In this document: piece by piece, positions 1 to 64,000 of the stretch
How positions within the stretch are numbered: position 1 is the first letter of the stretch
Layout: the number at the start of each line of letters is the position of its first letter
Assembly (NCBI GenBank): GCA_958426775.1
Contig: CATZZP010000001.1
Coordinates: 38,299-102,298 of the forward strand
DNA: 64,000 nt
Direction: 5' to 3'
Source: an uncultured Bacillota bacterium
GTDB lineage: Bacteria > Bacillota > Clostridia > Lachnospirales > CAG-274
Notes under the pieces: generated by a model
What the model was told of the DNA's origin: nothing
Database searches by the model: none
Seen by the model: only the letters and a program-made list of their open reading frames with translations
Translations under genes and position numbers: made by a program

Positions 1-5
1 TAATT

Positions 6-1205
6 ATGGAAAGATTTTTTAATACACTTACTATACTTGCCTTTGTGCTTATTATCTTCGGTGTGGGCTATACTACTATTTTCGGTGAGCATACAGAGGA
101 TAAATCCTTTTATGAAAACCGATATTTGGAAAAGCCTGTACCCCTTACATGGGAAAGCTATACTTCGGGAGAGTTTACAAAAAAGGCGGAAAAGGCTTTT
201 TCCGACCATATAATGAACAGAGATGAGCTTTTAAAGCTTTACACTAAGTTAAACCGCAGTGTTTTAGGTAAAACAGAGGTAAACAAGGTGGTTTTTGGTG
301 AGGGTGTTCTTTTGCCCTATTATTCCACAAACAGCTTTGACAAGGATAAAACCGACAGGGAGATAGAGGAAATGACTGCTTCTCTTGTAAGGCTTGATGC
401 TTTGGTTGAGGAAAACGGTGGTAAGCTTGTATTTGCAGCCATACCTGCTCAGTTTTCCTTATATAACGACAAATTTCCCGACTATGTATGTACCTATTCA
501 CCTAAGCTTGATTATGTAAGAGAGCATTTTTTAACGGGACTTGAGGAAAAGGGTGTGGATTGTATTGATTTTAAAGAGGTCTATTCACAAAGAGAGGATA
601 AGGACAGGCTCTACTTCAAAACAGACCACCATTTTACCTGCTATGGTGCATTTGCGGCATATCAGGAGATAATGAAAGCCTTTAATAATAAAAGCTTAAA
701 GGTGCTTACAGAAGAGGAAATGGATTATAAGACCGTAGATAATGCTTTTTTAGGCTCTATGTCAAGAAAGATTTACGATATTTATCCTCATGAGGATAAG
801 CTTACAATTTGCTATCCCAAGGAGCAGATACCCTTTAAGCGTTACGATAACGGTCAGCAGGTAGCGGCAGAGCTTTTTAAGCTGCCCGAGGAAGGAAAGT
901 ATGCAGACTATGAGAGCTTTATGGGTGTAGACAGAGGCGAGGTTATTATTGATACCGAAAGACCTGACCTTCCCTCAGTGCTTATATTCGGTGACTCTTA
1001 CACAAACGGAATAGAAACCCTGCTTTACTACGGCTTTGATAAAATGTATTCCCTTGATTGCAGATATTATAAGACAATGAGCGTTGCCGATTATATCAAG
1101 GAAAAGAAGCCTGACTATGTGGTATACGTAAGAGATGATACTATTTATTTAAGCAGAGAAAATAACGGAGATTTCTTTGGAGAATATAAGGAGAGTGACA
1201 AGTAA
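6..1205 (+). CDS. Membrane-anchored DHHW/AlgJ-AlgX-like (SGNH-fold) protein, putative polysaccharide O-acyltransferase accessory component
   Basis: 399 aa ORF with an N-terminal TM helix (LTILAFVLIIFGVGYTTIF). Contains the motif KTDHHFTCYG, which resembles the DHHW-family / AlgJ-type catalytic motif. The family call is from memory of the motif only. Confidence 0.4.
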   Translation: MERFFNTLTILAFVLIIFGVGYTTIFGEHTEDKSFYENRYLEKPVPLTWESYTSGEFTKKAEKAFSDHIMNRDELLKLYTKLNRSVLGKTEVNKVVFGEGVLLPYYSTNSFDKDKTDREIEEMTASLVRLDALVEENGGKLVFAAIPAQFSLYNDKFPDYVCTYSPKLDYVREHFLTGLEEKGVDCIDFKEVYSQREDKDRLYFKTDHHFTCYGAFAAYQEIMKAFNNKSLKVLTEEEMDYKTVDNAFLGSMSRKIYDIYPHEDKLTICYPKEQIPFKRYDNGQQVAAELFKLPEEGKYADYESFMGVDRGEVIIDTERPDLPSVLIFGDSYTNGIETLLYYGFDKMYSLDCRYYKTMSVADYIKEKKPDYVVYVRDDTIYLSRENNGDFFGEYKESDK

Positions 1206-1206
1206 A

Positions 1207-2142
1207 ATGAAATATGCTATAATGGGTTCCGGAGGTACAGGCGGCTGTATAGGCGGATATTTAGCCAATACGGGCTGTGATGTTACCATGATTGCAAGAG
1301 GTAAACACCTTAAAGCAATTAAGGAAAAGGGTTTAACTCTTGAAACCTCTGAAAAAGGCACATTTAACCTTAAGATTAAGGCGTGTGGGGCAGAGGAATA
1401 TAAGGATAAGGCAGATGTTATTTTTGTCTGTGTAAAATATTACTCCGTAGATGAGGCTGTTGAGTTTATTAAAAAAGCCTCTCATAAATATACGGTAGTT
1501 ATACCCATACTTAATGTATTCGGCACAGGTGCGTATATACAGGAAAAGGTGGGAGCTTTAACCGTAACAGACGGCTGTGTATATATCTATAGCTTTATTA
1601 AGGAATACGGAGTAATAGCAAAGCCCTCTGATATTTTTAAGGTATACTTCGGTTTAAGAGAGGGACAGGACAAAAAAGCTCTACCTATATTGGAAAGGGT
1701 TAAGGAGGATTTGGCGAAATCGGGTATTGAGCCTTATCTTTCCCATAACATTAAAAAGGACACCTTCCGCAAGTTTACCTATATTTCACCTGTGGCAAGT
1801 GCAGGGCTTTACTGTAATGCAACAGCAGGGGATTTTATTAAAGAGGGTGAAGCAAGAACAATCCTGATTGCTCTTACGGAGGAATTGCTTGCCTTAGGCA
1901 AGGCTATGGGTATAGAATACAGGGAGGATATGGTACAAACCAATCTTGATATTATAGCAGGCTTAAAGCCTGATGCAGATACCTCAATGCAGAGGGATAT
2001 TGCAAAGGGCAATAAGTCTGAAATAGAAGGACTTTTACACCAAATAGTAAGATGGGGCAAGGAGTACAACGTGCCTATGCCTACCTACGAAATGGTGTCA
2101 TATAAATATAAAAAATTAAAAAAGGGAGTGGGTTGTTTATGA
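1207..2142 (+). CDS. panE: 2-dehydropantoate 2-reductase (ketopantoate reductase, ApbA/PanE family)
   Basis: N-terminal Rossmann motif MKYAIMGSGGTGGCIGGYLA and ~310 aa length are typical of PanE/ApbA. ATG at 1207 lies 13 nt after AAGGAG; the ORF-track start at 1177 is an upstream in-frame extension. The stop TGA (2140-2142) overlaps the ATG of the next gene (ATGA overlap). Confidence 0.7.
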   Translation: MKYAIMGSGGTGGCIGGYLANTGCDVTMIARGKHLKAIKEKGLTLETSEKGTFNLKIKACGAEEYKDKADVIFVCVKYYSVDEAVEFIKKASHKYTVVIPILNVFGTGAYIQEKVGALTVTDGCVYIYSFIKEYGVIAKPSDIFKVYFGLREGQDKKALPILERVKEDLAKSGIEPYLSHNIKKDTFRKFTYISPVASAGLYCNATAGDFIKEGEARTILIALTEELLALGKAMGIEYREDMVQTNLDIIAGLKPDADTSMQRDIAKGNKSEIEGLLHQIVRWGKEYNVPMPTYEMVSYKYKKLKKGVGCL

Positions 2143-3175
2143 AAAGATTTATTGCATTGTGTATGACAGGTATTATGCTGATGTCAAGCCCTGTGCTTGC
2201 AGGGGACATTATTTACAATGGTGAGGCTATCGGCTATAGCTCTCAGAAGCCTGTTATTGTTGAGGGCAGAACTTATGTGCCTATAAGGGATGTGTTTGAA
2301 CAGCTTGCTTTACGGTAGAGTGGGACAGAGACAGTAAGGTTGTAAGTATGCGGAATGAATACTATTGCATTTTCCTTACAACCGTTACAAGCAAGATGTT
2401 TGTATTTGATTTAAGCTATATTTCTAACAGTAAAAAGCTTGAAAATGAGGTTAAAGTTATTGAAGGCAGAACCATGCTGCCTTTGAGAGAAATTTTAGAG
2501 GCTGTCGGCTATGAGCTTACCTGGGACGAAGCTACTAAAACTACAACTATTACTGATGTAAATGCTTATGATGCTTTAGATGCTTATGATGAAGCTTATA
2601 AGGTAAATGAGTTAGAGCCTTATGAGGTTGATACAAAAAATTCTGTAGGCACTCTTACAAAGGAGGAGAAAGCATACCTTGAAAATTATTATAAGGTTTG
2701 TGAGTATGCTCCTGATACTGAGGTGGATATGGAAGAACTTTCTTTAACAGAGCTGAAAGAGCTTATTAATGAATATGTTAAGACTTTAAATGACAAGCTT
2801 GATGAAGTACCTTGTCCAGACAGCCTTGAAGGATTTGATAAGGCTGTAAGAGCTGACTTTAGGGAGAGTTTTGATTTTGTCATAAGTTATAAGGAGAGTA
2901 TGGACTTACTTGAGGGTGAAACTGAGGAGTTTTATAATAGTATTAGCTTTGTTTTGTATTTAGGAACAACAGTGGGTCTTAATGCTGTAGATGCTGATAC
3001 AACATTTATGCTCAGAGATATTATGACCGAGAGAAATATTGATGTTAAAGCAGAGTTAGGAGAAGACTTTATGTATCTTATAGGCGATTATTCGTATGAT
3101 GAAGAAAACTCGGAGGAGGATGAAAAGTCAGAAGAGGCTGCCGAGGAAACAACCGAGGAAGTAACGGAGGCTTAA
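2139..3175 (+). pseudogene. Frameshifted copy of secreted paralog family (signal peptide + 2 copper-amine-oxidase-N-terminal-like domains + acidic C-terminal domain)
   Basis: ORF 2133..2318 (MKRFIALCMTGIMLMSSPVLAG...EQLALR*) and ORF 2348..3175 are the N- and C-terminal halves of one paralog. In the +1 frame the sequence continues ...EQLGFTVEWDRDSKVV..., matching ...EQLGFQVEW... in the intact copies. A single-nucleotide loss in cttg(g)ctttacgg at about 2303-2308 splits the gene. Confidence 0.6.
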
Positions 3176-3230
3176 TATTTATTAAGGGGATAAGACTTAT
3201 TCCAAAGTTTATATAATAAGGAGTGTTTAT

Positions 3231-4274
3231 ATGAAAAGATTTATTGCATTATGTATGACAGGTATTATGCTTATGTCAAGCCCTGTGCTTGCAGGGGACA
3301 TAATATATGAGGGAGAGGAAATTATCTACACCTCACAGGAGCCTGTTATTATTGACGGTACCACCTATGTGCCTATAAGAGATGTGTTTGAGGCACTTGG
3401 CTTTGAAGTAGAGTGGGTTGATGAATGTAAGATAGCAACCCTTTCAGGCTATCATCATGGAATTTTACTTACAGCAGATACAAGCAAAATGTTTATAACT
3501 GATTATAACTGTATGCACAAGGCAAAAAAACTTGAAAATGAGGTTAAAATCATTAACGGCAGAACTATGTTGCCCCTAAGAGAAATTTTAGAGGCTGTAG
3601 GCTATGAGCTTGAATGGGATTCAGCGACAAAGACTACAACCATAATAGATGTAAATGATTATGATGCTATAGAGTCTGCTATCGAAAACCAAATGACTAT
3701 TCAGACTTTAATGGCCTATGAGGTTGACACCACAAGGGATAAAGGCACTTTGACAGATGAGGAAAAGGCATATATTGAAAACTATGTAGAGGCAGGCAAA
3801 GAAAGCTTTTTTGTTAAATATGATGAAGCAATTGCCATGCCTGCAGATGAGCTTAAAAAGACCCTTGAAGAAAATGTTAAGGTTGCCAACGCTAAGCTTG
3901 ATAAGGTGCCTTGTCCCGACAGCCTTAAGGAGTTTGATAAAGCAGTTAAGGAAAGCAATTCTGTCCAAATTGGTTACTCAATTAATTTCAGAGAGGCATA
4001 TGACCTTCTTGATTATGAAAGTGAGGATGCCAAGGATTATATTTCATATTGTTTAATGGAGTTTACCATAGACGGTATGAACTATGCCAGGATAGCTTCA
4101 AAAATACCTCTCAGTAAATTTTTTACAGAACGAAATATTGATGCTGAAGCGGAGCTTGGAGAGGAGTTTGCAAATTATTATATTTTTTATTACCTCGATG
4201 ACTCTGATGACGGTATGAGTTATGAGGAAATATCAGACCTTGTAGAAAAGGAAATGGCAGACACAAAGGATTAA
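3231..4274 (+). CDS. Secreted protein, paralog family member 2 (two Cu-amine-oxidase N-terminal-like domains + acidic C-terminal domain with VPCPDSLK motif)
   Basis: 347 aa. Signal peptide MKRFIALCMTGIMLMSSPVLAG. Repeats GTTYVPIRDVFEALGFEVEW and INGRTMLPLREILEAVGYELEWD resemble the Cu_amine_oxidN1-type domain common in clostridial surface proteins. Conserved C-terminal motifs VPCPDSLKEFDKAV and FTERNIDAEAELGEEF, ending in an acidic tail. Own RBS AAGGAG. Confidence 0.7.
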   Translation: MKRFIALCMTGIMLMSSPVLAGDIIYEGEEIIYTSQEPVIIDGTTYVPIRDVFEALGFEVEWVDECKIATLSGYHHGILLTADTSKMFITDYNCMHKAKKLENEVKIINGRTMLPLREILEAVGYELEWDSATKTTTIIDVNDYDAIESAIENQMTIQTLMAYEVDTTRDKGTLTDEEKAYIENYVEAGKESFFVKYDEAIAMPADELKKTLEENVKVANAKLDKVPCPDSLKEFDKAVKESNSVQIGYSINFREAYDLLDYESEDAKDYISYCLMEFTIDGMNYARIASKIPLSKFFTERNIDAEAELGEEFANYYIFYYLDDSDDGMSYEEISDLVEKEMADTKD

Positions 4275-4297
4275 TTAATGTACAAGGAGAGTTATTT

Positions 4298-5335
4298 ATG
4301 AAAAGATTTATTGCATTGTGTATGACAGGTATTATGCTGATGTCAAGCACTGTATTTGCAGAGGGTATAATATATGAGGGAGAGAAAATAACCTACACCT
4401 CCCAAGAGCCTGTTATAATTGAGGGCAGAACCTATGTACCTATAAGGGATGTGTTTGAACAGCTTGGCTTTCAGGTAGAGTGGTTTGAGGAAGAAAAGCT
4501 GGTAGCTGTTTTAGGTGATTATGCAGTTATGCTTACAACAGATACAAGCAAAATGTTTGTAACTGATTATAATTATATACACAAGGCAAAAAAGCTTGAA
4601 AATAAAGTAAAAATTATTAACGGCAGAACTATGCTGCCTCTGAGGGAGATTTTAGAGGCTGTAGGTTACGAGCTTGAATGGGATGCGACTACAAAGACAA
4701 CAACTGTAATTGATACAAATGATTATGAGTCTATATGGGCTGCTGTAGAAAAGCGTGATATAATAGACAACCTAAATGTATATGAGGTTGATACTACAAA
4801 GCCCTCAGGTACCCTTACAGAGGAAGAAAAGGCATATCTTAAAAACTATATAAATGCGGCGGAAAAGGCTGCTATATCAGTTGGAGATGTTTCACAGTTA
4901 TCTGTAGAAGAAATTAAAAGGCTTTTTGAGGAACAGATTAAGGCTGTAGAGGAGGAGCTTGACGCTGTACCATGCCCTGACAGTCTTAAGGACTTTGATA
5001 AGGGCGTTAGAGAGTCTTTTAGTGCTATCGGCGACTATTTTGTTAACTTCAGAGAAACTTATACACTTCTGGAGGACGAGAGTTCTGAGGTTAATGCTGT
5101 GCTGGTATATAATTTGTTTGCTTGGACACTGAAAGGTGCAAGCTATTCAGTTCAAAATATTTCGGTGCTTTTTGACGATTTATTTACAGAACGGAATATT
5201 GATATTAAGTCAGAGCTTGGAGAAGATTTTTATGAAGGGTATATTTCGTACTTTTTGGATGATTCTGACGGAACAGTAAGCTATGAGGAAGCGTCTGATA
5301 TTGTTGAAAAGAACTTTGAAACCACACAGGAGTAA
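4298..5335 (+). CDS. Secreted protein, paralog family member 3
   Basis: 345 aa, same architecture as member 2. The first ~200 nt are ~85% identical to member 2 at the nucleotide level; motifs VPCPDSLKDFDKGV and FTERNIDIKSELGEDF are present; RBS AAGGAGAG. Confidence 0.7.
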   Translation: MKRFIALCMTGIMLMSSTVFAEGIIYEGEKITYTSQEPVIIEGRTYVPIRDVFEQLGFQVEWFEEEKLVAVLGDYAVMLTTDTSKMFVTDYNYIHKAKKLENKVKIINGRTMLPLREILEAVGYELEWDATTKTTTVIDTNDYESIWAAVEKRDIIDNLNVYEVDTTKPSGTLTEEEKAYLKNYINAAEKAAISVGDVSQLSVEEIKRLFEEQIKAVEEELDAVPCPDSLKDFDKGVRESFSAIGDYFVNFRETYTLLEDESSEVNAVLVYNLFAWTLKGASYSVQNISVLFDDLFTERNIDIKSELGEDFYEGYISYFLDDSDGTVSYEEASDIVEKNFETTQE

Positions 5336-5426
5336 TTAAACTGACTTATATACCATCAATACATTATATGTATTAAAGATGTGTTTTTAAGTATAAAAAA
5401 TATTCATAAATAAGGAGGAGATTATT

Positions 5427-6458
5427 ATGAAAAAATTTATTGCGACATGTATGGCGGGGGTTATGCTTATGTCAAGCCCTGTGTTTGCAGAGGGGATTGT
5501 TTACAACGGCGAGGCAATTACCTATTCATCACAGGAGCCTGTAATTATTGACGGAAGGACTTATGTACCTATCAGGGACGTTTTTGAAAAGCTGGGCTTC
5601 AGCGTAAATTGGGATGCGGACAATAAAATAGTTACAATAAATAATGATTACTACAATTTTATACTTACTACAGTTACAAGCAAACTTATTTACATGGATG
5701 TTGAGCTTAACATATCAGGTACTGAGTTAGAGAATTCCGTTAAAATTATAAATGACAAAACCATGCTTCCTTTAAGGGAAATCCTTGAAAAGGCTAACTA
5801 TGAGCTTGAATGGGACGCTGAAACCAAAACTACAACTATTATTGATAAAAATGATTATGTTAAGTTAAATGAAACTTTAGAAAAATTGAATGCCGAGGAT
5901 ACCGACCTTACTTCATTATCCGAGGTTTACAAGGTTGATACAACAAAGCCTGTAGGTAAGCTTACTGAGGAGGAAAAGGCATATCTCCTTAATATGATTA
6001 ATATGGAAAAAGAGGATTTAACAGACGAAATTGACCTTGAGGGCATGACAAGCACCCAGGCAGAATATGAGGTTAATAAGTTAATTGATAAGTATTATGA
6101 GGTTTTAGATGAAGTACCTTGCCCTGACAGCCTTAAAGAGATAGACGCCCTTGTAAGAGAAAGCTATGAAAAAATGGGTGGGTTAATGGTACACAACGTT
6201 AAAATGGAGGAGCTTCTTGAAGGCGAAACCGATGCAGTTAAGGAGGAATTGGGCTTTTCTATAGGTATGCTTAGTTTAGGCTCATTAATCTACATTGCAG
6301 ACGAGCTTAATGATGCAGTTAATAACTTCTATGCCGAAAGAAATATTGATGTTGAGGCAGAACTTGGCATTTCAACAGATACAGAATTTGAAGTTGATAT
6401 GGAGGATGTTGAAATAGCACCCGGCTATGAGGTTAATATTGAACCTTCAGAGGAGTAA
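5427..6458 (+). CDS. Secreted protein, paralog family member 4 (more diverged)
   Basis: 343 aa. Signal peptide MKKFIATCMAGVMLMSSPVFAEG, two GRTYVPIRDVF / KTMLPLREILE domains, VPCPDSLKEIDALV and FYAERNIDVEAELG motifs, acidic tail. RBS AAGGAGGAG. Confidence 0.7.
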   Translation: MKKFIATCMAGVMLMSSPVFAEGIVYNGEAITYSSQEPVIIDGRTYVPIRDVFEKLGFSVNWDADNKIVTINNDYYNFILTTVTSKLIYMDVELNISGTELENSVKIINDKTMLPLREILEKANYELEWDAETKTTTIIDKNDYVKLNETLEKLNAEDTDLTSLSEVYKVDTTKPVGKLTEEEKAYLLNMINMEKEDLTDEIDLEGMTSTQAEYEVNKLIDKYYEVLDEVPCPDSLKEIDALVRESYEKMGGLMVHNVKMEELLEGETDAVKEELGFSIGMLSLGSLIYIADELNDAVNNFYAERNIDVEAELGISTDTEFEVDMEDVEIAPGYEVNIEPSEE

Positions 6459-6476
6459 TAATTTTTAGGAGTACAT

Positions 6477-6992
6477 ATGGAAAATAACTTTATTATAGGA
6501 AAAATCGTAAATACACAGGGTATAAAGGGTGAGGTAAGGGTTATTCCCGAAACTGACGATATTACACGCTTTGAGCTTTTAGACAGTGTCCTTATTTTAA
6601 GACGTGGTATATTAGAGGAAAAGAAAATTCAAGGTGTAAGGTATCACAAGCAGTTTGTGCTTTTAAAGCTGGATGGTATTAATGATATGACAACGGCAGA
6701 GGGCTATAAAAATTGTGAGTTGCAGATACCTGCCGAAAAGGCTTTGCCCTGCGGTGAGAACGAGTACTATATAAGGGATTTGTACGGTATGGCAGTATAT
6801 ACTGAGGAGGGGGAGCTTTTAGGCTCTCTCTCCGATATACTCTTTACAGGGGCAAATGATGTATATGTGGTGCAAAGTGCCGACCCTGATAAAAAGGATA
6901 TTTTATTACCTGCAATAAAGCAATGTATACTTAACGTAGATGTTAAGGAAAAGAAAATGACAGTTAAAATACCGGAGGGACTTTTAGAATGA
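6477..6992 (+). CDS. rimM: 16S rRNA processing protein RimM
   Basis: 171 aa. N-terminus IIGKIVNTQGIKGEVRV and a PRC-barrel C-terminal region are characteristic of RimM. RBS AGGAG 9 nt upstream. Followed by trmD with an ATGA overlap, the conserved gene order. Confidence 0.8.
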   Translation: MENNFIIGKIVNTQGIKGEVRVIPETDDITRFELLDSVLILRRGILEEKKIQGVRYHKQFVLLKLDGINDMTTAEGYKNCELQIPAEKALPCGENEYYIRDLYGMAVYTEEGELLGSLSDILFTGANDVYVVQSADPDKKDILLPAIKQCILNVDVKEKKMTVKIPEGLLE

Positions 6993-7717
6993 GGTTTTAC
7001 GTGCTTACCCTTTTTCCTGAAATGGTAGCTGAAGGCTTGAGCCACAGTGTAATAGGCAGAGCCTTAAAGGATAAAACTATTGAGCTTGAGGCTGTTAATA
7101 TAAGGAATTTTGCCAACAATAAGCATAATACGGTTGACGATTATCCCTACGGCGGCGGTGCAGGTATGGTAATGCAGGCACCGCCTATTTACAATGCCTA
7201 CTTAAGCATTAAGGATAGGGTTAAGGAGGGCTGTCGTGTTGTATATATGACACCACAGGGCAAAACCTTTAACCAGTCCATGGCACAGGAGCTGTCGGGA
7301 GAAGAAGAGCTTATTATCCTTTGCGGACACTATGAGGGTGTAGATGAAAGAGTTATAGAGGAAATTGTAACAGATGAAATTTCCATAGGGGACTATGTGC
7401 TTACAGGCGGTGAGCTTGCGGCTATGGCGGTTATTGACTCTGTATCAAGGCTTATACCCGGTGTACTTAATAAGGAGGAAAGTCACCTTGACGAAACCTT
7501 TTCCGATAACCTTTTGGAGTATCCCCAGTATACAAGACCTGCCGAGTTTTTGGGCAGAAAAGTGCCTGAGGTGCTTTTAAGCGGTAACCACGGTATGGTA
7601 GATAAATGGAGAAGAGAAAAAGCCCTTGAAAGAACCCTGAAAAAACGCCCCGAATTATTGAAAAATGCTAACCTTACGGATAAGGAAAGGGAATATATAC
7701 AAAAATTTAAGGATTAA
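6989..7717 (+). CDS. trmD: tRNA (guanine37-N1)-methyltransferase TrmD
   Basis: 242 aa, MRFYVLTLFPEM..., SPOUT-class TrmD signature, adjacent to rimM. Confidence 0.85.
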   Translation: MRFYVLTLFPEMVAEGLSHSVIGRALKDKTIELEAVNIRNFANNKHNTVDDYPYGGGAGMVMQAPPIYNAYLSIKDRVKEGCRVVYMTPQGKTFNQSMAQELSGEEELIILCGHYEGVDERVIEEIVTDEISIGDYVLTGGELAAMAVIDSVSRLIPGVLNKEESHLDETFSDNLLEYPQYTRPAEFLGRKVPEVLLSGNHGMVDKWRREKALERTLKKRPELLKNANLTDKEREYIQKFKD

Positions 7718-8260
7718 TAAAGCTTTATTTTATAAAGGCATAGAGTAAAAATGACAAAGTCTAAAAAAACAACTACCGGTATCTTTATTGGATTATGTGC
7801 GGAAGTTTCAGAGATGTTTTTTAAGGAGATTTTACGGAGGCTTTAATATTTGTATATTATATGCCTTGTACTGGTTTTAGTTACGGAAATACTTAAATCA
7901 TATGAGCTGATAAAATGAACTAAAGGCAATAAACGGAGTACAAACAAGTGCAGATGAAAACAAAAACATATTAACATAAACAGTAAAACTTAAATTGTGT
8001 CAATAGAAAATTAAAGGAAATATACGGTAGATATTAAGGATATAAATTAAATACAATTATTATACTTAAAATATAGAATAATGAGTTATATAATATAAAT
8101 ATAAGTATGGTTTTATAAATAACATGGTGTTAGAAATGTTAACATGGAAAGACTAATATGTACTATAAAAAATATTGAAGTGAAAGAAGGTGTGCAAGTT
8201 GAAAATATGGCGGTAAATAGTGTGTTTATGTGTTATGTGAAAGGAGATTAAAATCAAAAG

Positions 8261-8392
8261 ATGTCGGTGATGGATTATAATAATGACGGAATTGTTGATA
8301 GTCAAGATGTATTTGTTGATTTATCGGCATATATTGATGTTAATAGTCCTATGGAATTAGCAGTTCTTTTAAATGATGAGGAGGTGCTTTGA
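8261..8392 (+). CDS. Putative 43-aa mini-ORF encoding a single dockerin-like Ca-binding repeat (speculative)
   Basis: ATG at 8261 is preceded by AAAGGAG (8241-8247). Translation MSVMDYNNDGIVDSQDVFVDLSAYIDVNSPMELAVLLNDEEVL contains a DxNxDGxVxxxD dockerin/EF-hand-like loop. It ends 1 nt before the ATG of the downstream dockerin protein and is in a different frame from it. Confidence 0.2.
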   Translation: MSVMDYNNDGIVDSQDVFVDLSAYIDVNSPMELAVLLNDEEVL

Positions 8393-8393
8393 T

Positions 8394-9206
8394 ATGAAAA
8401 AACTATTATTTATTTTAACTACTGCAGTAGGTGCATTTTCCTTATCTCTTACAGCCTTTGCTTCAGAGGATTTTACTTTTAATAACGGCTGTATTGAAAA
8501 ATATAACGGTACAGAGGAATATATAGTTATCCCTGCAGAAATTAACGGTGAAAAGGTAACAAGTCTGGGCGTGAATGCTTTTGCTGACAACGATGTAGTA
8601 AAAAGTATTACTATCCCTGCTACCGTAGAGGAAATAGGCACGGAAAATATGGGTGACTACGGCTTATACCCATTTTTAAATACCCCTTGCTTAGAGGAGA
8701 TTAAGGTTGAAGAGGGAAATCCTGTATTTACTGATATTGACGGTGTCCTTATAAACAGTAATACAGGGGAGTTACTCTTTTACCCTGCCAATAAAGCAGG
8801 TTCAAGCTACACTATACCCGAACAGGTTAAAACAGTAAGAACATTGGCTATAAATAAGTACAATAACCTTACTGATTTATATGTATATAATTCACAGGTT
8901 GAATTTGGCACCTTTGCTATAGGGTACGGAGATAATCTGACTGTGCATTGCATCAAGGGAAGCGTTGCCGAAAGCTATTGTAAGAATTCATTTAATATAC
9001 TTTACATTGTTGAAAAGGGTGATATAGATGGGGATAATTTCGTAACCGCATCGGACGCCTCAACACTTTTAACTAATTTGCTTAACAATACCGTAAATGA
9101 AACCATAAGTAATTATGCAGATATAGCTGATGCAGACGGTGACGGAGGTATAACCTCAAATGATTGTGCGACAATTCTGACTATTGTATTGAATGGTCAG
9201 GCTTGA
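8394..9206 (+). CDS. Secreted leucine-rich-repeat (BspA-like) protein with C-terminal type-I dockerin domain
   Basis: Signal peptide MKKLLFILTTAVGAFSLSLTAFA; LRR-like segments (ITIPATVEEIG, LEEIKVEEGNPVF...). The C-terminus carries two dockerin Ca-binding repeats, DIDGDNFVTASDASTLL and DADGDGGITSNDCATIL. Start chosen at 8394 (GAGGAGG at 8378-8384); the ORF-track start 8373 is inside the SD. Confidence 0.7.
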   Translation: MKKLLFILTTAVGAFSLSLTAFASEDFTFNNGCIEKYNGTEEYIVIPAEINGEKVTSLGVNAFADNDVVKSITIPATVEEIGTENMGDYGLYPFLNTPCLEEIKVEEGNPVFTDIDGVLINSNTGELLFYPANKAGSSYTIPEQVKTVRTLAINKYNNLTDLYVYNSQVEFGTFAIGYGDNLTVHCIKGSVAESYCKNSFNILYIVEKGDIDGDNFVTASDASTLLTNLLNNTVNETISNYADIADADGDGGITSNDCATILTIVLNGQA

Positions 9207-9297
9207 TATTTTGTCAATAGAAAAGTTTAAAGAAAAATATACAAAAAATTAACCTTTTTTTCTAAAATCTATATATGATATTTTATGGCGGAATTTG

Positions 9298-9326
9298 TTG
9301 ACAAGTTCCGCCTTTAGTGTTACAAT
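9298..9326 (+). promoter_or_regulatory. Sigma-A type promoter of pyr operon (TTGACA-17-TACAAT), overlapped by a 7-bp inverted repeat
   Basis: TTGACA at 9298-9303, 17-nt spacer, TACAAT at 9321-9326. GGCGGAA (9287-9293) and TTCCGCC (9306-9312) form a perfect inverted repeat bracketing the -35. Confidence 0.5.
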
Positions 9327-9363
9327 CGATTAGATACAAACAATAAAAAAGGAGGAACAAACT

Positions 9364-9480
9364 ATGAGCTATGCTATCACTTGCAGACATAAAATGCCTA
9401 AACTTGATAATATACCTTTTCCTTCTATTTTTATTTGCTGTTCCGTTAAAGAACAAAGACAATGGAAAGAGTGTTTTTAA
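9364..9480 (+). CDS. Candidate 38-aa leader peptide ORF upstream of pyrB (speculative)
   Basis: ATG at 9364 is 8 nt after GGAGG (9351-9355). Translation MSYAITCRHKMPKLDNIPFPSIFICCSVKEQRQWKECF. It lies between the pyr promoter and pyrB and is followed by U-rich tracts (CCCTTTTTTATTG twice) and a CCC-UUCG-GGG hairpin. Confidence 0.3.
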   Translation: MSYAITCRHKMPKLDNIPFPSIFICCSVKEQRQWKECF

Positions 9481-9564
9481 AGCCCTTTTTATTGTCTTTT
9501 TTATTGCCCTTCGGGGTAAAATACAGGCAGTGTAGTAATTTTTTAAAGGAGGTTAGGGTAAAGT

Positions 9565-10485
9565 ATGTTTAACAGAAAAGATCTTTTGGGGCTTAGGGAC
9601 TTAAGTAGCGACGAAATTATGACTATCCTTGAAACGGCAAAGGTTATGAAAGAAAGGATAGATAATCCCTCTCTCAGAAGTGACGAGCTTAAAAAAAGCA
9701 GTATCGTTACAATGTTTTATGAAAATTCTACCCGTACAAGAATGTCCTTTATGCTTGCGGGAGATTATCTGGGTGCCATAGTTAAGGACTTAGGTGTTGC
9801 CACAAGCAGTGTAAGCAAGGGCGAAAGCCTTATTGATACAGGTAAAACACTTGACCAGATGGGTATTAATGTAATGATAATAAGACATCAGCTTACAGGT
9901 GCGGCTGATGTACTTGCAAGAAATGTAAATGCCTCTGTAATAAATGCAGGTGACGGCTCAAACGAGCATCCTACCCAAGCACTTCTTGACTTGTTTACCA
10001 TTATGGATTATAAAAAACGCTTTGAGGGTCTTAATGTAACTATCTTAGGCGACATCTCCCATTCAAGGGTGGCAAGAAGCAACGCCTTCGGACTTACCAA
10101 GCTGGGTGCAAATGTTACCCTTGCAGGTCCTTCAACCCTTATAAGCGGTTCAATGCGTTCTTTAGGTGTAGAGGTTACAAGCGATATAAGGGGTGCTGTT
10201 GAAAATGCCGATGTTGTTATGGGTCTCAGAATACAGTTTGAAAGACAAAAGAATATGCCTTTCCCAAGCTTAAGAGAGTATTCAAGCCTTTTCGGTGTAA
10301 ATGCGGAAATGCTTAAGTACGCTAAAAAGGACGTGCTTGTTATGCACCCCGGTCCGGTAAATAGGGGTGTGGAGCTTTCAACAGAGGTTATAGACGGTAA
10401 AAATTCCGTAATTAACGTTCAGGTTAAAAACGGTGTAGCAGTTAGAATGGCAATTTTAAAGCTTCTTACCGAGGCTGACAGATAA
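9565..10485 (+). CDS. pyrB: Aspartate carbamoyltransferase catalytic subunit
   Basis: 306 aa; STRTR motif (ENSTRTRMSF) and HPxQ motif (HPTQALLD); typical PyrB length. RBS AAGGAGG. Confidence 0.85.
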   Translation: MFNRKDLLGLRDLSSDEIMTILETAKVMKERIDNPSLRSDELKKSSIVTMFYENSTRTRMSFMLAGDYLGAIVKDLGVATSSVSKGESLIDTGKTLDQMGINVMIIRHQLTGAADVLARNVNASVINAGDGSNEHPTQALLDLFTIMDYKKRFEGLNVTILGDISHSRVARSNAFGLTKLGANVTLAGPSTLISGSMRSLGVEVTSDIRGAVENADVVMGLRIQFERQKNMPFPSLREYSSLFGVNAEMLKYAKKDVLVMHPGPVNRGVELSTEVIDGKNSVINVQVKNGVAVRMAILKLLTEADR

Positions 10486-10496
10486 GGAGGTATTTT

Positions 10497-11786
10497 ATGA
10501 AGCTTTTGATTAAGGGCGGTAGGGTAATAGACCCCGCAAACTGTATTGATATGGTTATGGACGTGCTTGTTTGTGACGGCAAAATTGCAAAGGTGGATAC
10601 TGCAATAAATGAAGAGGCTGATGAAGTTATTGATGCCTCCGGTATGTGGGTAACTCCGGGTCTTATTGACCTGCATGTGCATTTAAGAGAACCGGGCTTT
10701 GAAAAAAAGGAAACCATAAAAACAGGCAGTATGGCGGCGGCGGCAGGCGGTATTACCACAATCTGTGCCATGCCTAACACAAGCCCCGTTACAGATAATG
10801 AAATTATGGTGGAATATATCAAGCTTAAGGCAGACAGAGAGGCTATAGTAAATGTATTGCCCATAGGTGCAATCACCAAGGGACAGTTAGGCGAGGAGCT
10901 TGCAGACATCGGCAGAATGTCAGCAGTAGGTGCCTGTGCTATCTCTGAGGACGGCAAGAGCGTTGCAAATTCAGCTCTTATGAAAACTGCCTTAAAGTAT
11001 GCAAGTATGTTTAATATGCCTGTGTTTGACCACTGTGAGGACGCTCTCCTTGCAGGCAAGGGCAGTATGAACGCAGGAAATCAGGCGGCACTTTTAGGCT
11101 TAAAGGGTATAAGCAACGACAGCGAGGAGGTTATTGTATCAAGAGATATGATACTTGCCGACAGTGTAGGTGCCTCTATCCATTTATGCCATATAAGCAC
11201 AGCAGGAAGTGTGGAGCTTATAAAGCAGGCTAAGGAGCGGAACGTAAAGGTAACGGCAGAGGTTACACCTCATCACTTTACCTTATGTGACGAGGATATA
11301 AAGGAATATGACGCCGACTTTAAAATGAACCCTCCTCTCAGGAGCAAAAGAGATGTATATGCTATGAAGCAGGCTCTTAAGGAGGATATTTTACAGGTAA
11401 TAGCAACAGACCATGCTCCTCATCATGTTGATGAAAAGAATTGCGAGTTTGAAAAGGCGGCAAACGGTATAGTAGGGCTTGAAACCTCTCTTGCACTTTC
11501 AATTACGGAGCTTGTAGAGGGTGGCTGGCTTACACCTTATCAGCTTATTGAAAAAATGTCAGCAAACCCTGCAAAAATCTTAGGCAGAACAGATATTGGC
11601 AACCTTTCCGAGGGTTCAAGAGGCGATATAACCATAATTGACCCTGATACGGAGTACACAATTGATAAGAGCAAAATGTACAGCAAGGGCAAGAACACAC
11701 CTTTTGACGGCAGAAAGGTCAAGGGTATTGCAGCTTACACAATTGTAGGCGGTAAGGTTGTTGCCAAGTACGGAGTAATTCAGTAA
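10497..11786 (+). CDS. pyrC: Dihydroorotase
   Basis: 429 aa; metal-binding DLHVHLREPG motif near the N-terminus and a later aspartate motif (ATDHAPH). Confidence 0.85.
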   Translation: MKLLIKGGRVIDPANCIDMVMDVLVCDGKIAKVDTAINEEADEVIDASGMWVTPGLIDLHVHLREPGFEKKETIKTGSMAAAAGGITTICAMPNTSPVTDNEIMVEYIKLKADREAIVNVLPIGAITKGQLGEELADIGRMSAVGACAISEDGKSVANSALMKTALKYASMFNMPVFDHCEDALLAGKGSMNAGNQAALLGLKGISNDSEEVIVSRDMILADSVGASIHLCHISTAGSVELIKQAKERNVKVTAEVTPHHFTLCDEDIKEYDADFKMNPPLRSKRDVYAMKQALKEDILQVIATDHAPHHVDEKNCEFEKAANGIVGLETSLALSITELVEGGWLTPYQLIEKMSANPAKILGRTDIGNLSEGSRGDITIIDPDTEYTIDKSKMYSKGKNTPFDGRKVKGIAAYTIVGGKVVAKYGVIQ

Positions 11787-11797
11787 GGAGGATGACT

Positions 11798-12730
11798 ATG
11801 ATTATTGATACCTTAATTACAAAAATTCAGCAAACGGGCAATCCTACAGTAGTAGGTCTTGACCCAAGGCTTAACTATATTCCTGCATATATAACCGACA
11901 AGTACTACACTAAGTACGGCTACACAAAAAAGGCTGCGGCTAAGTCAATGTACAGGTTTAATAAGGCAATAATTGACGCTGTTTGGGATATTGTACCTGC
12001 CGTAAAACCTCAGATTGCTATGTATGAAAGATACGGAATTGAGGGCATTAAGGCATATGCCAAAACCTGTGCCTATGCCAAGTCAAAGGGACTTGTGGTT
12101 ATAGGCGATATTAAAAGAAGCGATATTTCATCAACAGCAGAGGCTTATTCAGACGGATTTTTAGGTCAGGTTACGGTAGGAGAGAATGTTTTTGACTCAG
12201 ACTTTCATCAGGACTTTGTAACTATCAATGCCTACTTAGGCTCTGACGGTGTAACACCTTTTATTAAGGACTGCAAGGCTTTTGACAAGGGGCTTTTTAT
12301 CCTTGCAAAAACCTCTAACCCAAACAGCGGTGAAATACAGGATTTAGAGTTTGACGGTATGACAGTTTATCAGAAAATGGGCTTACTGATTGAAAAATGG
12401 GGTGCTGATTTAATAGGGGAAAACGGCTACAGTGCAGTAGGTGCTGTAGTAGGTGCAACCCACCCTGAGCAGGCTAAGAAATTAAGAGAGCTTATGCCTC
12501 ACACCTTCTTCCTTGTACCGGGCTACGGTGCCCAGGGCGGTAAGGCAGAGGATTTGGCAGTCTGCTTTGATAACAACGGCATAGGTGCTGTTGTAAATTC
12601 ATCAAGAGGCATAATTGCAGCACATATGAAGGAGGAGTATAAGACCTGCTTCAACGATGAAACACAGTTTGCACTTGCTGCAAGACAGGCTTGTATTGAT
12701 ATGAAAAATGATTTAAGGAGATGTATTTAA
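11798..12730 (+). CDS. pyrF: Orotidine 5'-phosphate decarboxylase (long, type-2 form)
   Basis: About 310 aa. N-terminal ...TKIQQTGNPTVVGLDPRL... is typical of type-2 OMP decarboxylase. Start moved to ATG 11798 (6 nt after AAGGAGG 11785-11791); the ORF-track ATG at 11792 abuts the SD. Confidence 0.7.
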   Translation: MIIDTLITKIQQTGNPTVVGLDPRLNYIPAYITDKYYTKYGYTKKAAAKSMYRFNKAIIDAVWDIVPAVKPQIAMYERYGIEGIKAYAKTCAYAKSKGLVVIGDIKRSDISSTAEAYSDGFLGQVTVGENVFDSDFHQDFVTINAYLGSDGVTPFIKDCKAFDKGLFILAKTSNPNSGEIQDLEFDGMTVYQKMGLLIEKWGADLIGENGYSAVGAVVGATHPEQAKKLRELMPHTFFLVPGYGAQGGKAEDLAVCFDNNGIGAVVNSSRGIIAAHMKEEYKTCFNDETQFALAARQACIDMKNDLRRCI

Positions 12731-12732
12731 CC

Positions 12733-13821
12733 ATGGAAAAAACCATAAAGGCTGAATTAATACTTGAAAACGGTATGAAGTTTAAGGGTAACGCCTTCGG
12801 CTATATTAAGGAAACTGTCGGTGAGGTTGTATTTACCACAGGTATGACAGGCTATCAGGAAACTATTACAGACCCCTCCTTTGCAGGTCAGATTGTAACT
12901 ATGACCTATCCTCTTATCGGTAACTACGGCATTAACCTTGATGATATGGAAAGTCGTAAGCCCTTCCTTAAGGCTCTTGTTGTAAGAGAAAAATGTGATA
13001 TGCCAAATAACTGGCGTTGTGAAATGGAGCTTGACGGCTATTTAAGACAGAATAAGATTATGGGACTTGAGGGCATAGACACAAGAGCCTTAACAAGAAC
13101 CATAAGAGAAAAGGGCTGTATGAAGGGTATTATTACCACAAGAGTTGACGACCTTACACCAAGCCAGATTAAGCAGAAGTTTGATACCTGCACCAACGTA
13201 AATGTGGTTAAAGAAGTAACTATTGATGAGCCTTATACCGTAAGCGGTATAGGCACACACCTTGCAGTCCTTGACTGCGGTATTAAAAACGGTATTATAC
13301 GTGACCTTTCAAAGCGTGGCTGTAAGCTTAGTGTATTCCCTGCCTATACTTCGGCAGATGAAATACTTGCGGTTAATCCTGATGCTATCTTCTTGGGCAA
13401 CGGCCCGGGTGACCCTAAGGATATACCTGAAATTGTAGATACGGTAAAGGCTCTTATTGAAAGCGGTAAGCCTGTACTTGGTATCTGCTTGGGTCATCAG
13501 CTTATAAGCCTTGCTTTAGGCTGTAACACAACTAAGCTTAAATTCGGTCACCATGGCGGTAACCACCCTGTTAAGGATTTACAGACAGGCAGAGTTTATA
13601 TTACAAGCCAGAACCACAACTATGTGGTATGCGACCTTTGCGACGAGGTAGAGCCTACCTTTATAAATGTAAATGACGGAAGTATTGAGGGTATACGTCA
13701 TAAGACAAAGCCTATCTATTCAGTACAGTTCCACCCTGAGGCAAGTCCCGGACCACTTGATACCCAGGTGCTTTTTGACAGATTTTTAAAGATTATTGAG
13801 GAGGTTAAGACTAATGCCTAA
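12733..13821 (+). CDS. carA: Carbamoyl-phosphate synthase small (glutamine amidotransferase) subunit
   Basis: About 362 aa; GATase catalytic triad region GICLGHQL. Start at ATG 12733 ([14 protein letters not shown]...) is preferred; the alternative ATG 12721 overlaps the pyrF stop. Confidence 0.85.
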
Positions 13822-16800
13822 GGATAATTCAATTAAAAAGGTTCTTGTTATAGGTTCAGGTCCTATAGTTATCGGACAGGCTGCCGAGTTTGACTACTCA
13901 GGTACACAGGCTTGCCAGTCCATTAAGGAGGAGGGCGTTGAGGTTGTACTTGTAAACTCAAACCCTGCTACAATTATGACAGATATAGGTATGGCTCACT
14001 ACACATATATTGAGCCGCTTACCGTTGATTTTCTTGAAAAGGTTATTGCTAAGGAGCGTCCTGACAGCATTATTGCAGGTATGGGCGGTCAGACAGGTCT
14101 TAACCTTAGCTGTGAGCTTTATGACAAGGGTATACTTGATAAGTATAATGTAAATGTTATCGGTACCTCAATTGCCTCTATTAAGGAGGGTGAGGACAGA
14201 GATAGCTTTAAAAGGCTTATGGAAAGAACAAATCAGCCTATAGTAGACAGTGATATTGTAACAGATGTGGAGTCGGCTGTTGCTTTTGCGGAAAAAATAG
14301 GTTATCCCGTTATTGTTCGTCCTGCTTATACCTTAGGCGGCACAGGCGGCGGTATTGCTGCTAACGAGGCTGAGCTTAGGGAAATTTGTACCCAGGGCTT
14401 ACATTTAAGCCGTGTAGGTCAGGTGCTTATTGAAAAGAGTATTGCAGGCTGGAAGGAAATTGAGTTTGAGGTTATGCGTGACGGTGCAGGTAACTGTATT
14501 ACCGTATGTTCAATGGAGAACGTTGACCCGGTAGGTGTACACACAGGTGACAGTATTGTTGTTGCTCCTGCTCAAACCCTTACAGACTATGAGTACCAGA
14601 TGCTCAGAAAGGCTGCTATAGATATTATTGACTCTATTGAAATTAAGGGTGGCTGTAATGTGCAGTTTGCCCTTGACCCTAACAGCTTCAACTATGCCGT
14701 AATTGAAATTAACCCTCGTGTCAGCCGTTCCTCTGCTCTTGCGTCAAAGGCAACAGGCTACCCTATAGCTAAGGTTGCGGCAAAAATTGCTTTGGGTTAC
14801 AATCTTGACGAAATTAAGAATGCCGTTACAGGCAAAACCGTTGCCTGCTTTGAGCCTACAATCGACTATGTAGTGCTTAAATTCCCACGTTGGCCCTTTG
14901 ATAAGTTCTTTGGTGCTAAGAGAACCTTAGGTACAAAGATGATGGCTACAGGTGAGGTTATGAGTATCGGTAAGAGCTTTGAGGCGGCATTATTAAAGGG
15001 TATCCGTTCTCTTGAAATAGGTCAGTACGGCTTAGAGAGAAAGTCCTCTACGGCAAGAAGCCTTGACGAGCTTAAGCAGAGAGTTCAGGTGCCTGATGAT
15101 GAAAGACTTTTTGACCTTGCGGAAATGCTAAGACGTGGCTACAGAGTGGAAAAGGTATGCCAGATTACAGGTATGGACCCATTCTTTGTTAATAAAATCA
15201 ACAACATTGTAGAGCTTGAGGAGGAGTTAAAGTCCATGAATCTTGAGGACTTTAACGCTGAAAACTTAAGATACTTTAAGGAAAAGGGCTTCTCAGACAA
15301 GGCAATTTCACGCTTTGTAGGCTGTACACCTCCTGATATTTACAAGCTCCGTAAGGAGTATGACATTATGCCTGTATTTAAAATGGTTGATACCTGTGCA
15401 GGTGAGTTTGAGGCTATGACACCTTACTACTACTCAAGCTATGATATGGAGGACGAGTCAATTATCTCCGATAAGAAGAAGGTTATGGTTATCGGCTCAG
15501 GACCTATCAGAATAGGTCAGGGTATCGAGTTTGACTACTGCTCTGTTCACTCAATTATGTCCCTTAAAAAAGCAGGTATTCAGACTATTATAGTAAACAA
15601 TAACCCCGAAACCGTAAGTACAGACTTTGATACAGCTGATAAGCTGTACTTTGAGCCTCTTACTGAAGAGGATGTGCTTAATGTAGTTGAAAAGGAGCGT
15701 CCTGACGGTGTAATTCTCCAGTTCGGCGGTCAGACGGCAATTAAGCTTGCTAAATTCTTTGATGAAATGAATATACCTATCTACGGTACTAAGCCTGAGC
15801 AGATTGATGCGGCAGAGGATAGAGAAAAGTTTGATGAAATCCTTGAACAGCTTGGTATTAAGCGTCCAAAGGGCGAAGGCGTATGGAGCATTGAACAAGG
15901 CAAGAGTGTTGCTGAGCGTTTAGGTTATCCCGTACTTGTAAGACCAAGCTATGTTTTGGGCGGTCAGGGTATGGAAATTACCTACAATGAGGAGGAGCTT
16001 GTCAAGTACCTTGCAGAGGCATTTGAAAAGGACAGCAAAAACCCCGTACTTATTGACAGATACTTAAGCGGTCGTGAAATTGAGGTAGATGCAATCTGTG
16101 ACGGTACAGATGTATATATCCCCGGTATTATGGAGCATTTGGAGAGAGCAGGTATTCACTCAGGCGACAGTATCTCAATCTATCCTCCTCAGCATATAAG
16201 CGAGGAGATTAAGGCACAGATTATGGACGAAACCAAAAAGATTTCCGTTGCCCTTAAGGTTATCGGTATGATTAATATTCAGTTTATCGACTATAATGGT
16301 GAGCTTAATATTATCGAGGTAAATCCACGTTCCTCAAGAACGGTGCCTTACATTACAAAGGTAACAGGTGTGCCTGTAATTGATATTGCTACAAGAGTTA
16401 TGCTTGGAGAAAAGCTTGCTGATATGGGCTACGGCACAGGTATTTGCGATACACCTAACGTGGTTGCCGTTAAGGTGCCTGTATTCTCTACGGAAAAACT
16501 TCCTCAGGTAGAGGTTAGTTTAGGACCTGAAATGCGTTCTACAGGCGAGGTATTAGGTGTTGGCTATAACCTCCAGAATGCACTTTACAAGGGCTTCCTT
16601 GCGGCAGGCATGACGCTTCCTAAGCCCGGCGGTACAATAATTGCTACCGTAAGAAGTAAGGACCATGCCGAGTTTGTTGAGCTTGCTAAGCGTCTTGAAA
16701 AGCTTGGCTGTCACTTTGTTGCAACCTCAGGCACAGCAAGGGCTGTTGAGGAGGCAGGTATTCCTGTTAAGACAGTTAAGAAGATAAGTGAGGGTGTACC

Positions 16801-17032
16801 TAACATTATAGATACTATTCGCAGCGGTGTAGTTGACTTAATTGTTGATATACCAAAGAAGGCTAACAATAAAAACTCCGACGGCTTCAAAATCCGCCGT
16901 ACGGCAGTTGAAAGCTCTGTTACCCTTGTTACCTCAATGGATACCTTTACGGCTATGGTTGAGGTTATGGAAAAACAGATTGATGAGGATAAGCTTGACA
17001 TCTTTGATATAAACAGAGATATGAGAGGCTGA
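13814..17032 (+). CDS. carB: Carbamoyl-phosphate synthase large subunit
   Basis: About 1072 aa; duplicated ATP-grasp halves ([21 protein letters not shown] and [19 protein letters not shown]) and a C-terminal MGS-like domain. Start at ATG 13814 after GAGGAGG, overlapping the carA stop. Confidence 0.9.
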
Positions 17033-17037
17033 TAAAC

Positions 17038-17072
17038 TTAACTCCCTGCACCTTAGTGCGGGGAGTTTTTGT
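17038..17072 (+). terminator. Rho-independent terminator after carB
   Basis: Imperfect inverted repeat AACTCCCTGCAC / GTGCGGGGAGTT followed by TTTTTG. Confidence 0.55.
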
Positions 17073-17101
17073 ATATGTAAAGGTTTTTAGGGGAGTGTAG
17101 A

Positions 17102-18379
17102 ATGAGTATAGTTGATTTTTTTAAGGGTAAATCCACAATGCCGAGAATAACAATAACGGAAAATATTAATGTGGATAAATATCCGTGGTGTAATTCTGCA
17201 ATAATGTTTTCTGTAAAGAACGGAAAAGACACTTTGAAGCACGTATATGGAAAAATAGATAAGGTTGATTACCAATACAACTCTCACCTTATGTTAAATG
17301 GTTTTCCTTTATTACAGGCGGAAAAACCTGTTTGCCCTACCTGTTTAGGCTTGCTTGCAGTAGGTTACGGAATTGAAAATATTAATTGCAGTGAGTTAGA
17401 ACAGGTAAGACAGGCTGTTAATTCCGACTATGTTAATATTAATAAATCAGTTGAAATTCTTAGTCCTCTTTTAGGGCTTTTAAGTGACGGAATTTATCTG
17501 TTAGCGGATATACCGTATTTCCCTACAAACGGTGATGGCAAATTTTTTTATGACATTCCCAATGAGCCTACTATGTTTACGGGTACCTGCCAAGGCTTTT
17601 ATTTTAATGAATTGTATTGTACTGTAGATGGTTTTCCTGCCTATCTTTATCCTACTCAGTCAGATAAGCTGATAAATAGAGAGCGTGTTAATTATTACAC
17701 TGAAATTATAAAAAGGGACGGCAAGCTTCCTCGTGGGATTGCATATTATGAAGGCGGATTTTTCAGTGCCTTACTTGACGGGCATCATAAGGCTGTTGCG
17801 GCGGCAATATGCGGTGAGGTGTTGAATTGTCTTACAATAATCAAAGCAAACGGTTATAATATTAATAAAAATGAGGGAGAAAGTCTGCTTTTTTCCGCTA
17901 TAAAAGTACCCTTTGATAATGCCTGTAAAATTACAAAAAAGACGAGAACGCCCATAGAAGAATTTACTGCAAAAAACTATACCCTTATACACAATCTGTT
18001 GACTGATATGAAATTCAAAACAGAAGAATACCCTGATATTGAGGAGCTTACCGCAATCTATGCTGTTGGTCTTGAAGATACGGAAATAATGGACAAATTA
18101 ACGGATAAATGGTTTGAAGATAACAAGTCGGATGTTTTAAGACTTACATATGCCTTAATTTATTTTTCAAAAGCCGATAGGGAAAAGGCATATAAATTAG
18201 CTAAGATGATTATTGCTGACGGCTCTTACGGACTGCCTTATAAGGAGGCATACAGGGCTTTGTTAAAGGACAGAAGTCAGGAAACAGAGGACTTGTTTGT
18301 TGACTACCTTATTAATAAGGATAGCTCAGATGAATGCTGGGATATTGTAAATTCCTATTGGGATATAAAAGATGTATAA
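17102..18379 (+). CDS. Hypothetical cytoplasmic protein (425 aa), no recognisable domain
   Basis: Long ORF with SD GGGGAG 11 nt upstream, bracketed by terminators on both sides. No signal peptide or TM segment; no motif I can assign (the KGKST stretch does not fit a Walker A). Confidence 0.5.
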   Translation: MSIVDFFKGKSTMPRITITENINVDKYPWCNSAIMFSVKNGKDTLKHVYGKIDKVDYQYNSHLMLNGFPLLQAEKPVCPTCLGLLAVGYGIENINCSELEQVRQAVNSDYVNINKSVEILSPLLGLLSDGIYLLADIPYFPTNGDGKFFYDIPNEPTMFTGTCQGFYFNELYCTVDGFPAYLYPTQSDKLINRERVNYYTEIIKRDGKLPRGIAYYEGGFFSALLDGHHKAVAAAICGEVLNCLTIIKANGYNINKNEGESLLFSAIKVPFDNACKITKKTRTPIEEFTAKNYTLIHNLLTDMKFKTEEYPDIEELTAIYAVGLEDTEIMDKLTDKWFEDNKSDVLRLTYALIYFSKADREKAYKLAKMIIADGSYGLPYKEAYRALLKDRSQETEDLFVDYLINKDSSDECWDIVNSYWDIKDV

Positions 18380-18462
18380 CTGTATTTACGAATAACCTAA
18401 AGACAGTAGCGTAAACATATAATAATTCCGGTAACTTTTGTTATATATAGATTGTGTGCAAA

Positions 18463-18494
18463 TAAAAGGGATACTTCAACGAGTATCCCTTTTT
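18463..18494. terminator. Bidirectional Rho-independent terminator
   Basis: AAGGGATACT-TCAACG-AGTATCCCTT hairpin flanked by T-runs on both strands. Serves the + hypothetical gene and the - GGDEF/EAL gene. Confidence 0.6.
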
Positions 18495-18497
18495 AGC

Positions 18498-20795
18498 TTA
18501 CCTATTATCTTTATTGTTTTCATTTTTAATATGGTCCTTATAAAGCTTTTCAAAATCCTCATAAGGCATAGGCTTGGCAAAGTGATAACACTGCACAAGG
18601 TCACAGCCTGCCTCCTGAAGGAATTTAAGCTGGCTTTCATTTTCAACACCCTCTGCAACGGTACTGATATTAAGCTGATTAGCCATATCAATTATACTCT
18701 TTATAATCTGCCTTGCTTTAAGGTTGTTTTCCGTTTCAAGGAAGAACATTCTGTCAAGTTTAAGCACGTCAATATCAATATCCTTTAAGATGTTAAGAGA
18801 TGACTCACCTGAACCAAAGTCATCCATTGATACGGTAAAGCCTATCTGATGAATATGTTTTACTGCCTTTTCAAGCACATCACCTGAGCTTAAGGCGATG
18901 CTTTCCGTAATTTCAAGCTCAACATATTCAGCGGGTAAGTCATACTTATTTAAAATAACTTTCAGGTTGTCAATGTAGTTACTTTGGTAAAGGTGAAGTC
19001 TTGACTGGTTAACCGATATAGGTAAAGGTGTATAACCCTCGTCAAGTAACTTTTTTTGCATTCTGCAAACCTGATCGTATACATACATATCAACCTCGGT
19101 TATAAGACCTGTTTTTTCAAGCAGAGTGATAAATTTATTAGGTGTAAGAAAGCCCTTTGTTTTGTGCTGCCACCTTACAAGAGCCTCACCGCCTGCAAGC
19201 TTAAGAGTTTTTGCATCAAACTTAGGCTGGATATATACCAGGAAGTCCCCGTCCTTAAGTGCCTGCTGTGCATCGTTTTCAAGCTCTGCCTCAAAGTGCA
19301 TTTGTTGCTGAAGCCCCTCATTGTAAAAGGCATAGGCAGATATTCTCTTTTGCTGAATACCTGTAAGAGAAAGCTTAGCCTTATCAATATAGCTTTCCCA
19401 ATTGTCGGCACTTGGATTATCCTCCAGCTTGTAAATACCATAGTAGGTTACAATGTTATAGTTTGTATGGTTTTCATCAAAGTCGTAATTGCTTAACTGT
19501 TCAATTAAGCCGTTAACTCGGTTAATAATCTGTTGGTCATCTGTATACTTGACAAGCATTACAAAGTCATCACCGGATACTCTTGAGGCAATTTCGCCCT
19601 CGTTAAGGTTCTTGGCTATAATACTGCCTATATTTCTCAGTATGGCTGTACCTGTGTCATAGCCGAAAAGCTCATTTATGGTACGGAAATTGTCTATATC
19701 GCAAAAGATAATGGCGTAAGATGATTTATCTTCGGTAATCATCTGCCCTGCTTTAAGGGCAAAGCCGTTTTTACTGTAAAGCTCGGTTAAATCGTCAAAG
19801 TAAATTTGCTTGTAAAGCCTTTCTCTGTTTGAACGCTTTATGCTCTCTAAGTATTGCATAAAGGCAACTACACTTATTAAGGCAACTGCAAGCACCACAA
19901 GGCTTATAAATACTACTTGTACGGCGTTTTTCATAACATAAGTGCGTGGTACTGCAAGGAGCAGATACCAGTTTGCAGTGTTTATGGGGCTGTAAGTCAA
20001 ATAATAGCCTTTATTATCTTCGGTTTTAATCAATAGTGTACCCTTATCAGGCTTTTCATTAATAAGCTCGATTATTTTCTGAAGTGTTTCTTCGCTTATA
20101 TTAAGGTCCTTATAAGGGTTGTAGTTTTCTTCATCGGAATACTGACTGTCAATAACACGGTTCATATTGTTATCTACAATATAAGCAATACCGTTTCCTC
20201 CGAAATAGCTGTCCAGAATTGCTGTTTCAAGAGATGAGGAAAGGCAGACGCCCATATGAGTACCTACTATTACATTGTTGTTAAAAACAGGAAGTGCATA
20301 AATATTAACAGGTTGCCTTGTAACATAGTCTATTACAGTTGGTGATACGGTAATATTACCTTCTAAGGTATTTTTGAAATAGTCCTTATCGTGTATGTCT
20401 ATGTAGTTTACAACTCCGTCATTGCGTACGGTGTAGCCCTTACCCTCTCTGTTTGCATAGGAAACACGCATCATACTATGCCCGTTTAAGGCTAATTCAT
20501 CCTCTAAAAGGTCGATAATATGCTTAGCGTCAGAGCTTTGCACAGTGCTTAAATAGGGGGCATATGACTCCAGAGCGTAAATGTTGGTATCAAGTTTTTT
20601 ACTGATGTTACTTGCCCCTAATTCACATATTTCGCCTATGTAGGAGATTGCTTCGTTTATAAGAGTATTGTATGTGTATGAAACAAAGCCGATGCCTATA
20701 ATAAGCATGGCTGAAAGTATTCCTATAAGTGTAATAAGGGGTCTGAATTCAAATTTTTCCTGCTCAGAACTTTTTTTCAAATAGACCGCCCCCAA
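18498..20795 (-). CDS. Membrane sensor protein with extracytoplasmic Cache-like domain, degenerate GGDEF domain (SGDDF) and EAL phosphodiesterase domain
   Basis: 765 aa. TM helix near the N-terminus and a second after the periplasmic domain. GGDEF-domain region with ASRVSGDDFVML instead of RxGG(D/E)EF. EAL-domain motifs GGEALVRWQ, ELEITES, DDFGSGESSL, KLDRMF and EGVENESQ are intact. The start codon appears to be TTG at 20795 with a weak RBS, so the start is uncertain. Confidence 0.75.
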   Translation of the reverse strand: MGAVYLKKSSEQEKFEFRPLITLIGILSAMLIIGIGFVSYTYNTLINEAISYIGEICELGASNISKKLDTNIYALESYAPYLSTVQSSDAKHIIDLLEDELALNGHSMMRVSYANREGKGYTVRNDGVVNYIDIHDKDYFKNTLEGNITVSPTVIDYVTRQPVNIYALPVFNNNVIVGTHMGVCLSSSLETAILDSYFGGNGIAYIVDNNMNRVIDSQYSDEENYNPYKDLNISEETLQKIIELINEKPDKGTLLIKTEDNKGYYLTYSPINTANWYLLLAVPRTYVMKNAVQVVFISLVVLAVALISVVAFMQYLESIKRSNRERLYKQIYFDDLTELYSKNGFALKAGQMITEDKSSYAIIFCDIDNFRTINELFGYDTGTAILRNIGSIIAKNLNEGEIASRVSGDDFVMLVKYTDDQQIINRVNGLIEQLSNYDFDENHTNYNIVTYYGIYKLEDNPSADNWESYIDKAKLSLTGIQQKRISAYAFYNEGLQQQMHFEAELENDAQQALKDGDFLVYIQPKFDAKTLKLAGGEALVRWQHKTKGFLTPNKFITLLEKTGLITEVDMYVYDQVCRMQKKLLDEGYTPLPISVNQSRLHLYQSNYIDNLKVILNKYDLPAEYVELEITESIALSSGDVLEKAVKHIHQIGFTVSMDDFGSGESSLNILKDIDIDVLKLDRMFFLETENNLKARQIIKSIIDMANQLNISTVAEGVENESQLKFLQEAGCDLVQCYHFAKPMPYEDFEKLYKDHIKNENNKDNR

Positions 20796-21026
20796 TTTTG
20801 TTTGATTTGCTTTTAATACATTAATATAAATTAATTATACACTTATATACACTTAAATTCAATAAAAAATCTGTGATTGCACAAACAAAGATTATACAAA
20901 ATTTAAGGGAAAAAATTATGCAATGTATAACATAATTGCAATGGTGTGTATAATAATCAAATTATACACACCTTCCGTAAAAGCAAAAAAGCAACCGCTT
21001 ATGCGATTGCCTTTGATGCTATATAA

Positions 21027-21276
21027 ATATCCGGTAGGGGAGGATATTATATTCTCCGAGGGAAAAACCCTCGGCTGTCAAATAAATATGTTAATATCCA
21101 ATAGGGGGGAGGGATATTACATGCGTGGCGGAGCAACGGGCCCCGCCGTAAAAGTAAATACGTCAATATCCAATAGGGGGGAGGATATTATATGAATTGA
21201 AGCTCGGGGTAAGCTTCAATTTAGGATAAATAAATATGTAAATTAGAAATTATATCCAATAGGGGGGGAGGATATT
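21027..21276. repeat. Array of 4 copies of a palindromic G-rich repeat (AATATCC-AATAGGGGGGA-GGATATT) separated by unique GC-rich hairpin spacers
   Basis: Copies at 21027-21048 (degenerate), 21093-21118, 21165-21189 and 21252-21276. Each is preceded by AAATAAATATGT / AAAGTAAATACGT. The spacers contain perfect hairpins of different sequence (CCGAGGG..CCCTCGG; GGCGG..CCGCC; TTGAAGCT..AGCTTCAA). Confidence 0.6.
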
Positions 21277-21562
21277 TTATAAACCAAAAAAACTCAATTT
21301 AAACCGTTAGTCCAAACTGAGTTACGCAAAATTAAATATTTAGGTAACCCAGCTGTCTTAGCTAATGCCTTAGACCTGAGGCTTTGCGTCCTTGCCTTTC
21401 AACAAGTTTGCCTTTTTCACATATTTATTTATTCGTTTTTATAGGAGTTCAACTCCTATGTGAGTATAGTACCACAGTAAAAGATAAAATGCAAGAGTTT
21501 TTTTTGTAAAAAAATCGATTTTACAATTTGTTCATAATTTGCAACAAATAATGAAAAAATGA

Positions 21563-21856
21563 TTAAGAAATCTTTTTTAAAGGGTAGTAATTATTGTTTC
21601 TTTTTCTGCAGGCTTTAAGCACTATAACGTTATTTCTTGTTTCGGGTACTCTTACTGCCTTTGGGGTTATTTCCTCGGGGGTAAAGGCAAGGGCTAAAAC
21701 AGCACCTACAGCTATAGCTAAAAAAGGGAGTGTAGTTGCGTATATAACCGTCATACTTTCGGCAAAAAACCAATTTAATATATAGCTTGCCGTAAAAAGC
21801 AGGATTGAAACAGCAGTGACTGCAAGATATATTTTAATTAAGCGATTGTTATTCAT
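21563..21856 (-). CDS. Small membrane protein (97 aa, 2 predicted TM helices), hypothetical
   Basis: ORF with two hydrophobic helices (LAVTAVSILLFTASYIL; TLPFLAIAVGAVLALAF). No homology recognised. Confidence 0.35.
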   Translation of the reverse strand: MNNNRLIKIYLAVTAVSILLFTASYILNWFFAESMTVIYATTLPFLAIAVGAVLALAFTPEEITPKAVRVPETRNNVIVLKACRKRNNNYYPLKKIS

Positions 21857-22143
21857 AAATTAGCCTCCTTCTGCGAACATCTGTTCAACTTTTGTTTGTA
21901 TTATATCCAAATGTTGGCACAATGTCAAGATAAAATAGAACATTTTATCGAAAAACAATATAACTGTAACATTTGTCCTAAAAAACTTGTTTTATCTACC
22001 CCTTTATTATAGATTAATAAAAGTACCAAAAAACGGATTTGGTTAAATTTTTTTATAAATATATTGCTTTGACTGCTATTGACAAAATTTCAGCTATAGG
22101 ATATATTTTTATTATAATTTGTTTAAGGAAAGGTGATATAAAA

Positions 22144-22782
22144 ATGAAAATTGCTTTAATTAATGAAAACAGTCAGGCGGCTAAGAATGAAATGATTTGC
22201 AATACACTTAAGTCAGTAGTTGAGCCTATGGGTCATGAGGTTCATAACTACGGTATGTATTCTGCCGAGGATGAGGCACAGCTTACTTATGTACAGGCAG
22301 GCTTGCTTGCGGCTATTCTCCTTAACAGCGGTGCAGCTGACTTTGTTGTAACAGGCTGTGGTACAGGTGAGGGTGCAATGCTTGCGCTTAATTCATTCCC
22401 TAACGTGCTTTGCGGTCATATTGTAGATGTGTCAGACGGATATATGTTTGCACAGATTAACAACGGCAATGCTGTAGCTTTTCCGTTTGCTAAGGGCTTT
22501 GGATGGGGTGCTGAGCTTAATTTACAGTATACTTTTGAAAAGCTTTTCGGCTGTGAGCCGGGTCAGGGCTACCCAAGAGAAAGAGCAGTACCTGAGCAGA
22601 GAAATAAGAAAATTCTTGACGAGGTTAAGAAGGTTACTCATACAGATATGATGACAATTTTAAAGAACATTGACCAGGACTTCTTAAAGGAAACCGTAGC
22701 AGGGGCTAAGTTTGGTGAATTATTCTTTGCAAACTGCAAGAATGAAGAAATTGCTTCCTATATTAAGGGTATTTTAGGCTGA
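22144..22782 (+). CDS. RpiB/LacA/LacB-family sugar-phosphate isomerase-like protein with C-terminal extension
   Basis: 212 aa from ATG 22144 (RBS AAGGAAAGGTG). MKIALINEN...GHEV..YG and the VVTGCGTGEGAML segment align with the RpiB pattern MKIAIGSDH...CGTGIGMSIAANK. The ORF-track start 22039 is an unlikely upstream extension. Confidence 0.45.
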   Translation: MKIALINENSQAAKNEMICNTLKSVVEPMGHEVHNYGMYSAEDEAQLTYVQAGLLAAILLNSGAADFVVTGCGTGEGAMLALNSFPNVLCGHIVDVSDGYMFAQINNGNAVAFPFAKGFGWGAELNLQYTFEKLFGCEPGQGYPRERAVPEQRNKKILDEVKKVTHTDMMTILKNIDQDFLKETVAGAKFGELFFANCKNEEIASYIKGILG

Positions 22783-22842
22783 TAAGCTTAATTTATTTTA
22801 TTTGTTAAAATAGACCAATCTATTACAGCTGCTAAAAAATAT

Positions 22843-22875
22843 GCCCTCCTGCATTAAACCGCAGGAGGGCTTTAA
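22843..22875. terminator. Bidirectional terminator hairpin
   Basis: GCCCTCCTGC-ATTAAACC-GCAGGAGGGC followed by TTT. Lies between the convergent RpiB-like (+) and DUF1292 (-) genes. Confidence 0.6.
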
Positions 22876-22876
22876 A

Positions 22877-23149
22877 TTACTCAAAATCAAAATCCTCTTT
22901 ATTCTTTTCCTTAAATATATTAAATACTGCATCAAGTATTTCCTCGGACTCAACAGGGATATAGGCGTCCTCCTCTTCATTTAAGTCCTCAACCCTCAGT
23001 ATTTCAACAGTGTCGCAATTATCATCACCCTCAGGGTAAAGCACCACATACTCACAGCCCTCATACTCTATTAAGTCAAGAAAGCTGTAGGCTTCCTCGT
23101 TGCCCTCATCGTCTGTAAGGTAAATTAAATCATCTCTTTCTTCGTTCAT
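22877..23149 (-). CDS. DUF1292-family small acidic protein
   Basis: 90 aa, highly acidic. Pattern LTDDEGNEEAYSFLDLIEYEGCEYVVL resembles DUF1292 proteins common in Firmicutes. Confidence 0.6.
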   Translation of the reverse strand: MNEERDDLIYLTDDEGNEEAYSFLDLIEYEGCEYVVLYPEGDDNCDTVEILRVEDLNEEEDAYIPVESEEILDAVFNIFKEKNKEDFDFE

Positions 23150-23174
23150 ATAAGCCTCCTAAGTAAAATTTGCT

Positions 23175-23284
23175 TGCAATCAAGCCTATGTTATGTTATT
23201 ATGATAAAAATAATAGCATATATTTTAATTTGTGTCAAATTTAACCTAAAAGGTGTTGACAAGAGATATAGGTTATGTTATTAT
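23175..23284 (+). promoter_or_regulatory. Tandem duplicated promoters (P1 TTGCAA-17-TATTAT; P2 TTGACA-17-TATTAT) for the rpmG-secE-nusG-rplK-rplA cluster
   Basis: The 22-nt block TATGTTATGTTATTATGATAAA occurs twice (about 23188 and 23270). Each copy provides a -10 TATTAT that is 17 nt from a -35-like hexamer (23175-23180 and 23256-23261). Confidence 0.45.
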
Positions 23285-23398
23285 GATAAAGACGCATGTC
23301 GTCTTTTTTTTGTGTGCAACATCTCACGAAAAAACACAATTAATTGATACTGCGTCGGCGTTTTTTGTTAAAGAGTTAATAAAAGAGAGGTGGAAGTC

Positions 23399-23548
23399 TT
23401 GAGAACAAGAATTACATTGGCATGTACTGATTGTAAGCAGAGAAATTACGATACCATGAAGGACAAGAAGGTACATCCTGAAAGAATGGAAACCAAAAAG
23501 TACTGCAAATTCTGCGGTAAGCACACATTACACAGAGAAACAAAGTAA
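23399..23548 (+). CDS. rpmG: 50S ribosomal protein L33
   Basis: Not in the ORF track (49 aa, TTG start). Translation [49 protein letters not shown] matches the L33 pattern with a C4 zinc ribbon. SD GAGAGGTGG lies upstream of the TTG at 23399. Confidence 0.8.
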
Positions 23549-23577
23549 TTCTCAACACCTTTTGAGAAAGGGGCGTA

Positions 23578-23850
23578 ATGAAATTGGAAGAAAACAAAAA
23601 CACTATTGCTTCAGAGCCTGAAAAGAAAAAGGACAACAAAAAGGCGGAAGACAAAAAGAAATTTTCGTTAAGCGACTGGTTTGCTGCACACAAGGCTGAG
23701 TATAAAAAGATTACATGGCCTACAAAGCAGGAGGTTGCCAAGGAAACTGTTATAGTGCTTGTAATGTGCTTTGTATTAGGTGCAATTATATTTGGTCTTG
23801 ATACAGGCATTAACTACGGTTACGATGCACTTATAGGGTTAGTCGGTTAA
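23578..23850 (+). CDS. secE: Preprotein translocase subunit SecE
   Basis: 90 aa; a basic N-terminal tail then a single TM helix (ETVIVLVMCFVLGAIIFGLD); position between rpmG and nusG is conserved. Confidence 0.8.
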   Translation: MKLEENKNTIASEPEKKKDNKKAEDKKKFSLSDWFAAHKAEYKKITWPTKQEVAKETVIVLVMCFVLGAIIFGLDTGINYGYDALIGLVG

Positions 23851-23876
23851 TTCTTTTTGTAAATGAGGTCGATTGT

Positions 23877-24407
23877 ATGTCTGAACAGGAAAATCAAGTG
23901 AGATGGTATGTTGTACATACCTACTCAGGTTATGAAAACAAGGTAAAGGCCGACATTGAAAAGCTTGTTGCAAACCGTGGTATGCAGGACGTAATTCAAG
24001 AGGTAGCAGTACCTGTTGAGGATGAGGTTGAGTACAAGAACGGTCAGAAAAAGGTTGTACAGAGAAAGGTTTTTCCCGGCTATGTACTGCTTAAAATGAT
24101 TATGAATGACGATACCTGGTATGTTGTGCGTAACACAAGAGGTGTTACAAGCTTTGTAGGTCCCGGTTCAAAGCCTGTTCCTCTCACTGATGAAGAGGTT
24201 ATGGCTATGGGCATTGAAACTATTTCCGTTGCCGATCTGGATATAGAAGAGGGTGACAGCGTACTTGTTACAAGCGGTCCTTTTGCTGATTCTGTCGGCG
24301 TTGTAAAGGAAATTAACATGAATAAGAAAACAGTTACTGTTATGTTATCCATGTTTGGGCGTGAAACCCCGATGGAGCTTGGTTTTAACCAGGTTAAAGG
24401 TATGTAA
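23877..24407 (+). CDS. nusG: Transcription termination/antitermination factor NusG
   Basis: 176 aa; NGN domain (RWYVVHTYSGYENKV) and C-terminal KOW motif (GDSVLVTSGPFADSVGVV). Confidence 0.9.
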   Translation: MSEQENQVRWYVVHTYSGYENKVKADIEKLVANRGMQDVIQEVAVPVEDEVEYKNGQKKVVQRKVFPGYVLLKMIMNDDTWYVVRNTRGVTSFVGPGSKPVPLTDEEVMAMGIETISVADLDIEEGDSVLVTSGPFADSVGVVKEINMNKKTVTVMLSMFGRETPMELGFNQVKGM

Positions 24408-24454
24408 GCTTTGGCTTACAAAAATAGTACATTATGTACTTTGTGAACTGATAT

Positions 24455-24506
24455 GATGGAAAGCTTAGCTTTCCGTGGGAGGGAAAATCCCGCTAATTAC
24501 CACATT
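24455..24506 (+). promoter_or_regulatory. L1-binding-site-like structured leader upstream of rplK
   Basis: Hairpin GGAAAGC-TTA-GCTTTCC followed by GTGGGAGGGAAAATCCCGCTAATTACCACAT. A near-identical motif recurs upstream of rplA. Confidence 0.45.
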
Positions 24507-24525
24507 ATAGGAGGTGCCTTTTAAA

Positions 24526-24951
24526 ATGGCAAAGAAAGTACAAGGTTATATTAAGTTACAGATTGCTGCAGGTAAGGCTACACCTGCACCACCTGTTGGT
24601 CCTGCTTTAGGTCAGCATGGTGTAAACATTATGGGCTTCTGTAAGGAGTTCAACGAAAGAACTGCTAAGGATGCAGGTCTTATTATCCCTGTTGTAATCA
24701 CTGTATATCAGGATAAGAGTTTTACATTTATCACTAAGACTCCTCCTGCTGCTGTTCTTCTTAAGAAGGCTTGCAAGATTGAGTCAGGTTCAGGTACACC
24801 TAACAAGACTAAGGTTGCTAAGATTTCAAAGGCTGACGTTGCTAAGATTGCTGAGCAGAAGATGCCTGACCTTAACGCTGCTTCTCTTGATGCTGCTATC
24901 AGTATGATCAGCGGCACAGCAAGAAGTATGGGTATTGTTGTTGAGGACTAA
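24526..24951 (+). CDS. rplK: 50S ribosomal protein L11
   Basis: [36 protein letters not shown]... matches the L11 N-terminus. Start at ATG 24526 (10 nt after GGAGGTG); the track's GTG at 24514 sits inside the SD. Confidence 0.9.
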
Positions 24952-24988
24952 TTTTAACTGTTATTGCTTAAATCTTTTAAGCTATTAA

Positions 24989-25022
24989 GTGGGAGGGACA
25001 ATTCTCCCGATATTACCACATA
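24989..25022 (+). promoter_or_regulatory. Second copy of L1-binding-site-like motif, immediately upstream of rplA
   Basis: GTGGGAGGGACAATTCTCCCGATATTACCACAT at 24989-25021. It shares the outer GTGG/CCAC helix, the inner GGGAG/CTCCC hairpin and the ATTACCAC segment with the rplK-leader copy. Confidence 0.45.
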
Positions 25023-25035
25023 AGGAGGAACTATT

Positions 25036-25731
25036 TTGAAAAGAGGAAAGAAATATCTCGAAAAGGCTAAGCTCGTAGACAGAGCTACATTATACGATAT
25101 GGATGCTGCTTGTGCATTAATTCCACAGGTTGCTTCCGCTAAGTTTGACGAAACAGTTGAGGCTCATATCCGCCTCGGTGTTGACAGCCGTCATGCAGAC
25201 CAGCAGGTTAGAGGTGCTGTTGTCCTGCCTCATGGTACAGGTAAGACTGTACGTGTACTTGTTATCGCTAAGGGCGATAAGGCTGATGAGGCTGTTAAAG
25301 CAGGTGCTGATTACGTTGGTGCAGAGGATATGATTGCAAAAATCCAGGGTGAAAACTGGTTTGATTTTGACGTTGTAGTAGCTACACCTGATATGATGGG
25401 TCTTGTAGGTCGTATCGGTCGTGTACTGGGTCCTAAGGGTCTTATGCCAAACCCTAAGGCAGGTACTGTTACTATGAATGTTACACAGGCTATTGAGGAC
25501 ATTAAGGCAGGTAAGATTGAGTACCGTCTTGACAAGACAAACATTATCCATGTTCCAATCGGTAAGGTTTCCTTCGGTCCTGAAAAGCTTCAAGAAAACT
25601 TCCAGACTCTTATGAGCGCTATTGTTAAGGCTAAGCCTTCAGCTGCTAAGGGTACCTATCTTAAGAGTGTTGTTCTTACAACAACTATGGGTCCAAGCGT
25701 TAAGGTTAATGCTGCTAAAATTAGCGAATAA
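25036..25731 (+). CDS. rplA: 50S ribosomal protein L1
   Basis: 231 aa; [20 protein letters not shown]... matches L1. TTG start 7 nt after AAGGAGG. Confidence 0.9.
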
Positions 25732-25740
25732 TAAATACGC

Positions 25741-25772
25741 AAAAAGCACCCCCGAAAAGGGTGCTTTTTTAT
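25741..25772 (+). terminator. Rho-independent terminator after rplA
   Basis: AGCACCC-CCGAAAA-GGGTGCT followed by TTTTTTATT. Confidence 0.7.
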
Positions 25773-25847
25773 TGATTACGAGGAGAAAATCTCCAACGGA
25801 GTGATGTATAATCAATTACAGAACAGAGATTTAATCCACATTGCTTT

Positions 25848-26123
25848 TTAAATCAAGGAGGACATAAACATTTCATAGGCGTCTGCCCAATCATCTATAG
25901 GGTAGGTGGCGCCGCCGTTAGTGCTTTTAAGGAGATTGTCACAAAGGGTTTGATTTAAGGTAAACATTTCTCCTACCGAAATGGGACAGCCGTTTTCGGT
26001 TGCTATCTGGCAGAATTTATCCATAGGGTCAGAGGCTGTCCTTGTAGCAAGAAGCTCTTTTTTAAGTCGGGGGTTATCAAGGGCAAGCTTTAAAAGCTTG
26101 TTAAGTGAGTCGTTTATATCCAT
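25848..26123 (-). CDS. Nif11-like domain small protein with Gly-Gly motif and 20-aa C-terminal tail (possible bacteriocin/RiPP-precursor-like peptide)
   Basis: Start at ATG 26123 (MDINDSL...), 7 nt after AAAGGAGAA on the - strand; the track's 26147 start lacks an SD. The segment DNPRLKKELLATRTASDPMDKFCQIATENGCPISVGEM fits the Nif11 pattern (..DPELQEKL..A.SPEEVVAIAKEAGF.IT.EEL). It is followed by ...LLKSTNGG | ATYPIDDWADAYEMFMSSLI. Confidence 0.45.
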   Translation of the reverse strand: MDINDSLNKLLKLALDNPRLKKELLATRTASDPMDKFCQIATENGCPISVGEMFTLNQTLCDNLLKSTNGGATYPIDDWADAYEMFMSSLI

Positions 26124-26190
26124 AAGGGTATTCTCCTTTCGGTACAATATTTTTTACTATTATACTGCTTAATTTAAGGCAAAATAAGCC

Positions 26191-26219
26191 TTGACTTAAT
26201 TAAAAGTATGTGATATAAT
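26191..26219 (+). promoter_or_regulatory. Promoter of rpsF-ssb-rpsR operon (TTGACT-17-TATAAT)
   Basis: TTGACT at 26191-26196, 17-nt spacer, TATAAT at 26214-26219. A CCTTGCTCTTGC-AAAA-GCAAGGGCC hairpin lies in the 5' UTR (about 26259-26283). Confidence 0.55.
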
Positions 26220-26306
26220 CTTTAATTGTGTGACGGATGTTACACGGTAAATTATCCTTGCTCTTGCAAAAGCAAGGGCCAAAGTCCAGAAGGAGGTGTA
26301 AATTCA

Positions 26307-26594
26307 ATGAAGAAGTATGAATTAACAGTGGTTATTAACCCTAACCTTGACGAAGAGGCTGTTAAGGCTGAGTTTGCTGATGTACAGGCTCTTATCGAAA
26401 GATTCGGTGGTACAATCGAAAAGGTTGACGAGTGGGGTAAGCGTAGACTTGCTTACGAAATCAACAAGGTAAATGAGGGTATCTACACATTCTTTACTTT
26501 CAGCGCACCGGCTACTGCTCCTATCGAGCTTGAAAAGCGTATGCGTATTAAGGAGAATGTACTTCGTTATTTGGTTATTGCGCAAGAGGCTTAA
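26307..26594 (+). CDS. rpsF: 30S ribosomal protein S6
   Basis: MKKYELTVVINPNLDEE... matches S6. ATG 26307 follows AAGGAGG; the track's 26226 start is a 5' UTR extension. Confidence 0.85.
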   Translation: MKKYELTVVINPNLDEEAVKAEFADVQALIERFGGTIEKVDEWGKRRLAYEINKVNEGIYTFFTFSAPATAPIELEKRMRIKENVLRYLVIAQEA

Positions 26595-26611
26595 TTTTTG
26601 GGGGTGTCATT

Positions 26612-27055
26612 ATGAACAAGGTTATATTACTCGGACGACTTACTAAGGATGTTGAGGTCAGATATACTCAGTCTGCTGAGCCTGTAGCTGTTGCAAGCTT
26701 TTCTATAGCTGTAGACAGAGCTTTTAAGAGGGAAGGCGGTCCTGATGCTGATTTCTTTAACTGCGTTTGTTACGGCAAGCGTGGCGAGAATATTTCTAAG
26801 TTCTTCCATAAGGGCAACAGAATTTCTGTTGTAGGCAGACTTGAAAACCGTAGCTGGACAGATAACAACGGTCAGAAGCGTTACGCAACTGATGTTGTTG
26901 TTGAAGAATTTGATTTTTGTGAAAGCAGAGCCAGCAGCGAGTATTCACAGAATAATGTACCAAGCTATCCAAAGTCAGAGCCTGTAGGGAACGATACACC
27001 TAACGGTATCTATATTTCAGATGATAATGCTGATGACAGCGATTTACCATTTTAA
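26612..27055 (+). CDS. ssb: Single-stranded DNA-binding protein
   Basis: 147 aa; OB-fold N-terminus MNKVILLGRLTKDVEVRYT, acidic C-terminal tail ending DSDLPF; conserved rpsF-ssb-rpsR order. Confidence 0.9.
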   Translation: MNKVILLGRLTKDVEVRYTQSAEPVAVASFSIAVDRAFKREGGPDADFFNCVCYGKRGENISKFFHKGNRISVVGRLENRSWTDNNGQKRYATDVVVEEFDFCESRASSEYSQNNVPSYPKSEPVGNDTPNGIYISDDNADDSDLPF

Positions 27056-27079
27056 TATTTTATAAGGAGGTTAATAACC

Positions 27080-27310
27080 ATGATTAATAAAAAGCGTGGC
27101 AGAAGAAAAAAGCGTGTTTGTGCTTTTTGTGCAGAGCAGGCTACTTCTATTGATTACAAGGATGTAGCTAAGTTACGTAAGTATGTTTCCGAAAGAGGTA
27201 AAATCCTCCCAAGAAGAATTACAGGTAACTGTGCAAAGCATCAGAGAATGCTTACTACAGCTGTTAAGAGAGCAAGACACATTGCTTTACTTGCATATAT
27301 TCAGGAATAA
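27080..27310 (+). CDS. rpsR: 30S ribosomal protein S18
   Basis: 76 aa; ...[27 protein letters not shown] matches S18. Confidence 0.9.
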
Positions 27311-27345
27311 TATAATCAGGGCTGTAAAAAACAGTCTTAAAACAG

Positions 27346-27382
27346 TAATGCCGATCACAATTGTGGTCGGCATTATTTTTTT
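27346..27382 (+). terminator. Rho-independent terminator after rpsR
   Basis: ATGCCGATCACAA / TTGTGGTCGGCAT hairpin followed by TATTTTTTT. Confidence 0.6.
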
Positions 27383-27427
27383 ACATATTACGGCATAAAA
27401 ATACTGATTTTATGCCGTAATATGTAA
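27381..27427. repeat. Perfect 20-bp inverted repeat with 7-nt loop (TTACATATTACGGCATAAAA-atactga-TTTTATGCCGTAATATGTAA)
   Basis: Both arms verified base-by-base as exact reverse complements. Lies directly after the rpsR terminator. Confidence 0.6.
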
Positions 27428-27553
27428 TATTATCATAGTTTTAAAATACCTTTCATTACCTATTCTTTTACTAAGACAGGCATTAGCTTTGCAGAATTTT
27501 GAAAATTACGGTAAATTGAGGCAAGTGTATACAGTGATACAGTGTGACGGTAT

Positions 27554-27757
27554 TCAATTATCCGCATCGGTATTATCATCGTCCTTGTGCTTGTATTCAA
27601 AAATTATAACGGTAATAATACCTAATACAAATATAACCCCGGTTGTTATTTCCCCTCGGTTAATTACATTACCTGAGATAAGGCTGTAAAGAATGTAAAA
27701 AATGTAAAGAGCTGTAATAGCAACAGCACAAATTATGCCGTATTTTGGTGTTTTCAT
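27554..27757 (-). CDS. Small membrane protein (67 aa), hypothetical
   Basis: Two hydrophobic helices (YGIICAVAITALYIFYILYSLI; GVIFVLGIITVIIF) and an acidic C-terminus. No homology recognised. Confidence 0.3.
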   Translation of the reverse strand: MKTPKYGIICAVAITALYIFYILYSLISGNVINRGEITTGVIFVLGIITVIIFEYKHKDDDNTDADN

Positions 27758-27799
27758 ATTATTCTCCTTTAAAAAAGGGCTGAATAAACAGCCCTAATA

Positions 27800-30004
27800 T
27801 TATTTTGCTCTGAATACGGTTACAGAAAGGGGAGCAAGCCTTAAGCCTATGCTGTCCTGTCTGCCGTTGTACTCAATTTTATCGCTTTTCTTAACTCCCT
27901 CGTTAGTAACGCCGCTTCCGCCGTACTTAGGTGAGTCGCTGTTAAAGATTTCCTCGTATTCACCCTCAAAAGGTACACCTACCCTAAAGTCCTCATAGGT
28001 ATTAGGTGTAAAGTTAAGGAGAAGTACAAGGGTATTTTCCTTTTTACTGCCTCGTCTTATAAAGGAGTAAATGCTCCTTTCATTATCGTTACAATCAATC
28101 CACTCAAAGCCCTCACCGTTAAAGTCCGCAAGCCAAAGTGCATCATTTTCAAGGTAAAGATGATTTAAGTCCTTAACATATTCAAGCATGGTGCGATGGT
28201 GGTCATACTCAAGGAGGAACCAGTCTAAAGGACGTTTTTCATTCCATTCAATAAACTGTCCGAATTCACCGCCCATAAATAACAGCTTTTTGCCGGGGTG
28301 ACCGAACATAAAGCCGTATGCCGCCCTCAGGTTGGCAAACTTCTGCCATAAATCACCGGGCATTTTGTCAAGCATGGAATGCTTGCCGTGAACAACCTCA
28401 TCATGGCTTAAAACAAGTACAAACTTTTCTGTATAAGCATAAACCATACCAAAGGTTAAGTTATTATGGTGATATTTTCTGTATACAGGGTCTTTGGCAA
28501 CATACTCTAAAAAGTCGTTCATCCAGCCCATATTCCATTTAAGACTGAAGCCTAAGCCGTTTTCATCGGCAGATTTTGTAACCCCTGCCCATGAGGTGGA
28601 CTCCTCGGCTATCATATATGCCTCAGGGTGCATTTTATTAATAACGGAGTTCATGTGCTTCATAAACTCAACAGCCTCTAAATTTTCTCTTCCGCCGTAT
28701 TGGTTAGCTACCCATTGACCGTCGCTCTTAGCATAGTCAAGGTAAAGCATAGATGCAACAGCATCAACTCTTAAGCCGTCAATGTGGAATTTTTCAATCC
28801 AGTAAAGGGCATTTGCAATAAGGAAGTTTTTAACCTCATTTCTGCCGAAGTTAAATATAAGCGTACCCCATTCAGGATGTTCGCCCTGACGTGGGTCTTC
28901 ATGCTCATAAAGAGCAGAACCGTCAAAGCGTGCAAGACCGTGTGCGTCCTTAGGGAAGTGTGCAGGTACCCAGTCTAAAATAACACCTATGCCTGCCTGA
29001 TGACACTTGTCTACAAAGTACATAAACTCATTTGGGTTACCGTAACGGCTTGTAGGTGCATAGTAGCCCGTAACCTGATAGCCCCAGGAGCCGTCAAAGG
29101 GATGTTCCTCAATAGGTAAAAGCTCAATATGGGTGTAGCCCATTTCCTTTACGTAGGAAACAAGGCTGTCAGCAAGCTCTACATAGCTGAGGAAGCGACC
29201 TGATTCAGGCTCTCTTTTCCAACTGCCCAAATGTACCTCGTAGATGTTCATTGGACTGTTGTACTTATCTTGATTTTTACGGCTTTCAAACCAGCTTTCA
29301 TCCTGCCACTTGTAGTTGTTTATATCAAAAACAAGTGATGAGGTGCTTGGTCTTAATTCCGCAAACTTACTGTACGGGTCGCTTTTTTGGATAAGGTCAC
29401 CGTGAGAGGTTTTGATTTCAAACTTATAACGGTCGCTGTCCTGTAAGCCCGGGATAAAAATTTCCCAAATACCTGAGCCTGATAAAAGACGCATTTGGTT
29501 ACGTCTGCCGTCCCATGCGTTAAACTCACCTATAACACTGACTCGCCTTGCATTTGGTGCCCAAACACCGAAAAGCACACCCTTGATACCATCAATCTCT
29601 GTTGGGTTGGCACCCAGCTTTTCATAGATATTATAGTGTGTACCCTGATTAAAAAGATAAATATCCATATCAGAGATACCGGGACTGAAGGAGTAGGCAT
29701 CGTAGCTTTGCCACTTGTTGCCGTCATGTGCCTCAAACTCCAGTAAATATCTGAACCATTTTTTACGTGTAGGTATTATACATTCAAAAAAGCCGTCTGT
29801 ATGTATTATTTCTGCCTCATATCGCCTTGAGGGATACTTTTCGTCAATGACGGTAACAGCCTTTGCCTGTGGGTTAAATACTCTTACAACAAGACAGTCC
29901 TTGTCGTTTATGTTAATTTCGTGCATACCAAGCACAGTATGGGGATCACCGTGGTTAGCGTTAACAATTTGCTGTAATTCGATCATACTAAGTGTAGTAA
30001 GCAT
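27800..30004 (-). CDS. glgB: 1,4-alpha-glucan (glycogen) branching enzyme
   Basis: 734 aa; GH13 catalytic region motifs (GIGVILDWVPAHF; FHIDGLRVDAV; ESTSWAG; HDEVVHGK); N-terminal CBM48-like region. Confidence 0.9.
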   Translation of the reverse strand: MLTTLSMIELQQIVNANHGDPHTVLGMHEININDKDCLVVRVFNPQAKAVTVIDEKYPSRRYEAEIIHTDGFFECIIPTRKKWFRYLLEFEAHDGNKWQSYDAYSFSPGISDMDIYLFNQGTHYNIYEKLGANPTEIDGIKGVLFGVWAPNARRVSVIGEFNAWDGRRNQMRLLSGSGIWEIFIPGLQDSDRYKFEIKTSHGDLIQKSDPYSKFAELRPSTSSLVFDINNYKWQDESWFESRKNQDKYNSPMNIYEVHLGSWKREPESGRFLSYVELADSLVSYVKEMGYTHIELLPIEEHPFDGSWGYQVTGYYAPTSRYGNPNEFMYFVDKCHQAGIGVILDWVPAHFPKDAHGLARFDGSALYEHEDPRQGEHPEWGTLIFNFGRNEVKNFLIANALYWIEKFHIDGLRVDAVASMLYLDYAKSDGQWVANQYGGRENLEAVEFMKHMNSVINKMHPEAYMIAEESTSWAGVTKSADENGLGFSLKWNMGWMNDFLEYVAKDPVYRKYHHNNLTFGMVYAYTEKFVLVLSHDEVVHGKHSMLDKMPGDLWQKFANLRAAYGFMFGHPGKKLLFMGGEFGQFIEWNEKRPLDWFLLEYDHHRTMLEYVKDLNHLYLENDALWLADFNGEGFEWIDCNDNERSIYSFIRRGSKKENTLVLLLNFTPNTYEDFRVGVPFEGEYEEIFNSDSPKYGGSGVTNEGVKKSDKIEYNGRQDSIGLRLAPLSVTVFRAK

Positions 30005-30118
30005 ATAAAAACCCCTCTCTTTAAAAATGATATTTTTTTAATTATACAATATTTTTTATATTAATGCTAGTATATTTACAAAAATATATTAATTTTAGTT
30101 AAAGGAGGAGTAAATTAT

Positions 30119-31621
30119 TTAAATTATTTTTTTGTTGGGCAATATACCGAAAAGGGATATAAGTAAAATATACATTCCGCCTATAAAAGCGGCAGAGCAA
30201 ATAAGACCGGTTACCGAAAAAAGTGAAATATCCCTTGTTAAAAACCGCAGGCTGAGGCAGGATAAGGCTATTGCAACAACAGGCTTTAATATAAGGTTAT
30301 TAAGGTAAAGACGTAACCTGATACAGTTAAGGGTTACGGTAAGACTTAGTACGGCAACCGCACAGGCACTTATAAACCACCCGAATATATATGCCTCTAT
30401 GCCGTATTTTGGCACAAAAAGACAGATAAAGCCTATATTAAAGATTGATGAAATTAAATTGACAATGAATATATATAATTGCTTGCCAAGCCCGTTAAGT
30501 ATGCCTGAAAGGGTTACCTGAAGGTAAATAAAGGGGCATACTATACCTAAAAGCCTTAACATATAGCCTATTTCCGTCTGATTATACACCACCTTGCCTA
30601 TTTCACAGGGAAGAGTAAGAAACAAGCCTGCCGTACCTATACCGACTACAGCCGTAAAGGCAAGGGATTTTTCAACAGCAGAGCTTATATTGCTTATACT
30701 GCCCCTTGCACCTGCCTCAGATACCGCAGGCATAAGAGCGGTGGCAAGTGCCGTTAAAAGTGATGAGGGAAACATTATAAGAGGCATAGCCATACCGCAA
30801 AGCTGACCGTAAAGCCCTACTGCCTCACCTCTTGTCAGTCCGAATAGCTGTAGCTTAGAAGGTATTAAAAAATTTTCAATACCGACAAGAAGCGTAGCTG
30901 TAATACGGTTAAGGGTAAGGGGAAAAGCAAGGGCAAAAAGCAGCATTCCTGCTTTATAATAGCTTATAAGGGGCTTATGATTAAAGTATTTTTTATTTAA
31001 AAGTATAGCTGTAAGGGCATAAATGCAGGCAATAACCTCGCCCATAACCATACCGATTACAGCCATGGCACAAGCCGATTCTATACCCTTATCAAGCATT
31101 GAAAAGGAGAGAATATATACAACAGCCATTCTTGTACACTGCTCTAAAACCTGTGATTTAGCAGGTACTGCCGTATTTTGCATTCCGTAAAACCAACCTC
31201 TTACACAAGAGCCTACAGCCATAAAAGGAAAACAAAGGGAAAGTATCTTAAGGGACAAAATTGTTCTCTTGTCCTTTAAAAAGTGTGTGCATATGTAGGG
31301 TGAAAGGCTGTATACTCCCAGAGAGGCAAAAAGAGAGAGTACAAGTGTCGTTAAAAGGGCGGTTATCAAAAGCCGTTTCATATTGCCAAGGTCGCCTCTT
31401 GCTCTTTGTTCGGCACTCAGCTTTGATACGGATGTGCTTAAGCCTGCTGAGGTAAATGCCCATACCAGCATATATATGGGTGAAATAAGCTGATATAGTC
31501 CCATACCCTCTGCACCAAGGGCGTTTGACATAAAAATACGATAAAAAAAACCTAAAAGTCTTGTAATTATATTTGCAAGGGTAAGTATAAGGGCGGATTT
31601 TACTATAGTAGCTTTAAACAT
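30119..31621 (-). CDS. SpoVB-like / MOP-superfamily (Wzx/MurJ-type) polysaccharide flippase
   Basis: 500 aa, about 14 TM helices. N-terminus ...ITRLLGFFYRIFMSNALGAEGMGLYQLISPIY resembles stage V sporulation protein B and related flippases. Confidence 0.6.
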   Translation of the reverse strand: MFKATIVKSALILTLANIITRLLGFFYRIFMSNALGAEGMGLYQLISPIYMLVWAFTSAGLSTSVSKLSAEQRARGDLGNMKRLLITALLTTLVLSLFASLGVYSLSPYICTHFLKDKRTILSLKILSLCFPFMAVGSCVRGWFYGMQNTAVPAKSQVLEQCTRMAVVYILSFSMLDKGIESACAMAVIGMVMGEVIACIYALTAILLNKKYFNHKPLISYYKAGMLLFALAFPLTLNRITATLLVGIENFLIPSKLQLFGLTRGEAVGLYGQLCGMAMPLIMFPSSLLTALATALMPAVSEAGARGSISNISSAVEKSLAFTAVVGIGTAGLFLTLPCEIGKVVYNQTEIGYMLRLLGIVCPFIYLQVTLSGILNGLGKQLYIFIVNLISSIFNIGFICLFVPKYGIEAYIFGWFISACAVAVLSLTVTLNCIRLRLYLNNLILKPVVAIALSCLSLRFLTRDISLFSVTGLICSAAFIGGMYILLISLFGILPNKKII

Positions 31622-31709
31622 AATAAACCTCGTGTATATGTTAATAAAGTCTATAGCAATAAAGTAAAAAATATGTTACAATTAATAAAATTAACCTTCC
31701 GAAAGGAGA

Positions 31710-33569
31710 ATGGCTATGTTTGATATACAGGCAGAGCTGAAAAAATTACCGGAGAGTCCCGGTGTATATATAATGAAGGACAGTACCGAGCAGATTATCT
31801 ATGTAGGCAAGGCAAAGGTACTTAAAAACAGAGTAAGGCAGTATTTTCAGAACAGTGCAAGCCACTCTGTAAAGGTTAAAAGTATGGTAAGCCGTATTGC
31901 AAGCTTTGAATATATAGTAACAGGCAGTGAGGTTGAGGCTTTAATACTTGAAAACAACCTTATAAAGCAGTATTCTCCTAAGTATAACATTATGCTTAAG
32001 GACGATAAAACCTACCCTTATATTAAGGTTACGGTTAATGAGCCTTACCCAAGGGTGTTTATGACAAGAAGGCATTTAAAGGATAAGGCAAGATACTTCG
32101 GTCCCTTTTCAAGCTCCTACAACGTAAAGGAAACCATTGAGCTTATTAACAGAATATGGCCCGTAAGACGCTGTCTTAAAAAATTTCCCCGTGATTTTAA
32201 TAAGGAAAGACCCTGCCTTAACTATCATATAGGGCAGTGCCTTGCACCCTGTACAGGCAAGGTAAACGAAATAGAATATAATATTATGGTTTCGGAATTA
32301 CTTGATTTTTTAAACGGTGATACCTATAAGGTAATAAAAAGTCTTGAAAATAAAATGCTTATTGCCTCTGAAAATACGGAGTATGAAAAGGCGGCGGAGT
32401 ACAGGGATACTATAGAGGCTGTTAAAAAGCTTAACGAAAAGCAGATTATTGAAGGTATGTCAGGCAGCAGTGAGGACAAGGATGTTATTGCTCTTGCAAG
32501 AGATGATAGGGCTTGTGTTGTACAGGTGTTTTTTATAAGAGGCGGTAAAATTTGCGGCAGAGAGCATTTTTTGCCTGAAAATACCGAGGCTATGGAGGAC
32601 AGTGAGGTTATAAATGACTTTTTAAAACAGTTTTACAGCGGCACTCCCTTTGTGCCTAAGGAGATACTTTTACAGTGTGATATACCTGACTTTGATATAA
32701 TAAGCAGTTGGCTTTCAGAGGAAAAGGGTCAGAGAGTTCATATTCTCATACCACAGAAGGGTGAAAAGCGAAAACTTGTGGAAATGGCAATAACAAATGC
32801 AAGAATTACTTTAGAAAAATTCGGTGAGCATATGCTGAGGGAAAAGGCTCGTACGACAGGTGCCTTAAAGGAACTTGAGGAGGCTATGGGACTTGGCTTC
32901 AGCCTTAACCGAATTGAAAGCTATGATATTTCAAATACACAGGGCTTTCAGTCTGTTGCCTCAATGGTTGTTTTTGAGGAGGGCAGACCGAAACGCAGCG
33001 ATTACCGTAAGTTTAAAATAAAATCAGTTACGGGTGCTGATGACTACGCAAGTATGTATGAGGTAATTACAAGGCGTTTTGTAAGATATATAAACGAAAG
33101 CTCTGACGAGAAGGTGAAAGGTGCTGGCTTTGATAAAATGCCTGATATGATTTTTCTGGACGGTGGCAAAGGACAGATAAGTGCAGTTATTCGGGCGTTA
33201 AATGAGCTTAATATAAGAGTACCCGTATGCGGTATGGTAAAGGATGACCGACACAGAACACGCGGTCTGTTATATCAGAACCGAGAAATAAGCCTGCCTC
33301 ATAATTCAGAGGGCTTTAAGCTTATTACAAGAATACAGGACGAGGTGCATCGCTTTGCCATAGAGTATCATCGTAAACTGAGAGAGAAAAGTCAGGTACA
33401 CAGTATCTTAGATGATATTAAGGGTATAGGAGAAAAAAGACGTAAGGCACTTATGCAGTACTTCGGAGATATTGATAAAATAAGAAGGGCAGAGGCAGAG
33501 GAGCTTGTAAAGGCTGAGGGAATGGACAAAAAATCGGCACAGGCCGTATATGACTTTTTCCGCAGATAA
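31710..33569 (+). CDS. uvrC: Excinuclease ABC subunit C
   Basis: 619 aa; N-terminal GIY-YIG (PGVYIMKD..IIYVGKAK.LKNRV), UvrBC-interaction region, RNase H-like domain, C-terminal (HhH)2 (IKGIGEKRRKALMQYFG). Confidence 0.9.
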   Translation: MAMFDIQAELKKLPESPGVYIMKDSTEQIIYVGKAKVLKNRVRQYFQNSASHSVKVKSMVSRIASFEYIVTGSEVEALILENNLIKQYSPKYNIMLKDDKTYPYIKVTVNEPYPRVFMTRRHLKDKARYFGPFSSSYNVKETIELINRIWPVRRCLKKFPRDFNKERPCLNYHIGQCLAPCTGKVNEIEYNIMVSELLDFLNGDTYKVIKSLENKMLIASENTEYEKAAEYRDTIEAVKKLNEKQIIEGMSGSSEDKDVIALARDDRACVVQVFFIRGGKICGREHFLPENTEAMEDSEVINDFLKQFYSGTPFVPKEILLQCDIPDFDIISSWLSEEKGQRVHILIPQKGEKRKLVEMAITNARITLEKFGEHMLREKARTTGALKELEEAMGLGFSLNRIESYDISNTQGFQSVASMVVFEEGRPKRSDYRKFKIKSVTGADDYASMYEVITRRFVRYINESSDEKVKGAGFDKMPDMIFLDGGKGQISAVIRALNELNIRVPVCGMVKDDRHRTRGLLYQNREISLPHNSEGFKLITRIQDEVHRFAIEYHRKLREKSQVHSILDDIKGIGEKRRKALMQYFGDIDKIRRAEAEELVKAEGMDKKSAQAVYDFFRR

Positions 33570-33605
33570 AAGGGTGACAACCGTTAAGTTGCCACCCCTT
33601 TTTTG

Positions 33606-35045
33606 TTATTTAATCTTAAATCTATATTTTACCTTTTTGTTTTTGCGGCGAGGAGGAGTAGATTTATATCTTCCGCTGTAGCTGTATACTTTTCTGCGTC
33701 TGCGTCTGCGGCTGTTACGTATCTTAAAGAAGGTACGTAATATAAATATAAGCAAAATAAAGGCCGCTGTTACTATACCTGCAATCTTTAAAACTTTAAT
33801 TGTGAAGGCTTTAAGGTTTTCCATTCTTTCTTTATGTTCAAGCTCACTTTGGGGTATGGCATCTACCCCTGTTGCGGCAACTATTTGAGTATTTCCCAAT
33901 AAATAGTCCTCATAGTAAATCTCAAGTGTACCTATTTCCTTTCCTACTTCAACGGGAGCCTGGATATTATTATCAAGTATTGGCTTTAAGGTTACCTTTG
34001 TACTGTCAATAAAGCTTGGCACTTCTGTTTTATAATCCTCTGAAATTTTAAGGGAAGCAGAGCCTAAGTCATATACCTTATCCTTGTAATTTTGTTTTAC
34101 GGGTATGCTGCCGCTATAGTCTGAGGCGGAAACCAGGGTCTTGTTCTCATAAAGAGAAAAGCCGTATTCCATAAGGGTTACCGTATCGGAGTATGTAAGG
34201 GCGGCACCGTTATCCTTCATAACTACGGTTATAAGTCTTATATCGTCTTTGCCTGCATAGGTTACAAGGGTGTTTAATGCCTGGTCGTGAAAGCCTGTTT
34301 TACCGCCGATTATATTTTCATAATAATAAGGAGAGGTAGGACGCATCATTTTGTCCTTGTTATGTAAAGGTCTTTCTACATTTTTATTTGTAGGGGGTAT
34401 TGTGTGGTCAACAGTTGAAAATACCTTCAAAAAGTCCTCATTTTCTACGGCTGCCTTTGTAATAAGGGACATATCATAGCAGGTTGTGTAATGATTTTCA
34501 TCATGGAAGCCGTGGGGGTTGGCAAAATGAGTATCTTCGCAGCCCAGTTCCTCTGCTCTTTTATTCATACGCTCCACAAATTTTTCCACCGTGCCGTCAA
34601 TATGCTCGGCAACTGCCATACAAACCTCGTTTGCAGACTCTAAAAGAATACCGTACATAGCATCCTCAAACTTAACCTGCTCTCCCTCGTCCATACCGAT
34701 ATGACTGCTGCCCGGACCTATATTAAAGACTGCATTGTGTGAATGGGTTATAATGTCTGACATATCACCCTCTTCAAAGGCTAAAAGGGAGGTCATAATC
34801 TTGGTTATGCTGGCGGGATACAGCCTTTCGTGTGCGTTTTTTTCATAGAGAATAACACCTGACTTGGCGTCAATTAATATACAAGCCTCTGCATTTATGT
34901 TAAGGCTTGTCTGCTCCGTCTTGGTTACAGCCTCTGTTTGGGTGGTTTCCTGAGTAGTTTCCGTTTGTGCATATGTTATTGTAAAAATATTTGTAAAAAC
35001 GACAAAAAGTATGTTAATATATAATAAAGCTCTTTTTAGAAACAT
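33606..35045 (-). CDS. D-alanyl-D-alanine carboxypeptidase (S11 family, PBP5/DacB-like) with C-terminal TM anchor and Arg-rich tail
   Basis: Signal peptide; SxxK active-site motif ASITKIMT; PBP5 C-terminal domain; then TM helix IAGIVTAAFILLIFIL and cytoplasmic RNSRRRRRRKVYSYSGRYKSTPPRRKNKKVKYRFKIK. Confidence 0.7.
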   Translation of the reverse strand: MFLKRALLYINILFVVFTNIFTITYAQTETTQETTQTEAVTKTEQTSLNINAEACILIDAKSGVILYEKNAHERLYPASITKIMTSLLAFEEGDMSDIITHSHNAVFNIGPGSSHIGMDEGEQVKFEDAMYGILLESANEVCMAVAEHIDGTVEKFVERMNKRAEELGCEDTHFANPHGFHDENHYTTCYDMSLITKAAVENEDFLKVFSTVDHTIPPTNKNVERPLHNKDKMMRPTSPYYYENIIGGKTGFHDQALNTLVTYAGKDDIRLITVVMKDNGAALTYSDTVTLMEYGFSLYENKTLVSASDYSGSIPVKQNYKDKVYDLGSASLKISEDYKTEVPSFIDSTKVTLKPILDNNIQAPVEVGKEIGTLEIYYEDYLLGNTQIVAATGVDAIPQSELEHKERMENLKAFTIKVLKIAGIVTAAFILLIFILRTFFKIRNSRRRRRRKVYSYSGRYKSTPPRRKNKKVKYRFKIK

Positions 35046-35164
35046 ATTAAACCTCTTGAATTTAATTAATTTTCATTTGCTGTTTATACGCAAGGGATAT
35101 TATAACATTAAAGCAGGGGTAAGTTCAAGGGGTAATATTTTTCTTAATATAAGGGAGGGGTAGT

Positions 35165-35773
35165 ATGGACAAGGAGAAAGTAACCAAAACAGGCATAGCT
35201 ACACTTATTCTCGGTGTTATTTTATTTCTGTTCTGGGGTATATTTTTCAGTGATTATCATGAAGAAAATACAGAAAACTTTACGGAATATATTAATGAGG
35301 AAAGCAGTAATACAGAGCCTTCTACAGAGGCTTCCACTATAATAGTACAGATTGCGGGAGAGGTAAATAAGCCTGATGTCTATATTGTACCTGAGGATAC
35401 AAGGCTCTTTCAGCTTGTTGATAAAGCAGGGGGCTTTACGGATAAGGCGGACAAGGATTCTCTTAACTTGGCTAAGGCTTTAACTGACGGTGAAAAAATA
35501 GTCGTAAATAAAATTGATGATAAGGTTGACAAAATCGACGGTTTGAAGGAAAATAGTAATAAAGGCTCAGAAATAAATGAGCGTATTAATATAAATACAG
35601 CCACTGCCCAAGAGCTTACACAGCTTGAAGGAATAGGGGAAGATCTTGCGGAAAATATAATTGAATTTCGCAACAAATGGGGCGATTTTACAAGTATATC
35701 GGAAATACGTGAGGTAGATGGCATAGGTGAAGGCATTTATGATAAAATCAAGGATAGTATTACAATAGATTAA
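35165..35773 (+). CDS. comEA: Competence protein ComEA (SLBB + helix-hairpin-helix DNA-binding)
   Basis: 202 aa; N-terminal TM; SLBB-like region (VQIAGEVNKPDVYIVPEDTRLFQLVDKAGG); C-terminal tandem HhH (INTATAQELTQLEGIGEDLAENIIEFR...). Confidence 0.8.
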   Translation: MDKEKVTKTGIATLILGVILFLFWGIFFSDYHEENTENFTEYINEESSNTEPSTEASTIIVQIAGEVNKPDVYIVPEDTRLFQLVDKAGGFTDKADKDSLNLAKALTDGEKIVVNKIDDKVDKIDGLKENSNKGSEINERININTATAQELTQLEGIGEDLAENIIEFRNKWGDFTSISEIREVDGIGEGIYDKIKDSITID

Positions 35774-35787
35774 TTTAGGAGGATAAA

Positions 35788-36477
35788 ATGGCATCAAAAA
35801 TTTTGGTAGTAGATGATGAAAAGCTTATTGTTAAGGGTATAAAATTCAGCTTAGAGCAGGACGGTATGCAGGTAGATGTCGCCTATGACGGCGAGGAGGC
35901 GTTAAGGTTTGCAAAAGCAAACAACTACAGCCTTATTTTGCTTGATGTTATGCTGCCAAAGTATGACGGCCTGCAGGTTTGCCAGATGATAAGGGAATTT
36001 TCTAACGTACCTATTATTATGGTTACTGCAAAGGGCGAGGATATGGACAAGATTATGGGGCTTGAATACGGTGCAGATGACTATATTACAAAGCCATTTA
36101 ATATACTTGAGCTTAAAGCAAGAATAAAGGCTATCCTAAGACGCAGTGTAAGGACCGTTGTTACAGAGGAGGCTAAGAAAAACGTTATCAGCATAAGAGG
36201 TATGGAGCTTTACTTAGACTCAAGGCAGTGTAAGGTTGACGGTAAGGAAATTAACTTAACCGCCAAGGAGTTTGATATGCTTCAGCTCCTTATGGAAAAC
36301 CCCGGCAAGGTTTACAGCAGGGATAATCTGCTTAACACTATATGGGGCTACGGCTATCCGGGTGATGCAAGAGCTGTGGATGTACATGTAAGACGCTTAA
36401 GAGAAAAAATAGAGGCAAAGCCAAGCGAGCCACAGTATATACACACAAAGTGGGGGGTTGGTTACTATTTCCAGTAA
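35788..36477 (+). CDS. OmpR-family response regulator (WalR/YycF-like)
   Basis: 229 aa; receiver domain (ILVVDDE...LILLDVMLPKYDG...KPF) and winged-helix output (...VDVHVRRLREKIE...). Confidence 0.85.
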   Translation: MASKILVVDDEKLIVKGIKFSLEQDGMQVDVAYDGEEALRFAKANNYSLILLDVMLPKYDGLQVCQMIREFSNVPIIMVTAKGEDMDKIMGLEYGADDYITKPFNILELKARIKAILRRSVRTVVTEEAKKNVISIRGMELYLDSRQCKVDGKEINLTAKEFDMLQLLMENPGKVYSRDNLLNTIWGYGYPGDARAVDVHVRRLREKIEAKPSEPQYIHTKWGVGYYFQ

Positions 36478-37897
36478 TAGCGGTTTAAAATGGTATCAAA
36501 GCCTTAAGTGGATGCTTTTTATAATATACTTTTTTATAGGCTTTATTCCCCTTTTGGTATTCTCATTTACCATGAGTGATACTATAAGGAGCTACTTTAC
36601 AGATACAAATGAAAAGGATGTTTTGTATCAGGCAAATAAAATAGCCGGAAGTATACAAAAGTCAGGGTATCTTACTAATCCTGAAAAAAAGGAGAGCTTT
36701 GAGTATGAGCTTAATGAAAAAAGCAATGAAGAAAATTTTCGTATTATAGTAGTAAACAACAGCGGTGTTGTTGTGGCAGACACAAGCAAGACCGCCATAG
36801 GTAAAATATATATTGTACCTGAAATTATTACTGCCCTGGAGGGCAAGGACGAGGCAAACCTAAGGTGGGAGGAAAGAGCAATCTATGCCTCTGCCTATAT
36901 TGAAAATGATGCTTCTGAAAAAATAGGTGCAGTGCTTATAGTATCGCCCTTTGAGGATATTTTTCAGCTTATAAGTGATATTAACCATAAATGGATAATA
37001 ATTACAATAGGTATAAGTATTGTGGTGGCATTTATTGTATACTTTGTATCACAGCAAATTTTAGCACCTCTTAAAAATATCCTGGAAACTATTAAAAAAA
37101 TTTCGGAGGGTCAGTTACATCAGCGTATCGAAATAACAGGCAAAAACGAGTATACCGAAATTGCAAATGCCATTAACGATATGGCTGAACAGCTTGAGCA
37201 GGTGGAAAGCTCACGACAGGAGTTTGTATCAAATGTATCCCATGAGCTTAAAACGCCTCTAAGCTCTATTAAGGTGTTAAGCGAGTCTATTCTGTTACAG
37301 GAGGAAATGCCCACGGAAATGTACAGAGAGTTTTTACAGGATATTAACTCTGAGGTTGACAGAATGACAAATATTGTAAATGACCTGCTTGCACTTGTTA
37401 AGCTTGACCAGAGAGAGGATGCCCTTAATATTAAGGAAACCGACATCAATAAAATGATACAGGATATAATGAAGCGTATCTATCCTCTTGCCGAAAAGAA
37501 AAATATTGAGCTTTTATATGAGTCAAACAAAGACGTTACTATTGAGGCGGACGAGATGAAGCTGACTCTTGCCGTATCTAACCTTATTGAAAACGGCATT
37601 AAATATACTCCCGACGGCGGTATGGTTAAGGTTGTAATTGACGGTGACCATCAAAACCTTTACCTTACCGTTCAGGATACAGGTATAGGTATAAGCGAGG
37701 AGGAGCAGAGCAAGGTGTTTAAACGCTTCTATCGTGTTGATAAAACAAGAGATAGGGAAACAGGCGGTACAGGCTTAGGTCTTGCCATAACCCACTCTAC
37801 CGTAATGTTGCATAACGGCAGTATTAAGATTATAAGCAGTGAGGGCAACGGTGCTGCCTTTGTTGTAAGACTGCCTATTAAGCATATCAAGGGTTAG
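36458..37897 (+). CDS. Sensor histidine kinase (two TM helices, extracytoplasmic loop, HAMP, HisKA, HATPase)
   Basis: H-box SHELKTPLSSIKV, N-box LIENGIKYT, G-boxes DTGIGI and GGTGLGLAI. The start is uncertain: TTG at 36458 overlaps the RR gene by 20 nt; the alternative ATG at about 36512 (MLFIIYFF...) has only a weak SD. Confidence 0.8.
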   Translation: MVTISSNSGLKWYQSLKWMLFIIYFFIGFIPLLVFSFTMSDTIRSYFTDTNEKDVLYQANKIAGSIQKSGYLTNPEKKESFEYELNEKSNEENFRIIVVNNSGVVVADTSKTAIGKIYIVPEIITALEGKDEANLRWEERAIYASAYIENDASEKIGAVLIVSPFEDIFQLISDINHKWIIITIGISIVVAFIVYFVSQQILAPLKNILETIKKISEGQLHQRIEITGKNEYTEIANAINDMAEQLEQVESSRQEFVSNVSHELKTPLSSIKVLSESILLQEEMPTEMYREFLQDINSEVDRMTNIVNDLLALVKLDQREDALNIKETDINKMIQDIMKRIYPLAEKKNIELLYESNKDVTIEADEMKLTLAVSNLIENGIKYTPDGGMVKVVIDGDHQNLYLTVQDTGIGISEEEQSKVFKRFYRVDKTRDRETGGTGLGLAITHSTVMLHNGSIKIISSEGNGAAFVVRLPIKHIKG

Positions 37898-37916
37898 GAA
37901 AGGAGAAATGTGATAA

Positions 37917-38882
37917 ATGAAGGTTAAAAAGCTTGTTATTGCAGGACTTCTGGGTGCGGCTCTTATAGTTGCAATCTTATGCAGCTTAATTTATTTAAGC
38001 TTTGAGAAAAAAAGCAAGGAGCTTATGGATATAAACTTATATTATTATAATCCGTCAATAAACACTCTTGTAGCGGAAAAGAGAAGCATACCTAAAACCG
38101 AGGACCGTAATGAAACTTTAGCTAATGTTGAGGAGGCGTACAGACAGGGACCTAAAAATCCTGCTATGGTCAAGGCTATCCCGGATGAGCTGGAATTTGA
38201 AATTATAAATAACGACGAAACCTTGGAAAATGTTGTAAGCATTCGGTTTTCGGATAATTTCAATGACCTTACCGAAAGCCAGAGGCTTTTGAGTATAGGC
38301 TCTGTTGTATACACCTTTTCTGATATAAGCTTTATTAATAATGTTCAGCTTTTTGTAGGTGATAAAAATATTGTTGAGCTTTATGATATGTACGGTGGAC
38401 AGTCTACTCTCTTAAATAGGGATAATGTAGTTAATAACCCCGTTATTAATCCTGAAAAGATTAACAGGCAGAAGGTTGTGCTTTACTTTATTGACAGTGA
38501 AGGCAAAAAGCTTGTCCCTGAGGAAAGAAGCATTGAGGTAAAGCAGAGCCAGACCTCTGAGTACCAGATTGTAGAACAATTACTTTTAGGACCGGAAACC
38601 GAGGAATATAAGGCATCAGTTCCCCAGGGTACAAAAATTAATGATATAAAAACCGAAGAGGGTATCTGTTATGTAAACCTTTCAAAGGATTTTCTGAATA
38701 AGCTTACAGGTACCGTAAATGATGAAAAGCTTGCTATTTATTCAATAGTAAATTCTTTAACTGAGCTTAACAGTGTAAATAAGGTGCAGTTCCTTATTGA
38801 GGGTGAAAAGGTAAGCGAGTTTAAGGGTAAGTGCGATTTAAGTAAAACCTTTGAGCGAGAGGAAAGCCTTATAGGAAAATAA
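37917..38882 (+). CDS. Membrane-anchored GerMN-domain protein (two GerMN-like repeats)
   Basis: N-terminal TM. The segment VVLYFIDSEGKKLVPEERSIEV...IVEQLLLGPETEE...VPQGTKINDIKTEEGICYVNLSKDF fits the GerMN pattern (LYF.d..g.LvpE.R.v.....p....l..Ll.GP.......iP.gt.l..v....g.a.vdlS.ef). Confidence 0.6.
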   Translation: MKVKKLVIAGLLGAALIVAILCSLIYLSFEKKSKELMDINLYYYNPSINTLVAEKRSIPKTEDRNETLANVEEAYRQGPKNPAMVKAIPDELEFEIINNDETLENVVSIRFSDNFNDLTESQRLLSIGSVVYTFSDISFINNVQLFVGDKNIVELYDMYGGQSTLLNRDNVVNNPVINPEKINRQKVVLYFIDSEGKKLVPEERSIEVKQSQTSEYQIVEQLLLGPETEEYKASVPQGTKINDIKTEEGICYVNLSKDFLNKLTGTVNDEKLAIYSIVNSLTELNSVNKVQFLIEGEKVSEFKGKCDLSKTFEREESLIGK

Positions 38883-38902
38883 CAAGGGGTTCAGCTTATA
38901 TT

Positions 38903-41185
38903 ATGAAAAGACCTGTTTTTTACATTTTGTTATTTCTTGCTATAGGTATAATTGCAGGGCGATATGCAAAAGAGCTTTGGCATATTGCCCTTTTTGGATT
39001 TAGTGTATGCTTTGCGGGCTATTGTGCATTTAAGCTTACGAAAAATGTACCGACTTTTGTATTGCCCTTTGCGGCAATGGTTGGTTATATTTTATGTGTT
39101 TATGCGGGTATACCCCACCACACGGAGGTTGACAGGCTTACAGATAAGCAAATAAGTGTAAGCGGTCGGGTACATTCCGTGCTGTACAGAAGTAACAGCG
39201 GTAATAGCTGTTTTTTATTAACGGCAGAGGCTTTTGATGACAAGGAAAATTCCGTTATAAGCTCAGATGCCAGGATAAGAGTTTACTCAGAGGAAAGGGT
39301 TTATCCCGGTGATAGGATAATTGTTGAGGGTAAACTTCAGGGCGATAATGAAAAATCAAATCCTGCCGACTTTGACCGTAAAGCCTATATGCTTGCAAGA
39401 AAACAGGACTATACCGTCTATGCAGATAAGGTTATATATAAGGGCAGTGAGCTGAGCTTAAATGCCGTTATGCAGGGCATAAAGGAAAAAGCCTGTGAAG
39501 TGTTTTATAAAGCTATGCCTGAAAAAGACGCAGAGCTTATGTGCGGTATGATGCTGGGTGAAACTGTTAATATTGACAGTGATATAGATGAATTATATAA
39601 GAAAACCGGTATATATCATGCAATAGCTATATCGGGCTTACATATTACACTTGTAGGAGGTATTCTCCTTAAGCTTTTAACCTCTTTTAATAAAACTATA
39701 GGTATGATAGCCACAATAGCTATACTAAGCTGTTATTGTATATTGACAGGCTGCAGTGTATCGGTTGTCAGGGCGGTTATAATGTTTTATATTATGCTTT
39801 TAGGCAGTGTCTTGCTTTACGATTATGATATAATAAGCTCAGGGGCATTGTCTGCCTGTATTCTCCTTGTTTACAGTCCCTATTATCTTTTTGATGCAGG
39901 CTTTCAGCTGTCCTTTGGTGCAGTGTTTGCTATAGGTGCTGTAAGAGATATTACGGAAAGGTTTAAGGGCAACAATAAAATAATTGAGGCAGCAGGCTTT
40001 AATTTAGGTGTGGATTTAGCCGTAAAGCCTATTTCCGCCTTTCATTTTTATTATGTTAATATTTGGTCTGTAATAGCAAATCTTATTATCATACCTTTTA
40101 TGAGTGCGGCAGTAGCCTTAGGCTTTGTTATTGCATTGGCAGGCTTTATAAGCGACGGTGCGGCAAAGCTGTTAGCTATGCCTGTTGTGCTTATACTTAA
40201 TGCTGTAGAGGGCTGGTGCAGATTTTTTGAGCATATTCCTCTATCCTATGTAATTACGGGAAGGCTGCCATGGCTTTTTATTCTGTTATATTTTGTATTC
40301 CTTTTTGTGGTATATAAAGGTATTATGCTTAATAAGCTTAAGGGTGCTTTAGTTACCGTTGCCGTTTTTATATGCCTGTGTATAGGTGCAAGGGTATGCA
40401 GTAGCCTTAAAAACACAACAGAGGTTACCTTTTTGAAGGTGGGACAGGGTGATTGTGCGGTTGCTGCAGGTAAAGGCTATTGCATTGTAGTTGACAGCGG
40501 CAATGAGGGCAACGGAGAGAATGTTTTGTTGCCTCACCTTATGTATAAAGGTGTAAGCAAAGTAGATAAGGTGTTTATATCCCATACTGACAGCGATCAC
40601 ATAAAGGGCATAACCGAAATAATAGGAGAAATTAATATAGAAGATATTTATTTACCGTCGGTATATAATGAAAATGAAAATTATAAGGAGCTTGAAAGCC
40701 TTTGCAATACCTATAATATTAATCTTGACATATTTAACCAAGGTGAGGTAATCAGGCTTAACAAAACAGATAAAATAGAGTGCCTTTATCCTTATGATAA
40801 TTTAAGCCTTGAGGAGAACAACACTTCTATGGTAAACAGGCTTGTTTCGGGAAAGGGCAGTGTGCTTTTTACAGGTGATATTGAGGCAGAGGCAGAGCAA
40901 TTACTGCTTAAAAGTAATACGGACCTTAAGGCTGATGTGCTTAAGCTGGCTCATCACGGTTCACCGTATTCCAATACTAAAGAGTTTATAAGCGAGGTAA
41001 AACCTTTATTAGCTGTAGCCTCGGCACAAAAGAGTGTATACGGACACCCTGCCGACAAGGTAATTAATTTTCTTGAAAAAAATAAAATTACTTGTTATAT
41101 TACGGAATATAGCGGAGCGGTAACCGTAAAATTTTCTCAAAAAGGGATATATGTCAATACCCAAAGGGAGGATAACTATGAATGA
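38903..41185 (+). CDS. comEC: DNA internalization competence protein ComEC/Rec2 (DUF4131 + competence + metallo-beta-lactamase domains)
   Basis: 760 aa polytopic membrane protein. The C-terminal MBL motif region (VFISHTDSDHIKG ... LKLAHHGS) is typical of ComEC. Confidence 0.85.
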   Translation: MKRPVFYILLFLAIGIIAGRYAKELWHIALFGFSVCFAGYCAFKLTKNVPTFVLPFAAMVGYILCVYAGIPHHTEVDRLTDKQISVSGRVHSVLYRSNSGNSCFLLTAEAFDDKENSVISSDARIRVYSEERVYPGDRIIVEGKLQGDNEKSNPADFDRKAYMLARKQDYTVYADKVIYKGSELSLNAVMQGIKEKACEVFYKAMPEKDAELMCGMMLGETVNIDSDIDELYKKTGIYHAIAISGLHITLVGGILLKLLTSFNKTIGMIATIAILSCYCILTGCSVSVVRAVIMFYIMLLGSVLLYDYDIISSGALSACILLVYSPYYLFDAGFQLSFGAVFAIGAVRDITERFKGNNKIIEAAGFNLGVDLAVKPISAFHFYYVNIWSVIANLIIIPFMSAAVALGFVIALAGFISDGAAKLLAMPVVLILNAVEGWCRFFEHIPLSYVITGRLPWLFILLYFVFLFVVYKGIMLNKLKGALVTVAVFICLCIGARVCSSLKNTTEVTFLKVGQGDCAVAAGKGYCIVVDSGNEGNGENVLLPHLMYKGVSKVDKVFISHTDSDHIKGITEIIGEINIEDIYLPSVYNENENYKELESLCNTYNINLDIFNQGEVIRLNKTDKIECLYPYDNLSLEENNTSMVNRLVSGKGSVLFTGDIEAEAEQLLLKSNTDLKADVLKLAHHGSPYSNTKEFISEVKPLLAVASAQKSVYGHPADKVINFLEKNKITCYITEYSGAVTVKFSQKGIYVNTQREDNYE

Positions 41186-42158
41186 AGTTGAAAACGCAGT
41201 AAAAACAGGTGAATATAAGAGAGTTTATCTTTTCTACGGTGAGGAGGTTTACCTTGTAAGGGAAAACCTTAATAAGCTAAGGTCAGGCTGTACAGACAGC
41301 GGAACAGAGCTTTTAAACCTTAGCGTTTTTGAGGGCAAGGCAGAAATTGACCATATAATAAATGCCTGTGACACAATGCCCTTTATGAGCGACAAAAGGC
41401 TTGTAATTGTAAAGGACAGCAAGCTTTTTGAGGCAGGCAGAAAAAACGATACGGAAAGGCTTAGGGAGTACCTGCCTGACATTCCCGAAACAACGGTGCT
41501 TTGCTTTACAGAGGATAAGGTGGATAAAAGGAATGTTCTCTATAAAGAAGCGGCTAAAATAGGTACTTGCCTTGAATTTAAGTTTTTAAAGGACAGCGAC
41601 CTTATAAAATGGGTGATTGAAAAAAGTGATAAAAGATTAAAGTCCAATGAGGCGTTATACCTTATTAAAAACGTAGGTACCTCAATGGAGGCTCTTGAGG
41701 GTGAAATTGACAAGCTTATGAGCTATGCCTCAAAGGATGAGGAAATTACCGTTGACCTTATAGATAATATATGCACAAAATCCCCTGAAACAAATATATT
41801 TGAAATGGTGGATGCCATAGGTAGAAAACAGCCTGCCAAAGCCCTTGAAATTTACCACAATATGCTGAGGATGAAGCAAAGTCCTGTTTATGTCCTTAAA
41901 ACAACGGCAAGGCAGTTTAAGCTTATTTTGCAGTGCAAGTATTTACAGGGTAAGGGTATGAATAATGCTCAGATTGCAGAGGAGCTTTCCTTAAGACGTT
42001 TTGTTGCAGACAGATGCCTTCAGCAGGCAAAAAATTTTAAAACAGCCACCCTTGTCAATGCACTTGATGATTGTGCTAAATGCGATATAGATTTTAAAAG
42101 CGGTAAAATAACCGATAAGCTGGGAGTGGAGGTTATAATATTAAAATACTGCAAATAA
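41178..42158 (+). CDS. holA: DNA polymerase III delta subunit
   Basis: About 326 aa; N-terminus ...YKRVYLFYGEEVYLVRE is typical of HolA. Start ATG 41178 follows AAGGGAGG and overlaps the comEC stop; the comEC-holA order is conserved in Firmicutes. Confidence 0.75.
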   Translation: MNEVENAVKTGEYKRVYLFYGEEVYLVRENLNKLRSGCTDSGTELLNLSVFEGKAEIDHIINACDTMPFMSDKRLVIVKDSKLFEAGRKNDTERLREYLPDIPETTVLCFTEDKVDKRNVLYKEAAKIGTCLEFKFLKDSDLIKWVIEKSDKRLKSNEALYLIKNVGTSMEALEGEIDKLMSYASKDEEITVDLIDNICTKSPETNIFEMVDAIGRKQPAKALEIYHNMLRMKQSPVYVLKTTARQFKLILQCKYLQGKGMNNAQIAEELSLRRFVADRCLQQAKNFKTATLVNALDDCAKCDIDFKSGKITDKLGVEVIILKYCK

Positions 42159-42231
42159 TTACTTAGCTTATACCTGATGCTGATGAGCTTTTGTTATCAA
42201 TTTATTTTGCAAATTACACAAAAAATTTTTA

Positions 42232-42259
42232 TTGTAATATTTAAAAAATATGCTATAAT
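42232..42259 (+). promoter_or_regulatory. Candidate promoter for ppdK (TTGTAA-16-TATAAT)
   Basis: TTGTAA 42232-42237 and TATAAT 42254-42259; AT-rich UP-like region upstream. Confidence 0.4.
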
Positions 42260-42324
42260 GTTGATAGGATAATAACAATAACAGTTGTGATTGTTAAAAT
42301 TGCACACAAAAGGAGGTAATTGAA

Positions 42325-44952
42325 ATGAACAAGAAATACGTTTACTTATTTTCAGAGGGTAACGACCAAATGCGTGAGTTGCTGGGGGGTAAAGGTGCAA
42401 ATCTTGCTGAAATGACTCGTTTAGGTATGCCCGTACCACAGGGCTTTACAATTACAACAGAGGCTTGTAATCAGTATTATGCCGATAATGAAACAATTAA
42501 TGAGGAAATTCAGGGTCAGATTATGGAGTATATTTCCAAAATGGAAGAAATTACGGGTAAAAAATTCGGCGATATGGAAAATCCTCTCCTTGTATCCGTT
42601 CGTTCAGGTGCAAGAGCGTCTATGCCCGGTATGATGGATACCATCCTTAATTTAGGCCTTAACGAAGAGGTTGTCCAAGTAATTGCGGAAAAATCAAACA
42701 ATCACAGATGGGCATGGGATTGCTACAGAAGATTTATACAGATGTATTCCGATGTAGTTATGGAGGTAGGCAAAAAATATTTTGAAGAGCTTATCGACAA
42801 AATGAAAAAAGAAAAAGGCATTACACAGGATGTTGACCTTACAGCTGATGACCTTAAGGAGCTTGCTACACAGTTTAAGGCAGAGTATAAGAACAAAATC
42901 GGCAAGGACTTTCCTACCGACCCTAAGGAACAGCTTATGGGTGCTATTAAGGCTGTATTCAGGTCATGGAACAATCCGCGTGCAATTTACTATAGAAAGA
43001 TGAACGATATTCCCGGTGAGTGGGGTACTGCCGTAAATATTCAATCCATGGTATTCGGTAATATGGGCGATACTTCAGGCACGGGCGTTGCATTTACACG
43101 TAACCCTGCTACAGGCGAAAAGAAGCTTTTCGGTGAATTTCTTATGAATGCACAGGGCGAGGATGTTGTTGCAGGCGTAAGAACACCTAATAAAATTGAA
43201 ACCTTAAAGGAAATAATGCCTGAGGTTTATGACCAGTTTGTAGATATTTGCAACAAGCTTGAAAACCACTACAGAGATATGCAGGATATGGAGTTTACCA
43301 TTGAGGATAAAAAGCTCTATATGCTCCAGACAAGAAACGGCAAAAGAACAGCTGCGGCGGCTCTTAAGATTGCCTGCGACTTAGTTGACGAGGGTATGAT
43401 TGATGAGAAAAAGGCTGTTTGTATGATAGACCCTAAGCAGTTAGATGCACTTTTACACCCACAGTTTGATGCAGAGGCACTTAAGCAGGTTAAGCCTGTT
43501 GCTACAGCCTTAGCGGCATCACCCGGTGCGGCTTGCGGTAAAATTGTGTTTGAGGCATCAGATGCGGTTGCACAGGGTAAGCTCGGTGAAAAGGTTGTGC
43601 TTGTAAGACTTGAAACCTCACCTGAGGATATTGAGGGTATGCACTATGCACAGGGCGTGCTTACGGTAAGAGGCGGTATGACCTCTCATGCGGCGGTTGT
43701 TGCAAGAGGTATGGGTACCTGCTGTGTATCAGGCTGCGGTGCAATTAATATGGACGAGGAAAATAAACGCTTTGAGCTTAACGGCGTTGTATATAAAGAG
43801 GGCGACTGGATTTCTCTTGACGGCTCAACAGGTAATATTTACGGTGAGGCTATACCTACTGTTGATGCTACTATCGGCGGTGATTTCGGCAGAGTAATGG
43901 CATGGGCTGACAAATATCGTAAGCTTGAAGTAAGAACAAATGCAGATACTCCGAGAGATGCCAAGCAGGCGGCTGAGTTTGGTGCAGAGGGAATCGGTCT
44001 TTGCCGTACAGAGCATATGTTCTTTGACCCTGACAGAATTTCAGCTATCAGAGAAATGATTTGCTCCGATACGGTTGAGCAGAGAGAAAAGGCTCTTAAT
44101 AAGCTTGAACCGATGCAGCAGGGGGATTTTGAAAAGCTCTATGAGGCTATGAACGGAAAGCATGTTAATATCCGTTTCCTTGACCCTCCTCTTCATGAGT
44201 TTGTGCCTACCGAGGAGGCTGATATTGAACAGCTTGCACAGGCACAGGGCAAAACCGTATTTGAAATTAAGAATATTATTGCATCTCTTCACGAGTTTAA
44301 CCCTATGATGGGTCATAGAGGCTGTCGTCTTGCAGTTACCTATCCTGAGATTGCAAGAATGCAGACAACTGCCGTAATCAAGGCGGCTATCAATGTAAAT
44401 AAGGCTCACCCCGAATGGAATATTGAGCCTGAAATTATGATACCTCTTGTAGGTGAGGTTAAGGAGCTTGCTTATGTTAAAAAGGTGGTTACAGCTACTG
44501 CCGATGAAATTATCAAGTCAGAGGGCGTTGACCTTAAGTATAAGGTGGGTACCATGATTGAGATACCTCGTGCCGCACTTACTGCTGATAAAATTGCAGA
44601 AGAGGCAGAGTTCTTCTCCTTTGGTACAAACGACCTGACACAGATGACCTTCGGCTTCTCAAGAGATGATGCAGGTAAATTCCTTGACTCTTACTATGAA
44701 AACAAGATTTATGAGTCAGATCCGTTTGCAAGGCTTGACCAAATCGGTGTAGGTCGACTTATGGAAATGGCTGTTAAGCTTGGTAAGCAGACAAGACCTG
44801 ACATTATGTTGGGTATCTGCGGTGAGCATGGCGGTGACCCATCATCAGTTGAGTTCTGCCATAAGATTGGTCTTAACTATGTATCCTGCTCACCTTTCAG
44901 AGTGCCTATTGCAAGGCTTGCAGCGGCACAGGCTGCTATTAATAACGGCTGA
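42325..44952 (+). CDS. ppdK: Pyruvate, phosphate dikinase
   Basis: 875 aa; N-terminal ATP-grasp region; central phospho-His domain (GGMTSHAAVVARGMG); C-terminal PEP-utilising TIM barrel (CGEHGGDP). Confidence 0.9.
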   Translation: MNKKYVYLFSEGNDQMRELLGGKGANLAEMTRLGMPVPQGFTITTEACNQYYADNETINEEIQGQIMEYISKMEEITGKKFGDMENPLLVSVRSGARASMPGMMDTILNLGLNEEVVQVIAEKSNNHRWAWDCYRRFIQMYSDVVMEVGKKYFEELIDKMKKEKGITQDVDLTADDLKELATQFKAEYKNKIGKDFPTDPKEQLMGAIKAVFRSWNNPRAIYYRKMNDIPGEWGTAVNIQSMVFGNMGDTSGTGVAFTRNPATGEKKLFGEFLMNAQGEDVVAGVRTPNKIETLKEIMPEVYDQFVDICNKLENHYRDMQDMEFTIEDKKLYMLQTRNGKRTAAAALKIACDLVDEGMIDEKKAVCMIDPKQLDALLHPQFDAEALKQVKPVATALAASPGAACGKIVFEASDAVAQGKLGEKVVLVRLETSPEDIEGMHYAQGVLTVRGGMTSHAAVVARGMGTCCVSGCGAINMDEENKRFELNGVVYKEGDWISLDGSTGNIYGEAIPTVDATIGGDFGRVMAWADKYRKLEVRTNADTPRDAKQAAEFGAEGIGLCRTEHMFFDPDRISAIREMICSDTVEQREKALNKLEPMQQGDFEKLYEAMNGKHVNIRFLDPPLHEFVPTEEADIEQLAQAQGKTVFEIKNIIASLHEFNPMMGHRGCRLAVTYPEIARMQTTAVIKAAINVNKAHPEWNIEPEIMIPLVGEVKELAYVKKVVTATADEIIKSEGVDLKYKVGTMIEIPRAALTADKIAEEAEFFSFGTNDLTQMTFGFSRDDAGKFLDSYYENKIYESDPFARLDQIGVGRLMEMAVKLGKQTRPDIMLGICGEHGGDPSSVEFCHKIGLNYVSCSPFRVPIARLAAAQAAINNG

Positions 44953-45011
44953 TAAGTATAGAATACCTCTGATTTATTGCATTAAACAGAAAAATATTAA
45001 TATTTGTTTAT

Positions 45012-45043
45012 AAGAGGTTGCTGATTTTTGCAACCTCTTTTTC
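45012..45043 (+). terminator. Rho-independent terminator after ppdK
   Basis: AAGAGGTTGC-TGATTTTT-GCAACCTCTT followed by TTTC. Confidence 0.65.
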
Positions 45044-45107
45044 TATCACTGTACCAAATATAACCCACTAAAATTGATATAATTAAAATAAAAAGGGAGG
45101 TTTATAT

Positions 45108-46097
45108 ATGGACGGAATTGAAACAAAAAAAGCGGCACTAATAAGAATATGGCAGATATTCAACAAATACAGCGACTGCAATCACCCAATAACACAGGAG
45201 GAGATAGCAGACTATCTGCATAATGAGTACGGCATAGACATAGACAGAAAAACCATAAGCAACAACATATCCGTTTTAAAGGAAATCGGTGCAGAGATAG
45301 AGTCGGGGCGTAAGGGCAGTTATCTTCAGGGCAGAATATTTGAAAATTCAGAGCTGCATATGCTTATGGACGCTGTTTTATGCAGTAAATACATTACACC
45401 CAAGCAGTCAAGTGATATTATAAGCAGGCTTTGTTTACTTACAAGCAATTACTTTAAGACAAACATAAAAAATGTTTATTCCGTAAAGGAGAGAAATAAA
45501 ACGGAAAATCAGGCGGTTTTTCTTAATATTGAGCTTATAGACGAGGCTGTTGAAAGGGGTAAAAAAATTCAGTACGACTATAATAAATACGGAGCTGATA
45601 AAAAGCTTCATAAAAGCTCAAGCCACAATGTAAGCCCTTATCAGCTTGTACTGCATAACCAAAGGTATTATCTTATGGGCTACAGCGAAAATTGGGATAA
45701 TATATTTTTCCACAGGCTTGACCGAATTACAAATATGAAAATTACAGATGAGACGGCAATAGATATTACCACCGTAAAGGGGTATGAAAACGGCATTGAC
45801 TACAAGCAGTTATCCTCAGCAAGACCTTATATGTATACCGATGAAGCTGAACTGATTAAGTTTAAGGCAAGGCTTGAAATAACAGACCAGATTATAGATT
45901 GGTTCGGCAAGGATATTTCAATAAAAAAGCTTAATGACGAAATGATTGAGGTTCAGCTTGAAGCAAGCCCTAGGGCTATGGAACATTGGGCTATGCAGTA
46001 TCTTAATTATGTGGAGATAATCTCTCCTGAGAATTTAAGAGAAAATATTGAAAATAATATTAAAAATGCTGTTGAAAAATACGGAATAAAATGTTAA
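45108..46097 (+). CDS. WYL-domain transcriptional regulator (wHTH-WYL-C-terminal extension; BrxR/CapW-like architecture)
   Basis: 329 aa. N-terminal winged HTH (ITQEEIADYLHNEYGIDIDRKTISNNISVLKEIG); central WYL-like core (YQLVLHNQRYYLMGY, analogous to the W-Y-L motif); a further ~100-aa C-terminal domain. Confidence 0.55.
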   Translation: MDGIETKKAALIRIWQIFNKYSDCNHPITQEEIADYLHNEYGIDIDRKTISNNISVLKEIGAEIESGRKGSYLQGRIFENSELHMLMDAVLCSKYITPKQSSDIISRLCLLTSNYFKTNIKNVYSVKERNKTENQAVFLNIELIDEAVERGKKIQYDYNKYGADKKLHKSSSHNVSPYQLVLHNQRYYLMGYSENWDNIFFHRLDRITNMKITDETAIDITTVKGYENGIDYKQLSSARPYMYTDEAELIKFKARLEITDQIIDWFGKDISIKKLNDEMIEVQLEASPRAMEHWAMQYLNYVEIISPENLRENIENNIKNAVEKYGIKC

Positions 46098-46174
46098 AAC
46101 TTACATATATTATTCCGAAAAGGCTTGCTATTGTTCCAAGGATATGATAATATACAATCATTGGAGGAATGCTT

Positions 46175-64000: not shown

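Follow-up and report, generated by a model that had tools for sequence, protein, structure and literature searches.

The window, that is, the whole 64 kb stretch of DNA that was analysed, carries at 21027-21276 an array of four ATATCC-(G-rich loop)-GGATAT hairpins interleaved with three GC hairpins. On the plus strand, the repeats lie at 21027-21047 (H1, ATATCC-GGTAGGGGA-GGATAT), 21094-21117 (H2), 21166-21188 (H3) and 21252-21275 (H4), and the GC hairpins at 21056-21074 (S1, CCGAGGG/CCCTCGG), 21127-21147 (S2, GGCGGAGC/GCCCCGCC) and 21195-21221 (S3, AATTGAAGCT/AGCTTCAATT). Searching the 64 kb with ATATCCNNTAGGGG and at most one mismatch returned exactly the H1-H4 sites, compared with a mean of 0.19 matches in shuffled sequences, of which 0/100 reached four; no copy of the array hairpin was found outside the array in the window. 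The four palindromic copies described in a first-pass annotation of this DNA were borne out, as were the three GC spacer hairpins and the G-run lengths, which are 4, 6, 6 and 7 where 4 to 7 had been given.

The finer description needed correction. Uniform copies with a 7-bp stem had been proposed, which does not hold for copy 4 (6-bp stem) or copy 1 (a different loop, GGTAGGGGA). The spacer hairpins had been called perfect and are indeed present, but S2 contains an A-C mismatch on the plus strand, which is a G-U pair on the minus strand. The sequence AAATAAATATGT placed before copies 2-4 is exact at copies 2 and 4, lying 13 nt farther from copy 4, while copy 3 has AAGTAAATACGT.

Architecture of the minus-strand unit

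It had been stated that no known element class fits the array cleanly. This was not sustained. A c-di-GMP-I riboswitch, located on the minus strand 64 nt before the array, had been overlooked; its presence assigns the array to riboswitch-gated non-coding RNAs, which are a known class. Parallels to multi-hairpin anti-Shine-Dalgarno (anti-SD) sRNAs also exist. The aptamer matched Rfam RF01051 over its full length (1-87, 21422..21340 on the minus strand) with 84.2 bits (gathering score 35, E = 4e-15), and it was the only family to reach its gathering score when 20700-21700 was scanned against Rfam 15 at E <= 10. The next best match, SpF25 (24 bits vs 48), lay mainly over the terminator T2, and the array itself was left without a family match. 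Known sRNA families (RsaE, 6C, ar14, sX13 and others) were rejected by the lack of any covariance-model match. The hairpin-array RNA is absent from Rfam 15, and no paper describing it was found.

The minus-strand reading of the repeats, with C-rich and anti-SD-like loops, is favoured by a promoter, the riboswitch, two terminators and G-U pairs. The parts of the unit, in the order of transcription, are as follows:

21466..21494, minus strand: promoter read from the sequence, with -35 TTGCAT (21494..21489), a 14-nt spacer and an extended -10 TGGTACTAT (21474..21466)
21441..21459, minus strand: 5' hairpin AUAGGAG/CUCCUAU, located where the transcript is predicted to start
21416..21432, minus strand: leader AUAAAUAAAUAUGUGAA, extending into the start of the aptamer match and complementary to the array linkers ACAUAUUUAUUU (inverted repeats I1, I7)
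21340..21422, minus strand: c-di-GMP-I (GEMM-I) riboswitch aptamer, Rfam RF01051
21284..21323, minus strand: intrinsic terminator T1, the riboswitch expression platform, 15-bp stem and U7 (terminator scan)
21252..21275, minus strand: H4, first hairpin copy in the RNA, AUAUCC-UCCCCCCCUAUU-GGAUAU
21228..21239, minus strand: linker 1, ACAUAUUUAUUU, conserved across all arrays
21195..21221, minus strand: S3, second type of C-rich loop, ACCCCG (UCCCCG or UCCCC in other arrays); inverted repeat I20
21166..21188, minus strand: H3, AUAUCC-UCCCCCCUAUU-GGAUAU
21152..21163, minus strand: linker 2, ACGUAUUUACUU
21127..21147, minus strand: S2 GC hairpin (helix 9), GGCGGGGC-CCGUU-GCUCCGCC, with the G-U pair corresponding to the plus-strand A-C mismatch
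21094..21117, minus strand: H2, AUAUCC-CUCCCCCCUAUU-GGAUAU
21080..21091, minus strand: linker 3, ACAUAUUUAUUU
21056..21074, minus strand: S1 GC hairpin, CCGAGGG-UUUUU-CCCUCGG
21027..21047, minus strand: H1, terminal hairpin, AUAUCC-UCCCCUACC-GGAUAU
20978..21014, minus strand: intrinsic terminator T2 at the RNA end, 12-bp stem and U-rich tail (terminator scan)

The array is very probably the body of a minus-strand non-coding RNA gated by the c-di-GMP-I riboswitch, which from its predicted ends would be ~480 nt long and extend from ~21459 to ~20978. In the fold of the full-length RNA, the H loops have unpaired probabilities of 0.99-1.0 (0.99 for H4, 1.0 for H3), and C-runs are exposed in the four H loops and the S3 loop, where at least two are expected of the C-rich-loop sRNA class. 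A 16-bp helix between the leader and linker 1 was predicted by RNAalifold and is also present in the minimum free energy (MFE) structure of the full-length RNA; it is kept in 6/6 arrays and carries no covariation support because its columns hardly vary.

Recurrence and covariation of the unit

Among 185,579 species genomes scanned, the hairpin was found in 11 genomes of Clostridia type with a single locus in each, characterizing the repeat as local rather than dispersed. In 8/11 of the hairpin genomes, Rfam identifies a c-di-GMP-I aptamer on the C-rich strand immediately upstream of the hairpin, and RF01051 matches at 8 related loci scored 70-91 bits. The promoter-riboswitch-T1-hairpins-T2 unit occurs with 3-4 hairpins in five other gut Clostridia genomes and with one hairpin in three. 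Loci L019, L029 and L051 bear the identical hairpin in stand-alone promoter-hairpin-terminator units without a riboswitch, and an Rfam scan of the L019 unit found nothing. A promoter of the form TTGnnn-14-TGnTAnnnT was present in 12/12 hairpin-bearing loci, on the C-rich strand and at a matching distance. The metagenome scan added one locus only, and look-ups of GGDEF-EAL orthologues added one more array (L064, a strain of L017).

As judged from these sequences, the predicted promoter, 5' hairpin, aptamer, T1, array and T2 follow each other in this order, and the block is conserved in other gut Clostridia independently of its neighbours. Beyond T2, L006 has a different gene and L004, L008 and L045 have a convergent one, and the block is therefore a predicted transcription unit of its own rather than the leader of the GGDEF-EAL gene. 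The sole recurrent neighbour is a gene for a 97-aa two-TM membrane protein with no known domain, found just upstream in 4/6 array species; it precedes the riboswitch promoter, its ribosome-binding site (RBS) is an ordinary GGAGG and it is absent in L008 and L044, and a homology search with the protein returned its own cluster only. A mobile or viral origin was rejected, as viral contigs, phages and plasmids gave no matches. The organism's contigs derive from ERR912098, SRR23529740 and ERZ24773434. Three strains of the source species have C-runs of the same lengths, and one C6-to-C7 change separates two strains of the L017 species, so slippage occurs. Phase variation via the homopolymer was nevertheless rejected, given the same run lengths in the three source-species strains and nothing to indicate that slippage is used.

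The first-pass annotation was right to see a structured RNA, but the spacer differences that it took for covariation inside one array are none, because the spacers are not mutually homologous. Genuine covariation was seen only between positional counterparts of each hairpin in different genomes. In an alignment of six species-level arrays, with the tested consensus structure derived from the same sequences, 29 pairs changed on both sides, compared with 13.6 +/- 2.4 in shuffles (0/500 reached 29) and 2-7 when the partners were slid. The GC hairpins and the terminators covary between species, with both-side changes in 8/11 pairs of S3 (helix 7), 5/6 pairs of S1 (helix 11) and 6/14 pairs of T2 (helix 13), the last being present in every locus. 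T1 (helix 5) is conserved with compensatory changes, and the 5' hairpin stem is replaced by GUAGAAA/UUUCUAC in L008 and L044 and by AUAGGAAA/UUUUCCUAU in L045. The strand was indicated by 26 G-U cells vs 2 A-C cells in the array helices, favouring the minus strand, and by a consensus folding energy of -45.7 kcal/mol on that strand vs -31.3 on the plus strand.

The H1-H3 stems are invariant and every other helix covaries; for H3 (helix 8), both stem and loop are near-invariant in the six arrays. At the H4 position in L008, L044 and L045 the stem has diverged and a CCCC loop is retained. The hairpin variant ending in CUACCGGAUAU is always the final copy of its array, and the S2 loop CCGUU is identical in all five S2-bearing arrays.

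Proposed switching, targets and related systems

T1 begins 16 nt past the aptamer, and its 5' arm GUAACUCAGUUUG has an alternative partner in CAGCUGGGUUAC, the 3' strand of the aptamer, with which it can form an antiterminator. Upon folding, nascent transcripts 149-161 nt long contained the antiterminator in their MFE structure; the complete leader contained the aptamer together with T1. These folds suggest that the riboswitch is probably a c-di-GMP OFF switch. Without ligand, CAGCUGGGUUAC and GUAACUCAGUUUG would pair and RNA polymerase would continue into the array; once c-di-GMP is bound, the aptamer would keep its 3' strand, T1 would fold and only a riboswitch fragment of ~175 nt would be made. 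It follows from this OFF-type logic that the full RNA would accumulate at low c-di-GMP.

The read-through RNA is predicted to display four AU-rich hairpins with exposed loops of 9-12 nt, with UCCCCCCUAUU in the three internal copies, and the GC hairpins would act as structural spacers between them, one having a CCCC loop itself. The loops could pair with G-rich Shine-Dalgarno regions of target mRNAs (the complement AAUAGGGGGGA; AAUAGGGGG-like G-run RBSs) and thereby block translation initiation. Anatomy and analogy make such anti-SD base-pairing a tentative proposal for the effector mechanism, at slightly less than even odds. Among RBSs in the 64 kb window, which is too small to be informative, the best duplex involved a histidine kinase gene (start 36458, RBS 36430-36460, GUGGGGGGUUGG; -18.4 kcal/mol). 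The RBS of the adjacent GGDEF-EAL gene (around 20780-20830, UUGGGGGCGG) gave a duplex of -14.2 kcal/mol with the loops in the same window scan, and its G-run is not kept in the L017 orthologue.

Taken as a whole, we assign a probability of about 0.55 to a c-di-GMP OFF switch gating a modular small RNA whose UCCCCCCUAUU loops pair to G-rich RBSs. In Firmicutes, c-di-GMP is known to act largely via riboswitches controlling the adjacent mRNA in cis. Loop pairing in trans would extend the c-di-GMP regulon, and, if true, the second messenger would gain a post-transcriptional regulon through a multi-seed trans-acting small RNA. Two layers that are each well studied, riboswitches for second messengers and sRNAs of the anti-SD type, would thereby be united in gut Clostridia that are abundant and mostly uncultured. 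The hairpin module, single or arrayed, defines a candidate RNA family.

Riboswitch-gated sRNAs and multi-hairpin anti-SD sRNAs both exist already, and the RNA described here is a variant of these. EutX and Rli55 are reportedly B12-riboswitch-gated sRNAs of Enterococcus and Listeria, as described by DebRoy and Mellin in 2014. EutX/Rli55 sequesters EutV, as CsrB/RsmZ sequester CsrA. They share with the present unit a 5' riboswitch and terminator of a stand-alone non-coding RNA, in which ligand-dependent termination decides whether the functional repeated-hairpin part is made. The ligand is adenosylcobalamin there and, by prediction, c-di-GMP here, and ANTAR-binding hexaloop pairs are replaced by C-rich anti-SD-like loops, for which RNA-RNA pairing is more likely. 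Both 2014 studies are cited in PMC8237595 (refs 80-81).

The 'cuckoo' RNAs of alpha-proteobacteria (CcsR1-4/RSs0680a-d, ar14, SmelC397/NfeR1; PMC4615179) are likewise modular, with 2-4 adjacent hairpins that each bear the same C-rich anti-SD-like loop, a terminator at the end, a species-variable copy number and often a small gene adjoining. They belong to another phylum, their loop motif is CCUCCUCCC instead of UCCCCCCUAUU, and their stems vary around a fixed loop, whereas the stems of most copies are fixed here too. Moreover, they lack interleaved GC hairpins and are controlled by stress sigma factors rather than a riboswitch, and no Rfam model matched here.

Several exposed C-runs in loops are also a feature of RsaE/RoxS, other UCCC-motif Rsa RNAs and RNAIII (PMC2790875, PMC8216469), 6C (PMC6486639) and sX13 (PMC3771888), which pair with the G-rich RBSs of several mRNAs; of these, RsaE/RoxS and the Rsa RNAs also come from Firmicutes. 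These RNAs have no sequence or covariance-model similarity to the array, contain 2-4 non-identical C-rich regions in contrast to the tandem near-identical units here, and none is riboswitch-gated.

Precedents for a c-di-GMP-I riboswitch controlling a non-coding RNA instead of an mRNA are provided by the C. difficile antitoxins RCd11/RCd12, which have class I c-di-GMP riboswitches upstream (Peltier 2020, as covered in PMC11477304), and by the Vc2-associated sRNAs of V. cholerae (10.1101/617340). RCd11/RCd12 are cis-antisense prophage antitoxins with a second, stronger promoter, in contrast to the present locus, which has neither a toxin ORF nor a prophage. The Vc2-associated sRNAs are found upstream of their riboswitch and regulated via stability, whereas the RNA here is downstream of the riboswitch terminator.

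Alternative explanations

CsrB, RsmY and RsmZ are sponge RNAs with many repeats of one short hairpin motif, and the array RNA resembles them in repeating such a motif within a single molecule. As the main rival reading, the riboswitch-gated RNA might titrate an RNA-binding protein that recognises the invariant AAUAUCC-UCCCCCCUAUU-GGAUAUU hairpin, which we regard as unlikely. It would account for the 3-4 near-identical hairpins per RNA, multivalency being a typical sponge trait, for the invariance of the H1-H3 stem and loop (helices 8, 12) next to covarying neighbours (7, 11, 13), and for the reuse of the identical hairpin in the unrelated stand-alone sRNA units L019, L029 and L051. The invariant stems are unusual for a pure loop-seed sRNA and would fit protein recognition. 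This invariance is, however, partly due to ascertainment because the search pattern demanded one matching stem per locus, and the diverged first hairpins retain the C-run only and not the stem. Furthermore, the locus offers no candidate protein, the recurrent neighbour being only the 97-aa membrane protein, and neither of the signatures of known sponges, GGA or the ANTAR hexaloop, occurs in the loops. On the transcribed strand GGA occurs only in the 3' stem arm, which distinguishes the array from CsrB/RsmY/RsmZ. A broader version is similarly doubtful: AAUAUCC-UCCCCCCUAUU-GGAUAUU may be a recognition module for a widely conserved Clostridial RNA-binding protein or the ribosomal 30S subunit, with the array as a c-di-GMP-controlled multivalent sponge that would couple CsrB-like titration in Firmicutes directly to a second messenger, the single-hairpin sRNAs as its constitutive or differently regulated siblings, and the ACAUAUUUAUUU linkers perhaps locking the read-through RNA in a ligand-blind state.

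Much less probable is a long cis-acting 5' leader, in which riboswitch, array and T2 form a platform controlling GGDEF-EAL with feedback on c-di-GMP turnover. Both the window and L017/L064 have a co-oriented dCache-GGDEF-EAL gene after the unit, its RBS G-run could pair with the loops, and long two-terminator platforms of c-di-GMP-I riboswitches are known (Bc1, PMC11218506). T2 is, however, strong and conserved, and it is ~190 nt away from the gene, with promoter-like and operator-like sequence in between. Elsewhere the downstream gene is different or convergent, as described above; GGDEF-EAL orthologues at six loci are preceded by neither riboswitch nor array, and one MAG has the orthologue and the array on different contigs (L059 vs L045). 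A functional tie to this gene, noted as co-oriented in the first-pass annotation, was thus abandoned, and a role as its leader was rejected with the linkage being specific to the source lineage only.

A type I antitoxin RNA, or a carrier of a small-protein gene, is largely refuted and very improbable. It was suggested by the C. difficile precedents, RCd11/RCd12 antitoxins and 58-aa membrane proteins (PMC11477304; bioRxiv 10.64898/2026.06.10.731418), and by the two-TM protein gene just upstream in 4/6 array species. That 97-aa gene, as described, lies outside the riboswitch promoter with its own ordinary RBS and is missing from L008 and L044. The ORFs on the RNA strand were all short, began with TTG, GTG or ATG and varied in length and sequence, none of them being conserved between loci, and those inside the array are preceded by C-rich sequence without an SD; a small protein encoded on this strand was rejected on these grounds. 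A small membrane protein of the CD1980.2 family was discarded as the output, since no conserved small ORF with an RBS lies downstream of the riboswitch. No ORF on the opposite strand is conserved between loci, and such ORFs are absent in L008 and L017; L008 has no room for an antisense ORF because a housekeeping gene ends within ~55 nt of T2. There were also no phage or plasmid matches.

A DNA-level element (REP-like, minisatellite, CRISPR-like or tandem operators) or plus-strand RBSs with micro-ORFs, to which the palindromic tandem units, the frequent assembly breaks in the array and GGAGG-N8-ATG on the plus strand at copies 2 and 3 might point, is the least probable of all, given one locus per genome at a fixed position relative to a riboswitch, strand-specific G-U pairs, a loop length range of 9 to 14 nt ill-suited to a dimeric operator and the same C-run lengths in three strains of the source species. 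A REP element or minisatellite was dismissed on the absence of copies beyond the array in the window and the one locus per genome among 185,579 species genomes, and a CRISPR array because the 'spacers' are orthologous hairpins in the same order in different species, not unique as those of CRISPR. The plus-strand SD/micro-ORF reading offered earlier fails because copy 1 and many orthologous copies have no ATG behind the G-rich motif, the ATGs and frames being unconserved and the latter shifted by loop indels. Assemblies often break within the array. The RNA unit explains such breaks in metagenome assemblies, as well as the spurious 90-aa 'hypothetical protein' placed over the array by gene callers.

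Architecture of the minus-strand unit

The four hairpin repeats reported by the first-pass annotation at 21027-21276 were confirmed, as the pattern ATATCCNNTAGGGG with at most one mismatch matched only these sites in the 64 kb, and shuffled sequences gave a mean of 0.19 matches and reached four in 0 of 100 cases. The spacers, also described as hairpin-forming, indeed contain three perfect or near-perfect GC hairpins. The copies share the ATATCC/GGATAT form but are not fully uniform, with a distinct loop in copy 1 and a 6-bp stem in copy 4, and the AAATAAATATGT said to precede copies 2-4 is exact at copies 2 and 4 but degenerate at copy 3. The earlier interpretation is only partly supported overall; in particular, the statement that nothing known fits overlooked a c-di-GMP-I riboswitch just upstream on the minus strand. 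The order of the elements on that strand places the array between two terminators, 3' of a riboswitch.

Features of the unit (hairpins H1-H4 in their plus-strand sequence form)
21494..21466 (-), extended -10 promoter (-35 TTGCAT, TGGTACTAT)
21459..21441 (-), 5' hairpin
21422..21340 (-), full-length c-di-GMP-I aptamer (Rfam, 84.2 bits vs gathering score 35)
21323..21284 (-), intrinsic terminator T1
21275..21027 (-), four-hairpin array
21014..20978 (-), second strong terminator T2
21027-21047, H1, ATATCC-(G-rich loop)-GGATAT
21056-21074, S1, GC hairpin
21094-21117, H2, same form as H1
21127-21147, S2, GC hairpin
21166-21188, H3, same form as H1
21195-21221, S3, GC hairpin
21252-21275, H4, same form as H1

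We put the probability that this locus encodes a riboswitch-gated non-coding RNA of the minus strand at about 85%. Complementary sequences occur in the T1 5' arm (GUAACUCAGUUUG) and the 3' strand of the second aptamer helix (CAGCUGGGUUAC). When nascent RNAs 149-161 nt long were simulated, their minimum-energy structures had this antiterminator pairing in place of the aptamer, and aptamer plus T1 became the minimum-energy fold once the T1 3' arm was transcribed. The GUAAC element is invariant in 6/6 arrays, and in the related locus L045 the remainder of the T1 5' arm is changed with compensation in the 3' arm. OFF switches are usually laid out in this way, and the modelled folds make OFF logic reasonably probable: bound c-di-GMP would allow T1 to form, giving a short product, and transcription without ligand would read through into the array.

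The linker ACAUAUUUAUUU, present three times in the array (once degenerate), is complementary to the leader immediately 5' of the aptamer (21432..21416; inverted repeats I1 and I7). A 16-bp helix between leader and linker 1 was predicted by RNAalifold in 6/6 arrays and is also present in the single-sequence minimum-energy fold, with columns that hardly vary, so covariation speaks neither for nor against it. The helix, if real, would displace the aptamer closing helix in read-through transcripts; being transcribed after T1, it cannot influence the decision made there.

Structure, strand and coding potential

RNAalifold on the six-species alignment recovered the aptamer, T1, every H and S hairpin and T2. 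Paired cells amounted to 96.8%, compared with 90.9% after shuffling and 34-46% with partners slid, and 29 pairs were changed on both sides, compared with 13.6 +/- 2.4 (0/500 shuffles reaching 29) and 2-7, respectively, in a small set of six sequences from which the tested structure was itself derived. Such changes were found in S3 (8/11 pairs), S1 (5/6), T2 (6/14), T1 (3/15), S2 (2/8) and the first H position (2/5), and the stems of the remaining H copies showed no variation except one unpaired cell. These counts support the structured RNA that had been suspected. The minus-strand reading with C-rich loops (UCCCCCCUAUU), likewise raised in the first-pass annotation, is favoured by the strand of the riboswitch, the excess of G-U over A-C cells in array helices (26 vs 2) and the consensus energy (-45.7 kcal/mol vs -31.3 on the other strand); the z score of the window array was -7.5 on the minus and -4.5 on the plus strand (mononucleotide shuffles).

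The RNA strand carries only short ORFs with TTG, GTG or ATG starts, variable in length and sequence and none conserved between loci, and no Shine-Dalgarno sequence was found for those inside the array. Gene callers annotate a plus-strand 90-aa ORF over T2 and the array (20923-21195 (+); L052 1309-1581; L054 3662-3934), which has no conserved counterpart elsewhere and whose apparent tblastn matches track repeated DNA; this 'protein' is very probably spurious. Judged from sequence, the array is probably a non-coding minus-strand RNA. A permissive Rfam scan matched the array to no known family, and likewise the stand-alone unit of L019 described below.

Related loci and genomic neighbours

When 185,579 species, each represented by a single genome, were scanned for the exact hairpin pattern, 50 loci matched, mostly unrelated palindromes. 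Eleven gut MAGs, of animal or human origin and all assigned to Clostridia or Eubacteriales, have the true hairpin, at one locus apiece, which answers the earlier question of local or dispersed repeats in favour of the former. Arrays with 3-4 copies were found in five genomes (L006, L008, L017, L045 and L023+L044, the last one array divided by a contig end) and single copies at L003, L004 and L047; in all eight, Rfam detects a c-di-GMP-I aptamer (70-91 bits) immediately 5' of the hairpins on the C-rich strand, and the element order is that of the window. Three further genomes or contigs hold the identical hairpin in a short promoter-to-terminator unit that has no riboswitch, and a TTGnnn-14-TGnTAnnnT promoter lies on the C-rich strand at matching distance in 12/12 loci. 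Searches of viral contigs and of phage and plasmid records found nothing similar.

The riboswitch-free units (L019 7400-7640, L029 3440-3680, L051 4300-4570) are stand-alone candidate sRNA genes. Each starts with a promoter and a 5' part of 50-100 nt, followed by the identical ATATCCTCCCCCCTATTGGATAT hairpin, then a small hairpin and a terminator. The ATATCC/GGATAT hairpin is a reusable module. An H1-like hairpin, mostly ATATCC-GCCCCTAC(G/A)-GGATAT on the C-rich strand and in most cases overlapped by an alternative GC hairpin (e.g. GGGCGGAT.ATCCGCCC), is common to L016, L022, L027, L031, L035, L036 and L013 (MAGs labelled Acutalibacter, Lawsonibacter, Subdoligranulum, Faecousia or unclassified Clostridia). 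These loci have no Rfam match and differing flanks, and may be distant relatives or a separate short motif.

In L045, T1 and the array are separated by an extra GC-rich insertion of ~190 nt (alignment columns 201-380), which has its own hairpins and T-run and is absent from the other five arrays; one H copy of this locus has also lost its C-run (ATTATCCCTTTTTGGATAT). L064 comes from another strain of the L017 species (99.6% identity to L017 across 950 nt). The two differ at few positions, of which at least two are in H loops (C6-to-C7 in a run, and UAUU-to-UACU); in the window's species the loops are identical in three strains. Metagenomic contigs often stop within or just past the first array hairpin (L023/L044, L053, L056, L057, L058); the repeats break assemblies, and the RNA may thereby be hidden in MAG surveys.

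The gene past T2 varies among loci and is on the opposite strand in L008, L045 and L004; at L008 it is an M16-type peptidase (assigned from its N-terminal sequence), followed by PNPase. A dCache-GGDEF-EAL gene lies downstream in the window and L017/L064 only, and its orthologues at six other loci (51-59% identity) have a riboswitch or hairpin upstream in 0/6 cases; in MAG GCA_947591605.1 the orthologue is on contig 4 (L059) and the array on contig 1 (L045). The co-orientation with GGDEF-EAL noted previously is therefore lineage-specific. By sequence layout, promoter, riboswitch, array and T2 probably form their own transcription unit.

Directly upstream of the promoter lies a 97-aa ORF (21563-21856 (-)) with no Pfam match and, on reading its sequence, two predicted TM segments. 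Its homologues in L017, L006 and L045 (36-39% identity, common C-terminal KIS) are placed likewise, and none was found at L008 or L044. The ORF brings to mind the small membrane proteins associated with c-di-GMP riboswitches in C. difficile, although their genes lie downstream of the switch and this one upstream. A conserved GAACAAATTGT(T/A)AAA motif (21519-21533 (-)), ~25 nt upstream of the -35 and found at this place in L017, L006 and L045 too, has the palindromic core AACAAATTGTT in those three loci and AACAAATTGTA in the window, and could be a transcription-factor site providing a second input to the RNA. The interval from T2 to the GGDEF-EAL gene (20826-20972) holds operator-like repeats, namely a perfect 12-bp inverted repeat (GGTGTGTATAAT-N6-ATTATACACACC, 20943-20972; not visible past T2 in L017/L064), tandem TATACACTTA x2 (20836-20855) and repeated AATTATACAC, together with promoter-like hexamers on both strands.

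Proposed action and comparable RNAs

The four H loops are pyrimidine-rich, each including 4-7 consecutive C, and the full-length fold leaves them open (unpaired probability 0.99-1.0). The GC hairpin S3 likewise bears a conserved CCCC loop, and the diverged first H copy of L008, L044 and L045 has a replaced stem and retains a CCCC loop. Exposed C-rich loops are the anatomy of anti-Shine-Dalgarno sRNAs, and it is therefore proposed, tentatively and by analogy, that at low c-di-GMP the read-through RNA would pair with G-rich ribosome-binding sites and repress translation. Evidence for targets is weak: the best such duplexes in the 64-kb window are predicted at a HAMP histidine kinase gene (-18.4 kcal/mol; start 36458) and at the GGDEF-EAL gene next to the unit (-14.2 kcal/mol), and L017 does not conserve the second of these. 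The kinase gene (HAMP-HisKA-HATPase) has an unusual G6 ribosome-binding region, AAAGUGGGGGGUUGG (36430-36460 (+)), the window's best complement to the hairpin loop apart from the array itself. The main rival, a protein sponge, would suit the invariance of H1-H3 in both stem and loop and the recurrence of the identical hairpin among stand-alone sRNAs, but that invariance is partly owed to how the loci were found, and we consider the sponge unlikely.

Similar anti-Shine-Dalgarno anatomy is seen in the UCCC-loop Rsa RNAs and RNAIII (PMC2790875), RoxS/RsaE (PMC8216469), 6C (PMC6486639) and sX13 (PMC3771888), and the nearest architecture is that of the modular 'cuckoo' RNAs (PMC4615179), with 2-4 hairpins bearing CCUCCUCCC on each. 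As for gating, B12 riboswitches control the sRNAs EutX/Rli55 (refs 80-81 in PMC8237595), C. difficile class I c-di-GMP riboswitches lie upstream of type I antitoxin RNAs and 58-aa membrane proteins (PMC11477304 and bioRxiv 10.64898/2026.06.10.731418), and V. cholerae Vc2 stabilises upstream sRNAs (10.1101/617340). A full-text literature search turned up no account of a multi-hairpin RNA with C-rich loops that is gated by a c-di-GMP riboswitch. We rate the array as no new category, but a variation on riboswitch-gated and C-rich-loop sRNA types.

Elsewhere in the window, a T-box leader (49277-49505 (+), 125.5 bits) was found, with phenylalanyl-tRNA synthetase beta-chain domains encoded ~3 kb downstream, near 52507.
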